Shown: positions 1-7,947 of the stretch, in pieces
Layout of the letters: each line of letters opens with the position of its first letter
How positions within the stretch are numbered: the first letter of the stretch is position 1
IMG/VR virus record: IMGVR_UViG_2713896907_000004
Location: 1 to 7,947 of that record
Reading direction: 5' to 3' (one strand)
DNA length: 7,947 nt
Source of the DNA: a virus
Taxonomy: Duplodnaviria > Heunggongvirae > Uroviricota > Caudoviricetes
Position numbers and translations under genes: made by a program
The notes under the pieces: model-generated
The model's input: only the letters and a program-made list of their open reading frames with translations
Database searches by the model: none
Told to the model about the DNA's origin: nothing

Positions 1-230
1 CACGGCCTGATATTGCTGTACGGTGGGTTATTCCAGATTGCACCGTGGCTTACCCACTCAGAATTGAGCGCGTCGTCGGCCTCAGTTAGCCAGTGAGCGC
101 ACAGAGCATTTTTGTCGCTCGCAGCTGAATCCAGCCAGAATCCAAACTCAATATCCAGCGCATCAAAAAGCCAGAGCGGCGTTTGCCAGCAGTCCTTGTC
201 GTGTGATGGCGTATTTGATTTGATAGTCAT
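1..230 (-). CDS. dam: Phage DNA N-6-adenine methyltransferase (Dam family), N-terminal part; gene runs off the window start
   Basis: Minus-strand ORF starting at ATG 230, overlapping the ninB TGA stop (ATGA junction). Hand translation: MTIKSNTPSHDKDCWQTPLWLFDALDIEFGFWLDSAASDKNALCAHWLTEADDALNSEWVSHGAIWNNPPYSNIRP, no stop before position 1. NPPY catalytic tetrapeptide and overall N-terminus resemble phage Dam methyltransferases (recalled, not searched). Confidence 0.7.
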   Translation of the reverse strand, partial: MTIKSNTPSHDKDCWQTPLWLFDALDIEFGFWLDSAASDKNALCAHWLTEADDALNSEWVSHGAIWNNPPYSNIRP

Positions 231-673
231 GCAGCCCTACCTTTTCGTTGTGACCATTCATACTCTCGCCAGGAGTCATCACTCCACCGCACGTTGCGCT
301 CTGAGCCGAACCAGAACATGATTTCGATAAGCTCAGTCATGCTGGCCTTCCGCATTTTGCTGGTACGCACGCCAAGCATGGCAACGCCACCGTCGATACC
401 AGGCACACTTCGTTGCTCCAGTTTTTTGGTCTTAAGCCACAGGGCAGTGAACAGGTCTTTCCAGTCTTCCGGCGCCAGCCGTTGACCATGCCATAGCACC
501 TGACGCGAAACATCGTTCAGCATCGGCCACATACGGTCATTCTGCGCTTTGCTGCGCTTGGGTTCTTTAACGTGGACTTCGTGGGGTGACTTGTCGTCGA
601 TGGGTAGTGAGAGAATGGCGTCTATGGCGTTATTTCTGATTGCTTCGTTGCGAAGCAGAAAGGTTTGCTTCAT
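227..673 (-). CDS. ninB: NinB-like recombination protein (lambda NinB/Orf family)
   Basis: Part of track ORF 227..775(-). Start placed at internal Met 35 (ATG at 673), preceded by GGAG. Product MKQTFLLRNEAI...WHGQRLAPEDWKDLFTALW...RNVRWSDDSWREYEWSQRKGRAA recalls lambda NinB in length and in the DVSRQV.WHG and WSD motifs. Confidence 0.85.
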   Translation of the reverse strand: MKQTFLLRNEAIRNNAIDAILSLPIDDKSPHEVHVKEPKRSKAQNDRMWPMLNDVSRQVLWHGQRLAPEDWKDLFTALWLKTKKLEQRSVPGIDGGVAMLGVRTSKMRKASMTELIEIMFWFGSERNVRWSDDSWREYEWSQRKGRAA

Positions 674-866
674 CTCCTGCTCTCCGGTTCCATTTTTCAG
701 CCGCCGCAGCAACTGATGGTGCCCATGCCCCCCTGGCTTCACAGAGGTCACATTCTGCATAGCCCCACACATCAATATTTATTCCGGCCTCACCCCACAG
801 ACGACCATTACCGCCGCAAAACGGACATTCTTTTAGCTTTGGCTGGGTTAATGATAGGTCGCTCAT
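630..866 (-). CDS. lar: Lar-family restriction alleviation protein (zinc-ribbon CPFCGG type)
   Basis: Internal start of track ORF 630..1073(-) at Met 70 (ATG at 866), preceded by AAGGAG at about 5 nt. Product MSDLSLTQPKLKECPFCGGNGRLW...ECDLCEARGAWAPSVAAAAEKWNRRAGDE has the CPFCGG ... C..C ... AxxxWNRR pattern of the Lar family. 3' end overlaps the ninB start by 44 nt in another frame. Confidence 0.7.
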   Translation of the reverse strand: MSDLSLTQPKLKECPFCGGNGRLWGEAGINIDVWGYAECDLCEARGAWAPSVAAAAEKWNRRAGDEANLSASQRSNQK

Positions 867-876
867 GCTCACTCCT

Positions 877-1092
877 TCACTTAAAATCCAGACTCCGGAT
901 AATTCTGTTGCGCTGAAACTCATTGTTGAGTTTGAACAACCGTCGAAGAACACGGTCACGCGGATAGCGTCGTGCGGCAGGTGAATGCTCATACAACTCA
1001 TCAAGCGGCAAACTTGACGATGAACGATACCGATACCAACGCACCAACTCTTCACGAAAATTAGCCCTGACAAGCTCAGCTATCGTACTCAT
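877..1092 (-). CDS. Hypothetical Arg-rich small protein (71 aa), first gene after the tR2-like terminator
   Basis: Track ORF 877..1092(-). GGAGGA about 8 nt upstream of the ATG at 1092. Its TGA stop lies inside the lar RBS. No recognisable family. Confidence 0.55.
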   Translation of the reverse strand: MSTIAELVRANFREELVRWYRYRSSSSLPLDELYEHSPAARRYPRDRVLRRLFKLNNEFQRNRIIRSLDFK

Positions 1093-1120
1093 TTCTTAAA
1101 TCCTCCAATTACTCTCCCCC

Positions 1121-1152
1121 AAATAAAAAGGCCTGCGATTACCAGCAGGCCT
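1121..1152 (-). terminator. Rho-independent terminator after the helicase gene (tR2-equivalent position)
   Basis: Minus-strand RNA reads AGGCCUGC-ugguaauc-GCAGGCCU followed by UUUUAUUU. Perfect 8-bp GC-rich stem (1129-1136 / 1145-1152) with the T-tract at 1121-1128. Sits about 28 nt downstream of the helicase stop. Confidence 0.65.
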
Positions 1153-1180
1153 GTTATTAGCTCAGTGATGTAGATGGTCA

Positions 1181-2617
1181 TCAGAATCCTCCTTTCTTCT
1201 TGGACTGCGGTTCCTCGCGTTCACGGCGGCGCATTTCAGCAGACTGTTGGTCTGTGTCATAAATAGCGCCATTTGCCTGTATGCAATACACCGTGCCGGT
1301 ATTGCCATGACGATTGAGGCGAAGGATTAGTTCGGTTTCACCAGGAGGAACGCTGTCATCAAAAGCACCTTCACGATGGATCCCCACCCAATAATCGCAA
1401 TCCTGTTCAATCTGCCCTGTATCTCGTGAGTCACTTGGTAATGGGCGTTTATTGGTTCGGCTTTCCAGTGCGCGGTTAAGCTGTGTCAGAAGCACAACAA
1501 CGCAATCAAGCTCTTTGGCAAGGTTCTTCAGTCCTTTGGTGATCATGCCGTAAGCAAGGTCGTTGCGATCGGCCTTTTCAGCGGTCATTAGTGTCAGGTA
1601 ATCGACCAGAATCATGCCAACACATCCTTTTTCTCGCTTGATTCGACGGCTTTCGCTGACGATTTGAGCCAGAGATAATCCCGGCGTGTCGTCGATGTAA
1701 AGCAGGTCGATTTCACTCAAGCGATTGGCTGTCTCGATCGCCCTGTTGAAGTCACCATCGTAATCACCCTGATAGCCGTCATCAGCGTCATTTGTCGCCG
1801 GAAGGTAAAAAATATTCGGGTTCACACCTGACTTCTGCCCTACCAGTTTTTCCAGTATCTGGTCACCTGGCATTTCAAGGCTGAACATCAGAGCGGGCTT
1901 TTTCTCATGCACTGCGCAGTTGATTGCCATCTGGCTGTATAGCGTCGTTTTCCCCATCTTAGGGCGAGCGCCAATGACAAACAGAGAGCCTTTCACCAGA
2001 CCTTTCGGTGACAGCATCCTGTCCAGCGATGGGATCCCTGTGCTCATTCCTCGTTGTTCGCCTGACGGGTCAAATCGCTTCTCAAGGTCGCTAACCCAGT
2101 CTTCCATGACCTCACCAAATGAGCGAAGGCCGCGACGCGATCCGGTTTTTGCATGGTCTGTCAGTTGCGTGAAAATCGACTGAATAGCTTCGTACTTCTG
2201 CGTTGCAGTCATTCCGTTGCGGGAATAGAGCAATTCCGTCGCTTCAGTCATGCGGTTGATGGCGTAGCGTTCCATTGCGGTTTCGCGAACCTGCATTGCA
2301 TAAGCAACGATGTTTGCTGCGCTTGGCGTGTTCTTTGCGATCTCAGCGATATAAGCAAAACCGCCAACAGACGCCGTTAACGATTTACGCTCCAGTTCAT
2401 CGAAAAGCGTCAGGCCATCTACTGGCTTTTGCTCACGGTGCATTCTGGTTATTTCTTCGAAAATGATTTTGTGTGGCCGGCTGTAAAATGAATCAGGCTT
2501 CAGCATCGCCAGAACCTTCTGGACGCGCTCACTGCTGTCATCATCCAGAAGCAATCCACCAATCACCGCCTGCTCTGCCTCGATGCTATGGGGCGGCGCA
2601 TAAAAATTATCGGTCAT
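1181..2617 (-). CDS. dnaB: DnaB-family replicative DNA helicase (phage-encoded, P22 gene 12-like)
   Basis: Track ORF 1181..2632(-). Start chosen at ATG 2617 ([25 protein letters not shown], preceded by GAGGGTG); the track Met at 2632 is the alternative. Classic DnaB N-terminus and Walker A GARPKMGKTT. Start overlaps the upstream gene's stop (ATGACCGATAA). Confidence 0.9.
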   Translation of the reverse strand: MTDNFYAPPHSIEAEQAVIGGLLLDDDSSERVQKVLAMLKPDSFYSRPHKIIFEEITRMHREQKPVDGLTLFDELERKSLTASVGGFAYIAEIAKNTPSAANIVAYAMQVRETAMERYAINRMTEATELLYSRNGMTATQKYEAIQSIFTQLTDHAKTGSRRGLRSFGEVMEDWVSDLEKRFDPSGEQRGMSTGIPSLDRMLSPKGLVKGSLFVIGARPKMGKTTLYSQMAINCAVHEKKPALMFSLEMPGDQILEKLVGQKSGVNPNIFYLPATNDADDGYQGDYDGDFNRAIETANRLSEIDLLYIDDTPGLSLAQIVSESRRIKREKGCVGMILVDYLTLMTAEKADRNDLAYGMITKGLKNLAKELDCVVVLLTQLNRALESRTNKRPLPSDSRDTGQIEQDCDYWVGIHREGAFDDSVPPGETELILRLNRHGNTGTVYCIQANGAIYDTDQQSAEMRRREREEPQSKKKGGF

Positions 2618-3506
2618 CGTGTTCACCCTCACGAACTTTCAGGTAGGTATTGTCGTTAAGCAGGAAATCAAATCCCTTTTTGTGCCAGACGGTTCCGCGC
2701 TGATGGTTTGGGCGCTCTTCGAACATCCATCGGCAATTTTCGCCTACGTAGCTCAAATAATTTCTCCAGTCCTGCATCGTGAACCCATGCCCGTCAAGCT
2801 GGCGGGTTATCACTCCGGCTTTGCGCCAGAACGTTCGGATCTGGTTTTTACGCTTGTCATTCAGTGCGCGGATTCTTGGCGCTTCAGGAAGGATTTCGTG
2901 GTAAGCATCGACAACATCCTGACAGCTGACGGGAGGTTTTTTCTTGTCAGACTTTTTGTCTGCTGTGGCACTCTCTAATACGTCAGTATTAGAGATAATA
3001 TTATTATATTCTTTATCTGTGGTAATTTGCTGGTAATCTGCTGGTACAGTATTGCTTACAGGCATTGGTATTGCTGGCTTTGAGGTGGTAATTTGCTGGT
3101 AATCTGCTGGTACAAAATTTGACTGATAATCGTCATATTTCTCTACCGAGAAAACTGAGAATTTACCGTGTGAAACCCAGTCAATCATGCCGAGTTTTTT
3201 GAACTTTCTAAGCAGGTACTGAACGCGATCTGGTTTGAGTCCTGTTTCAAACGCCAGAGAGTTTCTACCGCCAAGTAGCTTCCCTCTGCCTACCAGAATT
3301 TCTCCTGCGTCAGTCATTACATACTCAGGCGTATGCTTTGCTTTGAGGATTAAGTGAACCCACAGATGCGCTGCTTCTGCGTCCTTGTAAAACGGCACAT
3401 CCATAATTTTACGGTGCAGCAAGGCATACCCCTTACCGCTGCTTTGATGCGGTTGTTGTAGCCTTCTGGCCTCTCTGGCTTCGGCTAGATTAGATATGTT
3501 ACTCAT
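2607..3506 (-). CDS. Replication initiation protein (lambda O / P22 gp18 analogue)
   Basis: Track ORF 2607..3506(-). AAGGAG 7 nt upstream of the ATG at 3506. N-terminal winged-helix-like region, a central linker carrying the duplicated peptide [10 protein letters not shown], and a C-terminus resembling the conserved phage replication-protein C-terminal domain. Sits immediately upstream of the helicase. Confidence 0.8.
2972..3113. other. Putative origin of replication inside the initiator gene: AT-rich palindrome plus iteron-like direct repeats
   Basis: Two identical 29-bp direct repeats (3019-3047 and 3085-3113, gtggtaatttgctggtaatctgctggtac), each with GCTGGTAAT sub-repeats at about 11-bp spacing. 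Adjacent AT-rich stretch 2972-3016 holds a perfect 10-bp inverted repeat, tctctaatac-gtca-gtattagaga (2972-2995). Layout matches lambda ori inside O. Confidence 0.5.
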
Positions 3507-3645
3507 GACCTTTCTCCTTCTGCATCAGCTTCACTTTTTCCAACTCAGCCCGGAATCGACAAGGCTGCTTGAAGCTGGACAGGAAGCGATCACGTAGTAT
3601 GTGTTTGTGAATTTTGTCCTGGTAAGGACTGAGTTGTTTTGTCAT
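3499..3645 (-). CDS. Small hypothetical protein (48 aa) between cII and the initiator gene
   Basis: Not in the supplied track (too short). Hand translation from ATG 3645: [53 protein letters not shown] 7 nt upstream. Stop overlaps the initiator start (ATGAGTAA). Confidence 0.4.
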
Positions 3646-3654
3646 AATGACTCC

Positions 3655-3731
3655 TGTGGATTGATCCAGTAATTACCTCAGAACTCCATCTGGATTTGTT
3701 CAGAACGCTCGGTTGCCGCCGGGCGTTTTTT
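3655..3731 (+). ncRNA. oop: oop-like antisense RNA candidate (about 77 nt, antisense to the cII 3' end)
   Basis: Plus-strand extended -10 TGtCATAAT at 3640-3648 in the cII/initiator intergenic region, with a strong intrinsic terminator about 77 nt downstream inside the cII 3' end. Geometry as for lambda OOP. Start site is inferred, not observed. Confidence 0.4.
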
Positions 3732-3974
3732 ATTGGTTAGTCCATCAAGCGCATACTTAAAAGCCCTGCTAATCGGACTGATGTCTGATGCCATTCCAAA
3801 AGCACACAGAACCGAAGCAATAAATCTCCAGTCCGTTCTGCTTATCTTCGATTCATGACAGCCAATCATCTTTGCCAGACCGCGCTGGGTAAGCGTTGAC
3901 AGGTTGATAAGTAAATCTGTTTCTGCGCGATCAACGTCGCGCTGTGATAGTTTGCTGTAACTTGTTTGTTCCAT
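3678..3974 (-). CDS. cII: CII transcriptional activator (lambda CII family)
   Basis: Track ORF 3678..3974(-), 98 aa. C-terminal LTNKKRPAATERSEQIQMEF matches the lambda CII C-terminus as recalled. HTH-like ESKISRTDWRF in the middle. Sits between cro and the replication genes. Confidence 0.9.
   Translation of the reverse strand: MEQTSYSKLSQRDVDRAETDLLINLSTLTQRGLAKMIGCHESKISRTDWRFIASVLCAFGMASDISPISRAFKYALDGLTNKKRPAATERSEQIQMEF
3704..3731 (+). terminator. Rho-independent terminator on the strand antisense to cII
   Basis: Stem cgctcgg (3706-3712) / ccgggcg (3719-3725) with one G-U pair, 6-nt loop, extendable by two A-T pairs, followed by TTTTTTATT. Confidence 0.6.
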
Positions 3975-3984
3975 TTCTTACTAT
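3952..3984 (+). promoter_or_regulatory. PRE-like CII-dependent promoter candidate (TTGC-N6-TTGT at the cII start)
   Basis: Plus strand TTGC (3952-3955) - tgtaac - TTGT (3962-3965) overlapping the cII start region, with TACTAT at 3979-3984. Resembles lambda PRE TTGC-N6-TTGC and would point through cro antisense toward cI. Confidence 0.3.
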
Positions 3985-4008
3985 TTCCATAGTTAAATAA
4001 TCACTAAT

Positions 4009-4026
4009 ACTCATCTTTCGATGAGT
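4009..4026 (-). terminator. tR1-position hairpin between nutR and cII
   Basis: Minus-strand RNA ACUCAUC-GAAA-GAUGAGU, a perfect 7-bp stem with GAAA tetraloop, followed by an AU-rich tail AUUAGUGAUUAUUU. Weak intrinsic terminator or processing site. Confidence 0.35.
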
Positions 4027-4038
4027 GCTTAATTAGTT

Positions 4039-4073
4039 ACCGCGTTGTCGGCGGTGCAGATTGATAAAGAGCG
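4039..4073 (-). promoter_or_regulatory. nutR: boxA plus P22-type boxB
   Basis: Minus strand just downstream of the cro stop: boxA-like CGCTCTTTA (plus 4065-4073), then boxB hairpin ACCGCCGACAACGCGGU (plus 4039-4055). Matches the P22 nutR boxB as recalled. Confidence 0.6.
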
Positions 4074-4080
4074 ATGTTAC

Positions 4081-4308
4081 TTATGCAGCCAGAAGGTTCT
4101 TTTTGCTTATTTCAAGCATTTCGCTTGCTTGATATTTGCCACCAGAAATCTCTTCGATTTTTGATGCATATTTCGTTTTCCCAAAAAACTCAGTCTTAGG
4201 GAGGAAGCCGTTTTTAAGCCACTTATAGACAGCCCTTTCGCTAACTCCACAAGCCTTCGCAACTTCAGGGATGCCGACACCTTTAATCGGCTCATCAAGA
4301 TTTTGCAT
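4081..4308 (-). CDS. cro: Cro-like HTH regulator (first gene of the PR operon)
   Basis: Track ORF 4081..4341(-). Start chosen at internal ATG 4308 (MQNLDEPIKGVGIPEVAKACGVSERAVYKWLKNGFLP...), which has AAAAAGGG 8 nt upstream. The track ATG at 4341 falls inside the predicted PR -10. HTH motif present; divergent from cI. Confidence 0.7.
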   Translation of the reverse strand: MQNLDEPIKGVGIPEVAKACGVSERAVYKWLKNGFLPKTEFFGKTKYASKIEEISGGKYQASEMLEISKKNLLAA

Positions 4309-4320
4309 AGGAATACCCTT

Positions 4321-4393
4321 TTTCGTACTTTCAGTACGCATTATGATTGAACTGAAAGTTTTTGCAAGTGCTTTAGTATCGTACTCATGGTTC
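4321..4393. promoter_or_regulatory. OR-like operator/promoter region (PR leftward, PRM rightward)
   Basis: Minus-strand PR: -35 TTGCAA (plus 4362-4367), 16-bp spacer, -10 CATAAT (plus 4340-4345). Operator-like sites: cgtACTttcAGTacg palindrome (4324-4338), gaACTgaaAGTt (4349-4360), weaker taTCGTACtc (4377-4386). Possible PRM -10 TAGTAT (4374-4379) ends 7 nt before the cI ATG, which lacks a Shine-Dalgarno. Confidence 0.5.
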
Positions 4394-5094
4394 AGAATGA
4401 AAAAGTGCGCAAAGAATTCGCCCAGCGGCTAGCGCAAGCCTGTAAAGAAGCTGGTCTTGATGAACATGGTAGGGGGATGGCCATAGCCCGTGCCCTTTCT
4501 CTTTCGTCCAAAGGCGTTAGCAAATGGTTTAATGCTGAGTCTTTACCGCGTCAGGAAAAAATGAATGCGCTTGCGAAATTTCTAAACGTTGATGTTGTTT
4601 GGCTTCAGCACGGCACTTCGTTAAATGGAGCGAATGATGAAGATACTCTTTCATTTGTTGGCAAATTAAAAAAAGGGTTAGTGCGCGTGGTTGGTGAGGC
4701 AATTCTTGGTGTTGATGGTGCCATCGAGATGACCGAAGAGCGCGATGGGTGGCTCAAGATTTATAGCGATGATCCAGATGCCTTTGGTCTTCGTGTGAAA
4801 GGAGACAGCATGTGGCCCAGAATAAAATCAGGAGAATATGTACTCATTGAGCCTAACACCAAAGTATTCCCGGGTGATGAGGTGTTTGTCAGAACCGTTG
4901 AAGGACACAACATGATTAAGGTTCTTGGCTATGACAGAGATGGAGAATACCAATTTACAAGCATTAACCAGGACCACAGGCCTATAACGTTGCCTTATCA
5001 TCAAGTAGCAAAGGTGGAGTATGTGGCTGGTATTCTGAAGCAATCTCGTCATCTGGATGACATCGAGGCAAGGGAGTGGCTGAAAAATTCGTGA
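4387..5094 (+). CDS. cI: CI-like prophage repressor (N-terminal HTH, C-terminal S24 LexA-like peptidase)
   Basis: Track ORF 4387..5094(+), 235 aa. HTH near the N-terminus (GMAIARALSLSSKGVSKWFN). C-terminal GDSMWP serine motif and downstream Lys (NMIKVLG) typical of the S24 autocleavage domain. Divergent from cro with the operator region between. Confidence 0.9.
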   Translation: MVQNEKVRKEFAQRLAQACKEAGLDEHGRGMAIARALSLSSKGVSKWFNAESLPRQEKMNALAKFLNVDVVWLQHGTSLNGANDEDTLSFVGKLKKGLVRVVGEAILGVDGAIEMTEERDGWLKIYSDDPDAFGLRVKGDSMWPRIKSGEYVLIEPNTKVFPGDEVFVRTVEGHNMIKVLGYDRDGEYQFTSINQDHRPITLPYHQVAKVEYVAGILKQSRHLDDIEAREWLKNS

Positions 5095-5170
5095 CTTCAT
5101 CGTCACATAGCTGGTAACCAGTGGCCTGAAGAGACGTTTGGGTGATAGGAATGGATGTTAAGGATTAAGA

Positions 5171-6217
5171 ATGTCAGCGATTGATCAACCTGCGCAATAT
5201 GTTATCAAGTCAGAAGACGACTTTGTATCTTTTGTAACAGAAATGCTCGGAAGGAAGGATATCGACTCAAGCGACTTCACATTCCCTAGCGTAGTTTTCA
5301 GTGGATGGCCAAAGATCAATATTAATGTAAAAGGCGATCCAAATAGATATAATTCTTCATTGACTGCGTCAATGCTTTTTGGTATGGCAGAGCTTACGCA
5401 TGAAATACAAAAAGCATTTACGGTAGTCAGTCACAGCACTCATAATCGGCAGAAGCTAAAAGATGCAGAGAAAGGTTTGCTGGATATTGTCTACCGAATA
5501 AGCGAAGGCTCAAGCCAAGCGGATGGTGACTCAGATCCGATTGTAAACGGAGTGGTGACAGTGTTAACTCAAGCGATAGGCAAAATGACAGGAAGGCAAG
5601 CACTATGCGCCGTCGCCGCTATCGTCTTAGCTGCCAGCACGGTAGGCTATAAGTGGATCAATGAGTACTACGAAACACAGCGACATGACCAAGATTCTCA
5701 GGTGCAATTGGTGGAAAAAAGCACCAAAGCGGTAAACGAAGCACAAGACAATGTGCTCAAGTTGTTGATTAGCGGTCAAACAAACATTAGCAGAGAGGTT
5801 CTGGCTCACGGCGAGGATGGTAAAAGCAAGTTGCTTAAAAAGCTTGCTCAAGACTCGTCAGTTGAGAAGGTAACAATTGGTCAGAGAGTGGTAAATAGAG
5901 AACAGTTGAATACCTTAAACCAAAGGCAATCAATTGATCGAAAAAAGGAAACCAGAAGAGATAACTTTTATGTCACGGGCGTTCGTCGCTCGGGAGAAAC
6001 AAATCAGGACATAAATATTGACGTCACAAGGGTTTCAAATGGTGAATCTTTCACCATAAAAACCTCAGCCGACATAACATCTACTGATGAGCTTCTTGAG
6101 TTTTTGAATGCTGTAGCCAAAGAATCAACTGTTGAAATTTCATACCTAGAGGTTGTAGAAAATGGACACATTTCAACAGGACAATTGATAAATATATTCC
6201 CCAGCGAACCAGAGTGA
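5171..6217 (+). CDS. Hypothetical membrane protein (348 aa) in the rexAB-equivalent slot; candidate exclusion/defence moron
   Basis: Track ORF 5171..6217(+). AAGGA 6 nt upstream of the ATG. Same strand as cI, 76 bp downstream, with no terminator between. Visibly AT-richer than neighbours. One central hydrophobic segment (ALCAVAAIVLAASTVGY) and a charged Q/K/E-rich C-terminal half. No family recognised. Terminator follows. Confidence 0.8.
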   Translation: MSAIDQPAQYVIKSEDDFVSFVTEMLGRKDIDSSDFTFPSVVFSGWPKININVKGDPNRYNSSLTASMLFGMAELTHEIQKAFTVVSHSTHNRQKLKDAEKGLLDIVYRISEGSSQADGDSDPIVNGVVTVLTQAIGKMTGRQALCAVAAIVLAASTVGYKWINEYYETQRHDQDSQVQLVEKSTKAVNEAQDNVLKLLISGQTNISREVLAHGEDGKSKLLKKLAQDSSVEKVTIGQRVVNREQLNTLNQRQSIDRKKETRRDNFYVTGVRRSGETNQDINIDVTRVSNGESFTIKTSADITSTDELLEFLNAVAKESTVEISYLEVVENGHISTGQLINIFPSEPE

Positions 6218-6225
6218 TGCACTCC

Positions 6226-6254
6226 AAACCCGGCCTCAGCGCCGGGTTTTCTTT
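6226..6254 (+). terminator. Rho-independent terminator after the 348-aa gene
   Basis: Stem aaacccggc (6226-6234) / gccgggttt (6241-6249) with loop ctcagc, followed by TTTTCTTT (6247-6254). Begins 9 nt after the TGA stop. Confidence 0.7.
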
Positions 6255-6354
6255 GCCTCACGTTCGCCCTCCCATATTTAATAGCCGCAAATGTGGTAAA
6301 CCGCGAACCAACTCACCAGCAATACCCCCTCCAACTACAGACCAATCTGCAGCA

Positions 6355-6382
6355 TTTACAAAAATAAATTTCCTTATATATC
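6355..6382 (+). promoter_or_regulatory. Near-consensus sigma70-like promoter candidate in the AT-rich spacer upstream of OL
   Basis: -35 TTTACA (6355-6360), 16-bp spacer, -10 TATATA (6377-6382), plus strand, pointing toward nutL and N. Confidence 0.35.
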
Positions 6383-6418
6383 AAAATTATATCTCGCTGC
6401 ATTAATAAATCACAAAAA

Positions 6419-6464
6419 TTTCGTACCAATAGTTCTTGATAATATCGAACTATTGGTTCATTAT
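6419..6464 (+). promoter_or_regulatory. OL/PL-like region: operator motifs co-linear with OR plus a PL candidate
   Basis: TTTCGTACcaatAGTtC (6419-6435) and GAACTattgGTT (6447-6458) match the OR motifs TTTCGTACtttcAGTaC and GAACTgaaaGTT in the same order with near-identical spacing. 11-bp perfect inverted repeat accaatagttc / gaactattggt (6425-6435 / 6447-6457). PL candidate: -35 TTGATA (6436-6441), 17-bp spacer, -10 CATTAT (6459-6464). Confidence 0.45.
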
Positions 6465-6510
6465 TGTCACATCAGCAGGACGCTGGAAGCCAAACGGAAC
6501 AGATTGGCAG

Positions 6511-6544
6511 GCTCTTTAACTTCGATGGGGCGCTGACAAAGCGC
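6511..6544 (+). promoter_or_regulatory. nutL: boxA plus P22-type boxB
   Basis: boxA-like GCTCTTTAAC (6511-6520), then boxB hairpin GCGCTGACAAAGCGC (6530-6544), which is the P22 nutL boxB as recalled. Upstream of the N-like gene. Confidence 0.7.
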
Positions 6545-6572
6545 AAACAGATACCAAACGAGATGGGTTTGG

Positions 6573-6655
6573 CGGTGTGTAGCTCAGCAGGTAGAGCGGA
6601 TTCGTTGGCTAAGCCGTGGAATCGCGTCACCAGTTCAAGTATGGTCACACCACCA
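6573..6655 (+). other. tRNA-like element, non-canonical (degenerate tRNA remnant or structured N-leader RNA)
   Basis: Strong D-arm signature TA-GCTC-AGCAGGTA-GAGC. T-arm-like ACCAG-TTCAAGT-ATGGT with a G53/A61 mismatch. Acceptor cggtgtg/cacacca pairs 6 of 7. The anticodon stem gattc/gaatc encloses a 15-nt loop rather than 7. CCA follows at 6653-6655. Confidence 0.3.
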
Positions 6656-6681
6656 AAGCCATTTCACATGGAGAAAAGAAA

Positions 6682-6801
6682 ATGCTGGAAATTATCACCA
6701 ACCCAATTCTCGGTGGGGCAATCATCACTTTCGCAATCGGCATCGGATTCACTATCTGGTCTGAAGTAGATGACTGGATGTGGGAGCGCAAAAACAAATA
6801 A
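6682..6801 (+). CDS. Small hydrophobic peptide (39 aa, single predicted TM helix) in the N leader
   Basis: ATG at 6682 with GGAG 8 nt upstream. Product MLEIITNPILGGAIITFAIGIGFTIWSEVDDWMWERKNK: hydrophobic core then a charged Trp-rich tail. Inside the longer track ORF 6616..6801. Lies between nutL and N. Confidence 0.4.
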   Translation: MLEIITNPILGGAIITFAIGIGFTIWSEVDDWMWERKNK

Positions 6802-6841
6802 TAATCGACACACATTCATGTGTGTCTTCACGGAGGTCATC

Positions 6842-7150
6842 ATGACGGTTATCGTATACGGAAAATCAACATTTGCAGGAAATGCCAAAACTCGCCGTCA
6901 TGAGCGGCGCAGAAAGCTGGCTATCGAGCGTGATTCCATCTGCAACATCATCGATTCGATCTTCGGCACAGACAGTGAGGAAGCTGTTCAGGAAGAACCG
7001 AGAAAGCGTTTAAGCCTTTCTGAAAAAGCAATATCACTCGGCATCATTAGTAAATCAAATACAGATGCGAATGGCGGAAGCGTTTGCCTGCCCGAAGTTG
7101 CACTGTATGCTGCTGGTTACAGGTCAATGAAATCAATTACGGCGAGATAG
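6842..7150 (+). CDS. N: N-like transcription antiterminator (P22 gene 24 type, arginine-rich motif)
   Basis: Internal start of track ORF 6770..7150 at Met 25 (ATG 6842), with GGAGG 5 nt upstream. N-terminus MTVIVYGKSTFAGNAKTRRHERRRKLAIERD carries the arginine-rich boxB-binding motif of P22 N as recalled. Cognate boxB present in both nutL and nutR. Confidence 0.85.
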   Translation: MTVIVYGKSTFAGNAKTRRHERRRKLAIERDSICNIIDSIFGTDSEEAVQEEPRKRLSLSEKAISLGIISKSNTDANGGSVCLPEVALYAAGYRSMKSITAR

Positions 7151-7152
7151 AA

Positions 7153-7419
7153 ATGACTAGCAAACAAGTATCATATAAATGCTATTGCCCTTTATGTGGA
7201 AGAAAATTCAGCGCCAAGGCAGCATGGAAGCATATCAATGATTATCATCCAAAAGCATCAGAACGTGAGTTGATGATGATAAGAGATGTAAAACGAGAAA
7301 AAATTTCTTTCGCAACAAAGCCACTAAACGCCAACAAAAACGCAATATTGTATCAAATGCATCGTTCAAGTGGTCCAGATTATTCTGGAGGGCTTCCATC
7401 TCTTGGAAAGAAAAAATAA
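7153..7419 (+). CDS. Hypothetical small protein with a Cys2-His-type zinc-binding motif (89 aa)
   Basis: Internal start of track ORF 7084..7419 at Met 24 (ATG 7153), immediately after the N stop. Weak RBS (GAGATAGAA). Motif CYCPLCGRKF...HINDYH. No family recognised. Confidence 0.5.
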   Translation: MTSKQVSYKCYCPLCGRKFSAKAAWKHINDYHPKASERELMMIRDVKREKISFATKPLNANKNAILYQMHRSSGPDYSGGLPSLGKKK

Positions 7420-7552
7420 CCACGCTCATGCTGGTTTTTAATGACATAAATAACCCTATTTACTACCGCAAGCCACGCAGTGAAATGGGTGTGACTTGTG
7501 TTGGTCGCCAGAAAATGAAATTAGGCAGCAAACCACTTATTTGAGGTGATAT

Positions 7553-7639
7553 ATGGAAGAAGAATTTGAAGAGTTCGAAGAGCATCCGCAGGATGTGATG
7601 GAACAATACCAGGACTATCCGTATGACTACGACTATTGA
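7553..7639 (+). CDS. Very small acidic peptide (28 aa), possibly coupled to the next ORF
   Basis: ATG 7553 with GAGGTGA 4 nt upstream. Hand translation MEEEFEEFEEHPQDVMEQYQDYPYDYDY. Overlaps the start of the next ORF by 17 nt. Could be coding or only a coupling leader. Confidence 0.3.
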   Translation: MEEEFEEFEEHPQDVMEQYQDYPYDYDY

Positions 7640-7823
7640 TAAAAATCAATGGTGTGGACAATTCAAACGATGCAATGGATGCAAGCTGCAATCGGAATGC
7701 ATGGTTAAGCCTGAAGAAATGTTTCCTGTAATGGAAGATGGGAAATATGTCGATAAATGGGCAATACGAACTACGGCAATGATTGCCAGAGAACTTGGTA
7801 AACAGAAAAACAAGGCTGCCTGA
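7623..7823 (+). CDS. Hypothetical Cys-rich small protein (66 aa, CxxxxxCxxCxxxxxC)
   Basis: Track ORF 7623..7823(+). Start overlaps the preceding acidic ORF. Four Cys in CGQFKRCNGCKLQSEC suggest a zinc ribbon. Followed by a terminator. Confidence 0.5.
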   Translation: MTTTIDKNQWCGQFKRCNGCKLQSECMVKPEEMFPVMEDGKYVDKWAIRTTAMIARELGKQKNKAA

Positions 7824-7842
7824 TGGTGGCCTTTATTTTTGG
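7813..7842 (+). terminator. Rho-independent terminator after the N-downstream small genes
   Basis: Stem aggctgcc (7813-7820) / ggtggcct (7825-7832) with two G-U pairs, loop tgat (contains the TGA stop), followed by TTATTTTTGG. Confidence 0.5.
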
Positions 7843-7947
7843 CATAAACAACAGAATAAACACAGCACTGTGTATTCATTCCAACGAGTGAATACACGGA
7901 GCAATGTCGCTCGTAACCAAACAGGAGCCGACTTGTTCTGATTATTG

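Follow-up and report, generated by a model that had tools for sequence, protein, structure and literature searches.

The window analysed here, a stretch of 7,947 nucleotides from a tailed-phage record (IMGVR_UViG_2713896907_000004, positions 1–7,947), carries at its beginning, on the minus strand, a tight row of early genes directly behind the terminator that follows the helicase gene. In an earlier note, the co-location of these genes, among them those for a Lar-family restriction-alleviation protein and a Dam-family methyltransferase, was taken to suggest a counter-defence module expressed only upon N-mediated readthrough, with a small Arg-rich protein of 71 aa as a possible third component. 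The locus thus raises the question of whether these genes stand side by side as a functional unit or because of the way lambdoid genomes are built. Our analysis strongly favors the latter: positions 1–1181 very likely represent that part of a nin region which lies nearest to the promoter, in a Stx-type lambdoid prophage where gene adjacency is due to the mosaic but syntenic lambdoid order and not to a single anti-restriction unit.

Gene content and layout of the segment

On the minus strand, the order is DnaB-like helicase, tR2 terminator, DUF7301, Lar-like protein, NinB and Dam (partial), with the following features:

1181–2632, minus strand: DnaB-like replicative helicase, the gene in the P position (PF03796 E=3e-60, PF00772 E=6e-32, phrog_19 E=1e-137)
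1089–1181, minus strand: 30-codon ninA-like mini-ORF (MTIYITELITGLLVIAGLFIWGRVIGGFKK; phrog_5907 E=5e-17)
1118–1152, minus strand: intrinsic terminator, identical to lambda tR2 (terminator scan; stem-loop AGGCCTGC-TGGTAATC-GCAGGCCT at 1152–1129, followed by the U-tract TTTTTATTTGG)
877–1092, minus strand: DUF7301 protein, 71 aa (PF23975 E=4e-26, 91.4 bits versus a cut-off of 27; phrog_1785 E=2e-33)
630–866, minus strand: Lar-family zinc-ribbon protein, 78 aa (PF14354 E=3e-10, 40.6 bits versus a cut-off of 28.6; TIGR03655 59.2 bits versus 39.6; phrog_599 E=2e-37)
227–673, minus strand: NinB/Orf homologous-recombination mediator, 148 aa (PF05772 E=7e-48, 162 bits versus 23.8; phrog_72 E=3e-59)
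1–230, minus strand: phage N6-adenine (Dam) methyltransferase, first 76 codons (PF05869 E=1e-26, 94 bits versus 28; TIGR01712 123.9 bits versus a cut-off of 97)

The gene positions claimed earlier were all confirmed on the minus strand, as were the junctions: the TGA stop of the DUF7301 gene adjoins and partly runs into the Shine-Dalgarno sequence of lar (AAGGAG), the last 44 nt of lar (630–673) overlap ninB, and ninB and dam share an ATGA (227–230). The four tightly packed downstream genes would probably be translationally coupled. The interval between the helicase and DUF7301 genes is more than plain intergenic sequence and holds the 30-codon ninA ORF (1089–1181), which had been missed. All four family calls (DUF7301, Lar, NinB and Dam) lie above curated HMM cut-offs. 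The assignment of NinB holds over the full length of the profile (positions 1–131 of 131). That of Dam stands as a family call, with the catalytic motif NPPY at residues 68–71, but only the N-terminal 43% of the protein (76 of 175 codons) lies within the window; a 175-aa orthologue, which agrees at 75 of these 76 residues, is present in one of the compared loci (L001; L numbers denote compared loci throughout).

At the DNA level, the segment is 98.9% identical to the phages VT2-Sakai, Stx2 II and the PA-series Stx phages, in which the corresponding genes are annotated as DUF7301, Lar family, NinB and phage N-6-adenine-methyltransferase. The encoded proteins are 97–99% identical to those of VT2-Sakai and Stx2 II, with 70 of 71 residues shared by the DUF7301 protein and Stx2 II ORF C63, 76 of 78 by the Lar-like protein, 146 of 148 by NinB and 75 of 76 by the part of Dam (M.EcoVT2Dam) within the window. 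A match to the segment occurs in 2082 of 5426 complete E. coli genomes, that is, in more than one third, and every gene already bears a family name. The gene set is already known and has been catalogued as the ordinary start of the nin region of Shiga-toxin-type phages, and as a near-identical copy of a set found in well-studied phages the segment carries little weight as a discovery. In 80 IMG/VR loci the downstream genes almost invariably follow in the order DUF7301-Lar-NinB-Dam-NinE, with a variable upstream side, although this set comprises only copies with 99–100% identical DUF7301 and therefore serves for counts of architecture and not of diversity.

The tR2 terminator and the ninA mini-ORF

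The terminator, formerly described as tR2-like, turned out to be lambda tR2 itself, as both the hairpin and the U-tract are identical, and the same sequence has been published as the lambda tR2 terminator (10.1101/2022.08.30.505822). Its folding energy amounts to -16 to -18 kcal/mol (z = -2.3), and the hairpin at 1152–1129 is directly followed on its 3' side by TTTTTATTT. In phage Sf6 (L012) the element is annotated as 'terminator, homology to phage lambda; tR2', and the same hairpin and U-tract are located between ren and ninB in the lambda-type genome L011. The terminator resides inside the conserved lambdoid 'boundary sequence' at the junction of replication and nin genes, so that we are dealing with lambda tR2 within a known recombination boundary rather than with a mere resemblance.

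The helicase gene, the last replication gene upstream of the terminator, has its stop codon at 1181–1183. The ninA ORF overlaps this stop (TGATG) as well as the start of the DUF7301 gene (ATGA), and contains the terminator. Its first approximately 70 nt constitute the boundary sequence, and across 387 phage records, among them those of lambda, P22, L, Sf6 and HK75, its first 23 aa are 91–100% conserved; in phage L it is annotated as ninA, and in Sf6 it bears the labels 'similar to phage 21 NinA' and 'bsq6 boundary sequence'. The ORF is unbroken and coupled to both of its neighbors, so that ribosomes translating the hairpin could weaken termination, and it might be speculated that ninA encodes a real small membrane peptide whose translation tunes tR2. 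A GGAGG Shine-Dalgarno sequence serves the ORF, which is a member of a PHROG family and is coupled both to its downstream neighbor and to the upstream gene, be it the helicase, C61 or ren. In one variant, the first nine codons (MTIYITELI) are the same and are followed by a different hydrophobic peptide with the hairpin absent, and a distant DUF7301 locus (L106) has at this position an unrelated 29-codon ORF with its own terminator-like hairpin. However, the ORF is cut in 20 loci that still have the hairpin, either by a TGA stop (12 loci) or by a 1-nt loop deletion that shifts the frame and keeps the stem (8 loci), and in 13 loci the hairpin lies untranslated directly after the stop codon of an unrelated (HNH) gene. 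Moreover, ninA is conserved at the nucleotide level, as expected of a recombination boundary and terminator, and displays no synonymous variation that would show selection on the protein. Judged by the relatives compared, the conserved unit is the hairpin and not the mini-ORF, and we consider a peptide with a role in termination conceivable but doubtful.

Expression of the segment

As the start of a nin region, the segment most likely continues the rightward (pR) operon cro-cII-O-helicase as its delayed-early part. Transcription from pR would meet tR2 (1152–1118), and by analogy with lambda only polymerase modified by phage N at nutR should pass this terminator efficiently. The window holds a gene for N and two nut-like sites:

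6842–7150, plus strand: N antiterminator gene (PF25694 N_peptide E=1e-36; the match starts at residue 25 of the ORF 6770–7150)
6510–6544, plus strand: nutL-like site, found by sequence and pattern search (boxA-like GGCTCTTTA at 6510–6518, boxB GCGCTGACAAAGCGC at 6530–6544)
4040–4073, minus strand: nutR-like site between cro and cII (boxA CGCTCTTTA at 4073–4065, boxB hairpin core at 4054–4040 with GACAA in the loop)

The arginine-rich motif of N, GNAKTRRHERRRKLAIER, is of the P22 type, and the boxB of the nutL-like site equals that of phage P22. The nutR-like site, likewise located by sequence and pattern search, has a boxB predicted to form a 5-bp stem-loop, and by analogy with lambda and P22 4040–4073 is a putative nut site. 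Another nut-like candidate just upstream of tR2 (boxA-like 1260–1268, boxB-like 1215–1229) was rejected, as its boxA is within chance expectation and a convincing hairpin is lacking. The coding strand of positions 1–1400 yielded no sigma-70-like promoter. As N, nutL and nutR are present and this stretch shows no promoter-like site on the coding strand, it is plausible, by analogy with lambda, that the genes of the nin segment depend on N readthrough. A screen of lysogen cultures picked up the dam gene of phage Phi24B (PMC3342100), which leaves room for some N-independent expression or spontaneous induction. A single weak promoter-like match was observed on the plus strand (876–903). Rfam searches of the whole window at gathering thresholds, and of 6450–6700 at E up to 1, returned no RNA family, and ARAGORN likewise returned nothing.

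The DUF7301 protein and its neighbor NinB

Homology searches placed the 71-aa ORF in the Pfam family DUF7301, a genuine conserved small family. The protein is basic, with 14 Arg among its 71 residues and a pI of 10.8. In the family alignment the motif SSSLP..E....RP....YRRDRVL (Y(R/P)RDRVL) is kept across 41 sequences, and in close members the core YPRDRVLRRL is invariant. The AlphaFold2 model (pLDDT 88; helices 2–25, 30–35 and 44–69) predicts a basic helical hairpin. Foldseek searches with this model against PDB and BFVD gave nothing below E=4, and a profile search of PDB sequences gave no match. A function based on structure was therefore not assigned, since the model is confident but a helical hairpin is too generic. 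PADLOC and NCBIfam profiles did not match the protein, nor is DUF7301 mentioned in the literature searched.

Judging from its genomic contexts, DUF7301 appears to be a recurrent small early gene that temperate enterobacterial phages carry immediately behind their replication genes, often right ahead of ninB. A 60%-identical variant is followed by a NinB-like gene and then by Dam, with no Lar; in L100–L103 the DUF7301 gene adjoins NinB and Dam is missing; and other distant members occur in other early-region contexts. NinB/Orf is a single-stranded-DNA-binding recombination mediator, and DUF7301 might be hypothesized to be a small co-translated accessory of NinB/Orf in recombination, unrelated to defence. 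NinB (phrog_72) is the commonest immediate downstream neighbor of divergent DUF7301 genes, often with overlapping frames (by 8 nt in L003, 52 nt in L100 and 29 nt in L103 and L104). In L013, L101 and L102 it again comes next downstream, about 160 nt away in L101 and L102. Extra small genes are inserted upstream of DUF7301 and not between DUF7301 and ninB, the exceptions being Lar in the window and two ORFs in L097. On the other hand, the lambdoid gene order is so strongly syntenic that adjacency may lack functional meaning, lambda and many other NinB-bearing phages have no DUF7301, and NinB does not adjoin DUF7301 in L095, L105, L106 and L108. Immediate adjacency was found in about 4 of 12 distinct family members examined. 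As the link is suggestive but not universal, and is confounded by lambdoid synteny, we keep a NinB accessory only as an improbable alternative. A broader proposal is similarly improbable, namely that DUF7301 acts on a specific target as an early-phage effector, be it a novel anti-defence protein or a NinB/Orf partner, or that translation of ninA across the tR2 hairpin genuinely regulates the entry of polymerase into the nin region. DUF7301 may have a role related to defence, and together with the nin-region Lar-like protein it is common in prophages of pathogenic E. coli.

The Lar-like protein, Dam and the proposed anti-restriction module

The Lar-family call holds, with both PF14354 and TIGR03655 above their cut-offs, and the protein displays the four-cysteine motif CPFCG...CDLC (C14, C17, C39 and C42). 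A BLASTP comparison with Lar/RalR of the K-12 Rac prophage yielded 33% identity (E=2e-8), with both cysteine pairs and WN(K/R)R aligned. The RalR equivalog model (NF007260) gave 23.3 bits versus a cut-off of 113, and the protein is therefore not an RalR equivalog. A lar gene has been listed among the genes shared by Stx phages (PMC3430580). Only 119 phage records contain the variant seen in the window; every copy is at least 80% identical and directly adjoins ninB. Going by these matches, the variant is confined to one Stx-phage lineage, and the gene looks like a lineage-specific insertion ahead of ninB. In the records of 933W (EDL933-Stx) and Min27 the gene matches only in two pieces with 87% covered, and may be frameshifted there.

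A canonical restriction-alleviation gene is located elsewhere in the window:

7623–7823, plus strand: Ral, of the lambda type (PF11058 E=1e-47; phrog_1055 'restriction alleviation ral' E=3e-49)

This gene sits at its canonical place in the leftward (pL) operon, outside the cluster under study. Ral of lambda alleviates type I restriction and enhances modification. Lar has likewise been reported to do both (King and Murray 1995, as cited in PMC4041452). Judged by its homology with Rac Lar, the Lar-like protein probably alleviates type I (EcoKI-family) restriction, although its activity may differ, given no more than 33% identity and an RalR score well short of the cut-off. M.EcoVT2Dam has been reported to target GATC (PMC6602927), and given its near identity the orphan Dam encoded here presumably methylates GATC.

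Since homology supports the lar-like and dam-like genes and the 71-aa ORF proved to be conserved, the module proposal does not fall on the points which the earlier note had itself named against it. Under this proposal, DUF7301, Lar and Dam would constitute a module devoted to counter-defence, which N readthrough would turn on and of which DUF7301 would be the third component. It agrees with the confirmed family membership of Lar and identity of Dam, with the tight packing downstream of tR2, and with the nature of DUF7301, which is small, basic, phage-specific and early, as is typical of host-takeover and anti-defence proteins. In addition, a DNA methyltransferase is encoded within about 1.5 kb downstream of DUF7301 in unrelated contexts (MT-A70 in L095, phrog_757 in L099 and a C5-MTase in L108). 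The comparative data, however, speak against a single anti-restriction unit. All divergent DUF7301 contexts examined are without Lar, and those of L100–L103 and L105–L106 are without Dam. Dam follows directly after NinB in lambdoid phages without Lar (L011, L013, L002–L005 and L097), of which L011 lacks DUF7301 as well. The supposed module is interrupted by the recombination mediator NinB, its Lar gene is restricted to one lineage and perhaps frameshifted in two records, and the phage already has ral in the canonical place. DUF7301 itself has no PADLOC match, similar structure or literature link that would make it a third anti-defence component, and the whole arrangement is 97–99% identical to that of published Stx phages. 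A dedicated module thus appears quite unlikely. An obligatory pairing of DUF7301 with Lar, such as that of an antitoxin with its toxin, was rejected on account of the divergent members, all of which lack Lar. Current annotation describes Rac Lar as RalR, an endodeoxyribonuclease that serves as the toxin of a type I toxin-antitoxin pair (PMC4041452). Its alignment to the Lar-like protein invites the idea of a RalR-type DNase toxin whose antidote would be the immediately upstream DUF7301 or an antisense RNA, but such a pair is highly improbable in view of the equivalog score, the absence of Lar from every divergent DUF7301 context, the absence of any Rfam family in the window and the lack of a promoter-like site of the right polarity for an antitoxin RNA, save for the weak plus-strand match at 876–903.

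Comparison with known systems

The closest relatives of the nin-region start described here are VT2-Sakai and Stx2 converting phage II (NC_000902, NC_004914), which have the same four genes in the same order and with the same overlaps (ORFs C63–C66). They differ by two extra ORFs between helicase and DUF7301 that are absent from the window, C61 (89 aa) and C62 (92 aa), which flank the 70-nt tR2/ninA piece on its upstream and downstream side, respectively. In the window, as in some IMG/VR loci, helicase, ninA/tR2 and DUF7301 are directly joined; the directly joined layout is also found in phage Dewey and in L003, with a DUF7301 variant of 75 aa. The Dam of these phages, M.EcoVT2Dam (PF05869/TIGR01712), agrees with that of the window at 75 of 76 residues and shares NPPY.

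With lambda tR2, Sf6 bsq6 and ninA of P22 and L, the segment has in common an identical hairpin, the U-tract and the position between replication-region and nin genes. In lambda, ren lies upstream of tR2 and ninB comes next, whereas in the window a DnaB-type helicase lies upstream and DUF7301 and Lar precede ninB. The tail of ninA reads RVIGGFKK in the window and RGKS, RGKCG and others elsewhere.

Lar of the Rac prophage (RalR; K-12 b1348) shares with the Lar-like protein PF14354/TIGR03655, the four-cysteine zinc ribbon and the C-terminal WN(K/R)R. Rac lar is a leftward-arm gene that neighbors recET and is accompanied by the RalA sRNA, while the lar gene of the window belongs to the rightward nin operon and overlaps ninB. 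Lambda Ral is a member of a different family (PF11058) from Lar, and as its counterpart in the window is encoded separately, at 7623–7823 on the other strand, this phage carries both Ral and a Lar-like protein.

Organization of the gene cluster

The window is the immunity and replication region of a lambdoid prophage, in which the lambda 'rightward' operon lies on the minus strand.

Features of the region
4081-4341, minus strand, cro
3678-3974, minus strand, cII
minus strand, DUF2740 mini-gene
2607-3506, minus strand, O-like initiator
1181-2632, minus strand, DnaB-type helicase
1089-1181, minus strand, 30-codon ninA-like ORF (phrog_5907)
1152-1129, minus strand, terminator hairpin, followed by TTTTTATTT
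877-1092, minus strand, 71-aa ORF, DUF7301 (PF23975)
630-866, minus strand, 78-aa ORF, Lar family (PF14354, TIGR03655)
227-673, minus strand, 148-aa ORF, NinB/Orf (PF05772)
from 230, minus strand, Dam ORF, leaving the window after 76 codons (PF05869, TIGR01712)
4387-5094, plus strand, cI
5171-6217, plus strand, 348-aa gene without assigned function, between cI and N
6842-7150, plus strand, N (PF25694)
7623-7823, plus strand, ral (PF11058)

The 71-aa ORF ends in a TGA that abuts the AAGGAG Shine-Dalgarno sequence of the 78-aa ORF, the latter overlaps the 148-aa ORF by 44 nt, and the junction to Dam is an ATGA; this layout downstream of the helicase, junctions included, had been described accurately in an earlier note on this DNA. 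The lar-like, NinB and dam-like assignments made there all lie above curated thresholds: the Lar-family protein scores 40.6 bits against PF14354 (cut-off 28.6) and 59 against TIGR03655 (39.6), NinB matches PF05772 over its full length (E=7e-48), and the truncated Dam ORF, which contains an NPPY motif, matches PF05869 and the TIGR01712 equivalog model (124 versus 97). The Lar-like protein shares 33% identity with Lar/RalR of the K-12 Rac prophage (E=2e-8) and retains both CxxC pairs, but reaches only 23 bits against the RalR equivalog model (threshold 113); thus, it belongs to the same family but is no RalR orthologue.

The 71-aa ORF, regarded previously as uncharacterised, is conserved and belongs to a genuine protein family, DUF7301 (PF23975, 91 bits; cut-off 27). 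The protein contains 14 arginine residues (pI 10.8) and the conserved motif SSSLP..E....RP....Y(R/P)RDRVL, and its close relatives are mosaics of two N-terminal and two C-terminal variants around an invariant YPRDRVLRRL core. AlphaFold2 confidently predicts a helical hairpin (pLDDT 88; helices 2-25, 30-35 and 44-69), for which Foldseek returned no relatives among PDB and viral models. Similarly, PDB sequence profile searches, PADLOC and NCBIfam gave no match, and no mention of the family was found in the literature searched. The commonest neighbour of DUF7301 is NinB, frequently with overlapping frames, and it might therefore be speculated, if weakly, that the protein is linked to Orf-mediated recombination; however, lambdoid synteny suffices to explain this adjacency.

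The terminator and the ninA mini-ORF

The nin region here opens with lambda tR2 located inside its boundary sequence. The terminator, previously termed tR2-like, is in fact identical to lambda tR2 in hairpin and U-tract, matching exactly the sequence used in termination biochemistry (10.1101/2022.08.30.505822). It lies in a 70-nt piece (1112-1181) that is the conserved lambdoid 'boundary sequence', the first 23 codons of which are 91-100% conserved across 387 phage records, including lambda, P22, L, Sf6 and HK75. In the Sf6 record the piece is gene 45, 'similar to phage 21 NinA', also 'bsq6; boundary sequence', with a terminator marked there as 'homology to phage lambda; tR2'; phage L is annotated with ninA and a terminator, and in a lambda-type genome the piece resides between ren and ninB. 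The intact, hydrophobic 30-codon ORF across it, overlooked in the earlier note, overlaps the stop of the helicase gene as TGATG and the start of DUF7301 as ATGA and is probably translationally coupled on both sides.

Among the 90-odd loci surveyed for variation, 12 carry a TGA stop inside the mini-ORF, 8 have a 1-nt loop deletion which shifts the frame and leaves the stem intact, and in 13 an unrelated HNH gene has its stop codon immediately before the hairpin. This variation shows the hairpin to be the unit under selection. NinA may still be a real peptide, since nine loci preserve the first nine codons, followed by a different hydrophobic peptide and no hairpin. In a single distant DUF7301 context, comparison locus L106, an unrelated 29-codon mini-ORF (1312-1401) with its own terminator-like hairpin (AACCGCTTTTAAAGCGGTTTTTTTAT) sits directly upstream of DUF7301 with an ATGA overlap, a ninA/tR2 layout of different sequence.

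Predicted antitermination and the leftward arm

N (PF25694, E=1e-36) carries the P22-type arginine-rich motif GNAKTRRHERRRKLAIER. The nutL site is located at 6510-6544 (plus strand; boxB GCGCTGACAAAGCGC at 6530-6544) and nutR at 4040-4073 (minus strand), between cro and cII, with boxA CGCTCTTTA and a 5-bp stem-loop bearing GACAA. We take this nutL boxB and the N motif to be the phage P22 versions; their presence beside Stx-phage-like replication and nin genes clearly illustrates the mosaicism of lambdoid phages. As N and nut sites are present and a search of the coding strand from the terminator to dam gave no sigma-70-like promoter, it can reasonably be inferred from lambda biology that N-modified polymerase would read through tR2.

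Two small plus-strand genes flank N, one for a 39-aa hydrophobic peptide (6682-6801, phrog_7482) and one for an 88-111-aa protein (7084-7419; phrog_20899, E=4e-64) with weak C2H2/C2HC zinc-finger matches. Between nutL and N (about 6566-6660, plus strand), a tRNA-like stretch with D-arm-like GTAGCTCAGCAGGTAGAGC, T-loop-like GTTCAAGT and a 3' end in CACACCACCA may be a degenerate tRNA remnant; ARAGORN and Rfam made no call there. The 348-aa ORF occupies the rexAB-like moron slot between cI and N. Pfam, NCBIfam and PADLOC gave no match, phrog_6191 being the only one, and tblastn against 50,697 phage records found 9 that carry it, with relatives in phi458 (98.9%) and, at 23-34%, in the PhiR12 series, mEp332 and Pasteurella phage Pmp14. 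It is a candidate exclusion or defence gene expressed in the lysogen.

Is the cluster a counter-defence module?

The earlier note had proposed a dedicated anti-restriction cluster with DUF7301 as a possible third component. While the Lar and Dam gene calls stand, comparative evidence argues against a module of DUF7301, Lar and Dam, and this interpretation is only partly supported. Of the 80 IMG/VR loci that carry a near-identical DUF7301, nearly all read DUF7301-Lar-NinB-Dam-NinE in the downstream direction, which is linkage inside one lineage. The Lar-DUF7301 neighbourhood is confined to that lineage, and divergent DUF7301 contexts lack Lar: a 75-aa variant (60% identity; comparison loci L002-L005 and phage Dewey) is followed by a NinB-like gene (phrog_72) and Dam without Lar. 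Distant members (25-40% identity) came from a profile search that covered 1.84 billion representatives and gave just 44 matches. They lie immediately 5' of NinB, without Dam, in L100-L103, in other nin-region contexts in L097, L106 and L108, and in early regions that are non-lambdoid or unclassified in L095 and L105; none of these loci has Lar. Dam still follows NinB in a lambda-type phage without DUF7301 and Lar.

Just 119 phage records contain the Lar variant of the window; the copies share 80% identity or more, and each of them overlaps ninB. The Pfam domain of the protein stops at residue 63, the exact start of the 44-nt ninB overlap, consistent with a lineage-specific insertion 5' of ninB. 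In EDL933-Stx (933W; CP111102.1) and Min27 (NC_010237.1) the ORF is matched in two pieces (87% covered), which suggests a frameshift or indel, and the gene may thus be dispensable. For restriction alleviation the canonical gene is ral (PF11058, E=1e-47; phrog_1055), which lies on the other, leftward arm downstream of N, and the phage thus carries both ral and, in its nin region, a Lar-family gene.

Relation to Stx phages

A 1300-bp segment shares 98.9% identity with VT2-Sakai, Stx2 converting phage II and a large number of other Stx phages; of 5426 complete E. coli genomes, 2082 contain a match to it. PGAP names the genes in Stx phages 'DUF7301 family protein', 'Lar family restriction alleviation protein', 'recombination protein NinB' and 'phage N-6-adenine-methyltransferase'; identities to the Stx2 II proteins are 70/71, 76/78, 146/148 and 75/76, respectively. 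lar is among the genes common to Stx phages (PMC3430580), and the VT2-Sakai Dam is M.EcoVT2Dam, for which GATC methylation has been reported (PMC6602927). The sole structural difference is that Stx phages have two extra ORFs upstream of DUF7301 (C61, 89 aa, and C62, 92 aa), which flank the 100% identical 70-nt piece and are absent here. The locus is the ordinary opening of the nin region in an Stx-type lambdoid prophage, and this arrangement has been sequenced and annotated before.

Follow-up and report, generated by a model that had tools for sequence, protein, structure and literature searches.

A predicted replication origin of HK022 type, with phased 11-bp iterons and a covarying palindrome, inside the initiator gene of a lambdoid prophage

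Within the gene of an O-like replication initiator of a lambdoid prophage, two exact direct repeats stand beside an AT-rich tract and a small palindrome, which raises the question of whether this DNA is an origin of replication embedded in a coding sequence, or whether its repetitions were shaped by the encoded protein or by other regulatory functions. We addressed this question on the window (i.e. the whole 7947-bp stretch of DNA that was analysed) and on relatives gathered from phage records, IMG/VR and a set of one genome per species. Positions 2972-3114 very probably represent the origin from which a lambdoid prophage of HK022 type starts theta replication, and they fall in the linker-coding part of the initiator gene of that prophage (Table 1). 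The first-pass annotation had already read the iterons, AT tract and palindrome as an origin, an interpretation supported by the comparative evidence and by the annotations of VT2-Sakai and HK620.

The window corresponds to a standard lambdoid immunity-replication region, with a pR operon composed of cro, cII, orf48, the O-like gene and the helicase gene, the last of which overlaps the 3' end of the initiator gene. The initiator is 99% identical to that of HK022, HK620, VT2-Sakai, a Stx1-converting phage, Stx2 phage 86 and many prophages, and the repeats, AT tract and palindrome all fall inside its interdomain linker. In the surroundings, a conserved 33-bp oop promoter/5'-end motif has an exact match at 3638-3670 (minus strand) and a strong terminator-like hairpin lies at 3702-3729 (plus strand), within the 3' end of cII; taken together, they suggest a putative OOP-like antisense RNA of ~75-80 nt on the plus strand. 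Rfam returned no RNA family in the whole window, OOP-like site included. Between cI and the N-like gene, at the position of lambda rexAB, a 348-aa ORF (5171-6217, plus strand) has no Pfam or PADLOC match, its sole match being PHROG 6191, a family without assigned function; this ORF is a candidate for a moron or exclusion gene expressed from the prophage. A promoter scan of 2600-4400 detected nothing in or near the origin, the sole promoter-like site being at 4340-4367 on the minus strand.

Table 1. Features of the predicted origin and of its gene neighbourhood (positions in the window)
Feature	Position	Strand	Basis and remarks
Palindrome TCTCTAATAC-TGAC-GTATTAGAGA (coding strand), 10-bp arms, 4-nt apex	2972-2995	.	
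AT-rich tract, 23 bp, presumed DNA-unwinding element	2996-3018	.	GC down to 0.33; AT tract at the same place in all relatives
Iteron cluster 2 (adjoins AT tract)	3019-3048	-	Second copy of the 10-aa peptide; 'ori iteron 2' in AP000422
Cluster 2 subrepeats	3037-3047, 3026-3036, 3015-3025	-	
Spacer between clusters	3049-3084	-	Sequence free; length keeps the 66-bp start-to-start spacing (6 x 11)
Iteron cluster 1 (distal to AT tract)	3085-3114	-	Exact 30-mer copy; encodes the 10-aa peptide; 'ori iteron 1' in AP000422
Cluster 1 subrepeats, 11-bp direct	3103-3113, 3092-3102, 3081-3091	-	
O-like replication initiator gene, 299 aa	2607-3506	-	ORF, translation, megablast/tblastn; PHROG 345 'replication initiation O-like', E 2.7e-87
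Initiator N-terminal domain, aa 1-128, predicted winged-helix DNA-binding	3123-3506	-	AlphaFold model; co-varies with repeat type
Initiator C-terminal domain, presumed helicase contact	2607-2930	-	Assorts independently of repeat type
DnaB-like replicative helicase gene, P22 gp12/HK022 P type	1181-2632	-	Pfam DnaB 6e-32, DnaB_C 3e-60; relatives' annotations
orf48/DUF2740 gene	3499-3645	-	
cII	3678-3974	-	
cro	4081-4341	-	
cI	4387-5094	+	
N-like gene	6770-7150	+	

The two direct repeats are identical over 30 nt and start 66 bp apart. When the window was dinucleotide-shuffled 100 times, direct repeats lying within 200 bp of each other had a longest length of 10.3 nt on average and of 13 nt at most. 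On the coding strand each 30-mer is made of three 11-bp units (GTACCAGCAGA / TTACCAGCAAA / TTACCAC..), giving six direct subrepeats with the core TACCA[G/C]C, devoid of dyad symmetry and arranged as two trios six 11-bp periods apart. A repeat search over the 7947 bp found no other array of this iteron kind elsewhere in the window. The AT-rich side of the element includes the least stable 25-bp segment of all 7947 bp (2987-3012; dG -23.0, 3.8 sd under the window mean of -34.4, sd 3.0), and the palindrome has perfect 10-bp arms (2972-2981 and 2986-2995) around a 4-nt loop, so that the order in the direction of pR transcription is iterons, AT-rich tract, then 24-bp palindrome. The first-pass annotation had reported, in the middle of the O-like gene, two 29-bp direct repeats 66 bp apart, built from subrepeats at near-helical spacing and adjoining an AT-rich stretch with a perfect 10-bp inverted repeat. 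Location (3019-3048 and 3085-3114 within ORF 2607-3506), spacing, exactness and subrepeats are borne out, the repeat length being corrected to 30 nt with three 11-bp units each; AT-rich stretch and inverted repeat are both present, the palindrome being however a conserved element distinct from the AT-rich tract rather than part of it.

This architecture is shared by ~60 distinct relatives, in which three 11-bp repeats, the 66-bp spacing, three further 11-bp repeats, an AT tract of 13-23 bp and a palindrome of 9-11 bp follow one another. Their hosts include E. coli, Salmonella, Enterobacter, Klebsiella, Yersinia, Pantoea, Erwinia, Xenorhabdus and Morganella, and the layout is still present in a Glaciecola MAG at 25% protein identity. 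The trios sit in the linker after a KYDD(Y/F)Q motif, and at least eight different repeat cores, unrelated in sequence and in encoded peptide, occur among the relatives: TACCAGCA in the window, TGTCCAACG in L and HK75, TGTCCAGCC in CobraSix, TGCCAACA in Klebsiella and Erwinia phages, and ATCCAAAG, TCCGGA, TTCCCAGAAGA and CCGACACCCTA in others. The distance between cluster starts remains fixed at 66 bp while the spacer sequence drifts, apart from a few degenerate arrays in which the script settled on a different offset close by or on a different multiple of 11. The window has the features of the HK022/VT2-Sakai/phage L type, namely an initiator of the HK022 O family, two 11-bp trios at 66 bp and an AT tract followed by a 9-11-bp palindrome. 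Of 5426 complete E. coli genomes, 229 cover at least 80% of the length of a 211-bp query (2940-3150).

Taken alone, the palindrome is marginally beyond chance (shuffles give a mean of 7.8 and a maximum of 9), and its reality is shown by comparison with relatives, not by the window alone. Across 33 distinct relatives, 97.3% of cells remained paired, whereas shuffling gave 62% and sliding the partner columns 29-48%, and as high a pairing was reached in 0 of 500 shuffles; each palindrome had been centred on the strongest inverted repeat within 200 nt, a procedure that favours pairing. All ten pairs show changes on both sides, and Watson-Crick pairing holds in 297 of 297 cells of the nine inner pairs, without a single G-T, across at least 12 arm sequences that include TCTCTAATAC, TCTCTTCTAC, CTCTCTTAC, ACTTACTACC, CAATACTATC, ACTCAATATCT and CTCATTAGGT. 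Every relative has perfect arms of 9-11 bp at the same position after the AT tract, with an apex of TRAC or AA and a nearly invariant closing C-G; as single-stranded DNA, the palindrome of the window folds into a hairpin of -7.5 kcal/mol (z -6.4). The absence of G-T pairs argues for a putative DNA-level element, acting on both strands, as a cruciform or as a symmetric site, over an RNA-only hairpin.

A second inverted repeat, CTGACGGGAGGTTTTTTCTTGTCAG, was observed at 2926-2950, within the lysine-rich (DKKKPPVS) part of the linker; it is terminator-like on the antisense strand, and the phage L record carries a terminator at the homologous place. Both inverted repeats could accordingly be regarded as intrinsic terminators of antisense (plus-strand) transcription, with the T-rich run downstream serving as U-tract instead of unwinding element: both score terminator-like on the plus strand, 2972-2995 weakly, and terminators are recorded at homologous places in phage L. 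However, the stem of the palindrome is AT-rich with three G-C pairs, the T-run has interruptions, the scan of 2600-4400 predicts no leftward promoter, the G-T pairs that an RNA hairpin would tolerate are missing from the nine inner pairs in all 33 sequences, and lambda has a palindrome at the same place, all of which make the terminator explanation improbable.

Template-switch correction is known for short quasi-palindromes, and such a process could have perfected the arms, which are perfect in nearly all lineages, without any selection. We consider this very unlikely in view of the fixed position after the AT tract, of the apex (TRAC/AA) and closing C-G conserved across several genera, and of the presence of the same element in origins whose iterons are of lambda type, such as those of a Mannheimia phage, HK97 and P22. 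The C-TAAC-G apex is common to the HK022 family, HK97, P22 and the Mannheimia phage, of which the iteron and N-domain types are unrelated. In Mannheimia phage 1152AP2 (L232:1027-1046) and in the HK97 and P22 set (L230, L229), a C-TAAC-G or CT-AA-AG palindrome was observed downstream of the AT tract, reading GAATTTAC-TAAC-GTAAATTC in the Mannheimia phage. These lambda-type cases form a small hand-picked set and are anecdotal rather than a statistical test; a scan of viral contigs with lambda O for palindrome covariation in lambda-type origins gave near-identical copies only.

A broader reading, which we hold with somewhat less than even confidence, is that the palindrome may be a structure-selected functional part of lambdoid origins generally, and that this initiator family may build its complex on monomer-sized, phased 11-bp sites. 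In lambdoid origins the palindrome could then form a hairpin or cruciform on unwound DNA, positioning helicase loading or priming, or limiting melting; the 11-bp spacing would correspond to monomer-sized sites phased along the helix, in a geometry unlike that of the dimer-on-dyad lambda O-some.

The iteron 9-mer TTACCAGCA, with at most one mismatch, has nine matches outside the origin (183-191, 358-366, 1139-1147, 3617-3625, 4955-4963, 5109-5117, 6313-6321, 6683-6691 and 7111-7119) against 1.66 expected for the whole window, the copy at 1139-1147, just beyond the helicase gene, being exact; oligonucleotide bias alone may account for this excess. Plasmid iterons serve both origin firing and its control. 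Along with the over-representation of TTACCAGCA matches outside the cluster region, this could favour repeats that are initiator sites for autoregulation, copy control or handcuffing, the true origin lying elsewhere. Against such a role as the sole function, the repeats are always found beside the least stable AT tract and the palindrome, in the order of ori-lambda, no second array of such repeats exists in the window, and genetic work (as cited in PMC8022706) puts the L origin inside its replication module. An origin located elsewhere is thus highly improbable, and the predicted origin at 2972-3114 is retained.

The iterons themselves bear several marks of selection on DNA. Among 11 relatives with the same core and diverged proteins, nucleotide identity to the window reaches 99% in cluster 2 and 93% in cluster 1, against 82% in the DNA coding for the N-domain and 68% in the spacer, and the excess over flanking coding DNA includes third codon positions. 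The units of a trio fall in reading frames 0, 2 and 1; since 11 is not a multiple of 3 and the units are read in three frames, the periodicity does not come from protein-level selection, and for the same reason the 10-aa peptide, encoded twice (aa 132-141 and aa 154-163 of the 299-aa ORF), has no internal repeat. Furthermore, the nearest N-domain neighbour has the same repeat core in 78 of 79 cases, against 44 of 79 for the nearest C-domain neighbour. The window and HK75, for instance, have 100% identical C-domains, 50% identical N-domains (gapped identities) and different repeat cores, and the comparison with L059 gives the reverse of this case of identical C-domain, diverged N-domain and different cores. 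This coupling of repeat type and N-domain is what one expects when a DNA-binding domain and the sites that it recognises move together between phages.

Together, the 11-bp period, the identity excess, the fixed spacing and the N-domain coupling show, by comparison of sequences, that it is the iteron DNA rather than the peptide that is under selection. The unit that evolves, and hence the binding unit, is probably the 11-bp subrepeat (3+3) and not the 29/30-bp block. A constraint at both DNA and protein level, as first proposed, is therefore upheld for the DNA (11-bp period and cluster identity), and the duplicated 10-aa peptide is a passenger of the DNA repeat, not a co-selected motif. A mere protein-level duplication of the linker peptide by slippage or unequal crossing-over, without DNA function, would suit a 66-bp unit that is in frame, gives the 10-aa peptide twice and varies from one to three copies in nature (L050, L048), but is hardly credible given a period read in three frames, clusters more conserved than flanking coding DNA and spacer down to third codon positions, and a two-trio layout that recurs with at least eight unrelated cores and peptides.

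Variants of the element were also observed. Two IMG/VR contigs differ in cluster number, one having three iteron clusters and an initiator longer by 22 aa (L048:1201-2163) and the other a single cluster and an initiator shorter by 22 aa (L050:1201-2031), both in frame; these 66-bp copy-number variants presumably arose from unequal recombination between the direct repeats, and they may mean either that an origin can do without exactly two clusters or that the prophages concerned are defective. In 145 complete E. coli genomes only 2940-3016 is matched (query positions 1-77), the homology ending at the edge of cluster 2. Since homology stops there, the N-domain and the iterons form one exchange module and the AT tract, palindrome and C-domain another; the palindrome type assorts independently of the repeat type and goes with the C-domain side. 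Erwinia phage 59 (L010) and five other relatives (L132-L135, L139) combine the same N-domain family and 3+3 repeats (of GTGCCAACAGA type) with a lambda-like C-domain, and in Erwinia phage 59 a P-type loader follows the initiator in place of the helicase and the AT tract is 13 bp long, which shows domain shuffling between initiator classes. In a distant N-domain relative from Prevotella sp. oral taxon 376 (L142), a codon-compatible 12-bp tandem, ACAAATGAGCAA, in at least six copies occupies the equivalent linker position, replacing the 11-bp trios.

The element is already known at annotation level. In VT2-Sakai (AP000422), the iterons, AT tract and palindrome are base-for-base identical to those of the window, and the record carries misc_binding features that coincide exactly with 3085-3114 ('ori iteron 1') and 3019-3048 ('ori iteron 2'); the same two stretches are joined as rep_origin in HK620 (NC_002730), and the phage L record has a 'putative origin of replication' at the homologous place. 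The HK022, HK620, VT2-Sakai and Stx1-phage origins are the same element as in the window, from which they differ by a single spacer substitution and by a few changes beyond the palindrome on its downstream side. The GenBank annotations describe two 30-bp iterons and not six 11-mers, and the AT tract and the palindrome are unmentioned. These public annotations (VT2-Sakai, HK620 and phage L) are themselves predictions, and a search of the accessible literature on the HK022, HK620, VT2-Sakai and phage L origins found predictions, but neither a replication assay nor a footprint nor a mapped origin. Salmonella phage L and ST64T-like phages have an initiator of the same family (66% identity) and six 11-bp repeats, TGTCCAACGGA, in gene 18, which the phage L paper describes as imprecise and regards as the likely origin (PMC8022706). 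Phage L shares with the window the 3+3 layout, the 66-bp spacing, the AT tract and the palindrome arms TCTCTAATAC, but differs in its core (TGTCCAACG against TACCAGCA here) and N-domain (~52% identity), the C-domain being 95% identical.

The likeness to ori-lambda lies in an origin in the middle of the initiator gene and in the succession, in the pR direction, of iterons, AT-rich DNA and a palindrome with a 4-nt loop. Lambda has four iterons inside gene O and, at the equivalent place, a palindrome with 12-bp arms and a 4-nt loop, and its iterons likewise add extra residues to the protein (this analysis and PMC7466680). By contrast, the lambda iterons are 18-19-bp inverted repeats 20-24 bp apart, whereas those of the window are 11-bp direct repeats; the AT tract measures 23 bp in the window against ~40 bp in lambda, and the partner of the initiator is a DnaB-like helicase here and P in lambda. 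All lambda-type relatives have dyad iterons. The element order of the ori-lambda family is thus found in the window, and since three defining features of the family (dyad iterons, a Phage_rep_O N-domain and a P-type loader) are not, the origin of the window would work like ori-lambda without being a member of its family. P22 gene 18 and HK97 O share with the window a DnaB-like helicase partner, a distantly homologous C-domain and an AT tract followed by a small palindrome (CCCCC-TAAC-GGGGG in HK97, CCCCCT-AA-AGGGGG in P22), but their N-domains are of lambda O type (43% identity to lambda O) and their iterons are ~20-bp dyads 20-24 bp apart.

The lambda ori layout proposed by the first-pass annotation consequently holds for the order of the elements and not for family membership, which the 11-bp direct repeats, the unrelated N-domain and the helicase partner contradict. 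Similarly, its O-like initiator is right in position and role, the N-domain being outside the lambda O/P22 gp18 family; and, of the origins it named for comparison, lambda matches in order whereas P22 gene 18 is the wrong comparator, the right ones being HK022, HK620, VT2-Sakai and phage L. Iteron plasmids offer another parallel, with direct repeats bound by a winged-helix Rep beside an AT-rich tract; plasmid iterons are 17-22 bp long and lie about two helical turns apart. In SPP1, oriL lies within the initiator gene 38. The product of this gene, G38P, binds oriL (PMC5615212).

The initiator itself was compared with known families. The AlphaFold model of the N-domain (pLDDT 82, confident from residue 35) has the helix and strand order typical of a winged helix, and since its fold matches are to generic winged-helix regulators (wHTH regulators alone, weak, E >= 1e-3), the domain has no specific family assignment; no relative of the initiator with a solved structure was found by sequence. 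The N-domain matches PHROG 'DnaD-like helicase loader' families with E of 1e-18 to 1e-20; against Pfam PF09681 Phage_rep_org_N (SPP1 G38P type) it scores below the cut-off and without significance (E 0.17). Searches of Pfam and NCBIfam gave no match of the N-domain to Phage_rep_O (PF04492) or TIGR01610, for which lambda O scores 5.7e-36 and 5.4e-39, respectively. An hhalign probability of 97.5% for homology to lambda O was rejected as an artefact of Erwinia phage 59, with its lambda-like C-domain, the probability falling to 0.2% without it. With the Erwinia sequence left out, profile comparison likewise detected no similarity of the C-domain to lambda O; the C-domain has a distant similarity to its counterparts in P22 gp18 and in the Mannheimia phage O protein, and both of these proteins pair with DnaB-like helicases.

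In the mechanism that we propose for this origin, the N-domains would bind the six 11-mers as an array, forming a nucleoprotein complex like the lambda O-some, and the 11-bp and 66-bp spacings would hold the sites on roughly one face of the helix. It is the covariation alone that points to the N-domain as the iteron-binding part, since no homology could be detected between it and lambda O, the protein with proven iteron binding. The array would bend or wrap the DNA, distorting and melting the adjacent AT tract, and the C-domain would deliver the phage's own DnaB-like helicase directly, without a lambda-P-type loader; these binding, melting and delivery steps are modelled on what is known of ori-lambda and iteron plasmids. 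The palindrome would be a structural element of the origin, for example a hairpin or a cruciform formed once the DNA is unwound, or else a signal for a boundary or for loading. Transcription from pR assists origin firing in lambda, and pR transcription through the initiator gene may assist here. The duplicated peptide would be a by-product of DNA repeats read through a tolerant linker.

Because the element was already annotated, little is new here as a discovery, and the family-wide rules (a unit of 11 bp, a spacing fixed at 66 bp and a palindrome that covaries) are modest refinements. This type of origin is nevertheless common, and is present in the Stx-converting phage VT2-Sakai, a Stx1 phage and Stx2 phage 86. 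Biochemical studies of origins in Stx phages deal with the O proteins of 933W and P27, which are of lambda type (PMC7466680), and work on Stx phage replication is limited to the lambda-type O/P modules of these two phages, so that a defined, testable HK022-type origin would aid studies of toxin-phage induction. In addition, the 11-mer arrays, with their pairs of N-domain and repeat specificities, would supply natural orthogonal initiator/origin pairs.

Follow-up and report, generated by a model that had tools for sequence, protein, structure and literature searches.

Does the 48-codon reading frame wedged between cII and the replication initiator gene of this phage encode a protein in its own right, or does it merely carry the antisense promoter at one end and the initiator start site at the other? 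The window (the whole stretch of DNA analysed, 7,947 nt) is, by its ORF list and by Pfam and PHROG profiles, a 7.9-kb lambdoid phage early region in reverse orientation. The plus strand encodes a cI-like repressor (4387-5094) and a P22-type N antiterminator (6770-7150). The minus strand carries a cro-like gene (4081-4341), cII (3678-3974; 98 aa; Pfam Phage_CII, E 7.8e-35; PHROG 191), orf48, a DUF2740 small protein gene (3499-3645; 48 aa; PF10872, E 4.8e-28; PHROG 1913), an O-like replication initiator gene (2607-3506; 299 aa; PHROG 345 'replication initiation O-like', E 2.7e-87), a gene downstream of the initiator with a profile match to DnaB-like helicases (1181-2632), and a NinB gene. The initiator gene contains internal iteron-like repeats at 3019-3053 and 3085-3119, and a gap of 171 nt separates its ATG (3506) from the cII stop (3678). 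The locus is the point at which the immunity/lysogeny module meets the replication module in a lambdoid phage. The window is a mosaic, its top phage matches (Stx2 phage 86, VT2-Sakai, and phi419) covering 53-60% of it at 97-98% identity, and the phage is akin to Stx-converting phages, HK022, and P22.

The OOP antisense unit

OOP is a textbook antisense RNA, 40 years old. In the window its promoter, pO, has the extended -10 element TGTCATAAT (TGt CATAAT; 3640-3648, plus strand). This is the sole occurrence of TGNCATAAT in the window, where 0.29 would be expected by chance; the motif count alone is weak evidence, and the case for OOP therefore rests on homology. In alignment, the pO -10 is invariant across lambda, HK022, P22, SEN22, and an Erwinia phage. 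Located 17 nt upstream of it, within orf48 codons 7-9, is a putative weak -35-like hexamer, TGGTAA (3620-3625, plus strand; 3/6), which may function as the pO -35. A consensus promoter scan of the window, which needs 4/6 in each hexamer, missed pO because its -35 scores 3/6.

The predicted OOP RNA is 77 nt long (3656-3732, plus strand), with its 5′ end at G3656 and its 3′ end near 3732, both placed by homology with lambda OOP. This segment is identical to lambda OOP at 74/77 bases, the three substitutions lying in the 5′ stem region, and its predicted fold (MFE -28.1 kcal/mol; z -4.09 vs. dinucleotide shuffles) consists of a 5′ stem-loop and a terminator hairpin. Lambda OOP has the same two-hairpin fold, with a z of about -4 against dinucleotide shuffles. 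The RNA is complementary to the final 55 nt of cII (3678-3732), stop codon included, and to a 22-nt spacer, the 55-nt cII overlap being the same as in lambda (PMC3349717). A scan of the whole window against Rfam 15 at E <= 1 gave no match. Rfam evidently has no OOP family, because a copy 96% identical to lambda OOP scores nothing, and homology was therefore established by the lambda alignment instead.

The intrinsic terminator tO (about 3702-3731, plus strand) lies inside the 3′ end of cII and has a 12-bp stem, a GCCG loop, and a T6 run; the terminator scan places it at 3702-3729, with 12 pairs, six of them G-C, followed by TTATTGG. At least nine distinct terminator sequences occupy the tO position among the approximately 100 related loci, and each of these sequences keeps a strong hairpin followed by a T-run, 64-82 nt beyond the shared -10. 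The terminator is also recovered by a consensus fold, in which 4/10 pairs show compensatory changes. A preliminary description of this DNA had proposed an extended -10 on the strand antisense to cII, a strong terminator about 77 nt downstream in the cII 3′ end, and a unit with the geometry and size of lambda OOP, and all three proposals agree with the positions, identity, fold, and overlap given above. The terminator scan also flagged a 14-bp palindrome, GTCCTGGTAAGGAC (3616-3629), as terminator-like; it was rejected, as it is broken in four of the related loci (L008, L009, L011, and L100).

Work on relatives provides the experimental background. In lambda, the pO -10 was mapped by mutation to ATTAT at 38684-38688 on the r strand and includes the O start codon (PMC3349717), and the mechanism of OOP has been described (PMC3349717; PMC12197685). 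In P22, an oop RNA of 63 nt was seen by small-RNA sequencing at 14024-14086, 14 nt from the ORF48 ATG (PMC13397905). P22, in which the RNA was detected, carries orf48 in the same place. OOP-like sequences have also been reported in Stx phages (PMC5488031). Judged by its alignment with lambda, the plus-strand unit of the window is a true ortholog of OOP RNA, and by analogy it would be made, and would act on cII, in this phage as well.

The arrangement of OOP next to a small reading frame is already known, both from the HK022 and P22 annotations and from the survey of Hayes et al. (2012), in which cII-oop-orf-O-P is the common lambdoid layout and lambda is 'naturally missing' orf48 (PMC3349717). 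The window is one instance of this layout. Phages reported to have an ORF between oop and the initiator include HK022, Stx phages, P22, ES18, HK620, ST64T, Sf6, and others, and HK97 is among those with a different small ORF in the same slot (PMC3349717).

Identity, coding status, and neighborhood of orf48

The orf48 product is a 5.9-kDa basic protein (pI 9.9, net charge about +6) whose residues 6-48 match positions 1-43 of the 43-position PF10872 profile with 97 bits, against a gathering cutoff of 27. At the amino acid level it is 98% identical to HK022 orf48 and 83% identical to P22 ORF48, with which it also shares its length, its slot between oop and the initiator, and the stop/start overlap ATGAGTAA with the initiator. 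The HK022 record (U02466; AAB60271) annotates the gene as 'orf48, sequence well conserved in phage P22, unknown,' the P22 record (AF217253; AAF75027) names the same gene ORF48, and RefSeq labels these proteins 'DUF2740 family protein.' The label of PHROG 1913, 'tail protein,' is unsupported, has no basis in the position of the gene, and has spread to many GenBank records.

Homologs occur in phages and prophages of E. coli, Salmonella, Citrobacter, Enterobacter, Atlantibacter, Pseudescherichia, Shimwellia, and Erwinia. Part of a 237-bp region is present in 1855/5426 complete E. coli genomes, about a third, and many Stx phages also carry the family. The orf48 protein is identical in 81 of 97 loci; much of the nucleotide conservation of orf48 among E. 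coli phages could reflect recent recombination rather than selection. The window sequence has Cys29, found in just 3/97 loci, where nearly all others have Gly. At 90% identity, the family comprises just 45 clusters. A profile search run exhaustively over 1.84 billion representatives returned only 17 clusters at 50% identity, all belonging to the same family or fragments of it, and found no distant DUF2740 relatives hinting at function. That search also gave one spurious repeat protein (P0051).

Pairwise dN/dS over the whole gene ranges from 0.18 to 0.8, and the Erwinia phage homolog is 58% identical in amino acid sequence at a dS of about 1.2 and a dN of 0.32. Over the central codons 13-41, which lie away from the overlaps with pO and the initiator Shine-Dalgarno (SD), dN/dS is 0.08-0.34, with a synonymous excess in 4/6 comparisons (binomial p 0.0004-0.012). 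Conservation of the 48-aa frame in related phages had been named in the preliminary description as a check, and homologs were indeed found: the annotated frame is the sole one open in 12/12 of those examined, the other five carrying stops in most homologs. Homologs differ in length by whole codons, through an insertion of six, a deletion of one, and a duplication of ten. Furthermore, distant members of the family keep the motifs HKxI[LI]RD[RQ] and RxE[LW][ED]xVK while their C-termini vary. By these substitution patterns, orf48 is a real coding gene under purifying selection, and it is predicted to be translated in this phage.

The neighborhood of the gene indicates the module to which it belongs. 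In approximately 100 loci, DUF2740 always lies directly upstream of, and overlaps, a replication initiator gene; in the two loci with the most distant members, L100 and L102, it overlaps the initiator gene, which is followed by a DnaB-like helicase gene. The gap from the end of cII to orf48 is 32-36 nt in most loci. In three loci (L009, L010, and L102), an extra gene of 168-249 aa lies between cII/oop and DUF2740, which is still fused to the initiator, and in L009 it is the inserted gene, rather than DUF2740, that has the CATAAT/SD/ATG cassette. Two N-terminal classes, without detectable mutual similarity (BLASTP E 1.7), and at least three C-terminal classes are represented among the linked initiators, which precede differing helicase or loader genes. 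Given this synteny, DUF2740 is the first cistron of the replication module rather than a part of the oop unit, and it is tied to no single type of initiator. The junction of a lambda/P22 hybrid falls inside pO (PMC3349717), and orf48 thus travels with genes 18-12.

The two ends of orf48 and a proposed mechanism

At its upstream end, orf48 begins in a cassette, CAGGAGTCATTATGACAAA, that is identical in the window and lambda and that serves gene O in lambda and orf48 here; the two sequences diverge past the third codon of the cassette ATG. The orf48 SD, AGGAG (3651-3655, minus strand), is located five nt before the ATG, which is the complement of the CAT (3643-3645) in the -10 CATAAT. The 5′ end predicted for the OOP transcript adjoins the SD, 11 nt upstream of the orf48 ATG, which would place the edge of the OOP:mRNA duplex at -11 of the orf48 start region; in lambda, the duplex has the same position relative to O. 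Going by this shared cassette, the location of the start codon within the pO -10 is a conserved feature of the junction, common to lambda, and no peculiarity of orf48. The likeness to lambda extends from the 74/77 OOP bases, the fold, and the 55-nt cII overlap to the coincidence of TGTCATAAT with the start of the next rightward gene; the difference is that the gene starting in the -10 is O there and orf48 here. As orf48 takes the place of O after the -10, the -35 region differs as well, being TGGTAA in the window and TTGAGT in lambda.

At its downstream end, orf48 meets the initiator in the overlapping octamer ATGAGTAA (3499-3506, minus strand), which contains the orf48 TAA (3499-3501) and the initiator ATG (3504-3506). 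The initiator SD, AAGGAG (3514-3519, minus strand), is within orf48 codons 43-44, seven nt before the initiator ATG. The 12-mer GGTCATGAGTAA closes orf48 in 95/97 related loci and CATCATGGATAA does so in one, and in 96/97 the initiator ORF begins 8 nt ahead of the orf48 stop. SEN22 is an apparent exception to the overlap, because its initiator is annotated with a late start. The stop/start overlap by itself makes termination-reinitiation coupling plausible. The arrangement resembles coupled operons of the ATGA/TAATG type, with a stop 5 nt past the downstream AUG and the downstream SD in the upstream ORF. For orf48 and the initiator such coupling is predicted, and masking of the initiator start by RNA structure is not supported in the window.

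Most of what the preliminary description had said of the reading frame also held up, including the gap of about 170 bp, the basic 48-aa product with a good ribosome-binding site, the stop codon overlapping the initiator start, and the start codon within the antisense -10. Its statement that the OOP unit overlaps the ORF applies to the promoter, but not to the transcript, which begins upstream of the ATG. Both suggestions that it had offered for the ORF, a genuine small protein and a leader for coupling, have held up: the gene belongs to a protein family under purifying selection, and its stop overlaps the initiator start.

With good confidence, we interpret the junction as the known pO-oop-tO unit together with orf48 (DUF2740), which heads the replication module and is probably coupled to the initiator. 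The extended -10 promoter pO would fire leftward relative to the pR operon, giving a 77-nt self-terminating RNA. By homology with lambda, this RNA would pair with the pR transcript, RNase III would cut the duplex, and the cII mRNA would be destabilized, so that less CII would be made and lytic growth would be favored. Being the first cistron of the replication module, orf48 has the SD and ATG cassette that serves gene O in lambda; hence the position of its start codon within the pO -10 and of its SD beside the OOP-complementary segment. Translation of orf48 would end 5 nt past the initiator AUG and deliver finishing ribosomes to the initiator start, and this termination-reinitiation coupling would add to the initiator's own SD. 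That SD is a good one, and coupling may be dispensable.

Function of orf48 and competing explanations

Searches with the orf48 protein gave few clues to its activity. AlphaFold, run with a 22-sequence alignment, predicts a hairpin of two helices (residues 7-25 and 28-44) with a mean pLDDT of 79.7. A Foldseek search of this model against PDB and BFVD returned no match, a PDB profile search gave a chance match only (E 0.59), and PADLOC and NCBIfam had no match for orf48. In the literature searched, we found no functional study of DUF2740, hkaW, or P22 orf48, and no proteomic or Ribo-seq report of an orf48 peptide. A preprint on P22 SieA notes only that prophage maintenance does not require the region. 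Two proteins of similar name were considered and rejected. The AlphaFold file of 'orf48:gnarl1' of Silas et al. (bioRxiv 10.1101/2023.04.06.535777) contains another protein (MTEQDQRLKQFDEK...); gnarl1 is found in lytic phages, the supplements lack the DUF2740 motif, and the shared number is a coincidence. The lambda 'Orf48' of the lambda interactome paper (PMC3224144) was excluded, as lambda has no orf48.

The main alternative to a functional protein is that orf48 is a mere translational coupling leader or spacer, the peptide itself being functionless. The near-invariance of the ATGAGTAA overlap and the placement of the initiator SD inside orf48 are in keeping with this, as are the predicted mRNA structures. 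In the MFE folds of 14/14 homologs the initiator SD-AUG region is paired with orf48-internal sequence (in the window, the SD and AUG with codons 16-25), and this masking helix is kept in 83% of alignment cells vs. 35-62% in slid controls, most of its columns being invariant. However, covariation in this long-range helix equals that in shuffles (253/500), with no excess found. The energy needed to open the initiator start lies far above codon-shuffled controls in only 3/8 homologs, those of the Erwinia phage, L018, and L102 (z 3.1-5.7), whereas it falls inside the shuffled range for the window (z 0.57), P22, L008, L019, and L100 (z 0.4-1.0 for these five). A pure leader would have no need of a constant length of 46-48 aa; also against it are the purifying selection on the amino acids of central codons away from both overlaps and the protein motifs that are kept in distant members while nucleotides and C-terminus diverge. 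We therefore regard a functionless leader as rather improbable, and the evidence favors a real, selected small basic protein that is made with the initiator.

Two further explanations draw on the position of orf48 beside pO and cII. According to one, the ORF is no gene at all, and its DNA is kept because it forms the upstream portion of pO and a 'linker' for recombination between mosaic modules, with the open frame incidental. The segment is a nearly invariant island between the variable cII and initiator modules, the pO -35 region lies within codons 7-9, and Hayes et al. noted a 33-bp highly conserved stretch across part of oop and pO (PMC3349717). Such a linker is hard to reconcile with the synonymous excess, with a frame kept at 58-65% amino acid identity when dS is saturated, with in-frame indels and stops in the other five frames of most homologs, or with the persistence of the ORF away from pO/oop in L009, L010, and L102, and we give it almost no credence. 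The other places orf48 in the lysis-lysogeny circuit rather than in replication, for example by letting it shield CII from FtsH in the manner of cIII or modulate OOP or cII. It adjoins cII and oop in most loci, and its product would be a small amphipathic helical peptide like cIII, with a superficial LRD...QPG resemblance to lambda cIII. Yet hhalign against cIII gave a probability of 0.56% (E 0.1), there is no Pfam cIII match, and when neighbors change DUF2740 stays with the initiator rather than with cII; the hybrid junction inside pO, by which orf48 moves with genes 18-12 (PMC3349717), likewise points away from cII. A role in this circuit seems very unlikely, though slightly less so than the linker.

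The reading of orf48 as a selected protein of the replication module can be taken somewhat further. DUF2740 is probably an accessory protein of this module, small, basic, and helical, whose translation is coupled to that of the initiator, and the peptide would act at or near the initiation of replication. With linked initiators of unrelated types, its likely target would be a host or generic factor rather than one specific initiator domain. Lambda, 434, and 21 replicate without orf48, which is therefore not essential to the module type. A more specific proposal, which we put forward tentatively and consider possible but doubtful, is that DUF2740 is translated into a small basic protein with a function of its own, namely to modulate the initiation of phage replication or the replication machinery of the host, for example by adjusting the activity of the initiator encoded next to it, of whatever type, or its loading. 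If this is true, OOP would co-regulate replication besides cII, since the orf48 SD adjoins the segment with which OOP pairs. In any genetic work on orf48, it has to be borne in mind that a change of its start codon also changes the pO -10. As a small gene heading the replication modules of Stx-converting and P22-like phages, DUF2740 is very common, strictly syntenic, and under selection.

Sequence features of orf48 and the initiator gene

At codon 29 of orf48 (3559-3561), the 48-aa DUF2740 gene, the window encodes Cys (TGT) in place of the Gly (GGT) seen in nearly the whole family. Cys29, which lies in the predicted turn joining the two helices of the protein, is common to only 3 of the 97 related DUF2740 loci surveyed and to phage phi367. 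Upstream in the same gene, a 14-bp palindrome (GTCCTGGTAAGGAC, 3616-3629) falls within codons 6-10 and the -35/spacer region of pO, the promoter of the OOP antisense RNA, and was marked as terminator-like in a sequence scan. The palindrome is kept in close relatives; because it is broken in four other loci (L008, L009, L011, and L100), it is probably not functional.

Within the O-like initiator gene, two 35-nt direct repeats (3019-3053 and 3085-3119) share 94% identity. Each is made up of GGTAAT(T/C)TGCTGGTA sub-repeats, and together the direct repeats encode a repeated 10-residue peptide. They are most likely origin iterons.

DUF2740 annotation and accessory genes at its flank

DUF2740 (3499-3645 in the window) carries the PHROG 1913 label "tail protein," and numerous phage entries in GenBank and RefSeq show that label. 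Position and synteny lend no support to a tail function. In Salmonella phage PSP2-22 (ON886116, 1938-2408), the DUF2740 frame runs on into an ORF whose annotation assigns it to the DUF4752 family, after which the initiator is absent; this genome is probably rearranged or misassembled. The record also carries the flag UNVERIFIED_ORG.

Some prophages have an extra gene of 168-249 aa that parts cII/oop from DUF2740 (L009, 2498-3004; L010, 2455-2991; L102, 2255-3004), and no Pfam match is on record for these inserted genes. In L009, the inserted gene is now the one started by the cassette of pO -10, SD, and ATG. Accessory genes seem to insert preferentially in this slot between cII/oop and DUF2740, making it an apparent hotspot.

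Antitermination, anti-restriction, and a candidate defence gene

The N antiterminator (6770-7150; Pfam N_peptide, E 1.3e-36) has a P22-type arginine-rich motif. Ral (7623-7823, E 1.2e-47) and a Lar-like restriction-alleviation protein (630-1073, E 1.1e-9) are both present, placing two anti-restriction functions within one 8-kb window. A plus-strand ORF of 348 aa (5171-6217) separates the cI-like repressor from the N-like antiterminator and occupies the "moron" position of rexAB/sieB. Searches of Pfam and PADLOC gave no matches that would place this ORF in a family. It is a candidate exclusion or defence gene that would be expressed from the prophage.

Follow-up and report, generated by a model that had tools for sequence, protein, structure and literature searches.

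Related lambdoid systems

The association of a P22-type gp24 and its boxB sites with a different immunity has a published precedent in Salmonella phage L. Compared with P22, the gp24 of this phage has an N-terminus that is 96% identical and an unrelated C-terminus, the boxBs of its nutL and nutR were reported as apparently identical to those of P22, and it was reported that the gp24 proteins of the two phages can functionally replace each other although their immC regions differ (PMC8022706). Phage L has a Salmonella host and carries its own immC, not that of 933W, in which it differs from the locus described here. This locus lies in a window of 7,947 nt (the whole stretch of DNA that was analysed), taken from the Caudoviricetes record IMGVR_UViG_2713896907_000004.

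Two further phages serve as references. P22 itself (NC_002371) shares with the window an identical arginine-rich motif (ARM) in N, both boxB 15-mers, a near-identical boxA and spacing, and the gene order nutR-cro ... PL-nutL-leader hairpin-N. However, the P22 immunity genes c2, cro and c1 are unrelated or only distantly related to those of the window, the interior of the leader hairpin of gene 24 is unrelated, and the small ORF that precedes N in the window is missing from P22. Phage 933W (NC_000924) has homologous OL/PL and tM terminator regions and an identical nutL boxB 15-mer, whereas its N is of the H-19B type (127 aa), and its nutR has a different boxA and the boxB TCGCTGACAAAGCGA. Between cI and PL, 933W carries stk and three other ORFs where the window has a 348-aa ORF, and its replication genes are of the lambda O/P type, in contrast to the O-like and DnaB-like genes of the window.

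Many Stx2a phages and E. coli prophages that have been sequenced already show the exact combination of 933W immunity and P22-type N. Stx2a phages (e.g., LC616031), the E. coli E423 prophage (NZ_CM173464) and phage 1H12 all join 933W-type cI/cro to P22-type nutR, nutL and N ARM, and E423 matches the window at 96.7% over 863-5147 and at 97.9% over 6838-7558. These relatives differ in having a non-tRNA interior in the leader hairpin, no small ORF and different passenger genes after cI, and the N of the Stx2a phages has a lambda-type C-terminus.

A 933W-type immunity cassette

The window very probably represents the early control region of a temperate phage or prophage of the lambdoid group, in which the parts of a P22-type, N-dependent antitermination system flank a 933W-type immunity cassette on both sides. 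The cassette comprises cro, OR, cI, OL/PL and the 348-aa passenger gene, while the P22-type parts are nutR, just downstream of cro, and nutL with N, downstream of PL (Table 1).

Table 1. Features of the early control region, in window coordinates
Feature	Position	Strand	Remarks
cII (98 aa)	3678..3974	-	Pfam Phage_CII, 119 bits; mostly 933W/HK022-type
nutR boxB	4040..4054	-	CCGCCGACAACGCGG; identical to P22 nutR boxB
nutR boxA	4063..4073	-	CGCTCTTTATC (P22: CGCTCTTTACC)
cro (75 aa)	4081..4308	-	75/75 (100%) identical to 933W Cro
OR/PR/PRM region, 933W type	4309..4386	.	108/111 identical across annotated 933W oR1-oR3, pR, pM
cI repressor (235 aa)	4387..5094	+	HTH and S24 peptidase; 234/235 (99.6%) identical to 933W cI
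348-aa ORF	5171..6217	+	phrog_6191 (unknown function); rex/stk position downstream of cI
cI (PRM) transcript terminator	6229..6254	+	Aligned to, and homologous with, annotated tM of 933W
OL/PL, 933W type	6400..6483	+	TTGATA-17-CATTAT at 6436-6464
nutL boxA	6510..6520	+	GGCTCTTTAAC (P22: CGCTCTTTAAC)
nutL boxB	6530..6544	+	GCGCTGACAAAGCGC; identical to nutL boxB of P22 and of 933W
N-leader long hairpin	6560..6665	+	MFE -44.7 kcal/mol, z -5.0
tRNA-shaped element	6573..6654	+	Caps the leader hairpin; 15-nt hairpin replaces 7-nt anticodon loop
Hydrophobic small ORF (39 aa)	6682..6801	+	phrog_7482; inserted with hairpin 6807-6826 between leader and N
N antiterminator (102 aa)	6842..7150	+	P22-type ARM GNAKTRRHERRRKLAIER at residues 13-30

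The first-pass annotation held that the repressor and Cro do not resemble P22 c2/cro, and this was borne out: cI, Cro and the OR/OL operators are all of the 933W type, the OL/PL core being near-identical to that of 933W. Immunity of the P22 type (c2, cro and operators) was rejected, as cI is only 25% identical to P22 C2 over 156 aa, a likeness that reflects nothing beyond shared LexA/S24-family ancestry, and Cro has a common stretch of just 15 HTH residues with P22 Cro. CII is 87% identical to that of 933W and gave no match to P22 C1 in pairwise comparison. Its last 20 residues (LTNKKRPAATERSEQIQMEF) and the DNA beneath them are identical to lambda, in agreement with the lambda-type C-terminus ascribed to it earlier; from its position, we take this DNA to be the oop region.

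The terminator homologous to tM was absent from the output of a simple terminator scan. The 348-aa ORF had neither a Pfam nor a PADLOC match, and phage phi458 carries a 98.9% identical copy that is preceded there by a different cI. The ORF belongs to the cargo of the immunity cassette and not to the N-nut module.

P22-type nut sites and N

The likeness of both boxBs and of the N peptide to P22, which the first-pass annotation had pointed out, proved to be exact. The P22 boxBs, read directly from NC_002371 inside the annotated nutL and nutR features, are identical to those of the window, and pairwise alignment with P22 gp24 gave an identical ARM. The boxA and boxB (GCGCUGACAAAGCGC) of nutL are located between PL and N and those of nutR between cro and cII/c1, with boxA preceding each boxB at the P22 spacing; the boxA of nutR was assigned through an alignment with P22, 933W, E423, phiKp_30 and FWSEC0005. 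Counted by eye from the alignments, identity to P22 amounts to 35/38 in the nutL core and 35/37 in the nutR core.

The N ORF is intact and has a GGAGG Shine-Dalgarno sequence, and a PL-like promoter was found. The protein matches Pfam PF25694 N_peptide end to end (profile positions 1-100; 126.5 bits against a cut-off of 27.9). Residues 1-42 are identical to P22 gp24 at 40 of 42 positions, and divergence begins after residue 42, leaving 70/102 identical residues (69%) over the full length. This diverged C-terminal half probably covers the RNA polymerase contacts, by analogy with lambda N. As a separate observation, an orphan fragment of an alternative N C-terminus is found at 7446-7544.

As a boxB has just 15 nt and the complexity of ARMs is low, such short motifs might match by chance or through convergence. 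This explanation has practically no probability, as the homology extends over 103 nt around nutL (6470-6572, 87% identity to P22), 129 nt at the 5' end of N (86% DNA identity) and the whole protein (E 2e-47). Furthermore, each 15-mer occurs once in the window, and neither was found in 200 dinucleotide-preserving shuffles, even with one mismatch allowed.

Junctions and co-occurrence

The mosaic has sharp junctions on both sides. On the left, OL/PL resembles 933W as far as the conserved CATCAGCAGGACGC, where the PL transcript starts (~6470-6483), and the sequence beyond is P22-like; on the right, it is 933W-like through the cro stop codon, directly after which it changes at boxA to a P22-like nutR, where 933W has a different nutR. 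The immunity genes lie between the two nut sites, which are separated by 2.5 kb.

In a survey of loci encoding a P22-type ARM, which were gathered with the N of the window as query and are thus not an unbiased sample, the exact nutL boxB was present in 103 of 105 and the exact nutR boxB in 96 of 105; six of the nine loci without nutR have less than 2.1 kb of sequence upstream of N. At least seven Cro/cI types were found among these loci, the 933W type accounting for 30/96. Because they co-occur across at least seven Cro/cI types, N, nutL and nutR travel together around interchangeable immunity cassettes. The earlier proposal of modular mosaicism, with N-nut on both sides of an exchanged immunity cassette, thus finds support in the mapped junctions and in these 105 loci.

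It could be argued that no real exchange of specificity took place, and that P22-type and 933W/H-19B-type N-nut systems are cross-compatible, with neutral recombination at conserved junctions, not selection, behind the mosaic. The nutL boxB of 933W is the identical 15-mer, its nutR boxB has the same GACAAA loop, and its N ARM (FKGNSRSRRRERLKAKA) resembles FAGNAKTRRHERRRKLA. However, in every examined locus with a P22-type ARM and enough sequence, nutR is of the P22 CCGCCGACAAC type, while nutR of the other type was found in 933W, with its H-19B-type N, and in FWSEC0005, whose N is only a C-terminal pseudogene fragment. Moreover, the entire nutL segment, and not boxB alone, is P22-like. Neutral exchange between compatible systems is rather unlikely. 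Nevertheless, since the nutL boxB of 933W is no different and the ARM of its N is related, a difference in specificity from the replaced module is only putative, and the co-inheritance of specificity may partly reflect physical linkage and not functional necessity.

The N leader and its tRNA-shaped element

Between nutL and the N Shine-Dalgarno sequence lies a long hairpin whose closing stem is also found in the leaders of lambda, P22, E423 and phi80. The lambda stem (GCTTTGGGGTGTGTG...CACACACCACCAAAGC) occupies the same position and is homologous to that of the window (GGTTTGGCGGTGTG...CACACCACCAAAGCC), whereas the interiors are unrelated, that of the window being a tRNA-shaped element. In lambda, this structured hairpin, a known RNase III site, modulates the translation of N, and it is reportedly cleaved by RNase III with an effect on that translation (Wilson et al. 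1997 and 2002, cited in PMC5725501). The same closing stem holds at least seven unrelated interiors (lambda, P22, E423/Stx2 phage, phi80, MS15236, L104 and tRNA-shaped) and is always followed by A-CCA-AAG, phi80 having its own 3' flank (CGCCAAAG).

The tRNA-shaped RNA sits within the first ~180 nt of the PL transcript and keeps the elbow nucleotides of tRNA (U8, A14, G18G19, G15:C48, T54-psi55-C56 and A58, by our own inspection of the sequence). A decoding tRNA was considered and rejected: in all nine variants, a small hairpin of 15 nt stands in place of the seven-nucleotide anticodon loop, and the element is thus tRNA-shaped without being a decoding tRNA. The cloverleaf is the unconstrained MFE structure in four of the nine variants. 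ARAGORN calls the element only at a relaxed threshold, with no default call, and the window copy gave no match to Rfam tRNA (RF00005) even at E<=10, while relatives a few bases apart score 38.1 bits (L019) and 34.8 bits (L013) against a gathering score of 29; PGAP labels the same element 'tRNA-OTHER' in E. coli AR_0058. In the window copy, T-stem pair 53:61 is mismatched by A6641, a mismatch missing from all eight other variants.

This mismatch, together with the orphan N C-terminus fragment and the fact that no complete E. coli genome covers at least 80% of the window, might point to a decaying remnant in a defective prophage that has lost its function. Such decay is improbable: cII, cro, cI, N and the O-like and DnaB-like ORFs are all full length, cI, Cro and the operators are near-identical to those of the viable phage 933W, and the isolated phage phiKp_30 and 14 IMG/VR loci encode an N protein with 100% identity to that of the window.

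The tRNA-shaped element between nutL and N is more unusual than the N/nut mosaic. This cargo is shared by leaders that belong to three different N/nut types, one P22-like, one lambda-like and one of a third kind. Tentatively, the apex of the leader hairpin might be a 'cargo slot' that accommodates structured RNAs and assorts independently. The tRNA-shaped cargo may be excised from the very first PL transcript by RNase III and then RNase P. It would then act as a processing signal through which nutL and the N mRNA become uncoupled, or else serve early in infection as a stable decoy or tRNA mimic. No description of a leader cargo slot or of the excision of its tRNA-shaped cargo was found in the searchable literature.

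A 160-bp insertion between the leader hairpin and N carries the small ORF, which stands where the N start codon lies in other leaders, and could alter the regulation of N. By alignment, this ORF is absent from the leaders of E423, phiKp_30, 1H12, Stx2 phage and P22; it is present in AR_0058, L024/L044, L028/L045, MS15236 and Nord122.

Proposed mechanism and implications

By homology to P22 and lambda, inactivation of the 933W-type repressor would allow PL and PR to fire, and each nascent transcript would bear a boxA and a boxB hairpin. BoxA is the site for NusB/S10, and the arginine-rich helix of N (residues 13-30) would bind boxB. N would then join the Nus factors on RNA polymerase and promote read-through of downstream terminators. 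In this way the delayed-early genes would be expressed, with ral and the recombination genes on the left side and, on the right side, cII, the replication genes (O-like and DnaB-like) and the nin region. For RNA binding and antitermination, this prediction draws on the identity to P22 and on the report that the gp24 proteins of L and P22 can replace each other; leader processing, if any, is likewise predicted from the sequence. Since N would depend on its cognate nut RNAs to work, the protein and the two sites nutL and nutR would be retained as a set, and the repressor/operator cassette between the nut sites would be exchanged at short conserved junctions.

The mosaic itself was observed directly, in the form of sequence identities, positions, junctions and co-occurrence. 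It is real, yet common and of an already documented kind, and is therefore not new. The locus exemplifies lambdoid modular evolution in clean, textbook form and leaves existing knowledge unchanged: a trans-acting RNA-binding protein and its two cis sites remain a matched set, and what gets swapped is the repressor/operator cassette that lies between them. For annotation, it illustrates a prophage with 933W immunity but without the N of 933W, which bears on the prediction of early expression in relatives of Stx phages. Finally, if the leader RNAs were processed products with a function of their own, the long-studied N leader would have an unnoticed second role.

Organization of the early region

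The window spans 7.9 kb and represents the early region of a lambdoid phage, in an orientation reversed with respect to the lambda map, and its features are collected in the table together with the elements of other phages used for comparison. The perfect 30-bp direct repeat (…ggtaatttgctggtaatctgctggtaca…) within the O-like replication gene, which also codes for a repeated 10-residue peptide, presumably represents the iterons of the origin.

Features of the window and elements compared in other phages
Sequence	Feature	Position	Strand	Remarks
Window	ninB, Lar-like gene		minus	
Window	DnaB-like helicase	1181-2632	minus	
Window	O-like initiator	2607-3506	minus	with presumed iterons
Window	30-bp direct repeat	3019-3048 and 3085-3114		within O-like gene
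Window	DUF2740		minus	listed between O-like initiator and cII
Window	cII	3678-3974	minus	
Window	lambda-identical cII 3' end	3678-3745	minus	
Window	oop terminator (presumed)	3702-3729	plus	
Window	nutR boxB	4040-4054	minus	listed between cII and cro
Window	cro	4081-4308	minus	
Window	cI	4387-5094	plus	
Window	348-aa ORF	5171-6217	plus	rex/stk position downstream of cI; phrog_6191
Window	terminator		plus	
Window	OL/PL		plus	
Window	nutL boxB	6530-6544	plus	
Window	N-leader hairpin	6560-6665	plus	
Window	tRNA-shaped element	6573-6654	plus	
Window	39-aa ORF MLEIITNPILGGAIITFAIGIGFTIWSEVDDWMWERKNK	6682-6801	plus	phrog_7482; hairpin at 6807-6826
Window	N	6842-7150	plus	
Window	zinc-finger-like ORF	7153-7419	plus	followed by ral
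Window	ral		plus	
Window	orphan N C-terminal fragment	7446-7544	plus	
Lambda (L010)	leader hairpin	372-512		
P22 (L003)	leader hairpin	1175-1300		
phi80 (L115)	leader hairpin	6825-6975		
Locus L113	leader hairpin	2365-2520		
Locus L114	leader hairpin	2378-2530		
Loci L104/L105	leader hairpin			
933W (L007)	boxB-bearing sites	615-643 and 4128-4142		
Contig L121	tRNA-like gene	2079-2160		

A P22-type antitermination set around 933W-type immunity

The first-pass annotation had assigned the N peptide and both boxB hairpins to the type of phage P22, and comparison with the P22 reference (NC_002371, with the boxBs taken from its annotated nutL and nutR features) bears this out. Both 15-mers, GCGCTGACAAAGCGC in nutL and CCGCCGACAACGCGG in nutR, are identical to those of P22; each occurs a single time in the window, and neither appeared in 200 shuffles with up to one mismatch allowed. 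At both nut sites boxA is near-identical to that of P22 and keeps the same spacing to boxB, with identities of 35/38 over the nutL core and 35/37 over that of nutR. N shares 70 of 102 residues with gp24, the N protein of P22 (E 2e-47); over residues 1-42 the two differ at positions 5 and 32 only, and the 18-residue arginine-rich motif (ARM, residues 13-30) is the same, so that pairwise alignment left no difference in either the ARM or the boxBs. The protein is matched end to end by Pfam PF25694 (‘Transcriptional antitermination N peptide’). Neither N nor the ARM peptide, used as query against PDB sequences, recovered the P22 N-peptide/boxB entry. By homology to P22 and lambda, derepression would give rise to PL and PR transcripts offering boxA as a site for NusB/S10 and boxB as one for the N ARM, and N, together with NusA/NusG on RNA polymerase, would allow read-through of downstream terminators.

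The repressor and Cro had been described as unlike c2 and cro of P22, and they are instead of the 933W type. With P22, cI has distant LexA-family similarity only (25%), Cro has the HTH stretch alone in common, and no similarity was found for CII. With the Shiga-toxin phage 933W, the identities are 234/235 for cI, 75/75 for Cro and 108/111 for the OR region over the annotated oR1-oR3, pR and pM, and homology extends to the OL/PL core and the tM terminator. CII is 87% identical to that of 933W, and the earlier remark on its lambda-type C-terminus is right, since its final 20 residues, like the underlying DNA, match lambda exactly. This identity extends over the last 20 cII codons and the downstream intergenic DNA, the remainder of cII being of the 933W/HK022 type, and the 3' end of the gene is a further mosaic junction; by its position, we take the lambda-identical stretch to be the oop region.

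The 348-aa ORF, which has a central hydrophobic stretch, was matched by neither Pfam nor PADLOC. A 98.9%-identical copy is present in phage phi458, behind a different cI; homologues of about 25% identity occur in the PhiR12 phages, and the mEp332 immunity region contains a partial match, with 34% identity across 19% of the query.

The borders of the modules can be followed on both sides. At the right junction, the sequence is 933W-like through the cro stop codon, P22-like from boxA, and 933W-like again just before cII. At the left junction, OL/PL is 933W-like as far as CATCAGCAGGACGC, a string at the start of the PL transcript that is common to all phages aligned, and the stretch at about 6470-6572 shows 87% identity with P22.

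Co-inheritance of N and the nut sites

The survey of the arrangement drew on 80 IMG/VR loci retrieved by searching with this N, another 21 retrieved by way of the tRNA-like motif, and a set of reference phages; the sample is biased by the way of its collection. The exact nutL boxB lies no more than 700 nt upstream in 103 of the 105 loci encoding a P22-type ARM, and the exact nutR boxB is found in 96 of them; of the nine that lack it, six extend less than 2.1 kb upstream. Between the nut sites, Cro/cI belong to at least seven unrelated types, among which that of 933W ranks second in frequency (30/96), with lambda Cro in nine loci and P22’s own in two. Despite the sample bias, these counts show independent assortment of the N-nutL-nutR set and the immunity, and they sustain the proposal of a modular mosaicism in which this set is retained around an exchanged immunity cassette.

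Linkage alone could account for part of this pattern. Phage 933W carries an N of the H-19B type (127 aa) and a nutR that differs from that of the window. Its nutL boxB is the same 15-mer as in P22 and the window, its nutR boxB TCGCTGACAAAGCGA has the same GACAAA loop, and its ARM FKGNSRSRRRERLKAKA is visibly related. Judging from these sequences, the H-19B-type and P22-type N systems may overlap in specificity.

The retention of the N-nut set around different immunities is a real finding and was correctly interpreted, and the arrangement is known and common. The same combination of 933W immunity and P22 N occurs in many Stx2a-converting phages (LC6160xx), in phage 1H12 and in prophages such as that of E. 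coli E423 (NZ_CM173464). Phages L and P22 have different immC, yet their gp24 N-termini are 96% identical, their boxBs are apparently identical and gp24 function is interchangeable (PMC8022706). The interpretation thus has support, though it is not new: the work on phage L and the existing Stx2a phages and prophages already show it.

Mosaicism around N

N itself is chimeric. Its residues 1-67 are common to the N of Stx2a phages, in which the C-terminus is lambda-like, whereas that of the window is P22/933W-like. The lambda-type C-terminus of the Stx2a-phage proteins is present as an orphan fragment, encoding INNPIYYRKPRSEMGVTCVGRQKMKLGSKPLI and a stop, stranded downstream of the zinc-finger-like ORF; the C-terminal domain of N has therefore been replaced by way of an insertion. 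Between the leader hairpin and N there is also a 160-bp insertion with the hydrophobic 39-aa ORF, located where the N start codon sits in other leaders, and the Shine-Dalgarno sequence of N is a new one. The 39-aa ORF is also found in the E. coli genome AR_0058, MS15236, Nord122 (83% identity) and several IMG/VR loci.

The N-leader hairpin and its tRNA-shaped interior

A long hairpin is predicted between nutL and N (-44.7 kcal/mol, z -5.0). The stem that closes it, GGTTTGGCGGTGTG...CACACCACCAAAGCC, is a homologue of the one in the lambda N leader, GCTTTGGGGTGTGTG...CACACACCACCAAAGC, and is also common to the P22, E423-type and phi80 leaders; it is followed by A-CCA-AAG, in place of which phi80 has the 3' flank CGCCAAAG. 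In lambda, N autoregulation is reportedly modulated through this hairpin, an RNase III site (Wilson 1997 and 2002, as cited in PMC5725501). The interiors are wholly different between phages, with at least seven unrelated ones on the same flanks, and the phi80-type interior is also found in a P22-type leader (L068) and in Nord122, a prophage with another boxB. These alignments suggest an interior that is exchanged independently, as an RNA ‘cargo’. The phi80 M3 RNA, an RNase P substrate, might derive from the phi80 N-leader cargo.

The cargo of the window is shaped like a tRNA. Default ARAGORN and two Rfam scans gave no RNA gene in the window, and the cloverleaf was drawn by ARAGORN at a relaxed threshold; in AR_0058 the same element is labelled ‘tRNA-OTHER’ by PGAP, and two relatives, with 38.1 and 34.8 bits, exceed the Rfam tRNA gathering score of 29. 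The element cannot decode, because a 15-nt hairpin stands in for the anticodon loop (9/9 variants). No variation is seen in the D-arm, T-loop or acceptor stem over the nine variants, the T-stem has one compensatory change (A:U to G:C), and the cloverleaf is the unconstrained MFE in four. In the window copy, A6641 breaks the T-stem pair G53:C61, which is intact in 8/8 other variants. Because of the 94% identity among the variants, the cloverleaf has weak support from covariation: only two pairs are changed on both sides, which does not clearly exceed the shuffle controls.

Three N/nut types have the element in their leaders, namely P22-type, lambda-like (L013) and a third (L021). It is rare: of 5426 complete E. 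coli genomes two carry it, and it is present in 21 IMG/VR contigs and in Salmonella phage P6. A degenerate viral scan for the motif yielded these 21 contigs again, the tRNA-like 25-mer had no match among GTDB species representatives, and a metagenome scan gave unrelated tRNAs only. One metagenome contig (L121, Ga0105164_10033377) holds, in a wholly different context, an unrelated tRNA-like gene with an over-long anticodon arm, whose D-arm and T-arm sequences are those of the N-leader element. Since blastn matched the N-leader element to no E. coli tRNA gene, its recent capture from among host tRNAs is rejected. The literature search returned nothing relevant on tRNA-like elements in N leaders. 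A role in processing, or as a tRNA mimic, is possible but unproven, and this tRNA-shaped cargo of the N leader is the sole feature of the interval that might be new.

Follow-up and report, generated by a model that had tools for sequence, protein, structure and literature searches.

The window, meaning the whole 7,947-bp stretch of DNA that was analyzed, carries the divergent genes cro and cI and, downstream of cI, an additional ORF, an intrinsic terminator, and a second regulatory region leading through nutL into an N gene (Table 1). The CI protein matches CI of phage 933W at 234 of 235 residues over its full length, with the sole difference at residue 234, and Cro matches at 75 of 75. Sites OR1 to OR3 and OL1 to OL2 are base-for-base the same as in 933W and phi24B, and pR, pM, and tM are common to the window and the immunity regions of 933W, phi24B, Min27, and Stx2 phage 86. 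At matching positions, AF125520 is annotated with oR1, oR2, oR3, pR, and pM, and GQ499361 with OL2 and OL1. The window almost certainly carries the immunity switch of a 933W-type lambdoid prophage, with one CI and five symmetric 15-bp operators. Searches of the window with ARAGORN and Rfam gave no tRNA and no known RNA.

The surrounding modules differ from those of 933W. Between cI and tM, the window has one 348-aa ORF where 933W has L0084-L0083-stk-L0081; this ORF is absent from 933W, had no match in Pfam, PADLOC, or PDB, and matches PHROG 6191, which is labelled as function unknown. The N and replication modules also differ, with a P22-type N of 102 aa downstream of nutL (Pfam N_peptide, 6.5e-37) and a DnaB-type helicase. 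The nutL boxB (GCGCTGACAAAGCGC), the nutR boxB (ACCGCCGACAACGCGGT), and the arginine-rich motif of N (GNAKTRRHERRRKLAIERD) are shared with the N/nut antitermination module of phage P22. This N/nut module is a mere neighbor of the operator system; the window's repressor and operators have no relation to c2 of P22 or the c2 operators.

Table 1. Features of the immunity region and their positions in the window
Feature	Position	Strand	Evidence or remark
cro, 75 aa	4081..4308	-	100% identity to 933W Cro; HTH matches in Pfam
OR1, CGTACTTTCAGTACG	4324..4338		Identical to "operator oR1" in AF125520; full consensus; overlaps predicted PR start region
PR -10, CATAAT (ATTATG on +)	4340..4345	-	Promoter scan; in OR1/OR2 gap
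OR2, TGAACTGAAAGTTTT	4348..4362		Annotated oR2; half-site degenerate (A at position 2')
PR -35, TTGCAA	4362..4367	-	Promoter scan; AF125520 and HM208303 annotations
PRM -10, TAGTAT	4374..4379	+	Abuts OR3; end of pM in AF125520
OR3, CGTACTCATGGTTCA	4380..4394		Annotated oR3; full consensus match
PRM transcription start, annotated	4386	+	HM208303 (phi24B) "pRM transcription start", mapped via identical OR sequence; 1 nt before ATG
cI repressor gene, 235 aa	4387..5094	+	HTH and S24 peptidase domains (Pfam); 234/235 to 933W CI
348-aa ORF	5171..6217	+	Cargo slot downstream of cI; context, outside operator system
tM intrinsic terminator	6229..6254	+	CCCGGC-loop-GCCGGG, then TTTTCTTT; aligns identically to annotated 933W tM
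OL2, CGTACCAATAGTTCT	6422..6436		Identical to 933W; "OL2 repressor binding site" in GQ499361; abuts PL -35
PL -35, TTGATA	6436..6441	+	Promoter scan; between OL motifs
OL1, CGAACTATTGGTTCA	6446..6460		Identical to 933W; OL1 in GQ499361; in PL spacer, overlaps -10
PL -10, CATTAT	6459..6464	+	Promoter scan; CAwTAT conserved in relatives
Predicted PL start (A)	6471	+	Likeness to lambda PL start region
nutL	6510..6544	+	boxA GGCTCTTTAAC 6510-6520; boxB GCGCTGACAAAGCGC 6530-6544

The original prediction held that the OR and OL regions share a composite pattern and form the two operator clusters of one repressor. The composite, TTTCGTAC-N4-AGT-N-C-N11-GAACT-N4-GTT, has exactly two matches in the window, at 4321–4360 and 6419–6458, both on the + strand, and this 40-nt motif was matched in 0 of 200 dinucleotide shuffles. 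The identity of all five sites with 933W operators bears out the assignment to a single repressor. The proposed division into two motif classes did not survive, as all five sites are one rotationally symmetric 15-bp operator, of the form nGwACnnnnnGTwCn, differing mainly in T or A at position 3. Its core, GNAC-N5-GTNC, occurs four times in 7,947 bp, each time inside the OR and OL regions, and a weight matrix run over 7,932 positions gave its four highest ranks to OL1, OR1, OL2, and OR3, with OR2 sixth. Published analysis of 933W describes five natural 15-bp symmetric sites with AC invariant at positions 4–5, position 6 occupied by T in seven of the 10 half-sites and by C in three, G at position 2 in just one half-site of OR2, and an OR1 with non-consensus bases at 3, 3', and 7' (PMC3317979). 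The five window sites agree with every one of these statements, and AC/GT at positions 4–5 and 5'–4' is invariant across the three OR and two OL sites. The repeated motifs are thus the already characterized 933W repressor operators, and the finding is real but a rediscovery of published biology: GenBank records and the Koudelka and Friedman papers already cover the operators, pR, pM, and the absence of OL3.

A motif search among relatives, proposed as a check, recovered the same OR layout in 11 lineages (the window among them), which include Pectobacterium, Cedecea, Phaseolibacter, Xenorhabdus, Serratia, Dryocola, and Salmonella phage SF10. In these, OR1, OR2, and OR3 begin at -63, -39, and -7 from the cI ATG, with OR3 at -7 in all relatives and its dyad center on the A of the ATG. 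OR2 is the most rigidly conserved site, including its non-contacted center and degenerate half-site, and its sequence is unchanged in 10 of 11 lineages. The PR -10 does lie between the two OR motifs, as had been proposed; ATTATG was the sole promoter-like match there in a promoter scan, falls inside the pR annotated in AF125520 and HM208303, and is kept in relatives. The 16-nt spacer that separates it from the PR -35 is filled by OR2, which also contains the annotated PRM -35. TCGTAC recurs at 4379–4384, where OR3 lies over the cI ATG at 4387. An overlap between a third site and the cI start had therefore been correctly anticipated, but the description of that site as weaker was not sustained: OR3 matches 6 of 6 conserved positions. 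In 933W, OR1 is the natural site of highest affinity (PMC3317979), and repressor affinity for OR2 and OR3 is similar (PMC5977221).

At OL, TTGATA was found by the promoter scan in the inter-operator gap, where a -35 had been suspected, and pairs with CATTAT at a 17-nt spacer, so that the PL -35 and the PR -10 occupy equivalent gaps. The TTG where OL2 meets OL1 is present in 11 of 11 lineages and in nearly all of ~85 close relatives. The segment 6466–6481, CACATCAGCAGGACGC, is an exact 16-nt match to the stretch that follows the lambda PL -10; lambda PL RNA starts AUCAGCAGG. The start points of both PL and PR are those that we infer. Two other OL promoters were considered and rejected. A PR-like PL using GATAAT (6438–6443) as its -10 lacks a -35 upstream of OL2 in every lineage, and this hexamer is not retained in diverged relatives. 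The junction TTG never varies among the lineages, and the start region agrees with that of lambda PL. A leftward promoter, GTGACA-18-GATATT, has a -35 that is not conserved in 933W. Farther downstream, the nutL boxB is also preserved in the nutL region of 933W.

The original prediction further described OL and OR as direct rather than mirror-image copies, from which OL would be a same-strand duplicate of the OR1-OR2 module, with two motif types, unlike the lambda arrangement. The composite motif is indeed on the same strand in both regions with an identical 28-nt spacing, both have CGTAC-type half-sites on their left, the gap between operators holds the PR -10 in one and the PL -35 in the other, and 39-bp blocks spanning OR1-OR2 and OL2-OL1 share 21 identities in direct against 16 in inverted alignment. 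These two figures barely differ because the sites are palindromes, all of them copies of one operator that aligns in either orientation. Over the 27 non-consensus positions, there are 10 direct and 5 inverted identities against ~7–8 expected by chance, and OR1 agrees with the reverse complement of OL2 at 10 of 15 positions but with OL2 itself at 9 of 15. The TTT flank shared by the two regions is not found in 933W, where ATTCGTAC stands at OL2. Moreover, a third OL site lies 31–33 bp upstream of OL2 in 7 of 8 diverged relatives, giving these relatives OL3-32-OL2-24-OL1, the mirror of OR1-24-OR2-32-OR3. We rejected direct duplication on the orientation-specific identities and this OL3 spacing, and regard it as highly improbable.

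The OL3-like sites were seen in Pectobacterium, Cedecea, Xenorhabdus, and SF10 relatives (e.g., TAAACCATAAGTACA), with weight matrix scores of 7.7–11.6 at that position. In the window, the best site 25–40 bp upstream of OL2 scored 0.6 bits by the same approach and ranked 111th. Like the window, the 933W-type immunity region is without OL3, and 933W has been described as having none (PMC5977221, PMC4848623). The 933W lineage apparently lost the OL3 that diverged relatives have.

The operators also form perfect inverted repeats, of 9 bp at OR (ACTTTCAGT/ACTGAAAGT) and 11 bp at OL (ACCAATAGTTC/GAACTATTGGT), which could instead, or additionally, have been selected for forming an RNA hairpin or a DNA cruciform. 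Folding of the OL stretch gave -13.6 kcal/mol (z = -4.1), and adjacent operators in the window are mutually reverse-complementary even in their non-contacted central 5 bp. The OR fold, however, is unremarkable (z = -1.6), and the OL repeat sits between tM and the PL start and would therefore hardly be transcribed. Among 18 distinct OL2/OL1 pairs there was no covariation, the reverse-complement match of the central 5 bp ranging from 0 to 5; changes were uncompensated, and two Xenorhabdus pairs are direct copies (0/5). Single OR1 changes in two lineages (L010 and L013) were likewise uncompensated in OR2. With no compensatory change in the OL pairs or the OR variants, we rejected selection for such a structure, which is scarcely credible, and we retain the reading of these repeats as repressor operators.

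The cI gene had been proposed to be leaderless, with TAGTAT as a -10 element 7 nt before its ATG and no Shine-Dalgarno sequence. TAGTAT indeed occupies 4374–4379, overlapping the -10 signal of HM208303, with the ATG at 4387, and TAnnAT-N7-ATG is found in 11 of 11 lineages from seven or more genera, with positions 3–4 of the hexamer variable. The 21 nt upstream of the window cI hold no 4-mer of AGGAGGT, not even GG, and such a 4-mer is absent at this position from the other 10 lineages as well, since an OR3 half-site occupies -7 to -1. Could PRM start farther upstream, or translation begin at a downstream codon? The base annotated as the start, 1 nt ahead of the ATG, is C, which would be an unusual initiator of transcription. 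Against such an alternative, no in-frame start lies between the upstream stop (4348–4350) and the ATG, and the next Met is residue 31, within the HTH domain. In each of the 11 lineages, TAnnAT is precisely 7 nt from the ATG and the Shine-Dalgarno 4-mer is missing. The phi24B start annotation and the feature note for CI in KU238067 ("no RBS found") also speak against it, as does the legend of a published figure that cites Koudelka 2004 for the mapped 933W PRM start. A cI with a conventional leader or a later start is thus very unlikely. The phi24B annotation, the conserved TAnnAT, and the lack of a Shine-Dalgarno sequence support a cI transcript that is probably leaderless or nearly so, the position of its start coming from the GenBank annotation and the figure legend.

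Compared with lambda, the window has the same divergent cI and cro, three OR sites, an O1-O2 spacing of 24 bp, a PL in which OL1 takes up the spacer/-10 and OL2 adjoins the -35, and the same 16-nt PL start region. Lambda cI also has its ATG a few nucleotides after a weak -10 and no Shine-Dalgarno sequence (TAGATT-N6-ATG against TAGTAT-N7-ATG in the window). The systems differ in operator length (15 bp against 17 bp in lambda), in O2-O3 spacing (32 bp against 20–23 bp), and in the lack of OL3 in the window. The lambda register, with O1 in the spacer/-10 and O2 abutting the -35, holds at the window PL but fails at PR, which straddles OR2 and has OR1 over its start, whereas lambda has OR1 in the PR spacer. 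Relative to the cI ATG, OR3, OR2, and OR1 are centered at 0, -32, and -56, compared with -19, -42, and -66 in lambda, and as a result OR3 falls on the start codon and OR2 over the PRM -35. [quoted passage not shown]

The positions of the sites and promoter-like elements, their sequence identity, and their conservation are direct observations on the window and its relatives; CI binding, activation, repression, and the PRM start would carry over from published work, including footprinting and transcription assays, and from annotations, all on identical sequence. In the resulting model, CI, with an N-terminal HTH and a LexA-like S24 self-cleaving C-terminal domain, would bind the five operators. 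With OR1 over the PR start region and OR2 in the PR -35/-10 spacer, CI at either site would turn off PR and thereby cro and the lytic genes. Transcription assays on identical 933W DNA found that OR2 activates and OR3 represses PRM (PMC5977221, PMC4848623). CI on OR2 would then stimulate PRM, and CI on OR3, centered on the cI ATG, would block it in negative autoregulation. Starting at or 1 nt before the AUG, PRM would yield a leaderless cI mRNA lacking a Shine-Dalgarno sequence. OL1, in the PL spacer/-10, and OL2, abutting the -35, would repress PL, whose transcript would pass via nutL into N.

Since OR2 is centered 32 bp before the ATG and over the PRM -35, lambda-style contact activation cannot simply be assumed. 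Relative to lambda (~42 bp), its center is nearer to the PRM start by a full helical turn, at ~32 bp upstream. PRM may conceivably be activated by a repressor that straddles the -35, rather than by contact beside the -35 as with lambda CI, a suggestion that we hold tentatively and consider unlikely. Lambda CII at PRE straddles the -35 region. No discussion of such a geometry for PRM was found within the literature open to the search; if true, a straddling repressor would be a different activation geometry within a classic switch.

Within the immunity region, the window differs from 933W by three OR substitutions outside the operators (4316, 4339, and 4346), one substitution in the OL gap (6444), and a 1-nt indel immediately upstream of OL2. 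The four non-operator substitutions could alter promoter strength. The comparative results are small additions to a well-studied system and open no long-standing question. They indicate that at least seven Enterobacterales genera share an invariant OR layout in which the cI ATG is at the center of OR3 and the transcript is probably leaderless. As a prophage with 933W immunity, the element should be repressed by, and immune to, 933W-type Stx phages, and it should also have the "hair-trigger" low-repressor regulation reported for 933W-type phages.

Megablast placed the cI-cro segment at 98-99% identity to 933W, phi24B, Min27, Stx2 phage 86, and ~100 other Stx phages, and CI and Cro were identical to their 933W counterparts at 234 of 235 and 75 of 75 residues, respectively. 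OR differed from that of 933W at three positions (4316, 4339, and 4346), none of them within the operators, and OL at a single base (6444, in the gap between its operators) plus a 1-nt indel upstream. The 933W GenBank record carries annotation for oR1, oR2, oR3, pR, and pM, which was mapped to the window by a constant 580-nt offset. Overall, the window represents the early region of a lambdoid prophage.

Features of the window, in order, followed by OL3-like sites in related loci (coordinates of each locus)
Feature	Position	Strand	Sequence	Source
NinB-like and other small genes	before the helicase			
DnaB-type helicase	1181-2632	-		
O-like initiator with internal repeats	2607-3506	-		
cII	3678-3974	-		
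cro	4081-4308	-		
OR1 (oR1)	4324-4338		CGTACTTTCAGTACG	933W annotation
pR	4340-4367	-		933W annotation
OR2 (oR2)	4348-4362		TGAACTGAAAGTTTT	933W annotation
pM	4352-4379	+		933W annotation
OR3 (oR3)	4380-4394		CGTACTCATGGTTCA	933W annotation
pRM transcription start	4386 (1 nt before ATG)			phi24B record
cI	4387-5094	+		
348-aa ORF	5171-6217	+		
Terminator	6229-6254			
OL/PL region	6422-6471			
OL2 repressor binding site	6422-6436		CGTACCAATAGTTCT	GQ499361 annotation
OL1 repressor binding site	6446-6460		CGAACTATTGGTTCA	GQ499361 annotation
nutL	6510-6544			
39-aa ORF	6682-6801	+		
P22-type N gene	6842-7150			
OL3-like site, L005	3404-3418			
OL3-like site, L008	5990-6004			
OL3-like site, L009	6259-6273			
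OL3-like site, L011	4870-4884			
OL3-like site, L012	6385-6399			
OL3-like site, L013	4805-4819			
OL3-like site, L014	6331-6345			

The original prediction described a shared two-motif architecture at OR and OL, and its sequence statements are all correct, well beyond chance. The composite TTTCGTAC-N4-AGT-N-C-N11-GAACT-N4-GTT had exactly two matches in the window, both on the + strand (4321-4360 and 6419-6458), and none in 200 shuffles. The PR -10 lies between the two OR motifs (TTGCAA-16-CATAAT, - strand, 4367-4340), a possible -35 lies between the two OL motifs (TTGATA-17-CATTAT, + strand, 6436-6464), and a third TCGTAC site was found again at 4379-4384. The interpretation stood only in part, and that part is already known. 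[quoted passage not shown] 2012, PMC3317979). Every one of these statements holds for the five sites in the window. The strict core GNAC-N5-GTNC was matched four times in the window, each time at an OR/OL operator site, and a half-site weight matrix, applied to 7,932 positions, gave the top four ranks to OL1, OR1, OL2, and OR3, in that order, and the sixth to OR2. Rather than two distinct motifs, the sites are therefore copies of one palindromic operator: the first motif comprises OR1 and OL2, the second comprises OR2 and OL1, and OR3 is the third site, which the original prediction called weaker but which is not weak by consensus.

The proposal of a leaderless cI transcript is well supported, as a leaderless or 1-nt-leader mRNA, though it is not new. 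Upstream of the ATG at 4387, the reading frame has no other start codon back to the stop at 4348-4350, and the next Met is residue 31, within the HTH domain. TAGTAT (4374-4379) lies 7 nt ahead of the ATG. Across 11 lineages, the hexamer before OR3 was TAGTAT, TACTAT, TAATAT, TAAAAT, TATCAT, or TATTAT, always at this distance, with T1, A2, A5, and T6 invariant; fixed ends around a variable middle are the signature of a -10 element. Lambda has TAGATT-N6-ATG. The 7 bases between hexamer and ATG are the left half-site of OR3, leaving no room for a Shine-Dalgarno sequence; none was found in any lineage, no such 4-mer lies upstream of 4387 in the window, and the CI feature of KU238067 bears the note "no RBS found." The phi24B annotation and a published figure showing the 933W PRM start complete this support.

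As the original prediction correctly noted, the equivalent inter-operator gap contains a -10 in OR and a -35 in OL, and there is a genuine feature behind this. The layout of PL follows lambda, with OL2 adjoining the -35 and OL1 in the spacer, overlapping the -10. From 6466 to 6481, the 16 nt CACATCAGCAGGACGC match the start region of lambda PL exactly; lambda PL RNA begins AUCAGCAGG, from which we infer a PL start at A6471. The TTG of the PL -35 did not vary in any lineage and was shared by almost all of ~85 close relatives (IMG/VR); CAwTAT follows OL1. PR is unlike that of lambda, with OR2 flanked by its -35 and -10 and OR1 covering the start region downstream of the -10.

The geometry of OR also departs from lambda, with OR3, OR2, and OR1 centered at 0, -32, and -56 from the cI ATG (-19, -42, and -66 in lambda). 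Consequently, it is the start site itself that OR3 blocks, not the PRM spacer as in lambda. OR2 covers the annotated PRM -35 (4352-4357), which in lambda it abuts. Ten of 11 lineages have the identical OR2, down to its non-contacted center and degenerate half-site; centers of OL sites vary freely among relatives. This rigidity fits extra constraints imposed by the PR spacer and PRM -35, which overlap OR2. PRM activation from this position may use a contact different from that in lambda, the sole partly novel reading left.

Elsewhere in the window, GGTAATTTGCTGGTAATCTGCTGGTACA units repeated at 2985-3120, inside the O-like gene, are probably origin iterons. Downstream of cro, a nutR-like element (4040-4072, - strand) has boxA CGCTCTTTATC and boxB ACCGCCGACAACGCGGT, which we take to match P22 nutR and which fits the P22-type N gene. 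The nutL-N interval bears a superficial tRNA likeness at 6570-6660 (+; GTAGCTCAGCAGGTAGAGC ... GTTCAAGT ... CACACCACCA), where neither ARAGORN nor Rfam found a tRNA or known RNA. Its fold is a single extended hairpin (-31 kcal/mol, z = -2.2) with a closing stem of GGTGTG/CACACC, and it most likely corresponds to the lambda N-leader stem, which contains an RNase III site. Between this hairpin and N, the hydrophobic 39-aa ORF, with a GGAG Shine-Dalgarno sequence, matches PHROG 7482 (function unknown) and takes the place where N itself starts in lambda.

The slot between cI and the tM terminator, which in lambda holds rexAB and in 933W stk, is here filled by the 348-aa ORF, which has a hydrophobic segment at its center. 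The ORF had no Pfam, PADLOC, or PDB match, matched only PHROG 6191 (function unknown), and, of 96 related loci, was present only in L078. We consider it a candidate for an exclusion or defence gene expressed in the lysogen. Across ~90 loci sharing the repressor (among them L016-L095), OL2 lies 901 to 3,058 bp from the cI ATG, with >40 different lengths, and the cI-to-OL interval is therefore a hypervariable cargo slot.

Adjacent operators in the window are reverse-complementary even in their central 5 bp (OR1 TTTCA/OR2 TGAAA; OL2 CAATA/OL1 TATTG), forming perfect inverted repeats of 9 bp at OR and 11 bp at OL, and the OL stretch is predicted to fold well (z = -4.1). Among 18 distinct OL pairs, no compensatory changes were found and the central match ranged from 0 to 5, while single OR1 changes occurred without a matching change in OR2. 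A structural reading was therefore rejected, and in our view the repeats are a side effect, in a single lineage, of the sites being palindromes.

The original prediction also held that OL and OR are direct rather than mirror-image copies, which was not borne out. Because the sites are palindromic, orientation is poorly defined. OR1-gap-OR2 matched OL2-gap-OL1 at 21 of 39 positions directly and 16 of 39 with OL inverted; over the 27 positions outside the operator consensus, identities were 10 and 5, about chance level. OR1 matched the reverse complement of OL2 at 10 of 15 positions and OL2 as is at 9 of 15, and the shared TTT flank is missing at OL2 of 933W and variable among close relatives. 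A search with the cI N-terminal domain recovered relatives with 70-80% identical DNA-binding domains in Pectobacterium, Cedecea, Phaseolibacter, two Xenorhabdus species, a Serratia MAG, and Dryocola. Salmonella phages SF10 and SI8 were recovered too. In every relative locus, OR1 begins at -63 from the cI ATG, OR2 at -39, and OR3 at -7, and OL2 and OL1 are 24 bp apart. A third operator-like site, typically TAAACnnnnnGTACG, lies 31-33 bp upstream of OL2 in 7 of 8 diverged loci (Pectobacterium, Cedecea, Xenorhabdus, Serratia, Dryocola, and Salmonella phage SF10). These sites scored 7.7-11.6 bits, ranking 5th-8th of ~8,000 positions, against a background of ~9 sites of at least 8.5 bits outside OR and OL in 62,545 positions. 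The window and 933W have no OL3, the best candidate there scoring 0.6-1.7 bits. On this comparative evidence, the ancestral left operator would be OL3-32-OL2-24-OL1, the mirror image of OR1-24-OR2-32-OR3; lambda likewise has mirror-image operators, with spacings of 24/20 and 23/24. With an OL3-like site kept in diverged relatives, the well-known lack of OL3 in 933W, shared by the window, looks like a lineage-specific loss.

Follow-up and report, generated by a model that had tools for sequence, protein, structure and literature searches.

What does a lambda-like prophage carry between its repressor gene and the antiterminator gene N, in the slot where lambda itself holds rexAB, and could the gene found there act against other phages? 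The question is raised by a 348-aa ORF (5171-6217, + strand, ATG start) that the initial annotation, made from the letters of the DNA, had singled out as a membrane protein of this slot and as a candidate for an exclusion or defence function. It lies in a 7,947-nucleotide stretch of a Caudoviricetes genome (IMG/VR record IMGVR_UViG_2713896907_000004, positions 1 to 7,947; hereafter the window), which represents the immunity and early region of a lambda-like prophage.

The minus strand of the window encodes ninB, a DnaB-type helicase, an O-like replication protein, cII and cro, and all the features described below are on the plus strand. The 235-aa cI-type repressor (4387-5094; Pfam Peptidase_S24, E = 4.4e-16; HTH_3, E = 1.2e-5) is the upstream gene of a presumed operon, and the ORF starts 76 bp past its stop codon, on the same strand, with a Shine-Dalgarno motif that can be read from the sequence (AAGGA, 5160-5164) 6 nt before the ATG. 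The ORF is followed by an intrinsic terminator (6226-6254; 9-bp G+C-rich stem and 6-nt loop, then TTTTCTTT; the 50-nt stretch that holds it has a folding energy of -20.1 kcal/mol). Next come an operator-like 11-bp inverted repeat (6425-6457, halves 6425-6435 and 6447-6457) that surrounds the -35 hexamer of a pL-like promoter (TTGATA-17-CATTAT, 6436-6464, from a promoter scan and the sequence), and, as read from the sequence, the nutL motifs (boxA-like GCTCTTTAAC, 6511-6520; P22-type boxB GCGCTGACAAAGCGC, 6530-6544). The far side of the slot is formed by a P22-type antiterminator N (6842-7150; Pfam N_peptide, E = 6.5e-37), and ral lies beyond it (7623-7823). By their position, the repeat and the promoter would be oL and pL, and the two nut motifs are named after the nut sites of P22 and lambda. 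Since cI lies upstream and the pL-like promoter, the nut motifs and N lie downstream, the ORF occupies the position of rexA/rexB in lambda, just as the initial annotation had placed it. A tRNA-looking stretch within the same interval (6571-6656) was rejected as a tRNA by both ARAGORN and Rfam.

Judging from its conservation, the ORF is a genuine gene and no fortuitous reading frame, as a word-indexed search recovered 53 homologues (all from Enterobacterales, all labelled hypothetical and none with a Pfam domain) and as the comparison with an 87%-identical copy (dN 0.073, dS about 1.8) yielded a dN/dS of about 0.04, which speaks for purifying selection. The gap that separates it from cI (5095-5170) contains no plus-strand terminator by scan, and the hairpin check found only short hairpins there, with no T-run after them; a scan for sigma-70 consensus sites also found no plus-strand promoter-like site in this gap. 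Because phages with other cI alleles share the DNA from only 53 bp before the ATG onwards, and because no promoter-like site was seen in the gap, the simplest reading is that the ORF would be transcribed from the cI promoters and hence expressed in the lysogen, in agreement with the co-transcription that had been proposed for it. Promoter scans found no convincing sigma-70 promoter 5' of the family copies that lie elsewhere than behind cI either; the expression of these copies is left unexplained by the scans, and this counts against the explanation that we favour below. The base composition of the ORF departs from that of its surroundings in the direction claimed earlier (42.1% GC, as against 45.6% in cI, 45.7% in N and 46.1% over the window), but the difference, 3.5 points below cI, is marginal rather than visible.

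The boundaries of the cargo were delimited by blastn comparisons, whose breakpoints are reciprocal (5117/5118 on the left, 6254-6272 on the right). Between the window and phages with other cI alleles (phi458 and the IMG/VR loci L016, L017 and L034), the shared DNA is exactly 5118-6254/6257, about 99% identical, with no other match in the vicinity. In phages that have the cI of the window but another cargo, the alignment breaks off at 5117-5145 and resumes at 6228 or 6345. Therefore, the cassette measures 1,137 bp (5118-6254, + strand), runs from 24 bp past the cI stop to the terminator and consists of the ribosome-binding site, a single ORF and the terminator. One of its carriers, phi458, forms lysogens in E. 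coli MC1061. The DNA of the cro-cI region is 97-98.5% identical to that of PhiR12_2, Lambda_2E9 and Stx2a phages, and the same cI allele is found with four cargos: the ORF studied here, a 25%-identical member of its own family (PhiR12 phages), a 299-aa protein with no family match (Lambda_2E9), and a DUF3024 protein together with an NYN-domain protein (Stx2a phages). The cassette, in turn, is also found, about 99% identical, after two further types of cI. The slot is thus hypervariable, as had been expected from the diverse cargo of lambdoid prophages; it holds rexAB in lambda, and it has been described as a mosaic hotspot that also carries BstA (PMC8585504).

The ribosome-binding site belongs to the ORF, as had been claimed, but the terminator does not belong to it alone: its sequence (6226-6269) is also present after the distant homologue of mEp332, where the terminator is 95% identical, and after the unrelated cargo of Lambda_2E9, a distribution that makes it a fixed boundary of the slot, comparable to t_imm of lambda. 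The designation as a moron holds in the sense that the cassette is present or absent between near-identical phages with sharp breakpoints; the terminator that goes with this designation is there, although common to other cargos, and no promoter-like site of its own was found by the scan. The clean boundaries show a route by which cargo is exchanged, namely recombination at the short sequence right after cI and at the shared terminator.

The protein, in which the initial annotation recognised no family, is not an orphan. It matches PHROG 6191 ('unknown function'; E = 5.8e-36, aa 7-342 against profile positions 5-331 of 338), as do 144 of 144 aligned relatives, and an exhaustive profile search against representatives clustered at 50% identity returned 916 of them with E values up to 1e-3, and 541 when the limit was 1e-10. 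Lengths fall mostly between 300 and 380 aa among the 150 matches listed of the 916 representatives. Members with a name belong to several gammaproteobacterial genera (Yersinia, Serratia, Xenorhabdus, Pseudomonas, Pseudoalteromonas) or to a Pasteurella phage. Few E. coli strains have the gene itself, with 18 carriers among 5,426 complete genomes, and a second word-indexed homology search added almost no further homologues.

The genomic contexts of the relatives were tallied by us over a table of 52 loci. The family gene lies 3' of a cI-type repressor and on the same strand in 21 of them (19 directly, 2 past a gap of 500-700 bp), is convergent with the integrase at a prophage end in 6, and in about 10 is placed at the end of the prophage, with dinI or tail-fibre genes close by. 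A metagenomic prophage shows, in a row, a repressor, a 214-aa protein, the family member, a 162-aa protein and the integrase; another copy adjoins a P2-type gpD gene, and, as read from ORF translations, one copy appears to lie among baseplate genes and another beside smpB. A copy in Pseudoalteromonas belongs to a non-prophage island and has AbiEi/AbiEii at a distance of 3 kb. The copy of Serratia (P0052) is bordered by icd on one side and, on the other, by an integrase that shares 76% identity with e14 IntE, and at the same icd-intE position the e14 element of E. coli K-12 carries lit, a T4-exclusion peptidase gene. Position and orientation next to the integrase are what the Serratia member shares with Lit, by positional analogy only; Lit is annotated as a peptidase, whereas the PHROG 6191 family has neither a Pfam match nor conserved catalytic residues. 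Considering the rexAB-type and lit-type positions of its relatives, the family therefore occupies two classical abortive-infection slots, and what these slots would say in favour of defence, they say by location only.

What is new here is a large and widespread unstudied family, for which we found no Pfam family, no entry in a defence database and no paper. For the protein itself, Pfam, NCBIfam and PADLOC scans gave only sub-threshold noise, in keeping with the earlier remark that it shows no recognisable family or catalytic motif; PADLOC-DB 2.0 produced no hit with the query at E 1 and scattered single hits among the 144 relatives, which have no Pfam or PADLOC family in common. The literature on mEp332, phi458, PhiR12, defence genes downstream of cI and prophage proteins that combine a transmembrane helix with an OB fold yielded no study of the family. 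A weak PDB profile match to MotB (E = 0.0036), over the hydrophobic helix and the charged linker, was taken as compositional. In GenBank, the homologues of PhiR12 and mEp332 are labelled 'T2SS GspM containing protein'. GspM (PF04612) resembles the protein in having one predicted membrane helix followed by a C-terminal domain, but the assignment was rejected (13.7 bits against a cutoff of 27.8, and no hit for the PhiR12 and mEp332 proteins), and so was the GspM fold, as the C-terminal domain of GspM is ferredoxin-like and the one modelled here is an OB fold. The homology and structure searches suggested for this gene thus brought no confident homology to a protein of known function, and the fold of the C-terminal domain.

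An AlphaFold model built with 144 diverse sequences as input was confident (pLDDT 87.2, pTM 0.76); an earlier run on 23 close sequences had been poor (pLDDT 64, weak Foldseek hits). The model starts with an alpha/beta domain (aa 1-138; 5171-5584), which is the most conserved part of the protein and for which the fold searches found no match. This domain is followed by a single hydrophobic helix, the predicted membrane anchor (aa 141-163; 5591-5659; modelled as helical over aa 141-155 and continuing to about aa 163), and by a low-confidence linker (aa 160-177). A helical hairpin or stalk comes next (aa 174-227; 5690-5851; model helices 178-201 and 205-226), then a linker outside the stalk (aa 229-256; 5855-5938) and the C-terminal domain (aa 257-343; 5939-6199), with a small beta unit between the hairpin (which ends at aa 226) and the barrel. 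The barrel has the strand-strand-strand-helix-strand-strand order of an OB fold (five strands, with the helix between strands 3 and 4) and matches OB proteins structurally, the best matches being periplasmic or secreted (SilF/CusF and AB5 toxin B subunits). Hence, the C-terminal half, which had been described as charged and rich in Q, K and E, is in the model a structured helical hairpin plus an OB fold. The near-invariant residues of the N-terminal domain (F43, W46, P47, G55, L96, G113, S114 and M139) have the look of structural, not catalytic, positions, and the family alignment as a whole showed no conserved catalytic residues. Divergence is uneven along the chain: dN is about 0.05 in both globular domains, 0.106 in aa 166-228 and 0.172 in aa 229-256, so that the stalk and the linker are the fastest-evolving parts, and in the family at large variation is greater in the C-terminal half than in the N-terminal domain.

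The hydrophobic helix is the sole central hydrophobic segment (Kyte-Doolittle mean 1.72 over aa 144-163), the same one that had been noticed in the initial annotation. Its position and hydrophobicity are kept in 144 relatives (median Hessa-scale sum 0.46) while its sequence varies; no face of it is polar, its flanks are charged, and its C-terminal end often finishes in Gly, with aromatics after it. We consider it a probable membrane anchor. As to its orientation, the helix of the close subfamily has 2-4 K/R and 0-2 D/E on the N-terminal side and 0-2 K/R and 2-4 D/E on the C-terminal side, and the protein has no N-terminal signal peptide, for which reasons a topology with the N-terminus inside and the C-terminus outside is favoured. 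The aromatics gathered at the C-terminal end of the helix and the periplasmic or secreted nature of the best OB matches count towards it as well. We hold this topology to be fairly, though not firmly, probable, because the charge bias is nearly gone in the wider family (K+R 2.2 upstream vs 2.8 downstream of the helix) and because the pTM of 0.76 may stem from N- and C-terminal parts that are packed together in the model, which would be at odds with a membrane running between them. Across the family, the OB domain shows a median net charge of -1 and an aromatic content of 6.6%; being neutral to acidic and aromatic-poor, it has a composition that speaks against a role in binding nucleic acids.

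We reason that the ORF is a piece of self-contained prophage cargo that would be transcribed together with cI in the lysogen, and that its product would be a single-pass inner-membrane protein, with the conserved 140-aa N-terminal domain in the cytoplasm and the helical stalk and C-terminal OB head in the periplasm. The stalk and the head would bind a part of the DNA-delivery apparatus of an incoming phage, or an inner-membrane receptor used by that phage, and such binding would halt genome entry, the outcome being superinfection exclusion; the cytoplasmic domain may serve to anchor the protein, to make it oligomerise or to connect it with a host partner. An anti-phage function of some kind at the envelope, be it a block of entry or abortive infection, seems to us somewhat probable, given the lysogeny or cargo positions of the relatives and the defence-gene slots that the family occupies, which count for it by analogy; that cargo slots also house non-defence genes counts against it. 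The specific block of entry is a tentative proposal, to which we commit as the likeliest single mechanism, and it is favoured by the predicted topology and by the more variable C-terminal half. A large and highly conserved cytoplasmic domain, however, would be superfluous for a simple periplasmic block, and the genes of the reference slots (RexAB, BstA, Lit) are analogues that act by abortive infection and not by blocking entry; both points count against the proposal. By description, and not by sequence, the protein may be likened to P22 SieA, T4 Imm, HK97 gp15, lactococcal Sie2009 and TP-J34 Ltp, a set of membrane proteins that prophages express and that show no enzymatic motif. In the case of Sie2009 and Ltp, for example, the gene belongs to the lysogeny module and lies close to that of the repressor or the integrase. 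To our knowledge, all five are smaller, and none of them combines an OB fold with a large cytoplasmic domain.

The rival that survives best is membrane abortive infection, which we regard as a serious if doubtful contender. The protein would then sense infection and oligomerise through its helical region, and the membrane would be depolarised or permeabilised, so that the cell dies before phage release, as with RexAB, AbiP and PdpSau. The analogy with RexAB is close in layout: both follow cI on the same strand and precede oL/pL and N, both have a terminator at the end, both would presumably be expressed from the repressor promoters in the lysogen, and both have a membrane component (RexB in lambda, the one hydrophobic helix here). 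It is less close in the proteins, since the cargo is one gene and not a pair made of a sensor and a multi-pass membrane protein. RexB has several membrane helices and our protein a single one; it has, furthermore, an OB fold and an N-terminal domain that no fold search matched. The family alignment scored an hhalign probability of 0.3% against RexA and 0.4% against RexB, and, with PdpSau included, no homology was detected above 0.5%.

The company in which the family is found (rexAB, lit and, according to PMC8585504, BstA in the reference slots; AbiEi/AbiEii near one homologue) favours abortive infection, and so does the precedent of AbiP (Lactococcus) and PdpSau (S. aureus prophages), which are the only characterised proteins with a membrane anchor and a reported OB fold and which are both abortive, PdpSau altering the membrane potential and permeability of infected cells (PMC10127798). 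Like these two, our protein is the product of one gene, bears no enzyme signature and unites an anchor (predicted in our case) and an OB fold in one polypeptide; like PdpSau, whose phage 53 copy lies between the endolysin and integrase genes (PMC10127798), it is encoded by a prophage accessory gene in a cargo position. The lack of conserved catalytic residues would fit a pore or a scaffold effector, and the high pTM would suit a compact resting state in which the hydrophobic helix is sequestered. However, the anchor is central and not N-terminal as in AbiP and PdpSau, the conserved 140-aa N-terminal domain is additional, and the OB domain, probably periplasmic by its charge bias, is neutral to acidic and aromatic-poor, in contrast to their basic cytoplasmic domains (positively charged and C-terminal in PdpSau; PMC10127798). 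Homology to PdpSau, the one of the two that was compared, was not found (hhalign probability 0.2% against phage 53 ORF016). Furthermore, with one helix per subunit a pore would need a large oligomer, and an OB domain that is periplasmic would be blind to cytoplasmic phage triggers.

An envelope protein of lysogenic conversion, with a part in stress tolerance, envelope integrity or colonisation, or in blocking conjugation or pili rather than phages, is an unlikely alternative that still deserves weight, as virulence and fitness genes are also found in cargo slots and the protein bears no defence-family signature. Periplasmic metal-binding and sugar-binding proteins are among the best matches of its OB fold, but the metal site of CusF/SilF is Met-based and the OB domain of our protein contains no methionine, so that metal binding of this type was rejected. 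Against a factor specific to a host niche stands the distribution of the family, since its named members span genera of very different lifestyles, and against a non-defence role in general stands the fact that two of the slots where the gene sits are known to harbour anti-phage genes. In favour of this alternative, an influence on biofilm formation and virulence has been reported for the phi458 prophage, although the paper makes no mention of the gene studied here (PMC9701743).

It is improbable that the protein is soluble or peripheral, with the helix buried in a bundle or an oligomer and the OB fold binding a cytoplasmic ligand (phage ssDNA, RNA or a protein). A pTM of 0.76 would suggest confident packing of the domains, and the hydrophobic stretch is short, Ala/Gly-rich and borderline for insertion (Hessa-scale sum +0.68). 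A buried helix is nevertheless hard to reconcile with apolarity on every face, with the conservation of position and hydrophobicity instead of sequence in 144 relatives, or with charged flanks that aromatics follow, and a cytoplasmic nucleic-acid ligand fits poorly with an OB domain that is neither basic nor rich in aromatics. A modulator of the prophage's own lysogeny-lysis switch, the role described for lambda RexA (Thomason et al. 2021, as cited in PMC12315714), would suit a gene directly 3' of cI and apparently co-transcribed with it, but is most improbable because a 99%-identical protein is linked to three cI types and relatives are often found a long way from a repressor (beside int, at the ends of prophages, among tail genes, in a non-prophage island), and the protein has no homology to RexA.

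Overall, everything that the initial annotation observed is present (the ORF, its signals, the slot and the hydrophobic segment), and its interpretation stands as far as a cargo gene in a rexAB-equivalent slot is concerned; the orphan status, the picture of the C-terminal half, the extent of the AT-richness and the ownership of the terminator had to be corrected. That this prophage cargo of the immunity region probably serves an anti-phage purpose is a plausible but unproven reading, which draws on analogy with the other tenants of its slots. We may speculate further, and with little confidence, that PHROG 6191 is the first-seen example of a widespread single-gene anti-phage system that spans the envelope, in which the variable periplasmic stalk and OB head would sense the incoming phage at the envelope, one helix would transmit the signal and a conserved cytoplasmic domain of new fold would execute the response, a form of trans-membrane sensing unrelated to Zorya, Kiwa and RexAB.

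RexAB and BstA have already come out of the cI-N region of lambda-like phages (PMC8585504), as Lit has out of the icd-int slot of e14; the PHROG 6191 family occupies both of these slots and several other prophage cargo positions. If its members are indeed anti-phage, they would add a common single-gene system to those known and give a function to a new conserved domain, and they would be relevant to phage therapy and to host-range prediction in E. coli, Enterobacter, Klebsiella, Yersinia and Serratia.

Phages that share the repressor of this prophage (cro-cI region 97-98.5% identical to the window's in DNA) carry different genes in the cI-to-pL interval, the position of rexAB in lambda. In the Stx2a phage of locus L062 this slot (1356-2702) is filled by two genes, the first for a DUF3024 protein (E 2.4e-31) and the second for a 285-aa protein with an NYN domain (E 6.8e-9); the pair could constitute a defence or toxin module of its own, as yet uncharacterised. 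The slot gene of Lambda_2E9 (2425-3324 of locus L014) encodes a 299-aa protein that matches nothing in Pfam or PADLOC, and is a further unknown cargo after the window's repressor type. PhiR12_2 (locus L002, slot gene at 3983-5008) does hold a relative of the target ORF; however, its slot protein is only about 25% identical to the target, while its cro-cI region is 98.5% identical to that of the window, and this sequence comparison thus points to an allele replaced at conserved flanks, rather than one diverged in place.

Among the other loci with family members, two IMG/VR prophages have the gene in two ORFs (L031:3060-4108, 246 + 78 aa; L047:1270-2300, 165 + 124 aa); the split probably reflects either a frameshift that made the gene a pseudogene or an error in the assembly. 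A Yersinia prophage (L011) has an extra 132-aa ORF (4499-4897), without a family match, between cI and the family member, and the otherwise similar locus L012 lacks it. In Pseudoalteromonas sp. P1-9 (L053:3069-10191) the family member lies among three large genes (432, 577 and 679 aa, without Pfam or PADLOC match), adjoining AbiEi/AbiEii, and the region may be a defence island holding several unknown genes.

Within the target ORF itself, a terminator-like hairpin with a T-run (window 5358-5374, + strand) coincides with the codons of the conserved motif SLTASMLFG, and probably arises incidentally from the protein-coding sequence.

On the far side of the slot, the ORF immediately 3' of N (window 7153-7419, + strand) contains a C2H2-like motif (CYCPLCGRKFSAKAAWKHINDYH); a Pfam scan of it gave no match. 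Window 6571-6656 (+ strand) has a tRNA-like appearance by eye: CCA at the end of an acceptor-like stem, a D-arm-like TAGCTCAGCAGGTAGAGC and TTCAAGT in a loop. Despite this look, a tRNA identity was unsupported, as neither ARAGORN nor Rfam recovered a tRNA there. The predicted RNA fold of the stretch has an energy of -31.3 kcal/mol (z-score -2.5). The stretch begins at the left boundary of a variable segment (6578-6837), which the same-cI phages lack. Inside this segment, in the pL leader with nutL on one side and N on the other, lies a small ORF of 39 aa (window 6682-6801, + strand; MLEIITNPILGGAIITFAIGIGFTIWSEVDDWMWERKNK). It has GGAG as its ribosome-binding site, encodes a single hydrophobic helix, and may represent a second small cargo gene.

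Follow-up and report, generated by a model that had tools for sequence, protein, structure and literature searches.

The window analysed here (the whole stretch of 7,947 nt, numbered from its first letter) is a lambdoid immunity region, in which a tRNA-like RNA domain and a small open reading frame (ORF) lie between nutL and the antiterminator gene N. The early leftward leader and the start of its operon are laid out as follows:

6436–6464, plus strand: pL promoter (TTGATA-17-CATTAT), from a promoter scan.
6511–6544, plus strand: nutL, with boxA GCUCUUUAA at 6511–6519 and a P22-type boxB hairpin GCGCUGACAAAGCGC at 6530–6544.
6560–6572, plus strand: 5′ arm of the outer (base) helix, GAGAUGGGUUUGG, pairing with 6653–6665 in both the minimum free energy (MFE) and the cloverleaf folds.
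6573–6652, plus strand: tRNA-like apical domain, predicted to fold as a cloverleaf in which a 15-nt insert replaces the anticodon loop.
6653–6665, plus strand: 3′ arm of the outer helix, CCAAAGCCAUUUC; a few bases separate its end from the first Shine–Dalgarno sequence (SD).
6670–6673, plus strand: SD of the 39-aa ORF (GGAG), placed by comparing the leader of the window with those of phages P6, P22 and Stx2a.
6682–6801, plus strand: gene for a 39-aa single-pass membrane protein of PHROG 7482, recognized by its PHROG match, its homologues and their dN/dS.
6807–6826, plus strand: hairpin GACACACA-UUCA-UGUGUGUC, between the ORF stop and the SD of N and part of the ORF module.
6832–7150, plus strand: N antiterminator gene of the P22 gp24 type, with the SD GGAGG at 6832–6836, the CDS at 6842–7150 and the arginine-rich motif GNAKTRRHERRRKLAIER.

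The pL transcript is predicted to begin at about 6471 with AUCAGCAGG, the 5′ end common to lambdoid pL leaders (seen in lambda, P22 and others). An identical boxB is found in the P22 record, where nutL is annotated, and the N protein is P22 gp24-like (PHROG 271 match, E = 1.6e-36). Nut sites are described in the literature as boxA + boxB + boxC; in the window, positions 6560–6572 together with 6573–6579 form a GU-rich, boxC-like strand.

The earlier note on this DNA had described a near-tRNA with a good D arm, a T-arm-like hairpin, a partly paired acceptor with CCA and a 15-nt loop, and had called it non-canonical. That description proved accurate in its parts as well as in its location, and the structure that emerges from it is a tRNA shape that does not decode:

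6573–6579, plus strand: 5′ acceptor strand, CGGUGUG.
6582–6597, plus strand: D arm GCUC-AGCAGGUA-GAGC, preceded by U8 and A9.
6599–6623, plus strand: extended arm in the place of the anticodon arm, with stem GAUUC/GAAUC and the 15-nt insert at 6604–6618.
6624–6628, plus strand: variable loop, GCGUC.
6629–6645, plus strand: T arm, ACCAG-UUCAAGU-AUGGU.
6646–6652, plus strand: 3′ acceptor strand, CACACCA, then CCA.

The acceptor comprises six pairs plus a C·A mismatch or bulged A at 1:72, rather than 7 bp, and the T stem comprises 5 bp, with a UUCAAGY loop in the relatives. Only the window carries an A at 6641 (tRNA position 61), so that the G53-C61 pair is lost. UGG of the outer helix pairs with the CCA, and there is neither a proper discriminator-CCA nor a free 3′ end. 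A 111-nt stretch of the leader is predicted to fold with −46.4 kcal/mol (z = −4.8), a stability equalled by 0 of 200 shuffled sequences. The MFE structure of the relatives is the exact cloverleaf on top of the base helix; in the window copy a rod-like MFE structure (−46.2 kcal/mol) narrowly beats the cloverleaf (−45.0 kcal/mol). Lacking an anticodon loop, a 1:72 pair and a proper discriminator-CCA, the domain is not a decoding tRNA, and its anatomy points to a constrained tRNA shape acting as a structural and processing module.

Running tRNA detectors on the element had been proposed earlier, and these do not recognize the window copy as a tRNA: ARAGORN reported 0 tRNA genes in the window, and Rfam returned no tRNA match for this copy at E ≤ 10, even with 121 nt, apparently because of the single A61 substitution. 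The relatives do pass. The copy in E. coli AR_0058 (L001), one base away from that of the window, scores 38.2 bits against RF00005 and the relative L008 scores 34.8 bits (gathering score 29), PGAP annotates the AR_0058 copy as tRNA-OTHER at the same place, and ARAGORN labels relatives tRNA-Pro or tRNA-Ala. These calls speak for a working, decoding tRNA gene with an unusual or intron-bearing anticodon arm, a reading to which we nevertheless give next to no credence. A 15-nt insert stands where a 7-nt loop belongs, and the 'anticodon' that ARAGORN reports shifts among near-identical copies (tgg, ggg, agg and ggc), within a stretch that evolves neutrally; the defect at 1:72 and the burial of the 3′ CCA in the outer helix, where it lacks a proper discriminator, also tell against decoding. 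The best real tRNAs found in a search for the parent are just ~72–74% identical and of mixed isotypes, and no parent can be named. An intron-containing tRNA was ruled out, the insert being variable and unconstrained, and so was a remnant of an attP or integration site, for which the genomic position is wrong. A literature search found no paper on tRNA-like elements in lambdoid N leaders; 'tRNA-like' came up only once, for attP, in the article on the phage L genome.

The tRNA-like element is present in 27 loci and precedes at least four different N/boxB types, but is a rare allele, carried by 3 of ~71 parsed P22-type-N loci and by 2 of 5426 complete E. coli genomes. A first pattern scan of genome contigs for the element gave 0 matches, and a second gave seven, in unrelated organisms and with no tRNA call, which were judged to be due to chance. 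Scanning metagenomes with a pattern added one genuine locus (L058), together with a false match in GC-rich coding DNA (L057).

Conservation within this family follows the tRNA shape. Nucleotides U8, A14, G15, G18, G19, A21, G26, C48, T54, T55, C56 and A58 are invariant in 10 of 10 distinct sequences, and those of the elbow (G18, G19, T54, T55, C56, A58 and G53-C61) are kept family-wide, the window copy alone having A61. Among 18 Salmonella-type loci, a single site segregates in the 66-nt core (1/66), compared with 9 of 24 fourfold sites of the adjacent N gene, i.e. the core is about tenfold less variable, while the 15-nt anticodon substitute drifts at the neutral rate (4/15 segregating). The common 62-nt cassette (8/60 segregating) is looser than the tRNA core. 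Variation outside the anticodon substitute falls mostly at positions that also vary in real tRNAs (16, 57, 59 and 60) or is compensated, as in the T-stem pair 52:62, which swaps from A-U to G-C by a double change; the two uncompensated changes are confined to one locus each, L008 (position 43) and the window (A61). Covariation is thin, with a double change in 1 of 23 pairs and most pairs invariant. The tRNA core is thus under purifying selection, and the anticodon substitute drifts. The possibility raised earlier that the element is a decayed tRNA holds for the window copy to the extent that it has one damaging substitution, but not for the family, which selection maintains.

The tRNA-like domain does not stand alone in the leader. 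Together with the outer helix it forms a hairpin at 6560–6665, between boxB (6530–6544) and the first SD (6670), which is the position of the N-leader hairpin in lambda. On direct sequence comparison, lambda GCUUUGGGGUGUGUG is the homologue of the 5′ arm, and the homology extends to the opposite strand, the lambda helix reading GCUUUGG-GGUGUGUG ... CACACACC-A-CCAAAGC and that of the tRNA-like loci GCUUUGG-GGUGUG-(tRNA body)-CACACC-A-CCAAAGC. The hairpin of lambda likewise follows boxB, ends a few bases before the first SD and has a near-identical base helix, including the bulged A, within a leader of similar architecture. It differs in its apical domain, which is unrelated and 95 nt long, in contrast to the 80-nt tRNA cloverleaf here, and in its first cistron, which is N in lambda and the 39-aa ORF in the window. 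All of the lambdoid leaders that were folded (11/11) have a 5′ hairpin, boxA, boxB and a long base helix interrupted by a single bulged or mismatched base, and this helix encloses a branched apical domain of ~25–250 nt that is unrelated from one leader to another. The cassette types comprise lambda, P22, SE1Spa/ST64T, Stx2a/ev087, L002, L003, L040, L054, L055 and the tRNA-like one; Rfam assigned no credible family to the lambda, P22, SE1Spa, ev087, L002, L003, L040, L053, L054 and L055 cassettes. A 25-nt apical hairpin suffices in the L055 leader, and the existence of such leaders implies that N expression does not depend on any one apical domain. Judged from these alignments and predicted folds, the tRNA-like domain is the tip of a conserved lambdoid N-leader hairpin, its acceptor stem being the upper part of the base helix.

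A comparable layout may be seen in rrn operons, where boxC (UCUGUGUGGG) lies within the 5′ strand of the RNase III leader–trailer helix, a long helix that encloses a structured RNA destined for excision (PMC10250234). Both systems appear to share a boxA followed by a GU-rich, boxC or boxC-like strand that pairs downstream. They differ in the payload (1.5 kb of 16S rRNA in rrn, ~80 nt here), in the boxB that stands here between boxA and the boxC-like strand, and in the involvement of the N protein.

We therefore favour, with a probability of about 0.55, a reading in which the tRNA-like domain is the exchangeable payload of a processing hairpin for RNase III, and possibly for RNase P, this hairpin being one of two independent modules between nutL and N. 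Once nutL has been transcribed, the leader hairpin would fold and its base helix would be cut by RNase III in the lambda manner; besides or instead of this, RNase P may be steered to the same junction, between G6572 and C6573, by the tRNA-like shape. Cleavage would uncouple the message further downstream from nutL, which remains attached to the N-modified polymerase, would set the translation efficiency of the first cistron and would free a discrete tRNA-like RNA of ~80 nt.

For this proposal lambda is the closest guide, its N leader being the classic model both of translation control by RNase III and of nut-site function. Cleavage of the lambda leader by RNase III and its effect on N translation were reportedly described by Kameyama in 1991 and by Wilson in 1997 and 2002, and the cuts, which we take to be at ~+88 and ~+197, would fall inside the homologous stem. 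The lambda N leader is an RNase III target according to Steege et al. (1987), as cited in PMC5371410; the suggestion in the earlier note that the structure may be a processing or stability element fits the position of the domain, inside a stem homologous to that target. In addition, RNA-seq of P22 infection revealed a 96-nt RNA, P22B, whose source is the P22 counterpart of this cassette and which stops 16 nt short of the AUG of gene 24 (PMC13397905). Within the gene 24 leader it comes from the corresponding hairpin, at the foot of whose 3′ arm it ends, although the P22 apical cassette is unrelated in sequence and not tRNA-like. Since P22B begins within the apical domain and ends at the helix foot, it is not what simple RNase III cutting of the lambda kind would yield.

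With regard to RNase P, the predicted folds contain a coaxial acceptor/T-arm stack of ~12 bp capped by the T loop, as in substrates of this enzyme. RNase P substrates normally have an unpaired 5′ leader and 3′ trailer, whereas all the folds predicted here tie up the two flanks of the tRNA-like domain in the 13-bp outer helix; RNase P could therefore act on the primary transcript only after an earlier cut. RNase P processes phage M3 RNA, phage C4 antisense RNA and tRNA-like structures (PMC11143913). The element resembles such non-decoding substrates (the P1/P7 C4 precursor, phi80 M3, the tRNA-like domain of tmRNA and plant-virus TLS) in mimicking the acceptor/T arm without decoding, and C4 and M3 also in their phage origin. 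Unlike them, it has a complete D arm and elbow and its ends are buried in a long helix; moreover, processing by RNase P has been reported for those RNAs, while here such cleavage is a possibility suggested by likeness.

Alternatively, the tip of the hairpin could be neutral filler, a captured tRNA gene fragment that persists by virtue of its stable fold while only the base helix matters. We consider this somewhat unlikely. It would accommodate the free exchange of sequence-unrelated apical cassettes, one type of which has ~25 nt, the rarity of the allele, the T-stem-breaking substitution in a window copy that tRNA detectors miss, and the neutral drift at the tip of the anticodon-arm substitute; it is harder to reconcile with a core that is so much less variable than the fourfold sites of N, and tighter even than the 62-nt cassette, with changes placed mostly where real tRNAs vary or else compensated, and with tertiary-contact nucleotides none of which varies even between leaders in which nutL and N cannot otherwise be aligned. 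It seems quite improbable, on the other hand, that the excised RNA works in trans as a tRNA mimic that binds or titrates a tRNA-recognizing host factor early in infection, the partner of which might be a tRNA-targeting defence enzyme, a modification enzyme or the CCA-adding enzyme. The conservation of the full elbow and of the acceptor/T stack, with a dispensable anticodon, is what would be expected of such a mimic, which would also be transcribed within the first 200 nt of the immediate-early pL transcript, and in P22 infection the counterpart of this cassette gives rise to a stable RNA that accumulates. Against this, no target is known, the element is rare, no proper CCA end is encoded, and the unrelated cassettes at the same place in other phages would make any such role allele-specific.

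A wider idea, speculative and in our view unlikely, is that N leaders are miniature rRNA leader–trailer systems, in which nutL (boxA, boxB and a boxC-like strand), tethered to the antiterminating polymerase, acts as chaperone, RNase III frees a swappable payload and the tRNA-shaped payload is a trans-acting, anticodon-less mimic. In that case the latter would have a role of its own early in infection, for example as a decoy or regulator of a tRNA-recognizing host enzyme, and the other cassettes would represent a hidden repertoire of phage small RNAs. What the comparison of leaders shows is that the base helix is conserved across lambdoid phages, that unrelated structured RNAs are exchanged at its tip, and that one of these is a selectively maintained tRNA shape, which also explains a recurrent 'tRNA-OTHER' annotation in prophages. 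Possible roles of the apical domains (in processing rate, in recruitment of RNase P or as released small RNAs like P22B) have become testable.

The second module is built around the 39-aa ORF, which is present where the earlier note had placed it, with an SD and a product, MLEIITNPILGGAIITFAIGIGFTIWSEVDDWMWERKNK, in which an uncharged hydrophobic stretch of 23 residues is followed by a charged, Trp-rich tail. The alternative that this might be a chance ORF can be set aside. The product matches PHROG 7482 over its full length (residues 1–39, E = 1e-22, 80.7 bits) and is an ordinary member of that family, from which it shows no difference. Twelve distinct nucleotide sequences represent the ORF in 25 IMG/VR loci plus the window, in all of which it has an SD and lies directly upstream of N; it precedes at least five N types. 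The comparison of synonymous and nonsynonymous changes that had been proposed gave a dN/dS of 0.05–0.25, in line with this conservation, and by these measures the ORF is a genuine conserved gene. Searches of Pfam and NCBIfam with the peptide gave nothing above threshold, neither having a model for PHROG 7482, and tblastn of the peptide against phage genomes returned no match, an outcome that probably reflects low-complexity filtering and the shortness of the query; the family was found in PHROGs and IMG/VR. A search of 1.8 billion representative proteins yielded 5 matches only, which indicates that the family is narrow.

In leaders without the ORF, the SD position at 6670–6673 serves N. The stretch 6670–6836 is thus best interpreted, from the alignment of leaders, as an inserted cassette made up of an SD, the 39-aa gene, a conserved hairpin and a new SD for N. 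This cassette would have taken over the position from which N is translated in other phages, and its product would consequently be the first protein made from pL. The 39-aa protein probably has an early, membrane-located accessory function and, as first pL product, is a candidate immediate-early host-interaction factor. The slot between the leader hairpin and N thus takes small genes as well.

The two modules are independent, each being found without the other: the tRNA-like element is seen in Salmonella P22-like phages that lack the ORF, and the ORF is seen behind unrelated apical cassettes. This weighs heavily on the idea, put forward in the earlier note, of a type I toxin-like locus; on that view the peptide would be toxic at the membrane, and the structured RNA ahead of it would govern its translation or stability. 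Such a locus is suggested by a conserved peptide without assigned function that, with 39 aa and one hydrophobic span, falls within the size of type I toxins (≤ 60 aa), and by the strong SD straight after a very stable structure. We find it very improbable nonetheless, given that peptide gene and tRNA-like element are inherited separately, that the hairpin is a general N-leader structure that is there with or without the ORF, and that the gene is sense-oriented in the pL operon and always just before N, which does not resemble a stand-alone toxin/antisense pair. A scan of the minus strand between 6650 and 7200 also found no sigma-70-like promoter over or beside the ORF, a weak negative resting on the consensus.

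The hairpin at 6807–6826 accompanies the gene in all ORF-bearing loci. Sequestration of the N SD by this hairpin was ruled out, the SD lying outside it. Its stems covary among these loci, and on the minus strand it scores as terminator-like.

In this lambdoid immunity region, the stretch between nutL and N is best explained as two neighbouring parts: the conserved N-leader processing hairpin, whose exchangeable apical domain is here tRNA-shaped, and an independently inserted gene for a small membrane protein. The features of the region, all on the plus strand, are as follows.

4387-5094, +, cI-type repressor gene
5171-6217, +, 348-aa gene (PHROG 6191), function unassigned
~6225-6250, +, terminator hairpin, 3' of the 348-aa gene
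6436-6464, +, pL promoter
6511-6519, +, nutL boxA
6530-6544, +, nutL boxB of the P22 type, GCGCUGACAAAGCGC
6573-6801, +, tRNA-like element and 39-aa ORF
6842-7150, +, N, P22 gp24 type
7153-7419, +, 88-aa ORF (PHROG 20899), function unassigned
7623-7823, +, ral

The earlier note had described a near-tRNA with a D arm, a T-arm-like stem-loop, a partly pairing acceptor with CCA and a 15-nt loop, and this description proved accurate: nucleotides 6573-6652 fit a cloverleaf in which the D arm is canonical, the variable loop has 5 nt, the T arm carries a UUCAAGU loop and the six acceptor pairs are followed by A-CCA, the 7-nt anticodon loop being replaced by 15 nt. The fold of the region (-46.4 kcal/mol, z = -4.8) far exceeds the stability of shuffled controls, and the window copy narrowly favours a rod-like fold (-46.2 kcal/mol) over the cloverleaf (-45.0 kcal/mol) because of the A at tRNA position 61. 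Neither ARAGORN nor Rfam called a tRNA in the window. The copy in E. coli AR_0058, whose one difference across the element is a C in place of A at 6641 (tRNA position 61), scored 38.2 bits against the Rfam tRNA model (gathering score 29) and was annotated as a tRNA by ARAGORN and as tRNA-OTHER by PGAP with exactly corresponding coordinates; the window copy thus belongs to the family but has lost the G53-C61 pair through a single substitution.

Exact-pattern scans of IMG/VR, run separately for each of two independent halves of the element, converged on the same 21 loci, and a metagenome scan added one further locus (L058). Together with L032 and L033 (further retrievals of contigs already counted), Salmonella phage P6 (L004), AR_0058 (L001) and the window, these make up 27 fetched loci with 10 distinct sequences. 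In most relatives folded (L001, L009, L016 and L058) the minimum free energy structure is the exact cloverleaf atop a 13-bp outer helix, and the cloverleaf lies within 0.2 kcal/mol of the minimum in L008 and 2.1 kcal/mol in phage P6. The nucleotides that build the elbow (U8, A14, G15, G18, G19, A21, G26, C48, T54, T55, C56 and A58) are all invariant, and the varying positions 16, 57, 59 and 60 are also variable in real tRNAs. The 15-nt anticodon substitute varies as well, and since ARAGORN assigned different 'anticodons' (tgg, ggg, agg and ggc) to near-identical copies, these are artefacts. A search for a parent tRNA turned up no close candidate, the best real-tRNA matches being ~72-74% identical and of mixed isotypes.

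The T-stem pair 52:62 is compensated (A-U to G-C), position 43 in L008 is a lone change without compensation, and with a double change at 1 of 23 pairs covariation lends little formal support. Segregating sites give stronger evidence of selection on the tRNA core: across 18 Salmonella-type loci, 1 of the 66 core sites segregates, compared with 4/15 in the anticodon substitute and 9/24 fourfold sites in the neighbouring N gene. This low variation is not simply ascertainment, because each half could vary in one of the two scans.

When leaders are aligned, the 'acceptor stem' together with the sequence on either side corresponds to the lambda N-leader stem, which reads GCUUUGG-GGUGUGUG ... CACACACC-A-CCAAAGC in lambda and GCUUUGG-GGUGUG-(tRNA body)-CACACC-A-CCAAAGC in the tRNA-like loci, with the bulged A shared. 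All 11 leaders folded have the same plan, consisting of a 5' hairpin, boxA, boxB and a long base helix, interrupted by a one-base irregularity, around a branched apical domain whose 25 to ~250 nt show no relationship from one type to the next (lambda, P22, SE1Spa/ST64T, Stx2a/ev087, L002, L003, L040, L054, L055 and tRNA-like). No Rfam family matched any cassette other than the tRNA-like type. The tRNA-like element also occurs in L008 (which has lambda-type boxB and N), L016 and L058, whose nutL and N cannot be aligned with those of the window. Among the best 80 IMG/VR loci with P22-type N (L066-L145), 3 carry the tRNA-like cassette and ~63 a 62-nt Stx2a-type cassette; of 5426 complete E. coli genomes, 2 have the tRNA-like part and 31 the 39-aa ORF. 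The 62-nt cassette (CGGUGAUGUGAAUUGC...GCGCAUCACCA), also present in Stx2a-converting phages, is roughly threefold more conserved than fourfold sites in the N gene next to it (8/60 segregating vs 12/21), a looser conservation than that of the tRNA core. Locus L054 (1150-1345) has a ~170-nt apical cassette with a T-arm-like motif, GGCGGGUUCGAUUCUCGCU, on which ARAGORN and Rfam made no call and which could represent another, more distant tRNA-related payload.

In lambda, RNase III reportedly cuts inside the N-leader stem at ~+88 and ~+197, and this cleavage is said to lift the N-mediated repression of N translation. If these positions hold, the window's homologous 5' cut would fall between G6572 and C6573, the latter being position 1 of the tRNA-like domain, and RNase P, measuring 12 bp from the T loop, would pick the same bond. 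RNase III is recognised to act on the lambda N leader (Steege et al. 1987, cited in PMC5371410), and RNase P processes phage M3 and C4 RNAs as well as tRNA-like structures (PMC11143913). Nut sites have been described as boxA, boxB and boxC, and in rrn operons the RNase III leader-trailer helix that encloses 16S rRNA has boxC (UCUGUGUGGG) in its 5' strand (PMC10250234); the GU-rich 5' arm of the N-leader hairpin would seem to resemble this arrangement in miniature. A 96-nt RNA, P22B, was reported by RNA-seq of P22 infection (PMC13397905), and it corresponds to the 3'-terminal two-thirds of the cassette in P22 itself, ending 16 nt before the gene 24 AUG; RNA from the N-leader hairpin can therefore accumulate, although the P22B ends do not fit a simple RNase III product. 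On the P22 locus, P22B (423-518) covers the apical domain and 3' arm of the gene 24 leader hairpin, and its paper draws no connection to the lambda N-leader RNase III hairpin. The analysis shows the anatomy of the leader, its homology and modularity, and selection acting on both the tRNA core and the ORF. Processing by RNase III, and possibly by RNase P, would release a tRNA-like RNA from the window leader, which may in turn have a regulatory effect.

The 39-aa ORF (6682-6801) is a real gene, contrary to the suggestion that it could be a chance ORF. It matches PHROG 7482 from end to end (E = 1e-22), always lies directly upstream of N (25 IMG/VR loci and E. coli genomes) and is under selection, with pairwise dN/dS of 0.05-0.25, synonymous divergence reaching saturation and the motifs TNPILGG and DDWMWERKNK near-invariant. 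No Pfam or NCBIfam family was found for the product, and very large protein sets contain a mere handful of its clusters. Every copy has its own Shine-Dalgarno sequence and is followed by a hairpin with a covarying stem (ACACA/UGUGU, GCACA/UGUGC or GCGCC/GGCGC). The ORF sits before at least five N types and behind at least five apical cassettes. In leaders without it, N starts ~20 nt past the leader hairpin with a Shine-Dalgarno sequence at the same place, so the ORF cassette took that site and brought a second one for N.

A hydrophobic peptide preceded by structured RNA had been likened to a type I toxin locus. Phage P6 and ~18 Salmonella prophage contigs have the tRNA-like element but lack the ORF, most ORF loci have no tRNA-like element, and a consensus scan of 6650-7200 found no minus-strand sigma-70-like promoter near the ORF. 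Element and ORF are not one system; the type I toxin-like reading is therefore unsupported, although the peptide could conceivably be active at the membrane.

The slot between leader hairpin and N looks like an insertion hotspot for small genes: phage ST64T has a 60-aa basic ORF there (543-725 of its locus), and L054 has two ORFs, an extra one of ~46 aa (1362-1500) preceding the 39-aa gene. The conserved hairpin after the 39-aa ORF (6807-6826) is followed on the minus strand (6826-6807) by a T-run, the complement of the KNK-stop codons, and scores there as an intrinsic terminator against antisense transcription from the N side.

Among the neighbouring genes, the 348-aa gene sits in the position of rexAB, with the repressor gene on one side and pL on the other, and probably has an accessory or exclusion role in the lysogen, where it would be expressed. 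The 88-aa ORF contains a classical C2H2 zinc-finger pattern (CPLC-x12-H-x4-H), which is uncommon in phage early-left genes. A short ORF downstream of the present N (7428-7544; region 7440-7545) encodes ...IYYRKPRSEMGVTCVGRQK..., matching the C-terminal end of the different N allele of locus L003, and looks like the relic of a mosaic recombination junction.

Follow-up and report, generated by a model that had tools for sequence, protein, structure and literature searches.

A known restriction-alleviation gene, an overlapping micro-ORF and a probable zinc-finger gene behind N in the early-left operon of an Escherichia coli lambdoid prophage

In the window (the whole 7,947-nucleotide stretch of viral DNA that was analysed), the accessory genes of the early-left (pL) operon of an E. 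coli lambdoid prophage begin in the interval immediately downstream of N, which consists of three genuine genes linked via a mosaic scar: one known gene (ral), one neglected micro-ORF (orf28) and one uncharacterised accessory gene (ORF1). We consider it likely that the interval as a whole is best explained by ral, by orf28 in the role of a Ral partner and by ORF1 as an immediate-early zinc-finger gene. The initial annotation of this DNA had placed three small ORFs after N, in what it took to be the variable accessory region of lambdoid phages, and had found none of them recognisable. All three are present at the coordinates given in Table 1 and are conserved coding genes, and the view taken of their position was borne out. 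By contrast, two of them proved recognisable, ORF3 being ral, a gene that the annotation itself had listed among the classes expected at this position, with a match to PF11058 and 97% DNA identity to lambda, and ORF2 being lambda orf28. Since the same annotation had named a match to a known protein as evidence against the novelty of the trio, one third of that novelty falls with ORF3. At present the region counts as an ordinary mosaic segment of accessory genes, and current understanding would change only with positive experiments.

Table 1. Features of the interval downstream of N and of the adjoining N gene (window coordinates)
Feature	Coordinates	Strand	Remarks
Antiterminator N	6842..7150	+	PF25694 N_peptide, 6.5e-37; phrog_271
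ORF1	7153..7419	+	88-aa basic protein; phrog_20899, function unknown, 2e-64
Hairpin and U-tract	7418..7442	+	Directly after the ORF1 stop; candidate first pL terminator, tL1-like
N-gene 3′-end relic, phage-21 type	7452..7544	+	Reads ...GVTCVGRQKMKLGSKPLI*; mosaic scar, not a gene
Shine-Dalgarno sequence of orf28, GAGGTGAT	7543..7550	+	Read directly from the sequence; strong
ORF2 = lambda orf28 (lambdap47)	7553..7639	+	28-aa acidic, Tyr-rich peptide; phrog_16060, 7e-19
ORF3 = ral, restriction-alleviation protein	7623..7823	+	66 aa; PF11058, 1.2e-47; phrog_1055, 3e-49
Intrinsic-terminator-like hairpin and T-run	7812..7843	+	Overlaps the ral stop codon

The assignment of ORF3 to ral is virtually certain. 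Its product scored 159.8 bits with PF11058 against a cut-off of 25, residues 1-66 aligning with profile positions 1-66, and the window DNA from 7528 to 7947 was 97% identical to that of phage lambda. ORF3 and lambda ral occupy the same position and end at the same terminator, and only a few residues differ between their products, with no functional difference discernible from the sequence; ral lies downstream of N in the pL operon, and the same gene order is found in lambda, P22, Sf6 and other phages. The terminator at which the third ORF had been said to end corresponds to a terminator-like hairpin at 7812-7833 (9 pairs, a 4-nt loop and a TATTTTT tail in the scan; -13.9 kcal/mol), and it was conserved in lambda, Sf6, SF11 and the locus L010. 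The CxxxxxCxxCxxxxxC motif reported for this ORF is likewise there, as the cluster C11-x5-C17-x2-C20-x5-C26, which was invariant in 30 homologues (52-97% identity). The zinc-ribbon label attached to it is not established, because the spacing is Cx5Cx2Cx5C and not the CxxC...CxxC of a zinc ribbon, in which two CxxC knuckles sit on beta-hairpins. The AlphaFold2 model of Ral had pLDDT values of 53-56 over residues 1-20 and placed no hairpins there. Searches of the PDB yielded no match to the Ral sequence, nothing significant for the Ral model and no solved structure for the family. Ral has been known since 1980, and we know of no structure or biochemical mechanism for it to date. In lambda, Ral relieves type IA restriction through enhanced de novo methylation (PMC12707154), and ral is reported to be conditionally essential when the type I system of the host is active (PMC10695390). 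The profile match establishes that the window protein belongs to this family, and its function in restriction alleviation would be carried over by analogy with lambda.

The N gene that precedes the interval encodes a P22-type arginine-rich motif (GNAKTRRHERRRKLAIER), and a P22-type nutL lies upstream of it (boxA at ~6513-6521; boxB, GCGCTGACAAAGCGC, at 6530-6544). A second trace of an N gene was found between ORF1 and orf28. From 7452 onwards the DNA was 97.6% identical to that of phage 21 and DE3, whose annotations assign this part to the end of N, and the frame at 7428-7544 matched positions 141-170 of 176 in the N profile phrog_271 (7.2e-12); on these two grounds the 38-codon ORF occupying this frame was rejected as a gene and read as the tail of N. 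This relic ends in ...GVTCVGRQKMKLGSKPLI; for comparison, the C-terminus of lambda N reads ...GRQKIKGKSIPLI. The hairpin directly behind ORF1 is weak (-6.7 kcal/mol, z -2.2) and was not called by the terminator consensus scan because its stem is bulged. At the same position, the loci L004 and L005 carry a canonical terminator, CCCGCTTCGGCGGG followed by T6, with a folding energy of -13.3 kcal/mol.

ORF2 is of a length below the minimum that common gene callers accept. Its peptide, MEEEFEEFEEHPQDVMEQYQDYPYDYDY, contains D or E at 12 of its 28 positions and no K or R (computed pI 4.05; net charge ~-12), and is identical to the lambda peptide at 28/28 residues; its Shine-Dalgarno sequence and its 17-nt overlap with ral are likewise those of lambda. 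The strong ribosome-binding site (GAGGTGAT at 7543-7550) and the overlap with the third ORF described in the initial annotation were both confirmed, and the overlap geometry, which that annotation had taken as a sign of translational coupling, was kept in every lineage read; the Shine-Dalgarno sequence, as GAGGTGA or GAGATGA, was kept in lambda, P22, Sf6 and the loci L005 to L007. In each of the 13 Ral loci read, which range from lambda to Proteus and Erwinia, a homologue of orf28 preceded and overlapped ral, and homologues with the same geometry occurred in Providencia, Proteus, Kluyvera, Erwinia and two metagenomic loci, giving the consensus M-E-E-x-x-E-E-F-D/E-E-H-P-x-D-D-M-S-Q-Y-Q-D-Y-P-Y. 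Between close relatives, 7 substitutions were synonymous and 3 nonsynonymous, where 13% synonymous would be expected (binomial 5e-5, from small counts); pS was 0.33 and pN 0 between the window and P22, and 0.55 and 0.15 between the window and Providencia. Because the substitutions are mostly synonymous, the peptide itself appears to be under selection, and orf28 is with high probability a real, selected peptide. Conservation of its last third (QDYPYDYDY) is confounded, since this part overlaps the ral Shine-Dalgarno sequence and start codon. The peptide is identical in lambda, P22 and Sf6, and the Ral proteins of the window and P22 are only ~75% identical; synonymous divergence between the window and P22 was lower in orf28 (0.33) than in ral (0.63), which could reflect recent recombination or a constraint on the RNA. 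Searches of Pfam, NCBIfam and PHROG gave no profile match to orf28 beyond its own PHROG, and PADLOC supplied no usable family for it. The 28-codon ORF at lambda 34271-34357 is listed as orf28/lambdap47, "hypothetical" and nonessential (PMC10695390), and our literature search returned no function for it, only the terms "hypothetical protein" and nonessential. The present comparison adds that orf28 goes with ral in each of the lineages read and that selection acts at the level of its peptide.

ORF1 starts 2 nt past the N stop codon (N ends at 7150). It had been given as 89 aa, a length in which the stop was counted; there are 88 codons, and the reading MTSKQVSYKCYCPLCGRKF...HINDYH stands. The protein has a computed pI of 9.9, with 18 K+R against 6 D+E. 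Compared with a homologue at 68% DNA identity, ORF1 had a pS of 0.88-0.91 and a pN of 0.21, the differences were distributed 22/19/55 over the three codon positions, and both shifted frames were full of stops; judged by this substitution pattern, ORF1 is under strong purifying selection. Three parts follow one another along the protein: a single C2H2-type finger (C12, C15, H27, H32), a helix spanning residues 37-50, and a disordered tail whose last residues are GGLPSLGKKK. Two elements set the family of ORF1 relatives apart, the helix, which reads AS[DE]xELxxIRDARR, and the motif GGLPSLGKK[RK] at the C-terminus. Neither Pfam, NCBIfam nor PADLOC supplied a usable family for ORF1, no relative with a known function was identified, and a description of the family was not found in the literature.

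The zinc-finger-like character ascribed to ORF1 gained support from two sides, a predicted beta-beta-alpha fold and a family profile that matched C2H2 fingers in the PDB, and ORF1 is very probably a real zinc-finger protein. In the AlphaFold2 prediction, residues 9-11 and 18-20 form strands and residues 24-31 a helix; pLDDT is 87-89 across residues 11-40. C12, C15, F19, W25, H27 and H32 together make up the ligands and hydrophobic residues of a C2H2 finger; among 13 members of the family, F19, H27 and H32 were invariant and C12 and C15 nearly so. The family profile matched both designed and natural C2H2 fingers, including the designed finger protein Aart at 2.1e-6, a value summed over six fingers. 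Scores with the Pfam zinc-finger families all lay below the gathering thresholds (zf-C2H2, 14.1 against 25.2; best, zf-Di19, 19.6 against 27.5), and Foldseek searches of PDB and BFVD with the ORF1 model gave nothing significant, as expected for a domain of ~30 residues. ORF1 shares with classical C2H2 fingers the Cys-x2-Cys pair, a Phe three residues on, a hydrophobic residue before the first His and the His-x4-His pair, but differs from them in its spacing, Cx2Cx11Hx4H, in which the stretch from the second Cys to the first His is 11 residues long, one fewer than the canonical 12. Its closest examples we take to be single-finger proteins with basic flanks, such as the GAGA factor and prokaryotic Ros/MucR. 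TraR and lambda Orf73 are small zinc-finger phage proteins that bind RNA polymerase (PMC9239242). ORF1 resembles them in being a small phage-encoded protein with a (predicted) zinc site, a likeness that is a lead only, and differs from them in that the TraR/DksA family is absent from its Pfam matches.

The gene contexts of the ORF1 family, which were read protein by protein, tie it to antitermination determinants. In five lineages that carry N, the ORF1 relative lay immediately downstream of N, and the 2-nt gap between the N stop and ORF1 recurred in a lineage whose N cannot be aligned with that of the window as DNA (its N protein is 34% identical over the 68 residues aligned by BLASTP). In three lineages without N, prophages of Proteus, Pantoea and Arsenophonus, the relative was the first gene after a leader resembling HK022 putL/putR, and in Proteus and Arsenophonus a second copy of the put-like leader lay downstream of cro. 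The motif GG[LI]PSLGKK[RK] was present in 5/5 lineages with N and in 0/3 with a put-like leader, an association that comprises only two clades and is hence phylogenetically non-independent. RNAalifold, applied to sets of 3, 4 and 7 put-like leader sequences, supported only stem I, with two covarying pairs, which is suggestive and no more. Rfam returned no match for the window leader, the three ORFs or the Proteus leader, and blastn of the Proteus leader against phages returned none either.

What orf28 does is best considered together with its position. Since ORF1 and ORF2 are both short, and ORF2 is usually left unannotated, the two could be taken for chance open frames in a non-coding spacer; the codon-position pattern of ORF1, with pN far below pS, and the synonymous excess of ORF2, together with a frame kept across seven genera, make this scarcely credible. 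If orf28 is translated, as its strong Shine-Dalgarno sequence and synonymous excess indirectly suggest, ribosomes terminating on it would be delivered onto the ral start, and the acidic peptide would work with the basic Ral (pI 9.0) as its partner or regulator, so that restriction alleviation would be a two-gene module. That orf28 works with Ral is a serious possibility, a little short of probable. Knock-down of lambda orf28 gave no plaque phenotype, in a host lacking type I restriction (PMC10695390). A rather unlikely alternative is that orf28 is only a leader ORF, whose translation opens or loads the ral start and whose peptide is functionless. The 17-nt overlap is conserved, in every lineage the AGGA and ATG of ral fall within orf28, and in the minimum-energy fold of lambda-type sequences the start region of orf28 pairs with that of ral, all of which would suit a leader. 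Yet the conservation is at the level of amino acids, with mostly synonymous or E/D changes, and spans codons 1-17, well upstream of the ral initiation region; the start-to-start pairing is not conserved, most lineages folding no better than shuffled controls, and RNAalifold found no consensus structure (-2.6 kcal/mol). On the same three results, an RNA structure coupling orf28 to ral was rejected as the cause of the conservation. The extreme acidity of the peptide and its linkage to an anti-restriction gene also recall DNA mimics, as the initial annotation had proposed, and orf28 alone might block the DNA-binding groove of the type I enzyme. Acidity and the anti-restriction link are indeed shared with Ocr and ArdA, but no homology to them was found in Pfam, NCBIfam and PHROG, where orf28 matched only its own PHROG; it has no predicted fold, and with 28 residues it is several-fold shorter than these known mimics. 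Ral itself is known to act by enhancing modification and not by blocking DNA binding (PMC12707154), and we regard a mimic as very improbable. Should orf28 instead be the required partner of Ral, experiments on ral by itself, whether already done or still to come, would miss part of the system, and Ral and orf28 together would lend themselves readily to structure prediction and to reconstitution with EcoKI.

For ORF1, the gap of 2 nt behind the N stop and the hairpin with a U-tract that follows the gene imply that it should be made together with N, before antitermination, and we lean towards immediate-early expression. ORF1 would be an accessory nucleic-acid-binding factor acting on or alongside the early transcription and antitermination machinery; we put forward such a transcription-linked nucleic-acid-binding role tentatively. 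The protein could conceivably have no part in transcription and be an anti-defence or host-takeover effector, its finger and C-terminal linear motif binding and neutralising a host protein such as a defence system, nuclease or protease. This too is a tentative reading. It agrees with the location in the hypervariable slot where lambdoid phages hold ral, sieB and similar genes, with the rare and patchy occurrence of ORF1, with a disordered tail and short conserved end motif typical of a protein-docking peptide, with expression that would come as early as possible, and with movement among phages having different immunity regions and N alleles. Against it, no anti-defence or defence profile was matched (PADLOC best 0.038; Pfam, NCBIfam), the strongly basic composition fits nucleic-acid binding, and the position is strictly tied to the antitermination determinant and not scattered within the accessory region. 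We think it quite unlikely that ORF1 does the work of HK022 Nun or of N, targeting elongating RNA polymerase complexes either to exclude competing phages or to assist or replace antitermination. The slot after the put-like leader in Proteus, Pantoea and Arsenophonus is that of nun after HK022 putL, and the tail motif goes hand in hand with a resident N gene; but ORF1 lacks an arginine-rich motif and does not match PF25694, the finger occupies its N-terminus, the support is positional only, and N, where present, already provides antitermination. ORF1 and its relatives are alike to HK022 Nun and the N family in gene position and without similarity to them in sequence. In a bolder joint reading, which we consider unlikely, orf28 would be an obligate partner or regulator of Ral, and the ORF1 family would be a previously unrecognised class of immediate-early zinc-finger factors that modulate the elongating RNA polymerase or its nascent RNA from the slot behind N or a put-like RNA, with GGLPSLGKK(R/K) serving as a docking peptide in N-dependent phages alone. 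If it were true of ORF1, the family would be a small zinc-finger addition to the few lambdoid genes expressed before antitermination, and because these genes always follow N or a put-like RNA, terminator read-through reporters offer a cheap and direct test.

Some minor observations concern the database matches. In the genome-collection scan for Ral, most matches were lambda DNA within unrelated assemblies. Among the database variants of ORF1, three were frameshifted, and the copy in phage phiKp_30 lacked the C-terminal motif. ORF1 was found in 14 of 5426 E. coli genomes and in one phage, a rare and patchy spread of the kind typical of dispensable accessory or anti-defence genes and not of regulators.

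The window covers a region of lambdoid immunity and early genes. The closest complete genomes were those of E. coli prophages, and since each covered at most 77% of the window, it is a typical mosaic. Three small ORFs follow the antiterminator gene N. The initial annotation had placed them at 7153-7842, and reading the ORFs from the sequence confirmed these positions, every motif quoted for them, and a terminator at the end of ORF3, seen as a terminator-like hairpin followed by a T-run. The interpretation in that annotation is partly supported. The three are real conserved genes, but its view that none was recognisable does not hold: ORF3 is the known restriction-alleviation gene ral, ORF2 is orf28 of lambda, known but neglected, and ORF1 is an uncharacterised accessory zinc-finger gene whose position is consistent and of interest. 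Interest is modest unless experiment shows a partnership of orf28 with Ral or a role for ORF1 in transcription.

Features of the window and put-like elements of related loci
Feature	Position	Strand	Remarks
NinB, DnaB-type helicase, replication protein, cII, Cro-like gene		-	
Lar-family restriction-alleviation gene	630-866	-	PF14354, 40.6 bits (cut-off 28.6); nin region
cI-type repressor	4387-5094	+	
348-codon ORF	5171-6217	+	rex position, between cI-type repressor and pL
pL-like promoter	6436-6464	+	
P22-type nutL	6530-6544	+	position given is that of boxB (GCGCTGACAAAGCGC)
39-codon ORF	6682-6801	+	hydrophobic, membrane-type (MLEIITNPILGGAIITFAIGIGFTIWSEVDDWMWERKNK); between nutL and N
N	6842-7150	+	
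ORF1	7153-7419	+	88 aa
ORF2 (orf28)	7553-7639	+	28 aa
ORF3 (ral)	7623-7823	+	66 aa; 17-nt overlap with ORF2
Terminator-like hairpin, then T-run	7812-7833	+	-13.9 kcal/mol
put-like element, L019 (Proteus prophage)	3860-3950; 2503-2588	+; -	
put-like element, L025 (Arsenophonus prophage)	3871-3952; 2860-2940	+; -	
put-like element, L022 (Pantoea prophage)	3867-3944	+	

ORF3 matched the Pfam Ral family end to end (1.2e-47) and PHROG 1055, and DNA identity to lambda was 97% over window positions 7528-7947. Ral accelerates first-strand methylation by type IA enzymes via HsdM's N-terminal domain (PMC12707154) and is conditionally essential where the host type I system is active (PMC10695390). The four cysteines of ORF3 were invariant among 30 homologues, with identity down to 52%, which makes a metal site in Ral plausible. 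The label "zinc-ribbon-like" is doubtful: the Cx5Cx2Cx5C spacing differs from that of a zinc ribbon, and the AlphaFold2 model was of low confidence in this part (pLDDT 53-56 over residues 1-20). The model had a β-hairpin (36-43) and a helix (45-65), and no solved structure matched Ral by sequence or by fold. Near-identical lambda ral was also present on short low-coverage contigs (L027-L042, L045, L047, L048, L050) of unrelated assemblies from Nocardioides, Paenibacillus, Bradyrhizobium, Vibrio and others, where it is almost certainly contaminating lambda control DNA. In a Kluyvera locus (L049, 1437-1700) the ral homologue seems frameshifted, with 50 codons readable before another frame takes over. 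The orf28 homologue upstream of it, reduced to 23 codons, starts with GTG, and the copy may be decaying.

The ORF2 peptide, preceded in the window by GAGGTGAT, has the same amino-acid sequence as the 28-codon CDS at 34271-34357 of the lambda GenBank record, which overlaps ral. This gene (orf28, lambdap47) is listed as a "hypothetical protein" and was nonessential in a CRISPRi screen (PMC10695390), and our literature search found no paper assigning it a function. Homology to lambda sets in some 25 nt upstream of the start codon of orf28, and identity to P22 DNA was 96.6% over orf28 and 75.5% over ral. We also read the sequence upstream of ral farther afield, in loci of Providencia, Kluyvera, Erwinia and Proteus and in two metagenomic loci, and each contained an acidic ORF, 22-28 codons long, whose end lies 11-17 nt within ral. 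Over all Ral loci read, such an ORF was present in 13 of 13; the aligned peptides have in common EEF-D/E-E-H-P-x-D-D-M-S-Q-Y-Q-D-Y-P-Y. The part of orf28 free of ral has roughly 9 synonymous and 60 nonsynonymous sites. Within it, close relatives differed by 7 synonymous and 3 nonsynonymous changes (binomial 5e-5), and the comparison with Providencia gave a pS of 0.55 and a pN of 0.15. The synonymous excess and the lower pN argue for selection on the orf28 peptide itself, beyond mere translation. What we add here is this evidence of selection and the finding that, in each lineage read, the ORF is linked to ral. A lambda-type RNA fold pairs the start regions of orf28 and ral; we set it aside as support, because the pairing was not conserved across lineages and in most was no better than in shuffled controls. 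The orf28 peptide has a net charge of about -12 and Ral a pI of 9.0, and overlapping genes are a layout typical of subunits made in a fixed ratio. From this charge complementarity and gene overlap, orf28 may quite possibly work with Ral, a reading to which we give slightly less than an even chance.

The stretch between ORF1 and orf28 is a scar. A mechanically called ORF at 7428-7544 was ruled out as a gene: it matches the final 30 positions of the N profile, and window DNA from 7452 on is the 3′ end of a phage-21-type N gene. The distance from the N stop to orf28 is no more than about 12 nt in phage 21 and in the loci of Providencia, Kluyvera and Erwinia. Given this N tail and the closeness of orf28 to the N stop in those genomes, the window arose by replacement of most of a resident N gene with a cassette that carried P22-type N, ORF1 and a hairpin. 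L004 and L005, the divergent ORF1 lineage, are arranged likewise, there with an N tail of lambda type (...KMRGKSIPLI*).

ORF1 was matched over its full length by PHROG 20899, of unknown function; Pfam gave zinc-finger matches, all below threshold, and NCBIfam and PADLOC gave none. The gene is rare. Of 5426 complete E. coli genomes, 14 covered at least 80% of a DNA query that spans ORF1, and otherwise we found it in one phage (phiKp_30) and, in a set of 5.8 billion proteins, in 7 clusters. Comparison with the family protein P0006 (68% DNA identity) gave a pS of 0.88-0.91, a pN of 0.21 and 22/19/55 differences by codon position, a pattern clearly indicative of purifying selection. An exhaustive HMMER search returned about a dozen small relatives (60-90 aa), and large multi-finger proteins matching the finger only. 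The family has the order CPxCGxxF...HIxxYH, AS[DE]xELxxIRDARR and a variable basic linker, and some members end in GG[LI]PSLGKK[RK]. ORF1 is a real zinc-finger gene, in agreement with its earlier description as zinc-finger-like: AlphaFold2 predicted a β-β-α finger, a helix (37-50) and a disordered tail, confidently over 11-40, and the family profile matched classical C2H2 fingers in the PDB. In the Klebsiella phage phiKp_30 (L002, 1374-2106), N and ORF1 are as in the window (98.6% identity), and a deletion corresponding to window 7402-7808 has removed the last ORF1 codons, the N relic, orf28 and ral, leaving a different C-terminus that lacks the tail motif. The database variants P0003, P0004 and P0007 of ORF1 are frameshifted, one lacking the two Cys ligands and one running into the N-relic frame; they reflect either sequencing errors or occasional gene decay.

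The ORF1 family always sits directly behind an antitermination determinant. In the window and in loci L004-L010, only 2 nt separate the N stop from the start of the gene, even though the two N alleles concerned cannot be aligned as DNA (protein identity 34% over the 68 residues aligned by BLASTP). In three further lineages (P0010, P0011 and P0013) the gene follows an N-family gene at a distance of 18-34 nt. Directly after the stop of the ORF1-family gene lies a canonical terminator in L004 and L005 (-13.3 kcal/mol) and a weaker hairpin with a U-tract in the window (-6.7 kcal/mol). If this hairpin is the first pL terminator, ORF1 would be made alongside N, ahead of antitermination. No N ORF was found in the Proteus, Pantoea and Arsenophonus prophages, where cI is followed first by the finger gene. 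Their leader has, downstream of pL, a conserved element, about 85 nt long, that shares GAACGGC...GTAT...GTCGGG...AAAACCCA with putR and putL of HK022; the Proteus and Arsenophonus prophages have another copy on the opposite strand, downstream of cro, in the position of putR. The element matched no Rfam family and is probably a processive antitermination RNA of the put type.

As to function, we tentatively rank first that ORF1 is a transcription-linked nucleic-acid-binding accessory factor, because it is a basic single finger (18 K+R against 6 D+E) with a strict position, coupling to N and a co-varying tail. All 5 lineages with N had the tail motif and none of the 3 with the put-like leader did, a correlation that is weak evidence because the lineages form two clades; the loss of the motif in phiKp_30 and the three frameshifted variants also call for caution. 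An anti-defence or host-takeover effector, for which the rarity, dispensability, docking-type tail and neighbourhood of ORF1 speak, is an essentially equal possibility. A Nun-like factor is improbable: ORF1 relatives hold in put-like phages the slot that nun has in HK022, but ORF1 lies outside the N/Nun family, with neither an HMM match to it nor an arginine-rich motif.

The prophage at L016 (1778-3091 and 3652-4255), which carries one member of the ORF1 family, has RexA/RexB and an N-like gene whose Pfam match was weak and sub-threshold (E 4e-4). About 130 nt downstream of its finger gene, a second Cro-like gene lies on the opposite strand. In the window, the place of lambda rexAB is taken by the 348-codon ORF, a candidate for a prophage-expressed exclusion or defence gene that gave nothing significant in Pfam, NCBIfam or PADLOC. 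The 39-codon ORF matched phrog_7482, of unknown function (1e-22). With the Lar-family gene on the pR side and ral on the pL side, the phage has two different restriction-alleviation genes.

Follow-up and report, generated by a model that had tools for sequence, protein, structure and literature searches.

Judged by its gene content, the window, by which we mean the whole stretch of 7,947 nucleotides that was analysed, is a lambdoid immunity and early region. Pfam assigned a DnaB-type helicase, an O-like protein, cII and a cro-like protein to the - strand, and the following elements were found on the + strand.

4387-5094, + strand: cI-like repressor (Pfam)
6770-7150, + strand: N (Pfam PF25694)
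7623-7823, + strand: ral, encoding the antirestriction protein Ral of 66 aa (Pfam PF11058, E = 1.2e-47)
7812-7841, + strand: terminator-like hairpin (consensus scan hit 7812-7833) of 9 pairs, two of them G.U, with loop TGAT and then TATTTTT

Since the + strand runs upstream in the order cI-like repressor, N and ral, it is the sense strand of the pL operon. The gene order at the locus matches that of lambda, and ral is annotated as such in lambda, phage 21, DE3 and E. coli prophages. In BLAST, the last 500 bases of the window matched lambda, phage 21, DE3, HK544, Sf6 and many Stx phages at 95-99% identity, and they were matched at the same identity in 2,250 of 5,426 complete E. coli genomes. 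The terminator-like hairpin straddles the ral stop codon (7821-7823) and occurs at the same site in a relative, L001; its T-tract is the joint where the different upstream genes of other phages meet the conserved module. Direct comparison with lambda (J02459) placed the inverted repeat studied here in the ral-ea10 intergenic region and identified the locus as the ral-PreS-tL2a module of lambda. The intrinsic terminator tL2a with its U-tail, the Hfq-binding module, is present in L001 and L148, the closest relatives, as GCCCTCC....GAGGGCTTTTTT. The next protein gene of close relatives is a 56-aa ORF that begins 227 nt after the ral stop, beyond tL2a and ~103 nt past the window end.

Several further features of the region were observed. 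An ORF of 348 aa (5171-6217, + strand) with no Pfam or PADLOC match separates the cI-like repressor from N, at the place where lambda has rexAB; PADLOC and Pfam likewise gave no matches for the neighbouring unknown ORFs. The same protein (WP_001272876.1) is found at this position in a few E. coli prophages, and its gene could serve in exclusion or defence and be expressed in the lysogen. Right after this ORF, at 6214-6261, comes a hairpin that on either strand is more stable than any other local hairpin of the window (AAACCCGGC...GCCGGGTTT; -22.7 on + and -25.8 on -) and that may terminate transcription in both directions before the pL region. Between that hairpin and the N region, an 11-bp perfect inverted repeat at 6425-6457 (ACCAATAGTTC, 11 nt, GAACTATTGGT) could be an operator or a nutL-related element. 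The frame 7422-7544 (+ strand), ~300 nt downstream of the intact N, ends in ...YYRKPRSEMGVTCVGRQKMKLGSKPLI and a stop, which is the C-terminal end of a phage-21-type N and looks like a relic of module exchange; homology to phage 21, DE3 and similar phages begins at ~7452. A very acidic 31-codon ORF (7546-7639, + strand; MEEEFEEFEEHPQDVMEQYQDYPYDYDY) overlaps the ral start, and its counterpart is a small ORF at lambda 34271-34357, confusingly labelled as a second 'ral' in J02459.

Downstream of ral, the end of the window carries the following elements.

7854-7868, + strand: module leader GAATAA...GCAC, in which GCAC (7865-7868) is the 5' half of a lower stem
7870-7878, + strand: left repeat arm gtgtattca, read directly in the window
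7870-7881, + strand: hairpin 5' arm GTGTATTCATTC, containing the left repeat
7882-7885, + strand: tetraloop CAAC, which varies in relatives (CAAT, CAGC, CAGT, TTCT, TACG, TGCG and others)
7886-7897, + strand: hairpin 3' arm GAGTGAATACAC, containing the right repeat
7889-7897, + strand: right repeat arm tgaatacac, with the 10-nt spacer ttccaacgag between the arms
7899-7902, + strand: GAGC, the 3' half of the lower stem and the 5' end of PreS
7899-7947, + strand: PreS/LPR1 nt 1-49 of 88 (48/49 identity to lambda; 0 matches in 200 shuffles)
7907-7913 with 7925-7932, + strand: the 5' stem of PreS itself
7908-7917, + strand: boxA-like CGCTCGTAAC (PreS nt 10-19), resembling the antitermination boxA (lambda CGCTCTTA)
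7932-7947, + strand: start of the PreS seed, CTTGTTCTGATTATTG, within which the window ends

The 9-bp perfect inverted repeat at 7870-7897 with its 10-nt spacer is exactly as an earlier, sequence-only reading of this DNA had described it, and the terminator which that reading placed just upstream corresponds to the terminator-like hairpin and T-tract at 7812-7833. A bare 9-bp perfect repeat at such spacing is not rare. With spacers of 3-20 nt, dinucleotide-shuffled windows contained 0.8 such repeats on average and 47% of the shuffles had at least one, and the real window has five distinct ones. The full hairpin element, on the other hand, is far beyond chance. In + strand RNA the stem extends inward by U-A, U.G and C-G up to the CAAC loop, and outward by U.G and C-G and then, past an A.A mismatch, by C-G and G-C. 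The helix is thus 12-14 bp long, with 12 Watson-Crick or G.U pairs at 7870-7881/7886-7897 plus U7869.G7898 and C7868-G7899, and the 14-bp form has two G.U pairs. As + strand RNA, the 48-nt segment 7860-7907 reached -22.3 kcal/mol compared with -7.8 +/- 2.1 kcal/mol in shuffles (z = -6.9; 0 of 200 as good), and the hairpin ranks second in stability among all + strand 48-nt segments of the window. It is identical to lambda 34013-34040, and the T-to-A substitution of the window relative to lambda at 7864 falls in the outer, non-conserved lower stem.

We compared the hairpin with familiar elements of early phage transcripts. It does not have the form of an intrinsic terminator, as the stem is followed by GGAGCAATG and not directly by a U-tract. 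Nor is it a nut site made of boxA and boxB, as it precedes the boxA-like CGCTCGTAAC and does not come after it; its stem is 11-12 bp, its loops are variable and not GNRA-like, and the same hairpin class accompanies different N types in lambda, 21 and Stx phages. A LexA box or other operator at the palindrome was rejected by eye.

The sequence following the hairpin belongs to a known small RNA. LPR1, renamed PreS, is an Hfq-bound lambda sRNA that was found by RIL-seq, lies between ral and ea10 and ends at the terminator tL2a (Silverman et al., bioRxiv 10.1101/2024.10.31.621285). It appears as bands of ~88 and ~68 nt in the lytic cycle only, from 10 min after cI857 inactivation, and the dominant form is the 68-nt species, which is ~20 nt shorter (bioRxiv 10.1101/2024.10.31.621285). 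Hfq binding and regulation of dnaN and alaS have been reported for lambda PreS, which activates dnaN translation and supports phage replication (bioRxiv 10.1101/2024.10.31.621285). The cloning, in vitro transcription and deletion primers of that study fix the 88-nt PreS as GAGCAATGTCGCTCGTAACT to GAGGGCGATTTTTTA; the full-deletion arm ends in ...GAGTGAATACACG, which is the repeat end plus one G, and the seed mutants M1 and delta-seed map to TTGTTCTGATTATTGG (bioRxiv 10.1101/2024.10.31.621285). Primers P810, P1103 and P969 of its Table S5 are the source of our lambda lpr1 reference sequence. These primers place +1 at GAGCAATG, which is window position 7899, 2 nt after the repeat end. This published +1 may be a cloning choice made from the ~88-nt northern band, so that the 5' end is fixed only to within a few nt. 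The sole mismatch of the window to lambda PreS nt 1-49 is T20C, and the covered portion of the seed is identical to that of lambda.

On the strength of this sequence match, the downstream "new gene" is the sRNA PreS/LPR1 and not a protein gene. The suspicion that a new gene starts at the window edge was therefore correct as to the start, at 7899, and incorrect if a coding sequence was meant. Extending the locus through its relatives, as had been suggested for identifying the downstream gene, shows the remainder of PreS and then tL2a, and a protein gene follows only at the 56-aa ORF outside the window. The stretch with GGAG (7898-7901) and CAGGAG (7922-7927) does follow the repeat as had been noted. 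Both motifs are internal to PreS, GGAG being its 5' end and CAGGAG the 3' arm of its own stem, and their interpretation as ribosome-binding sites fails.

Some further points concern PreS itself. The boxA-like segment lies within the 20-nt 5' part that is the most conserved of the PreS family, yet this part is trimmed off the 68-nt form. We rejected, as a conserved feature, the masking of the PreS seed UUGUUCUG (7933-7940) by CAGAAUAA (7852-7859) in the precursor; this pairing closes a predicted three-way junction, and its probability was ~0.5 only downstream of ral and 0.01-0.2 elsewhere. A Rfam scan of the extended locus and of the P22-type locus found nothing near any gathering score. KilS and RalA, RNAs of the Rac prophage, were rejected as PreS homologues, as they show no sequence similarity and only an analogous position; KilS is an annotated sRNA upstream of kilR in the Rac early-left operon (E. 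coli K-12; L126 7406-7503). The 'Pas' sRNA of another preprint is unrelated to PreS.

To follow the hairpin across phages, IMG/VR was scanned for the PreS core, then for the second hairpin type and then for a diverged 5' signature. Among 144 lambda-type PreS loci (counts that, like those below, are inflated by relatedness and by the choice of search patterns and overstate the number of independent observations), 129 had the exact window hairpin, 6 had it with one substitution, and 8 had an unrelated hairpin, TATAGCAGATT-TACG-AGTCTGCTATG, in the same place. An intact hairpin was accordingly present in 143 of the 144 loci, which bears out the conservation of the palindrome in related prophages, a check that had been named beforehand. 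The exception is HK022 (AF069308; L125 ~1440-1500), in which IS903 sits inside the left arm and leaves only tcattccaacgagtgaatacac before an intact PreS, making this phage a natural hairpin-disruption mutant. Over the whole PreS family, from lambda to P22, a hairpin of -8 kcal/mol or lower lies directly upstream in 326 of 328 loci, most of these hairpins being at -13 kcal/mol or lower, and 5.7% of random 40-mers of the same loci reach -12 kcal/mol.

The stems fall into at least six classes of unrelated sequence (A, A', B, B', C, D, E), which are combined variously with different sRNA bodies; class A is the class of the window and of lambda. Diverged PreS-like RNAs were found in the P22-like Salmonella phages P22, epsilon34 and ST64T. 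These RNAs have their first 20 nt in common with PreS, and a similar seed, but other bodies and other terminators. The one of P22 lies between orf87 and gene 17, and those of P22 and epsilon34 are each preceded by a hairpin of another sequence class. They are unannotated and lie at L336 1172-1300 (P22, BK000583, with the predicted RNA at about 28839-28740 on the complement) and L337 873-1003 (epsilon34), with the related seed GUUCUGGUUA.

Exact PreS matches were also seen in genome contigs of Pseudoxanthomonas, Shewanella, Kitasatospora, Neobacillus, Pseudomonas and others. These matches in unrelated genera, several of them on low-coverage contigs of ~48.4-48.5 kb, look like lambda DNA contamination, and the genome-contig scan therefore says little on host range.

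We aligned 20 distinct hairpins with MAFFT (alignment A2). No arm indels were found among them, and the arms are 11 bp in all classes other than A. Paired cells made up 93.5% of this alignment, compared with 25-46% when the partner was slid by 1-3 columns. Changes on both sides with pairing kept were seen at 9 of 16 pairs, one pair shows five pair types, and the covariation score of 0.606 (0.136 in shuffles) was reached by 0 of 500 shuffles. The variation is distributed unevenly along the helix. At its base, G7865-C7902 and C7866-G7901 are present in 20 of 20 variants, and C7868-G7899, which includes PreS nt 1, is present in 19 of 20, with one U.G. At the loop end, U7880:A7887 is kept in all 20 distinct variants and U7879.G7888 in 16. 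The eight pairs in between are hypervariable, and in most contexts the lower stem consists of only three conserved pairs. Before the hairpin, GAATAAGCAC or GATGCAC is found in nearly all upstream contexts; GAATAA and GCAC are common to contexts that are otherwise unrelated, and GAATAA mostly holds the stop codon of the upstream gene. Even with the counts inflated, several independent stem replacements that keep pairing, length and position are hard to explain without structural constraint. In one IMG/VR locus (L059), CACT has become CTCC, whereby the A.A mismatch and the U.G wobble are lost together and an 18-bp perfect helix results; this variant looks like quasi-palindrome correction by template switching.

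The strand on which the structure matters can be judged from its wobble pairs. The G.U pairs of the sense strand are kept in all classes, and in three hairpin classes the sense RNA folds more stably than its complement (-22.3 vs -18.7, -14.9 vs -12.8 and -15.1 vs -11.5 kcal/mol). The retention of G.U pairs and the greater stability of the sense strand therefore point to an RNA on the pL transcript rather than to a DNA site. The sequence-only reading had left the choice between a protein-binding site and an RNA stem. Of these, an RNA stem on the + strand is the most likely, and a protein site on DNA is unlikely, because the half-sites have been replaced wholesale with pairing kept and because the G.U pairs work only as + strand RNA.

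We then considered which nuclease such a stem could serve. In the minimal E. coli RNase III substrate, 11 bp of helix separate the cut from the loop; a distal box, U:A and then U:G with a stringent requirement for U:G, lies next to the loop and a proximal box of 4 bp beside the cut. One such set is enough to specify the site, and the loop sequence does not matter (Pertzev and Nicholson, PMC1540722). The proximal-box rule asks for G:C at pb1, A:U or U:A at pb2, A:U at pb3 and A:U or U:A at pb4, and in the minimal substrate a G:C pair is a binding antideterminant at pb2 and a catalytic antideterminant at pb4 (PMC1540722). In vivo, the positions between the two RNase III cuts are paired, usually with at least one G-C (PMC6212723). 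The window hairpin has the required helix of at least 11 bp between scissile bond and loop, with exactly 11 bp from the distal box to the base pair 7870:7897. It also has the distal box, as U7880:A7887 and U7879.G7888 with both U on the 5' strand, the strand orientation of 'UA/UG' being inferred from the pair notation in PMC1540722. Under the RNase III rule, cuts are predicted between 7869 and 7870 and between 7899 and 7900, the latter 1 nt from the published PreS +1, and the near-invariant C7868-G7899 would fall between the two, in agreement with the in vivo G-C rule. The proximal box of the window hairpin, which is of class A, departs from the consensus, with U:A at pb1, G7872:C7895 at pb2, U:A at pb3 and G7870:C7897 at pb4. 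Classes B-E have A/U or U.G at proximal-box positions 2-4; class B, the class of P22 and mEp043, has a better proximal box than class A, and class C is without the U.G pair of the distal box. Because class A violates the proximal-box consensus, we do not file the window hairpin as an established RNase III site; from its sequence determinants, it may be a candidate that works like one.

Taking these results together, we propose that the inverted repeat is the DNA image of a stem-loop that would form in the pL transcript between the ral message and PreS. PreS would have no transcription of its own and would be cut from N-antiterminated pL read-through RNA, N-modified polymerase being able to read through terminators. 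A scan for sigma-70-like promoters found zero sites at 7500-7947 on either strand and in L001 3200-3700. Considering these zero promoter-like sites and the expression of PreS after pL derepression, PreS is most simply explained as a processed piece of the pL transcript. RNase III would cut the base of the 11-bp upper helix, at about 7899/7900, and this cut would set where the 88-nt PreS begins. PreS would then carry a 5'-monophosphate, which could promote its trimming to 68 nt, and the upstream ral message would keep the hairpin at its 3' end, as protection against 3' exonucleases. That the reported 5' end lies inside the conserved helix argues for a double-strand-specific cut. We consider it quite probable that the 5' end of PreS is set on pL read-through transcripts by the hairpin, acting as a signal for RNA processing or as an RNA boundary. 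The assignment to RNase III specifically is tentative, at somewhat short of even odds. For the explanation as a whole, in which the hairpin is the processing signal of PreS and RNase III is the likeliest nuclease, we estimate a probability of roughly 0.55.

Among other explanations, the hairpin might be a passive structural boundary that blocks 3' exonucleases or insulates the folding of PreS, with RNase E or another single-strand endonuclease cutting elsewhere. Intra-operonic Hfq sRNAs of enterobacteria are mostly released by RNase E, and the dominant 68-nt PreS, which begins ~20 nt further in, is consistent with processing of this type. The departure of class A from the proximal-box consensus favours this explanation, and so does the position of the hairpin within a few nt of the upstream stop codon in many contexts and its constancy while the upstream genes differ widely. 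However, the reported 5' end is at C7868-G7899, which is part of the conserved helix rather than of any A/U-rich single-stranded segment, and CG↓GAG is unlike the motif preferred by RNase E, RN↓WUU. A passive boundary also leaves the U:A/U:G pairs, the constant 11-bp arms and the invariant GCAC/GAGC flanks unexplained; we regard it as the main rival, possible but unlikely. A palindrome without RNA function, either a recombination "boundary sequence" or a palindrome maintained by template switching that travels with PreS, would account for the annotation of the stretch as boundary sequence bsq4 in Sf6, for the mosaic breakpoints at the hairpin edges and for the shuffling of hairpin classes and sRNA body types. 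Template switching can also yield compensatory changes without selection, of which the double change in L059 is typical. Against this, the position relative to PreS +1 is fixed in 326 of 328 loci (related loci retrieved by chosen patterns) without arm indels, the G.U pairs are kept and not corrected, the sense strand is always the more stable one, and the top pairs are conserved where the middle is hypervariable. We consider this explanation improbable.

Two readings take the repeat as DNA or as part of a protein gene. If PreS had its own promoter overlapping the palindrome, the hairpin region would be promoter or operator DNA, and by eye a weak -35-like TTGGCA is present at 7839-7844. No usable -10 is suitably spaced from 7899, the promoter scan was empty on either strand, PreS is absent in lysogens and present within 10 min of pL derepression, and the putative -10 region would differ completely in hairpin classes B-E; such a promoter is very unlikely. 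The remaining reading, in which the repeat is an operator bound by a protein, or else an RNA stem that controls how a protein gene at the edge is translated with GGAG/CAGGAG as its ribosome-binding site, can point to an ATG at 7904 which follows GGAG and opens a short frame (MSLVTKQEPTCSDY...; 29 codons in lambda, as read from the lambda sequence). We rejected this small ORF. The GGAG is only 2 nt from the ATG and is paired in the lower stem, and the C-terminus and stop of the frame vary in relatives because the frame runs through the variable terminator. In addition, the stretch is the experimentally validated sRNA PreS, the half-site sequences are not conserved across hairpin classes, and the next annotated protein gene lies well past the window, at the distance given above. 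We find this reading scarcely credible.

Returning to the hairpin as a processing signal, the hypervariable middle of its stem invites a further thought. With its invariant ends, fixed 11 bp and a middle of 8 bp that has been replaced repeatedly and shuffled independently of the sRNA body, the hairpin might be a specificity cassette and more than a generic stem for processing. In that case, diversifying selection could act on a sequence-specific reader of the stem, be it a defence system or a factor of phage or host origin; another possibility is that the stem adjusts how fast RNase III releases PreS in each phage and hence the timing of PreS relative to N antitermination. We regard the cassette as a long shot.

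The locus itself is already known. It is that of lambda PreS, an sRNA described in 2024 in a sequence known since 1982, and the window is another copy with two substitutions (T20C, and T-to-A at 7864). For the window, the analysis is accordingly mostly clarifying, as it identifies a copy of a known lambda locus and not a new protein gene or operator. What is apparently undescribed in the literature consulted is the conserved, covarying hairpin abutting the PreS 5' end and its role, the match of this hairpin to RNase III determinants, and the module of hairpin plus sRNA in P22-like phages. Nowhere does the PreS preprint use the words stem, hairpin, cleavage, RNase E or RNase III (bioRxiv 10.1101/2024.10.31.621285). 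PreS, for which no route of biogenesis has been described, is among the earliest phage sRNAs found to reprogram a function essential to the host, namely dnaN translation. If the hairpin is a processing signal, PreS output would be tied to N-antiterminated early-left read-through and to a host nuclease, by the same logic as lambda sib retroregulation, and this would explain why PreS is found only in the lytic cycle. Besides lambda and Stx phages, P22-like Salmonella phages have the module, and there it is unannotated. The model predicts cuts at lambda 34011/34010 and 34041/34040 and a dependence on the U.G pair.

In comparison with known systems, the closest is the lambda PreS/LPR1 locus, with which the window shares 48/49 nt and the placement of the sRNA after ral and before the following pL-operon gene; close relatives carry the same terminator, tL2a, shortly past the window end. 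The window differs from it in having only the 5' 49 nt and the two substitutions named above, and neither the immunity region nor the N of its prophage is that of lambda. On the one hand, the hairpin resembles RNase III hairpins (T7 R1.1 and the minimal uR1.1; the lambda N-leader and sib) in lying between units of a phage early transcript, in having a helix of 11-13 bp from cut to loop with a U:A/U:G distal box at the loop end, and in its predicted 3'-side cut at the helix base beside an internal mismatch. The hairpin would stay on the upstream RNA, as it does at intercistronic sites of the T7 R1.1 type, where it serves as a 3' stabiliser. On the other hand, the window stem has two inhibitory proximal-box G:C pairs and a short lower stem, its cleavage is predicted, and the product is an Hfq sRNA and not an mRNA. 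As a small Hfq-binding RNA in an early pL-like operon of a lambdoid prophage, DicF of the dicB operon in Qin is like PreS. DicF is reportedly processed out of the operon transcript, with an intrinsic terminator at its 3' end, and its 5' end is made by RNase E. It shows no sequence similarity to PreS, there was no DicF match in the Rfam scan, and we know of no conserved 5'-flanking hairpin described for it. The boundary sequence bsq4 of Sf6 extends over the same conserved DNA without coding function, starting with the hairpin and reaching tL2A; the idea behind bsq4 is a recombination joint, whereas the stretch described here has a validated sRNA and a covarying hairpin. The hairpin and its sRNA represent no new type of system and would belong with the intercistronic processing hairpins of phages and the operon-embedded sRNAs such as DicF.
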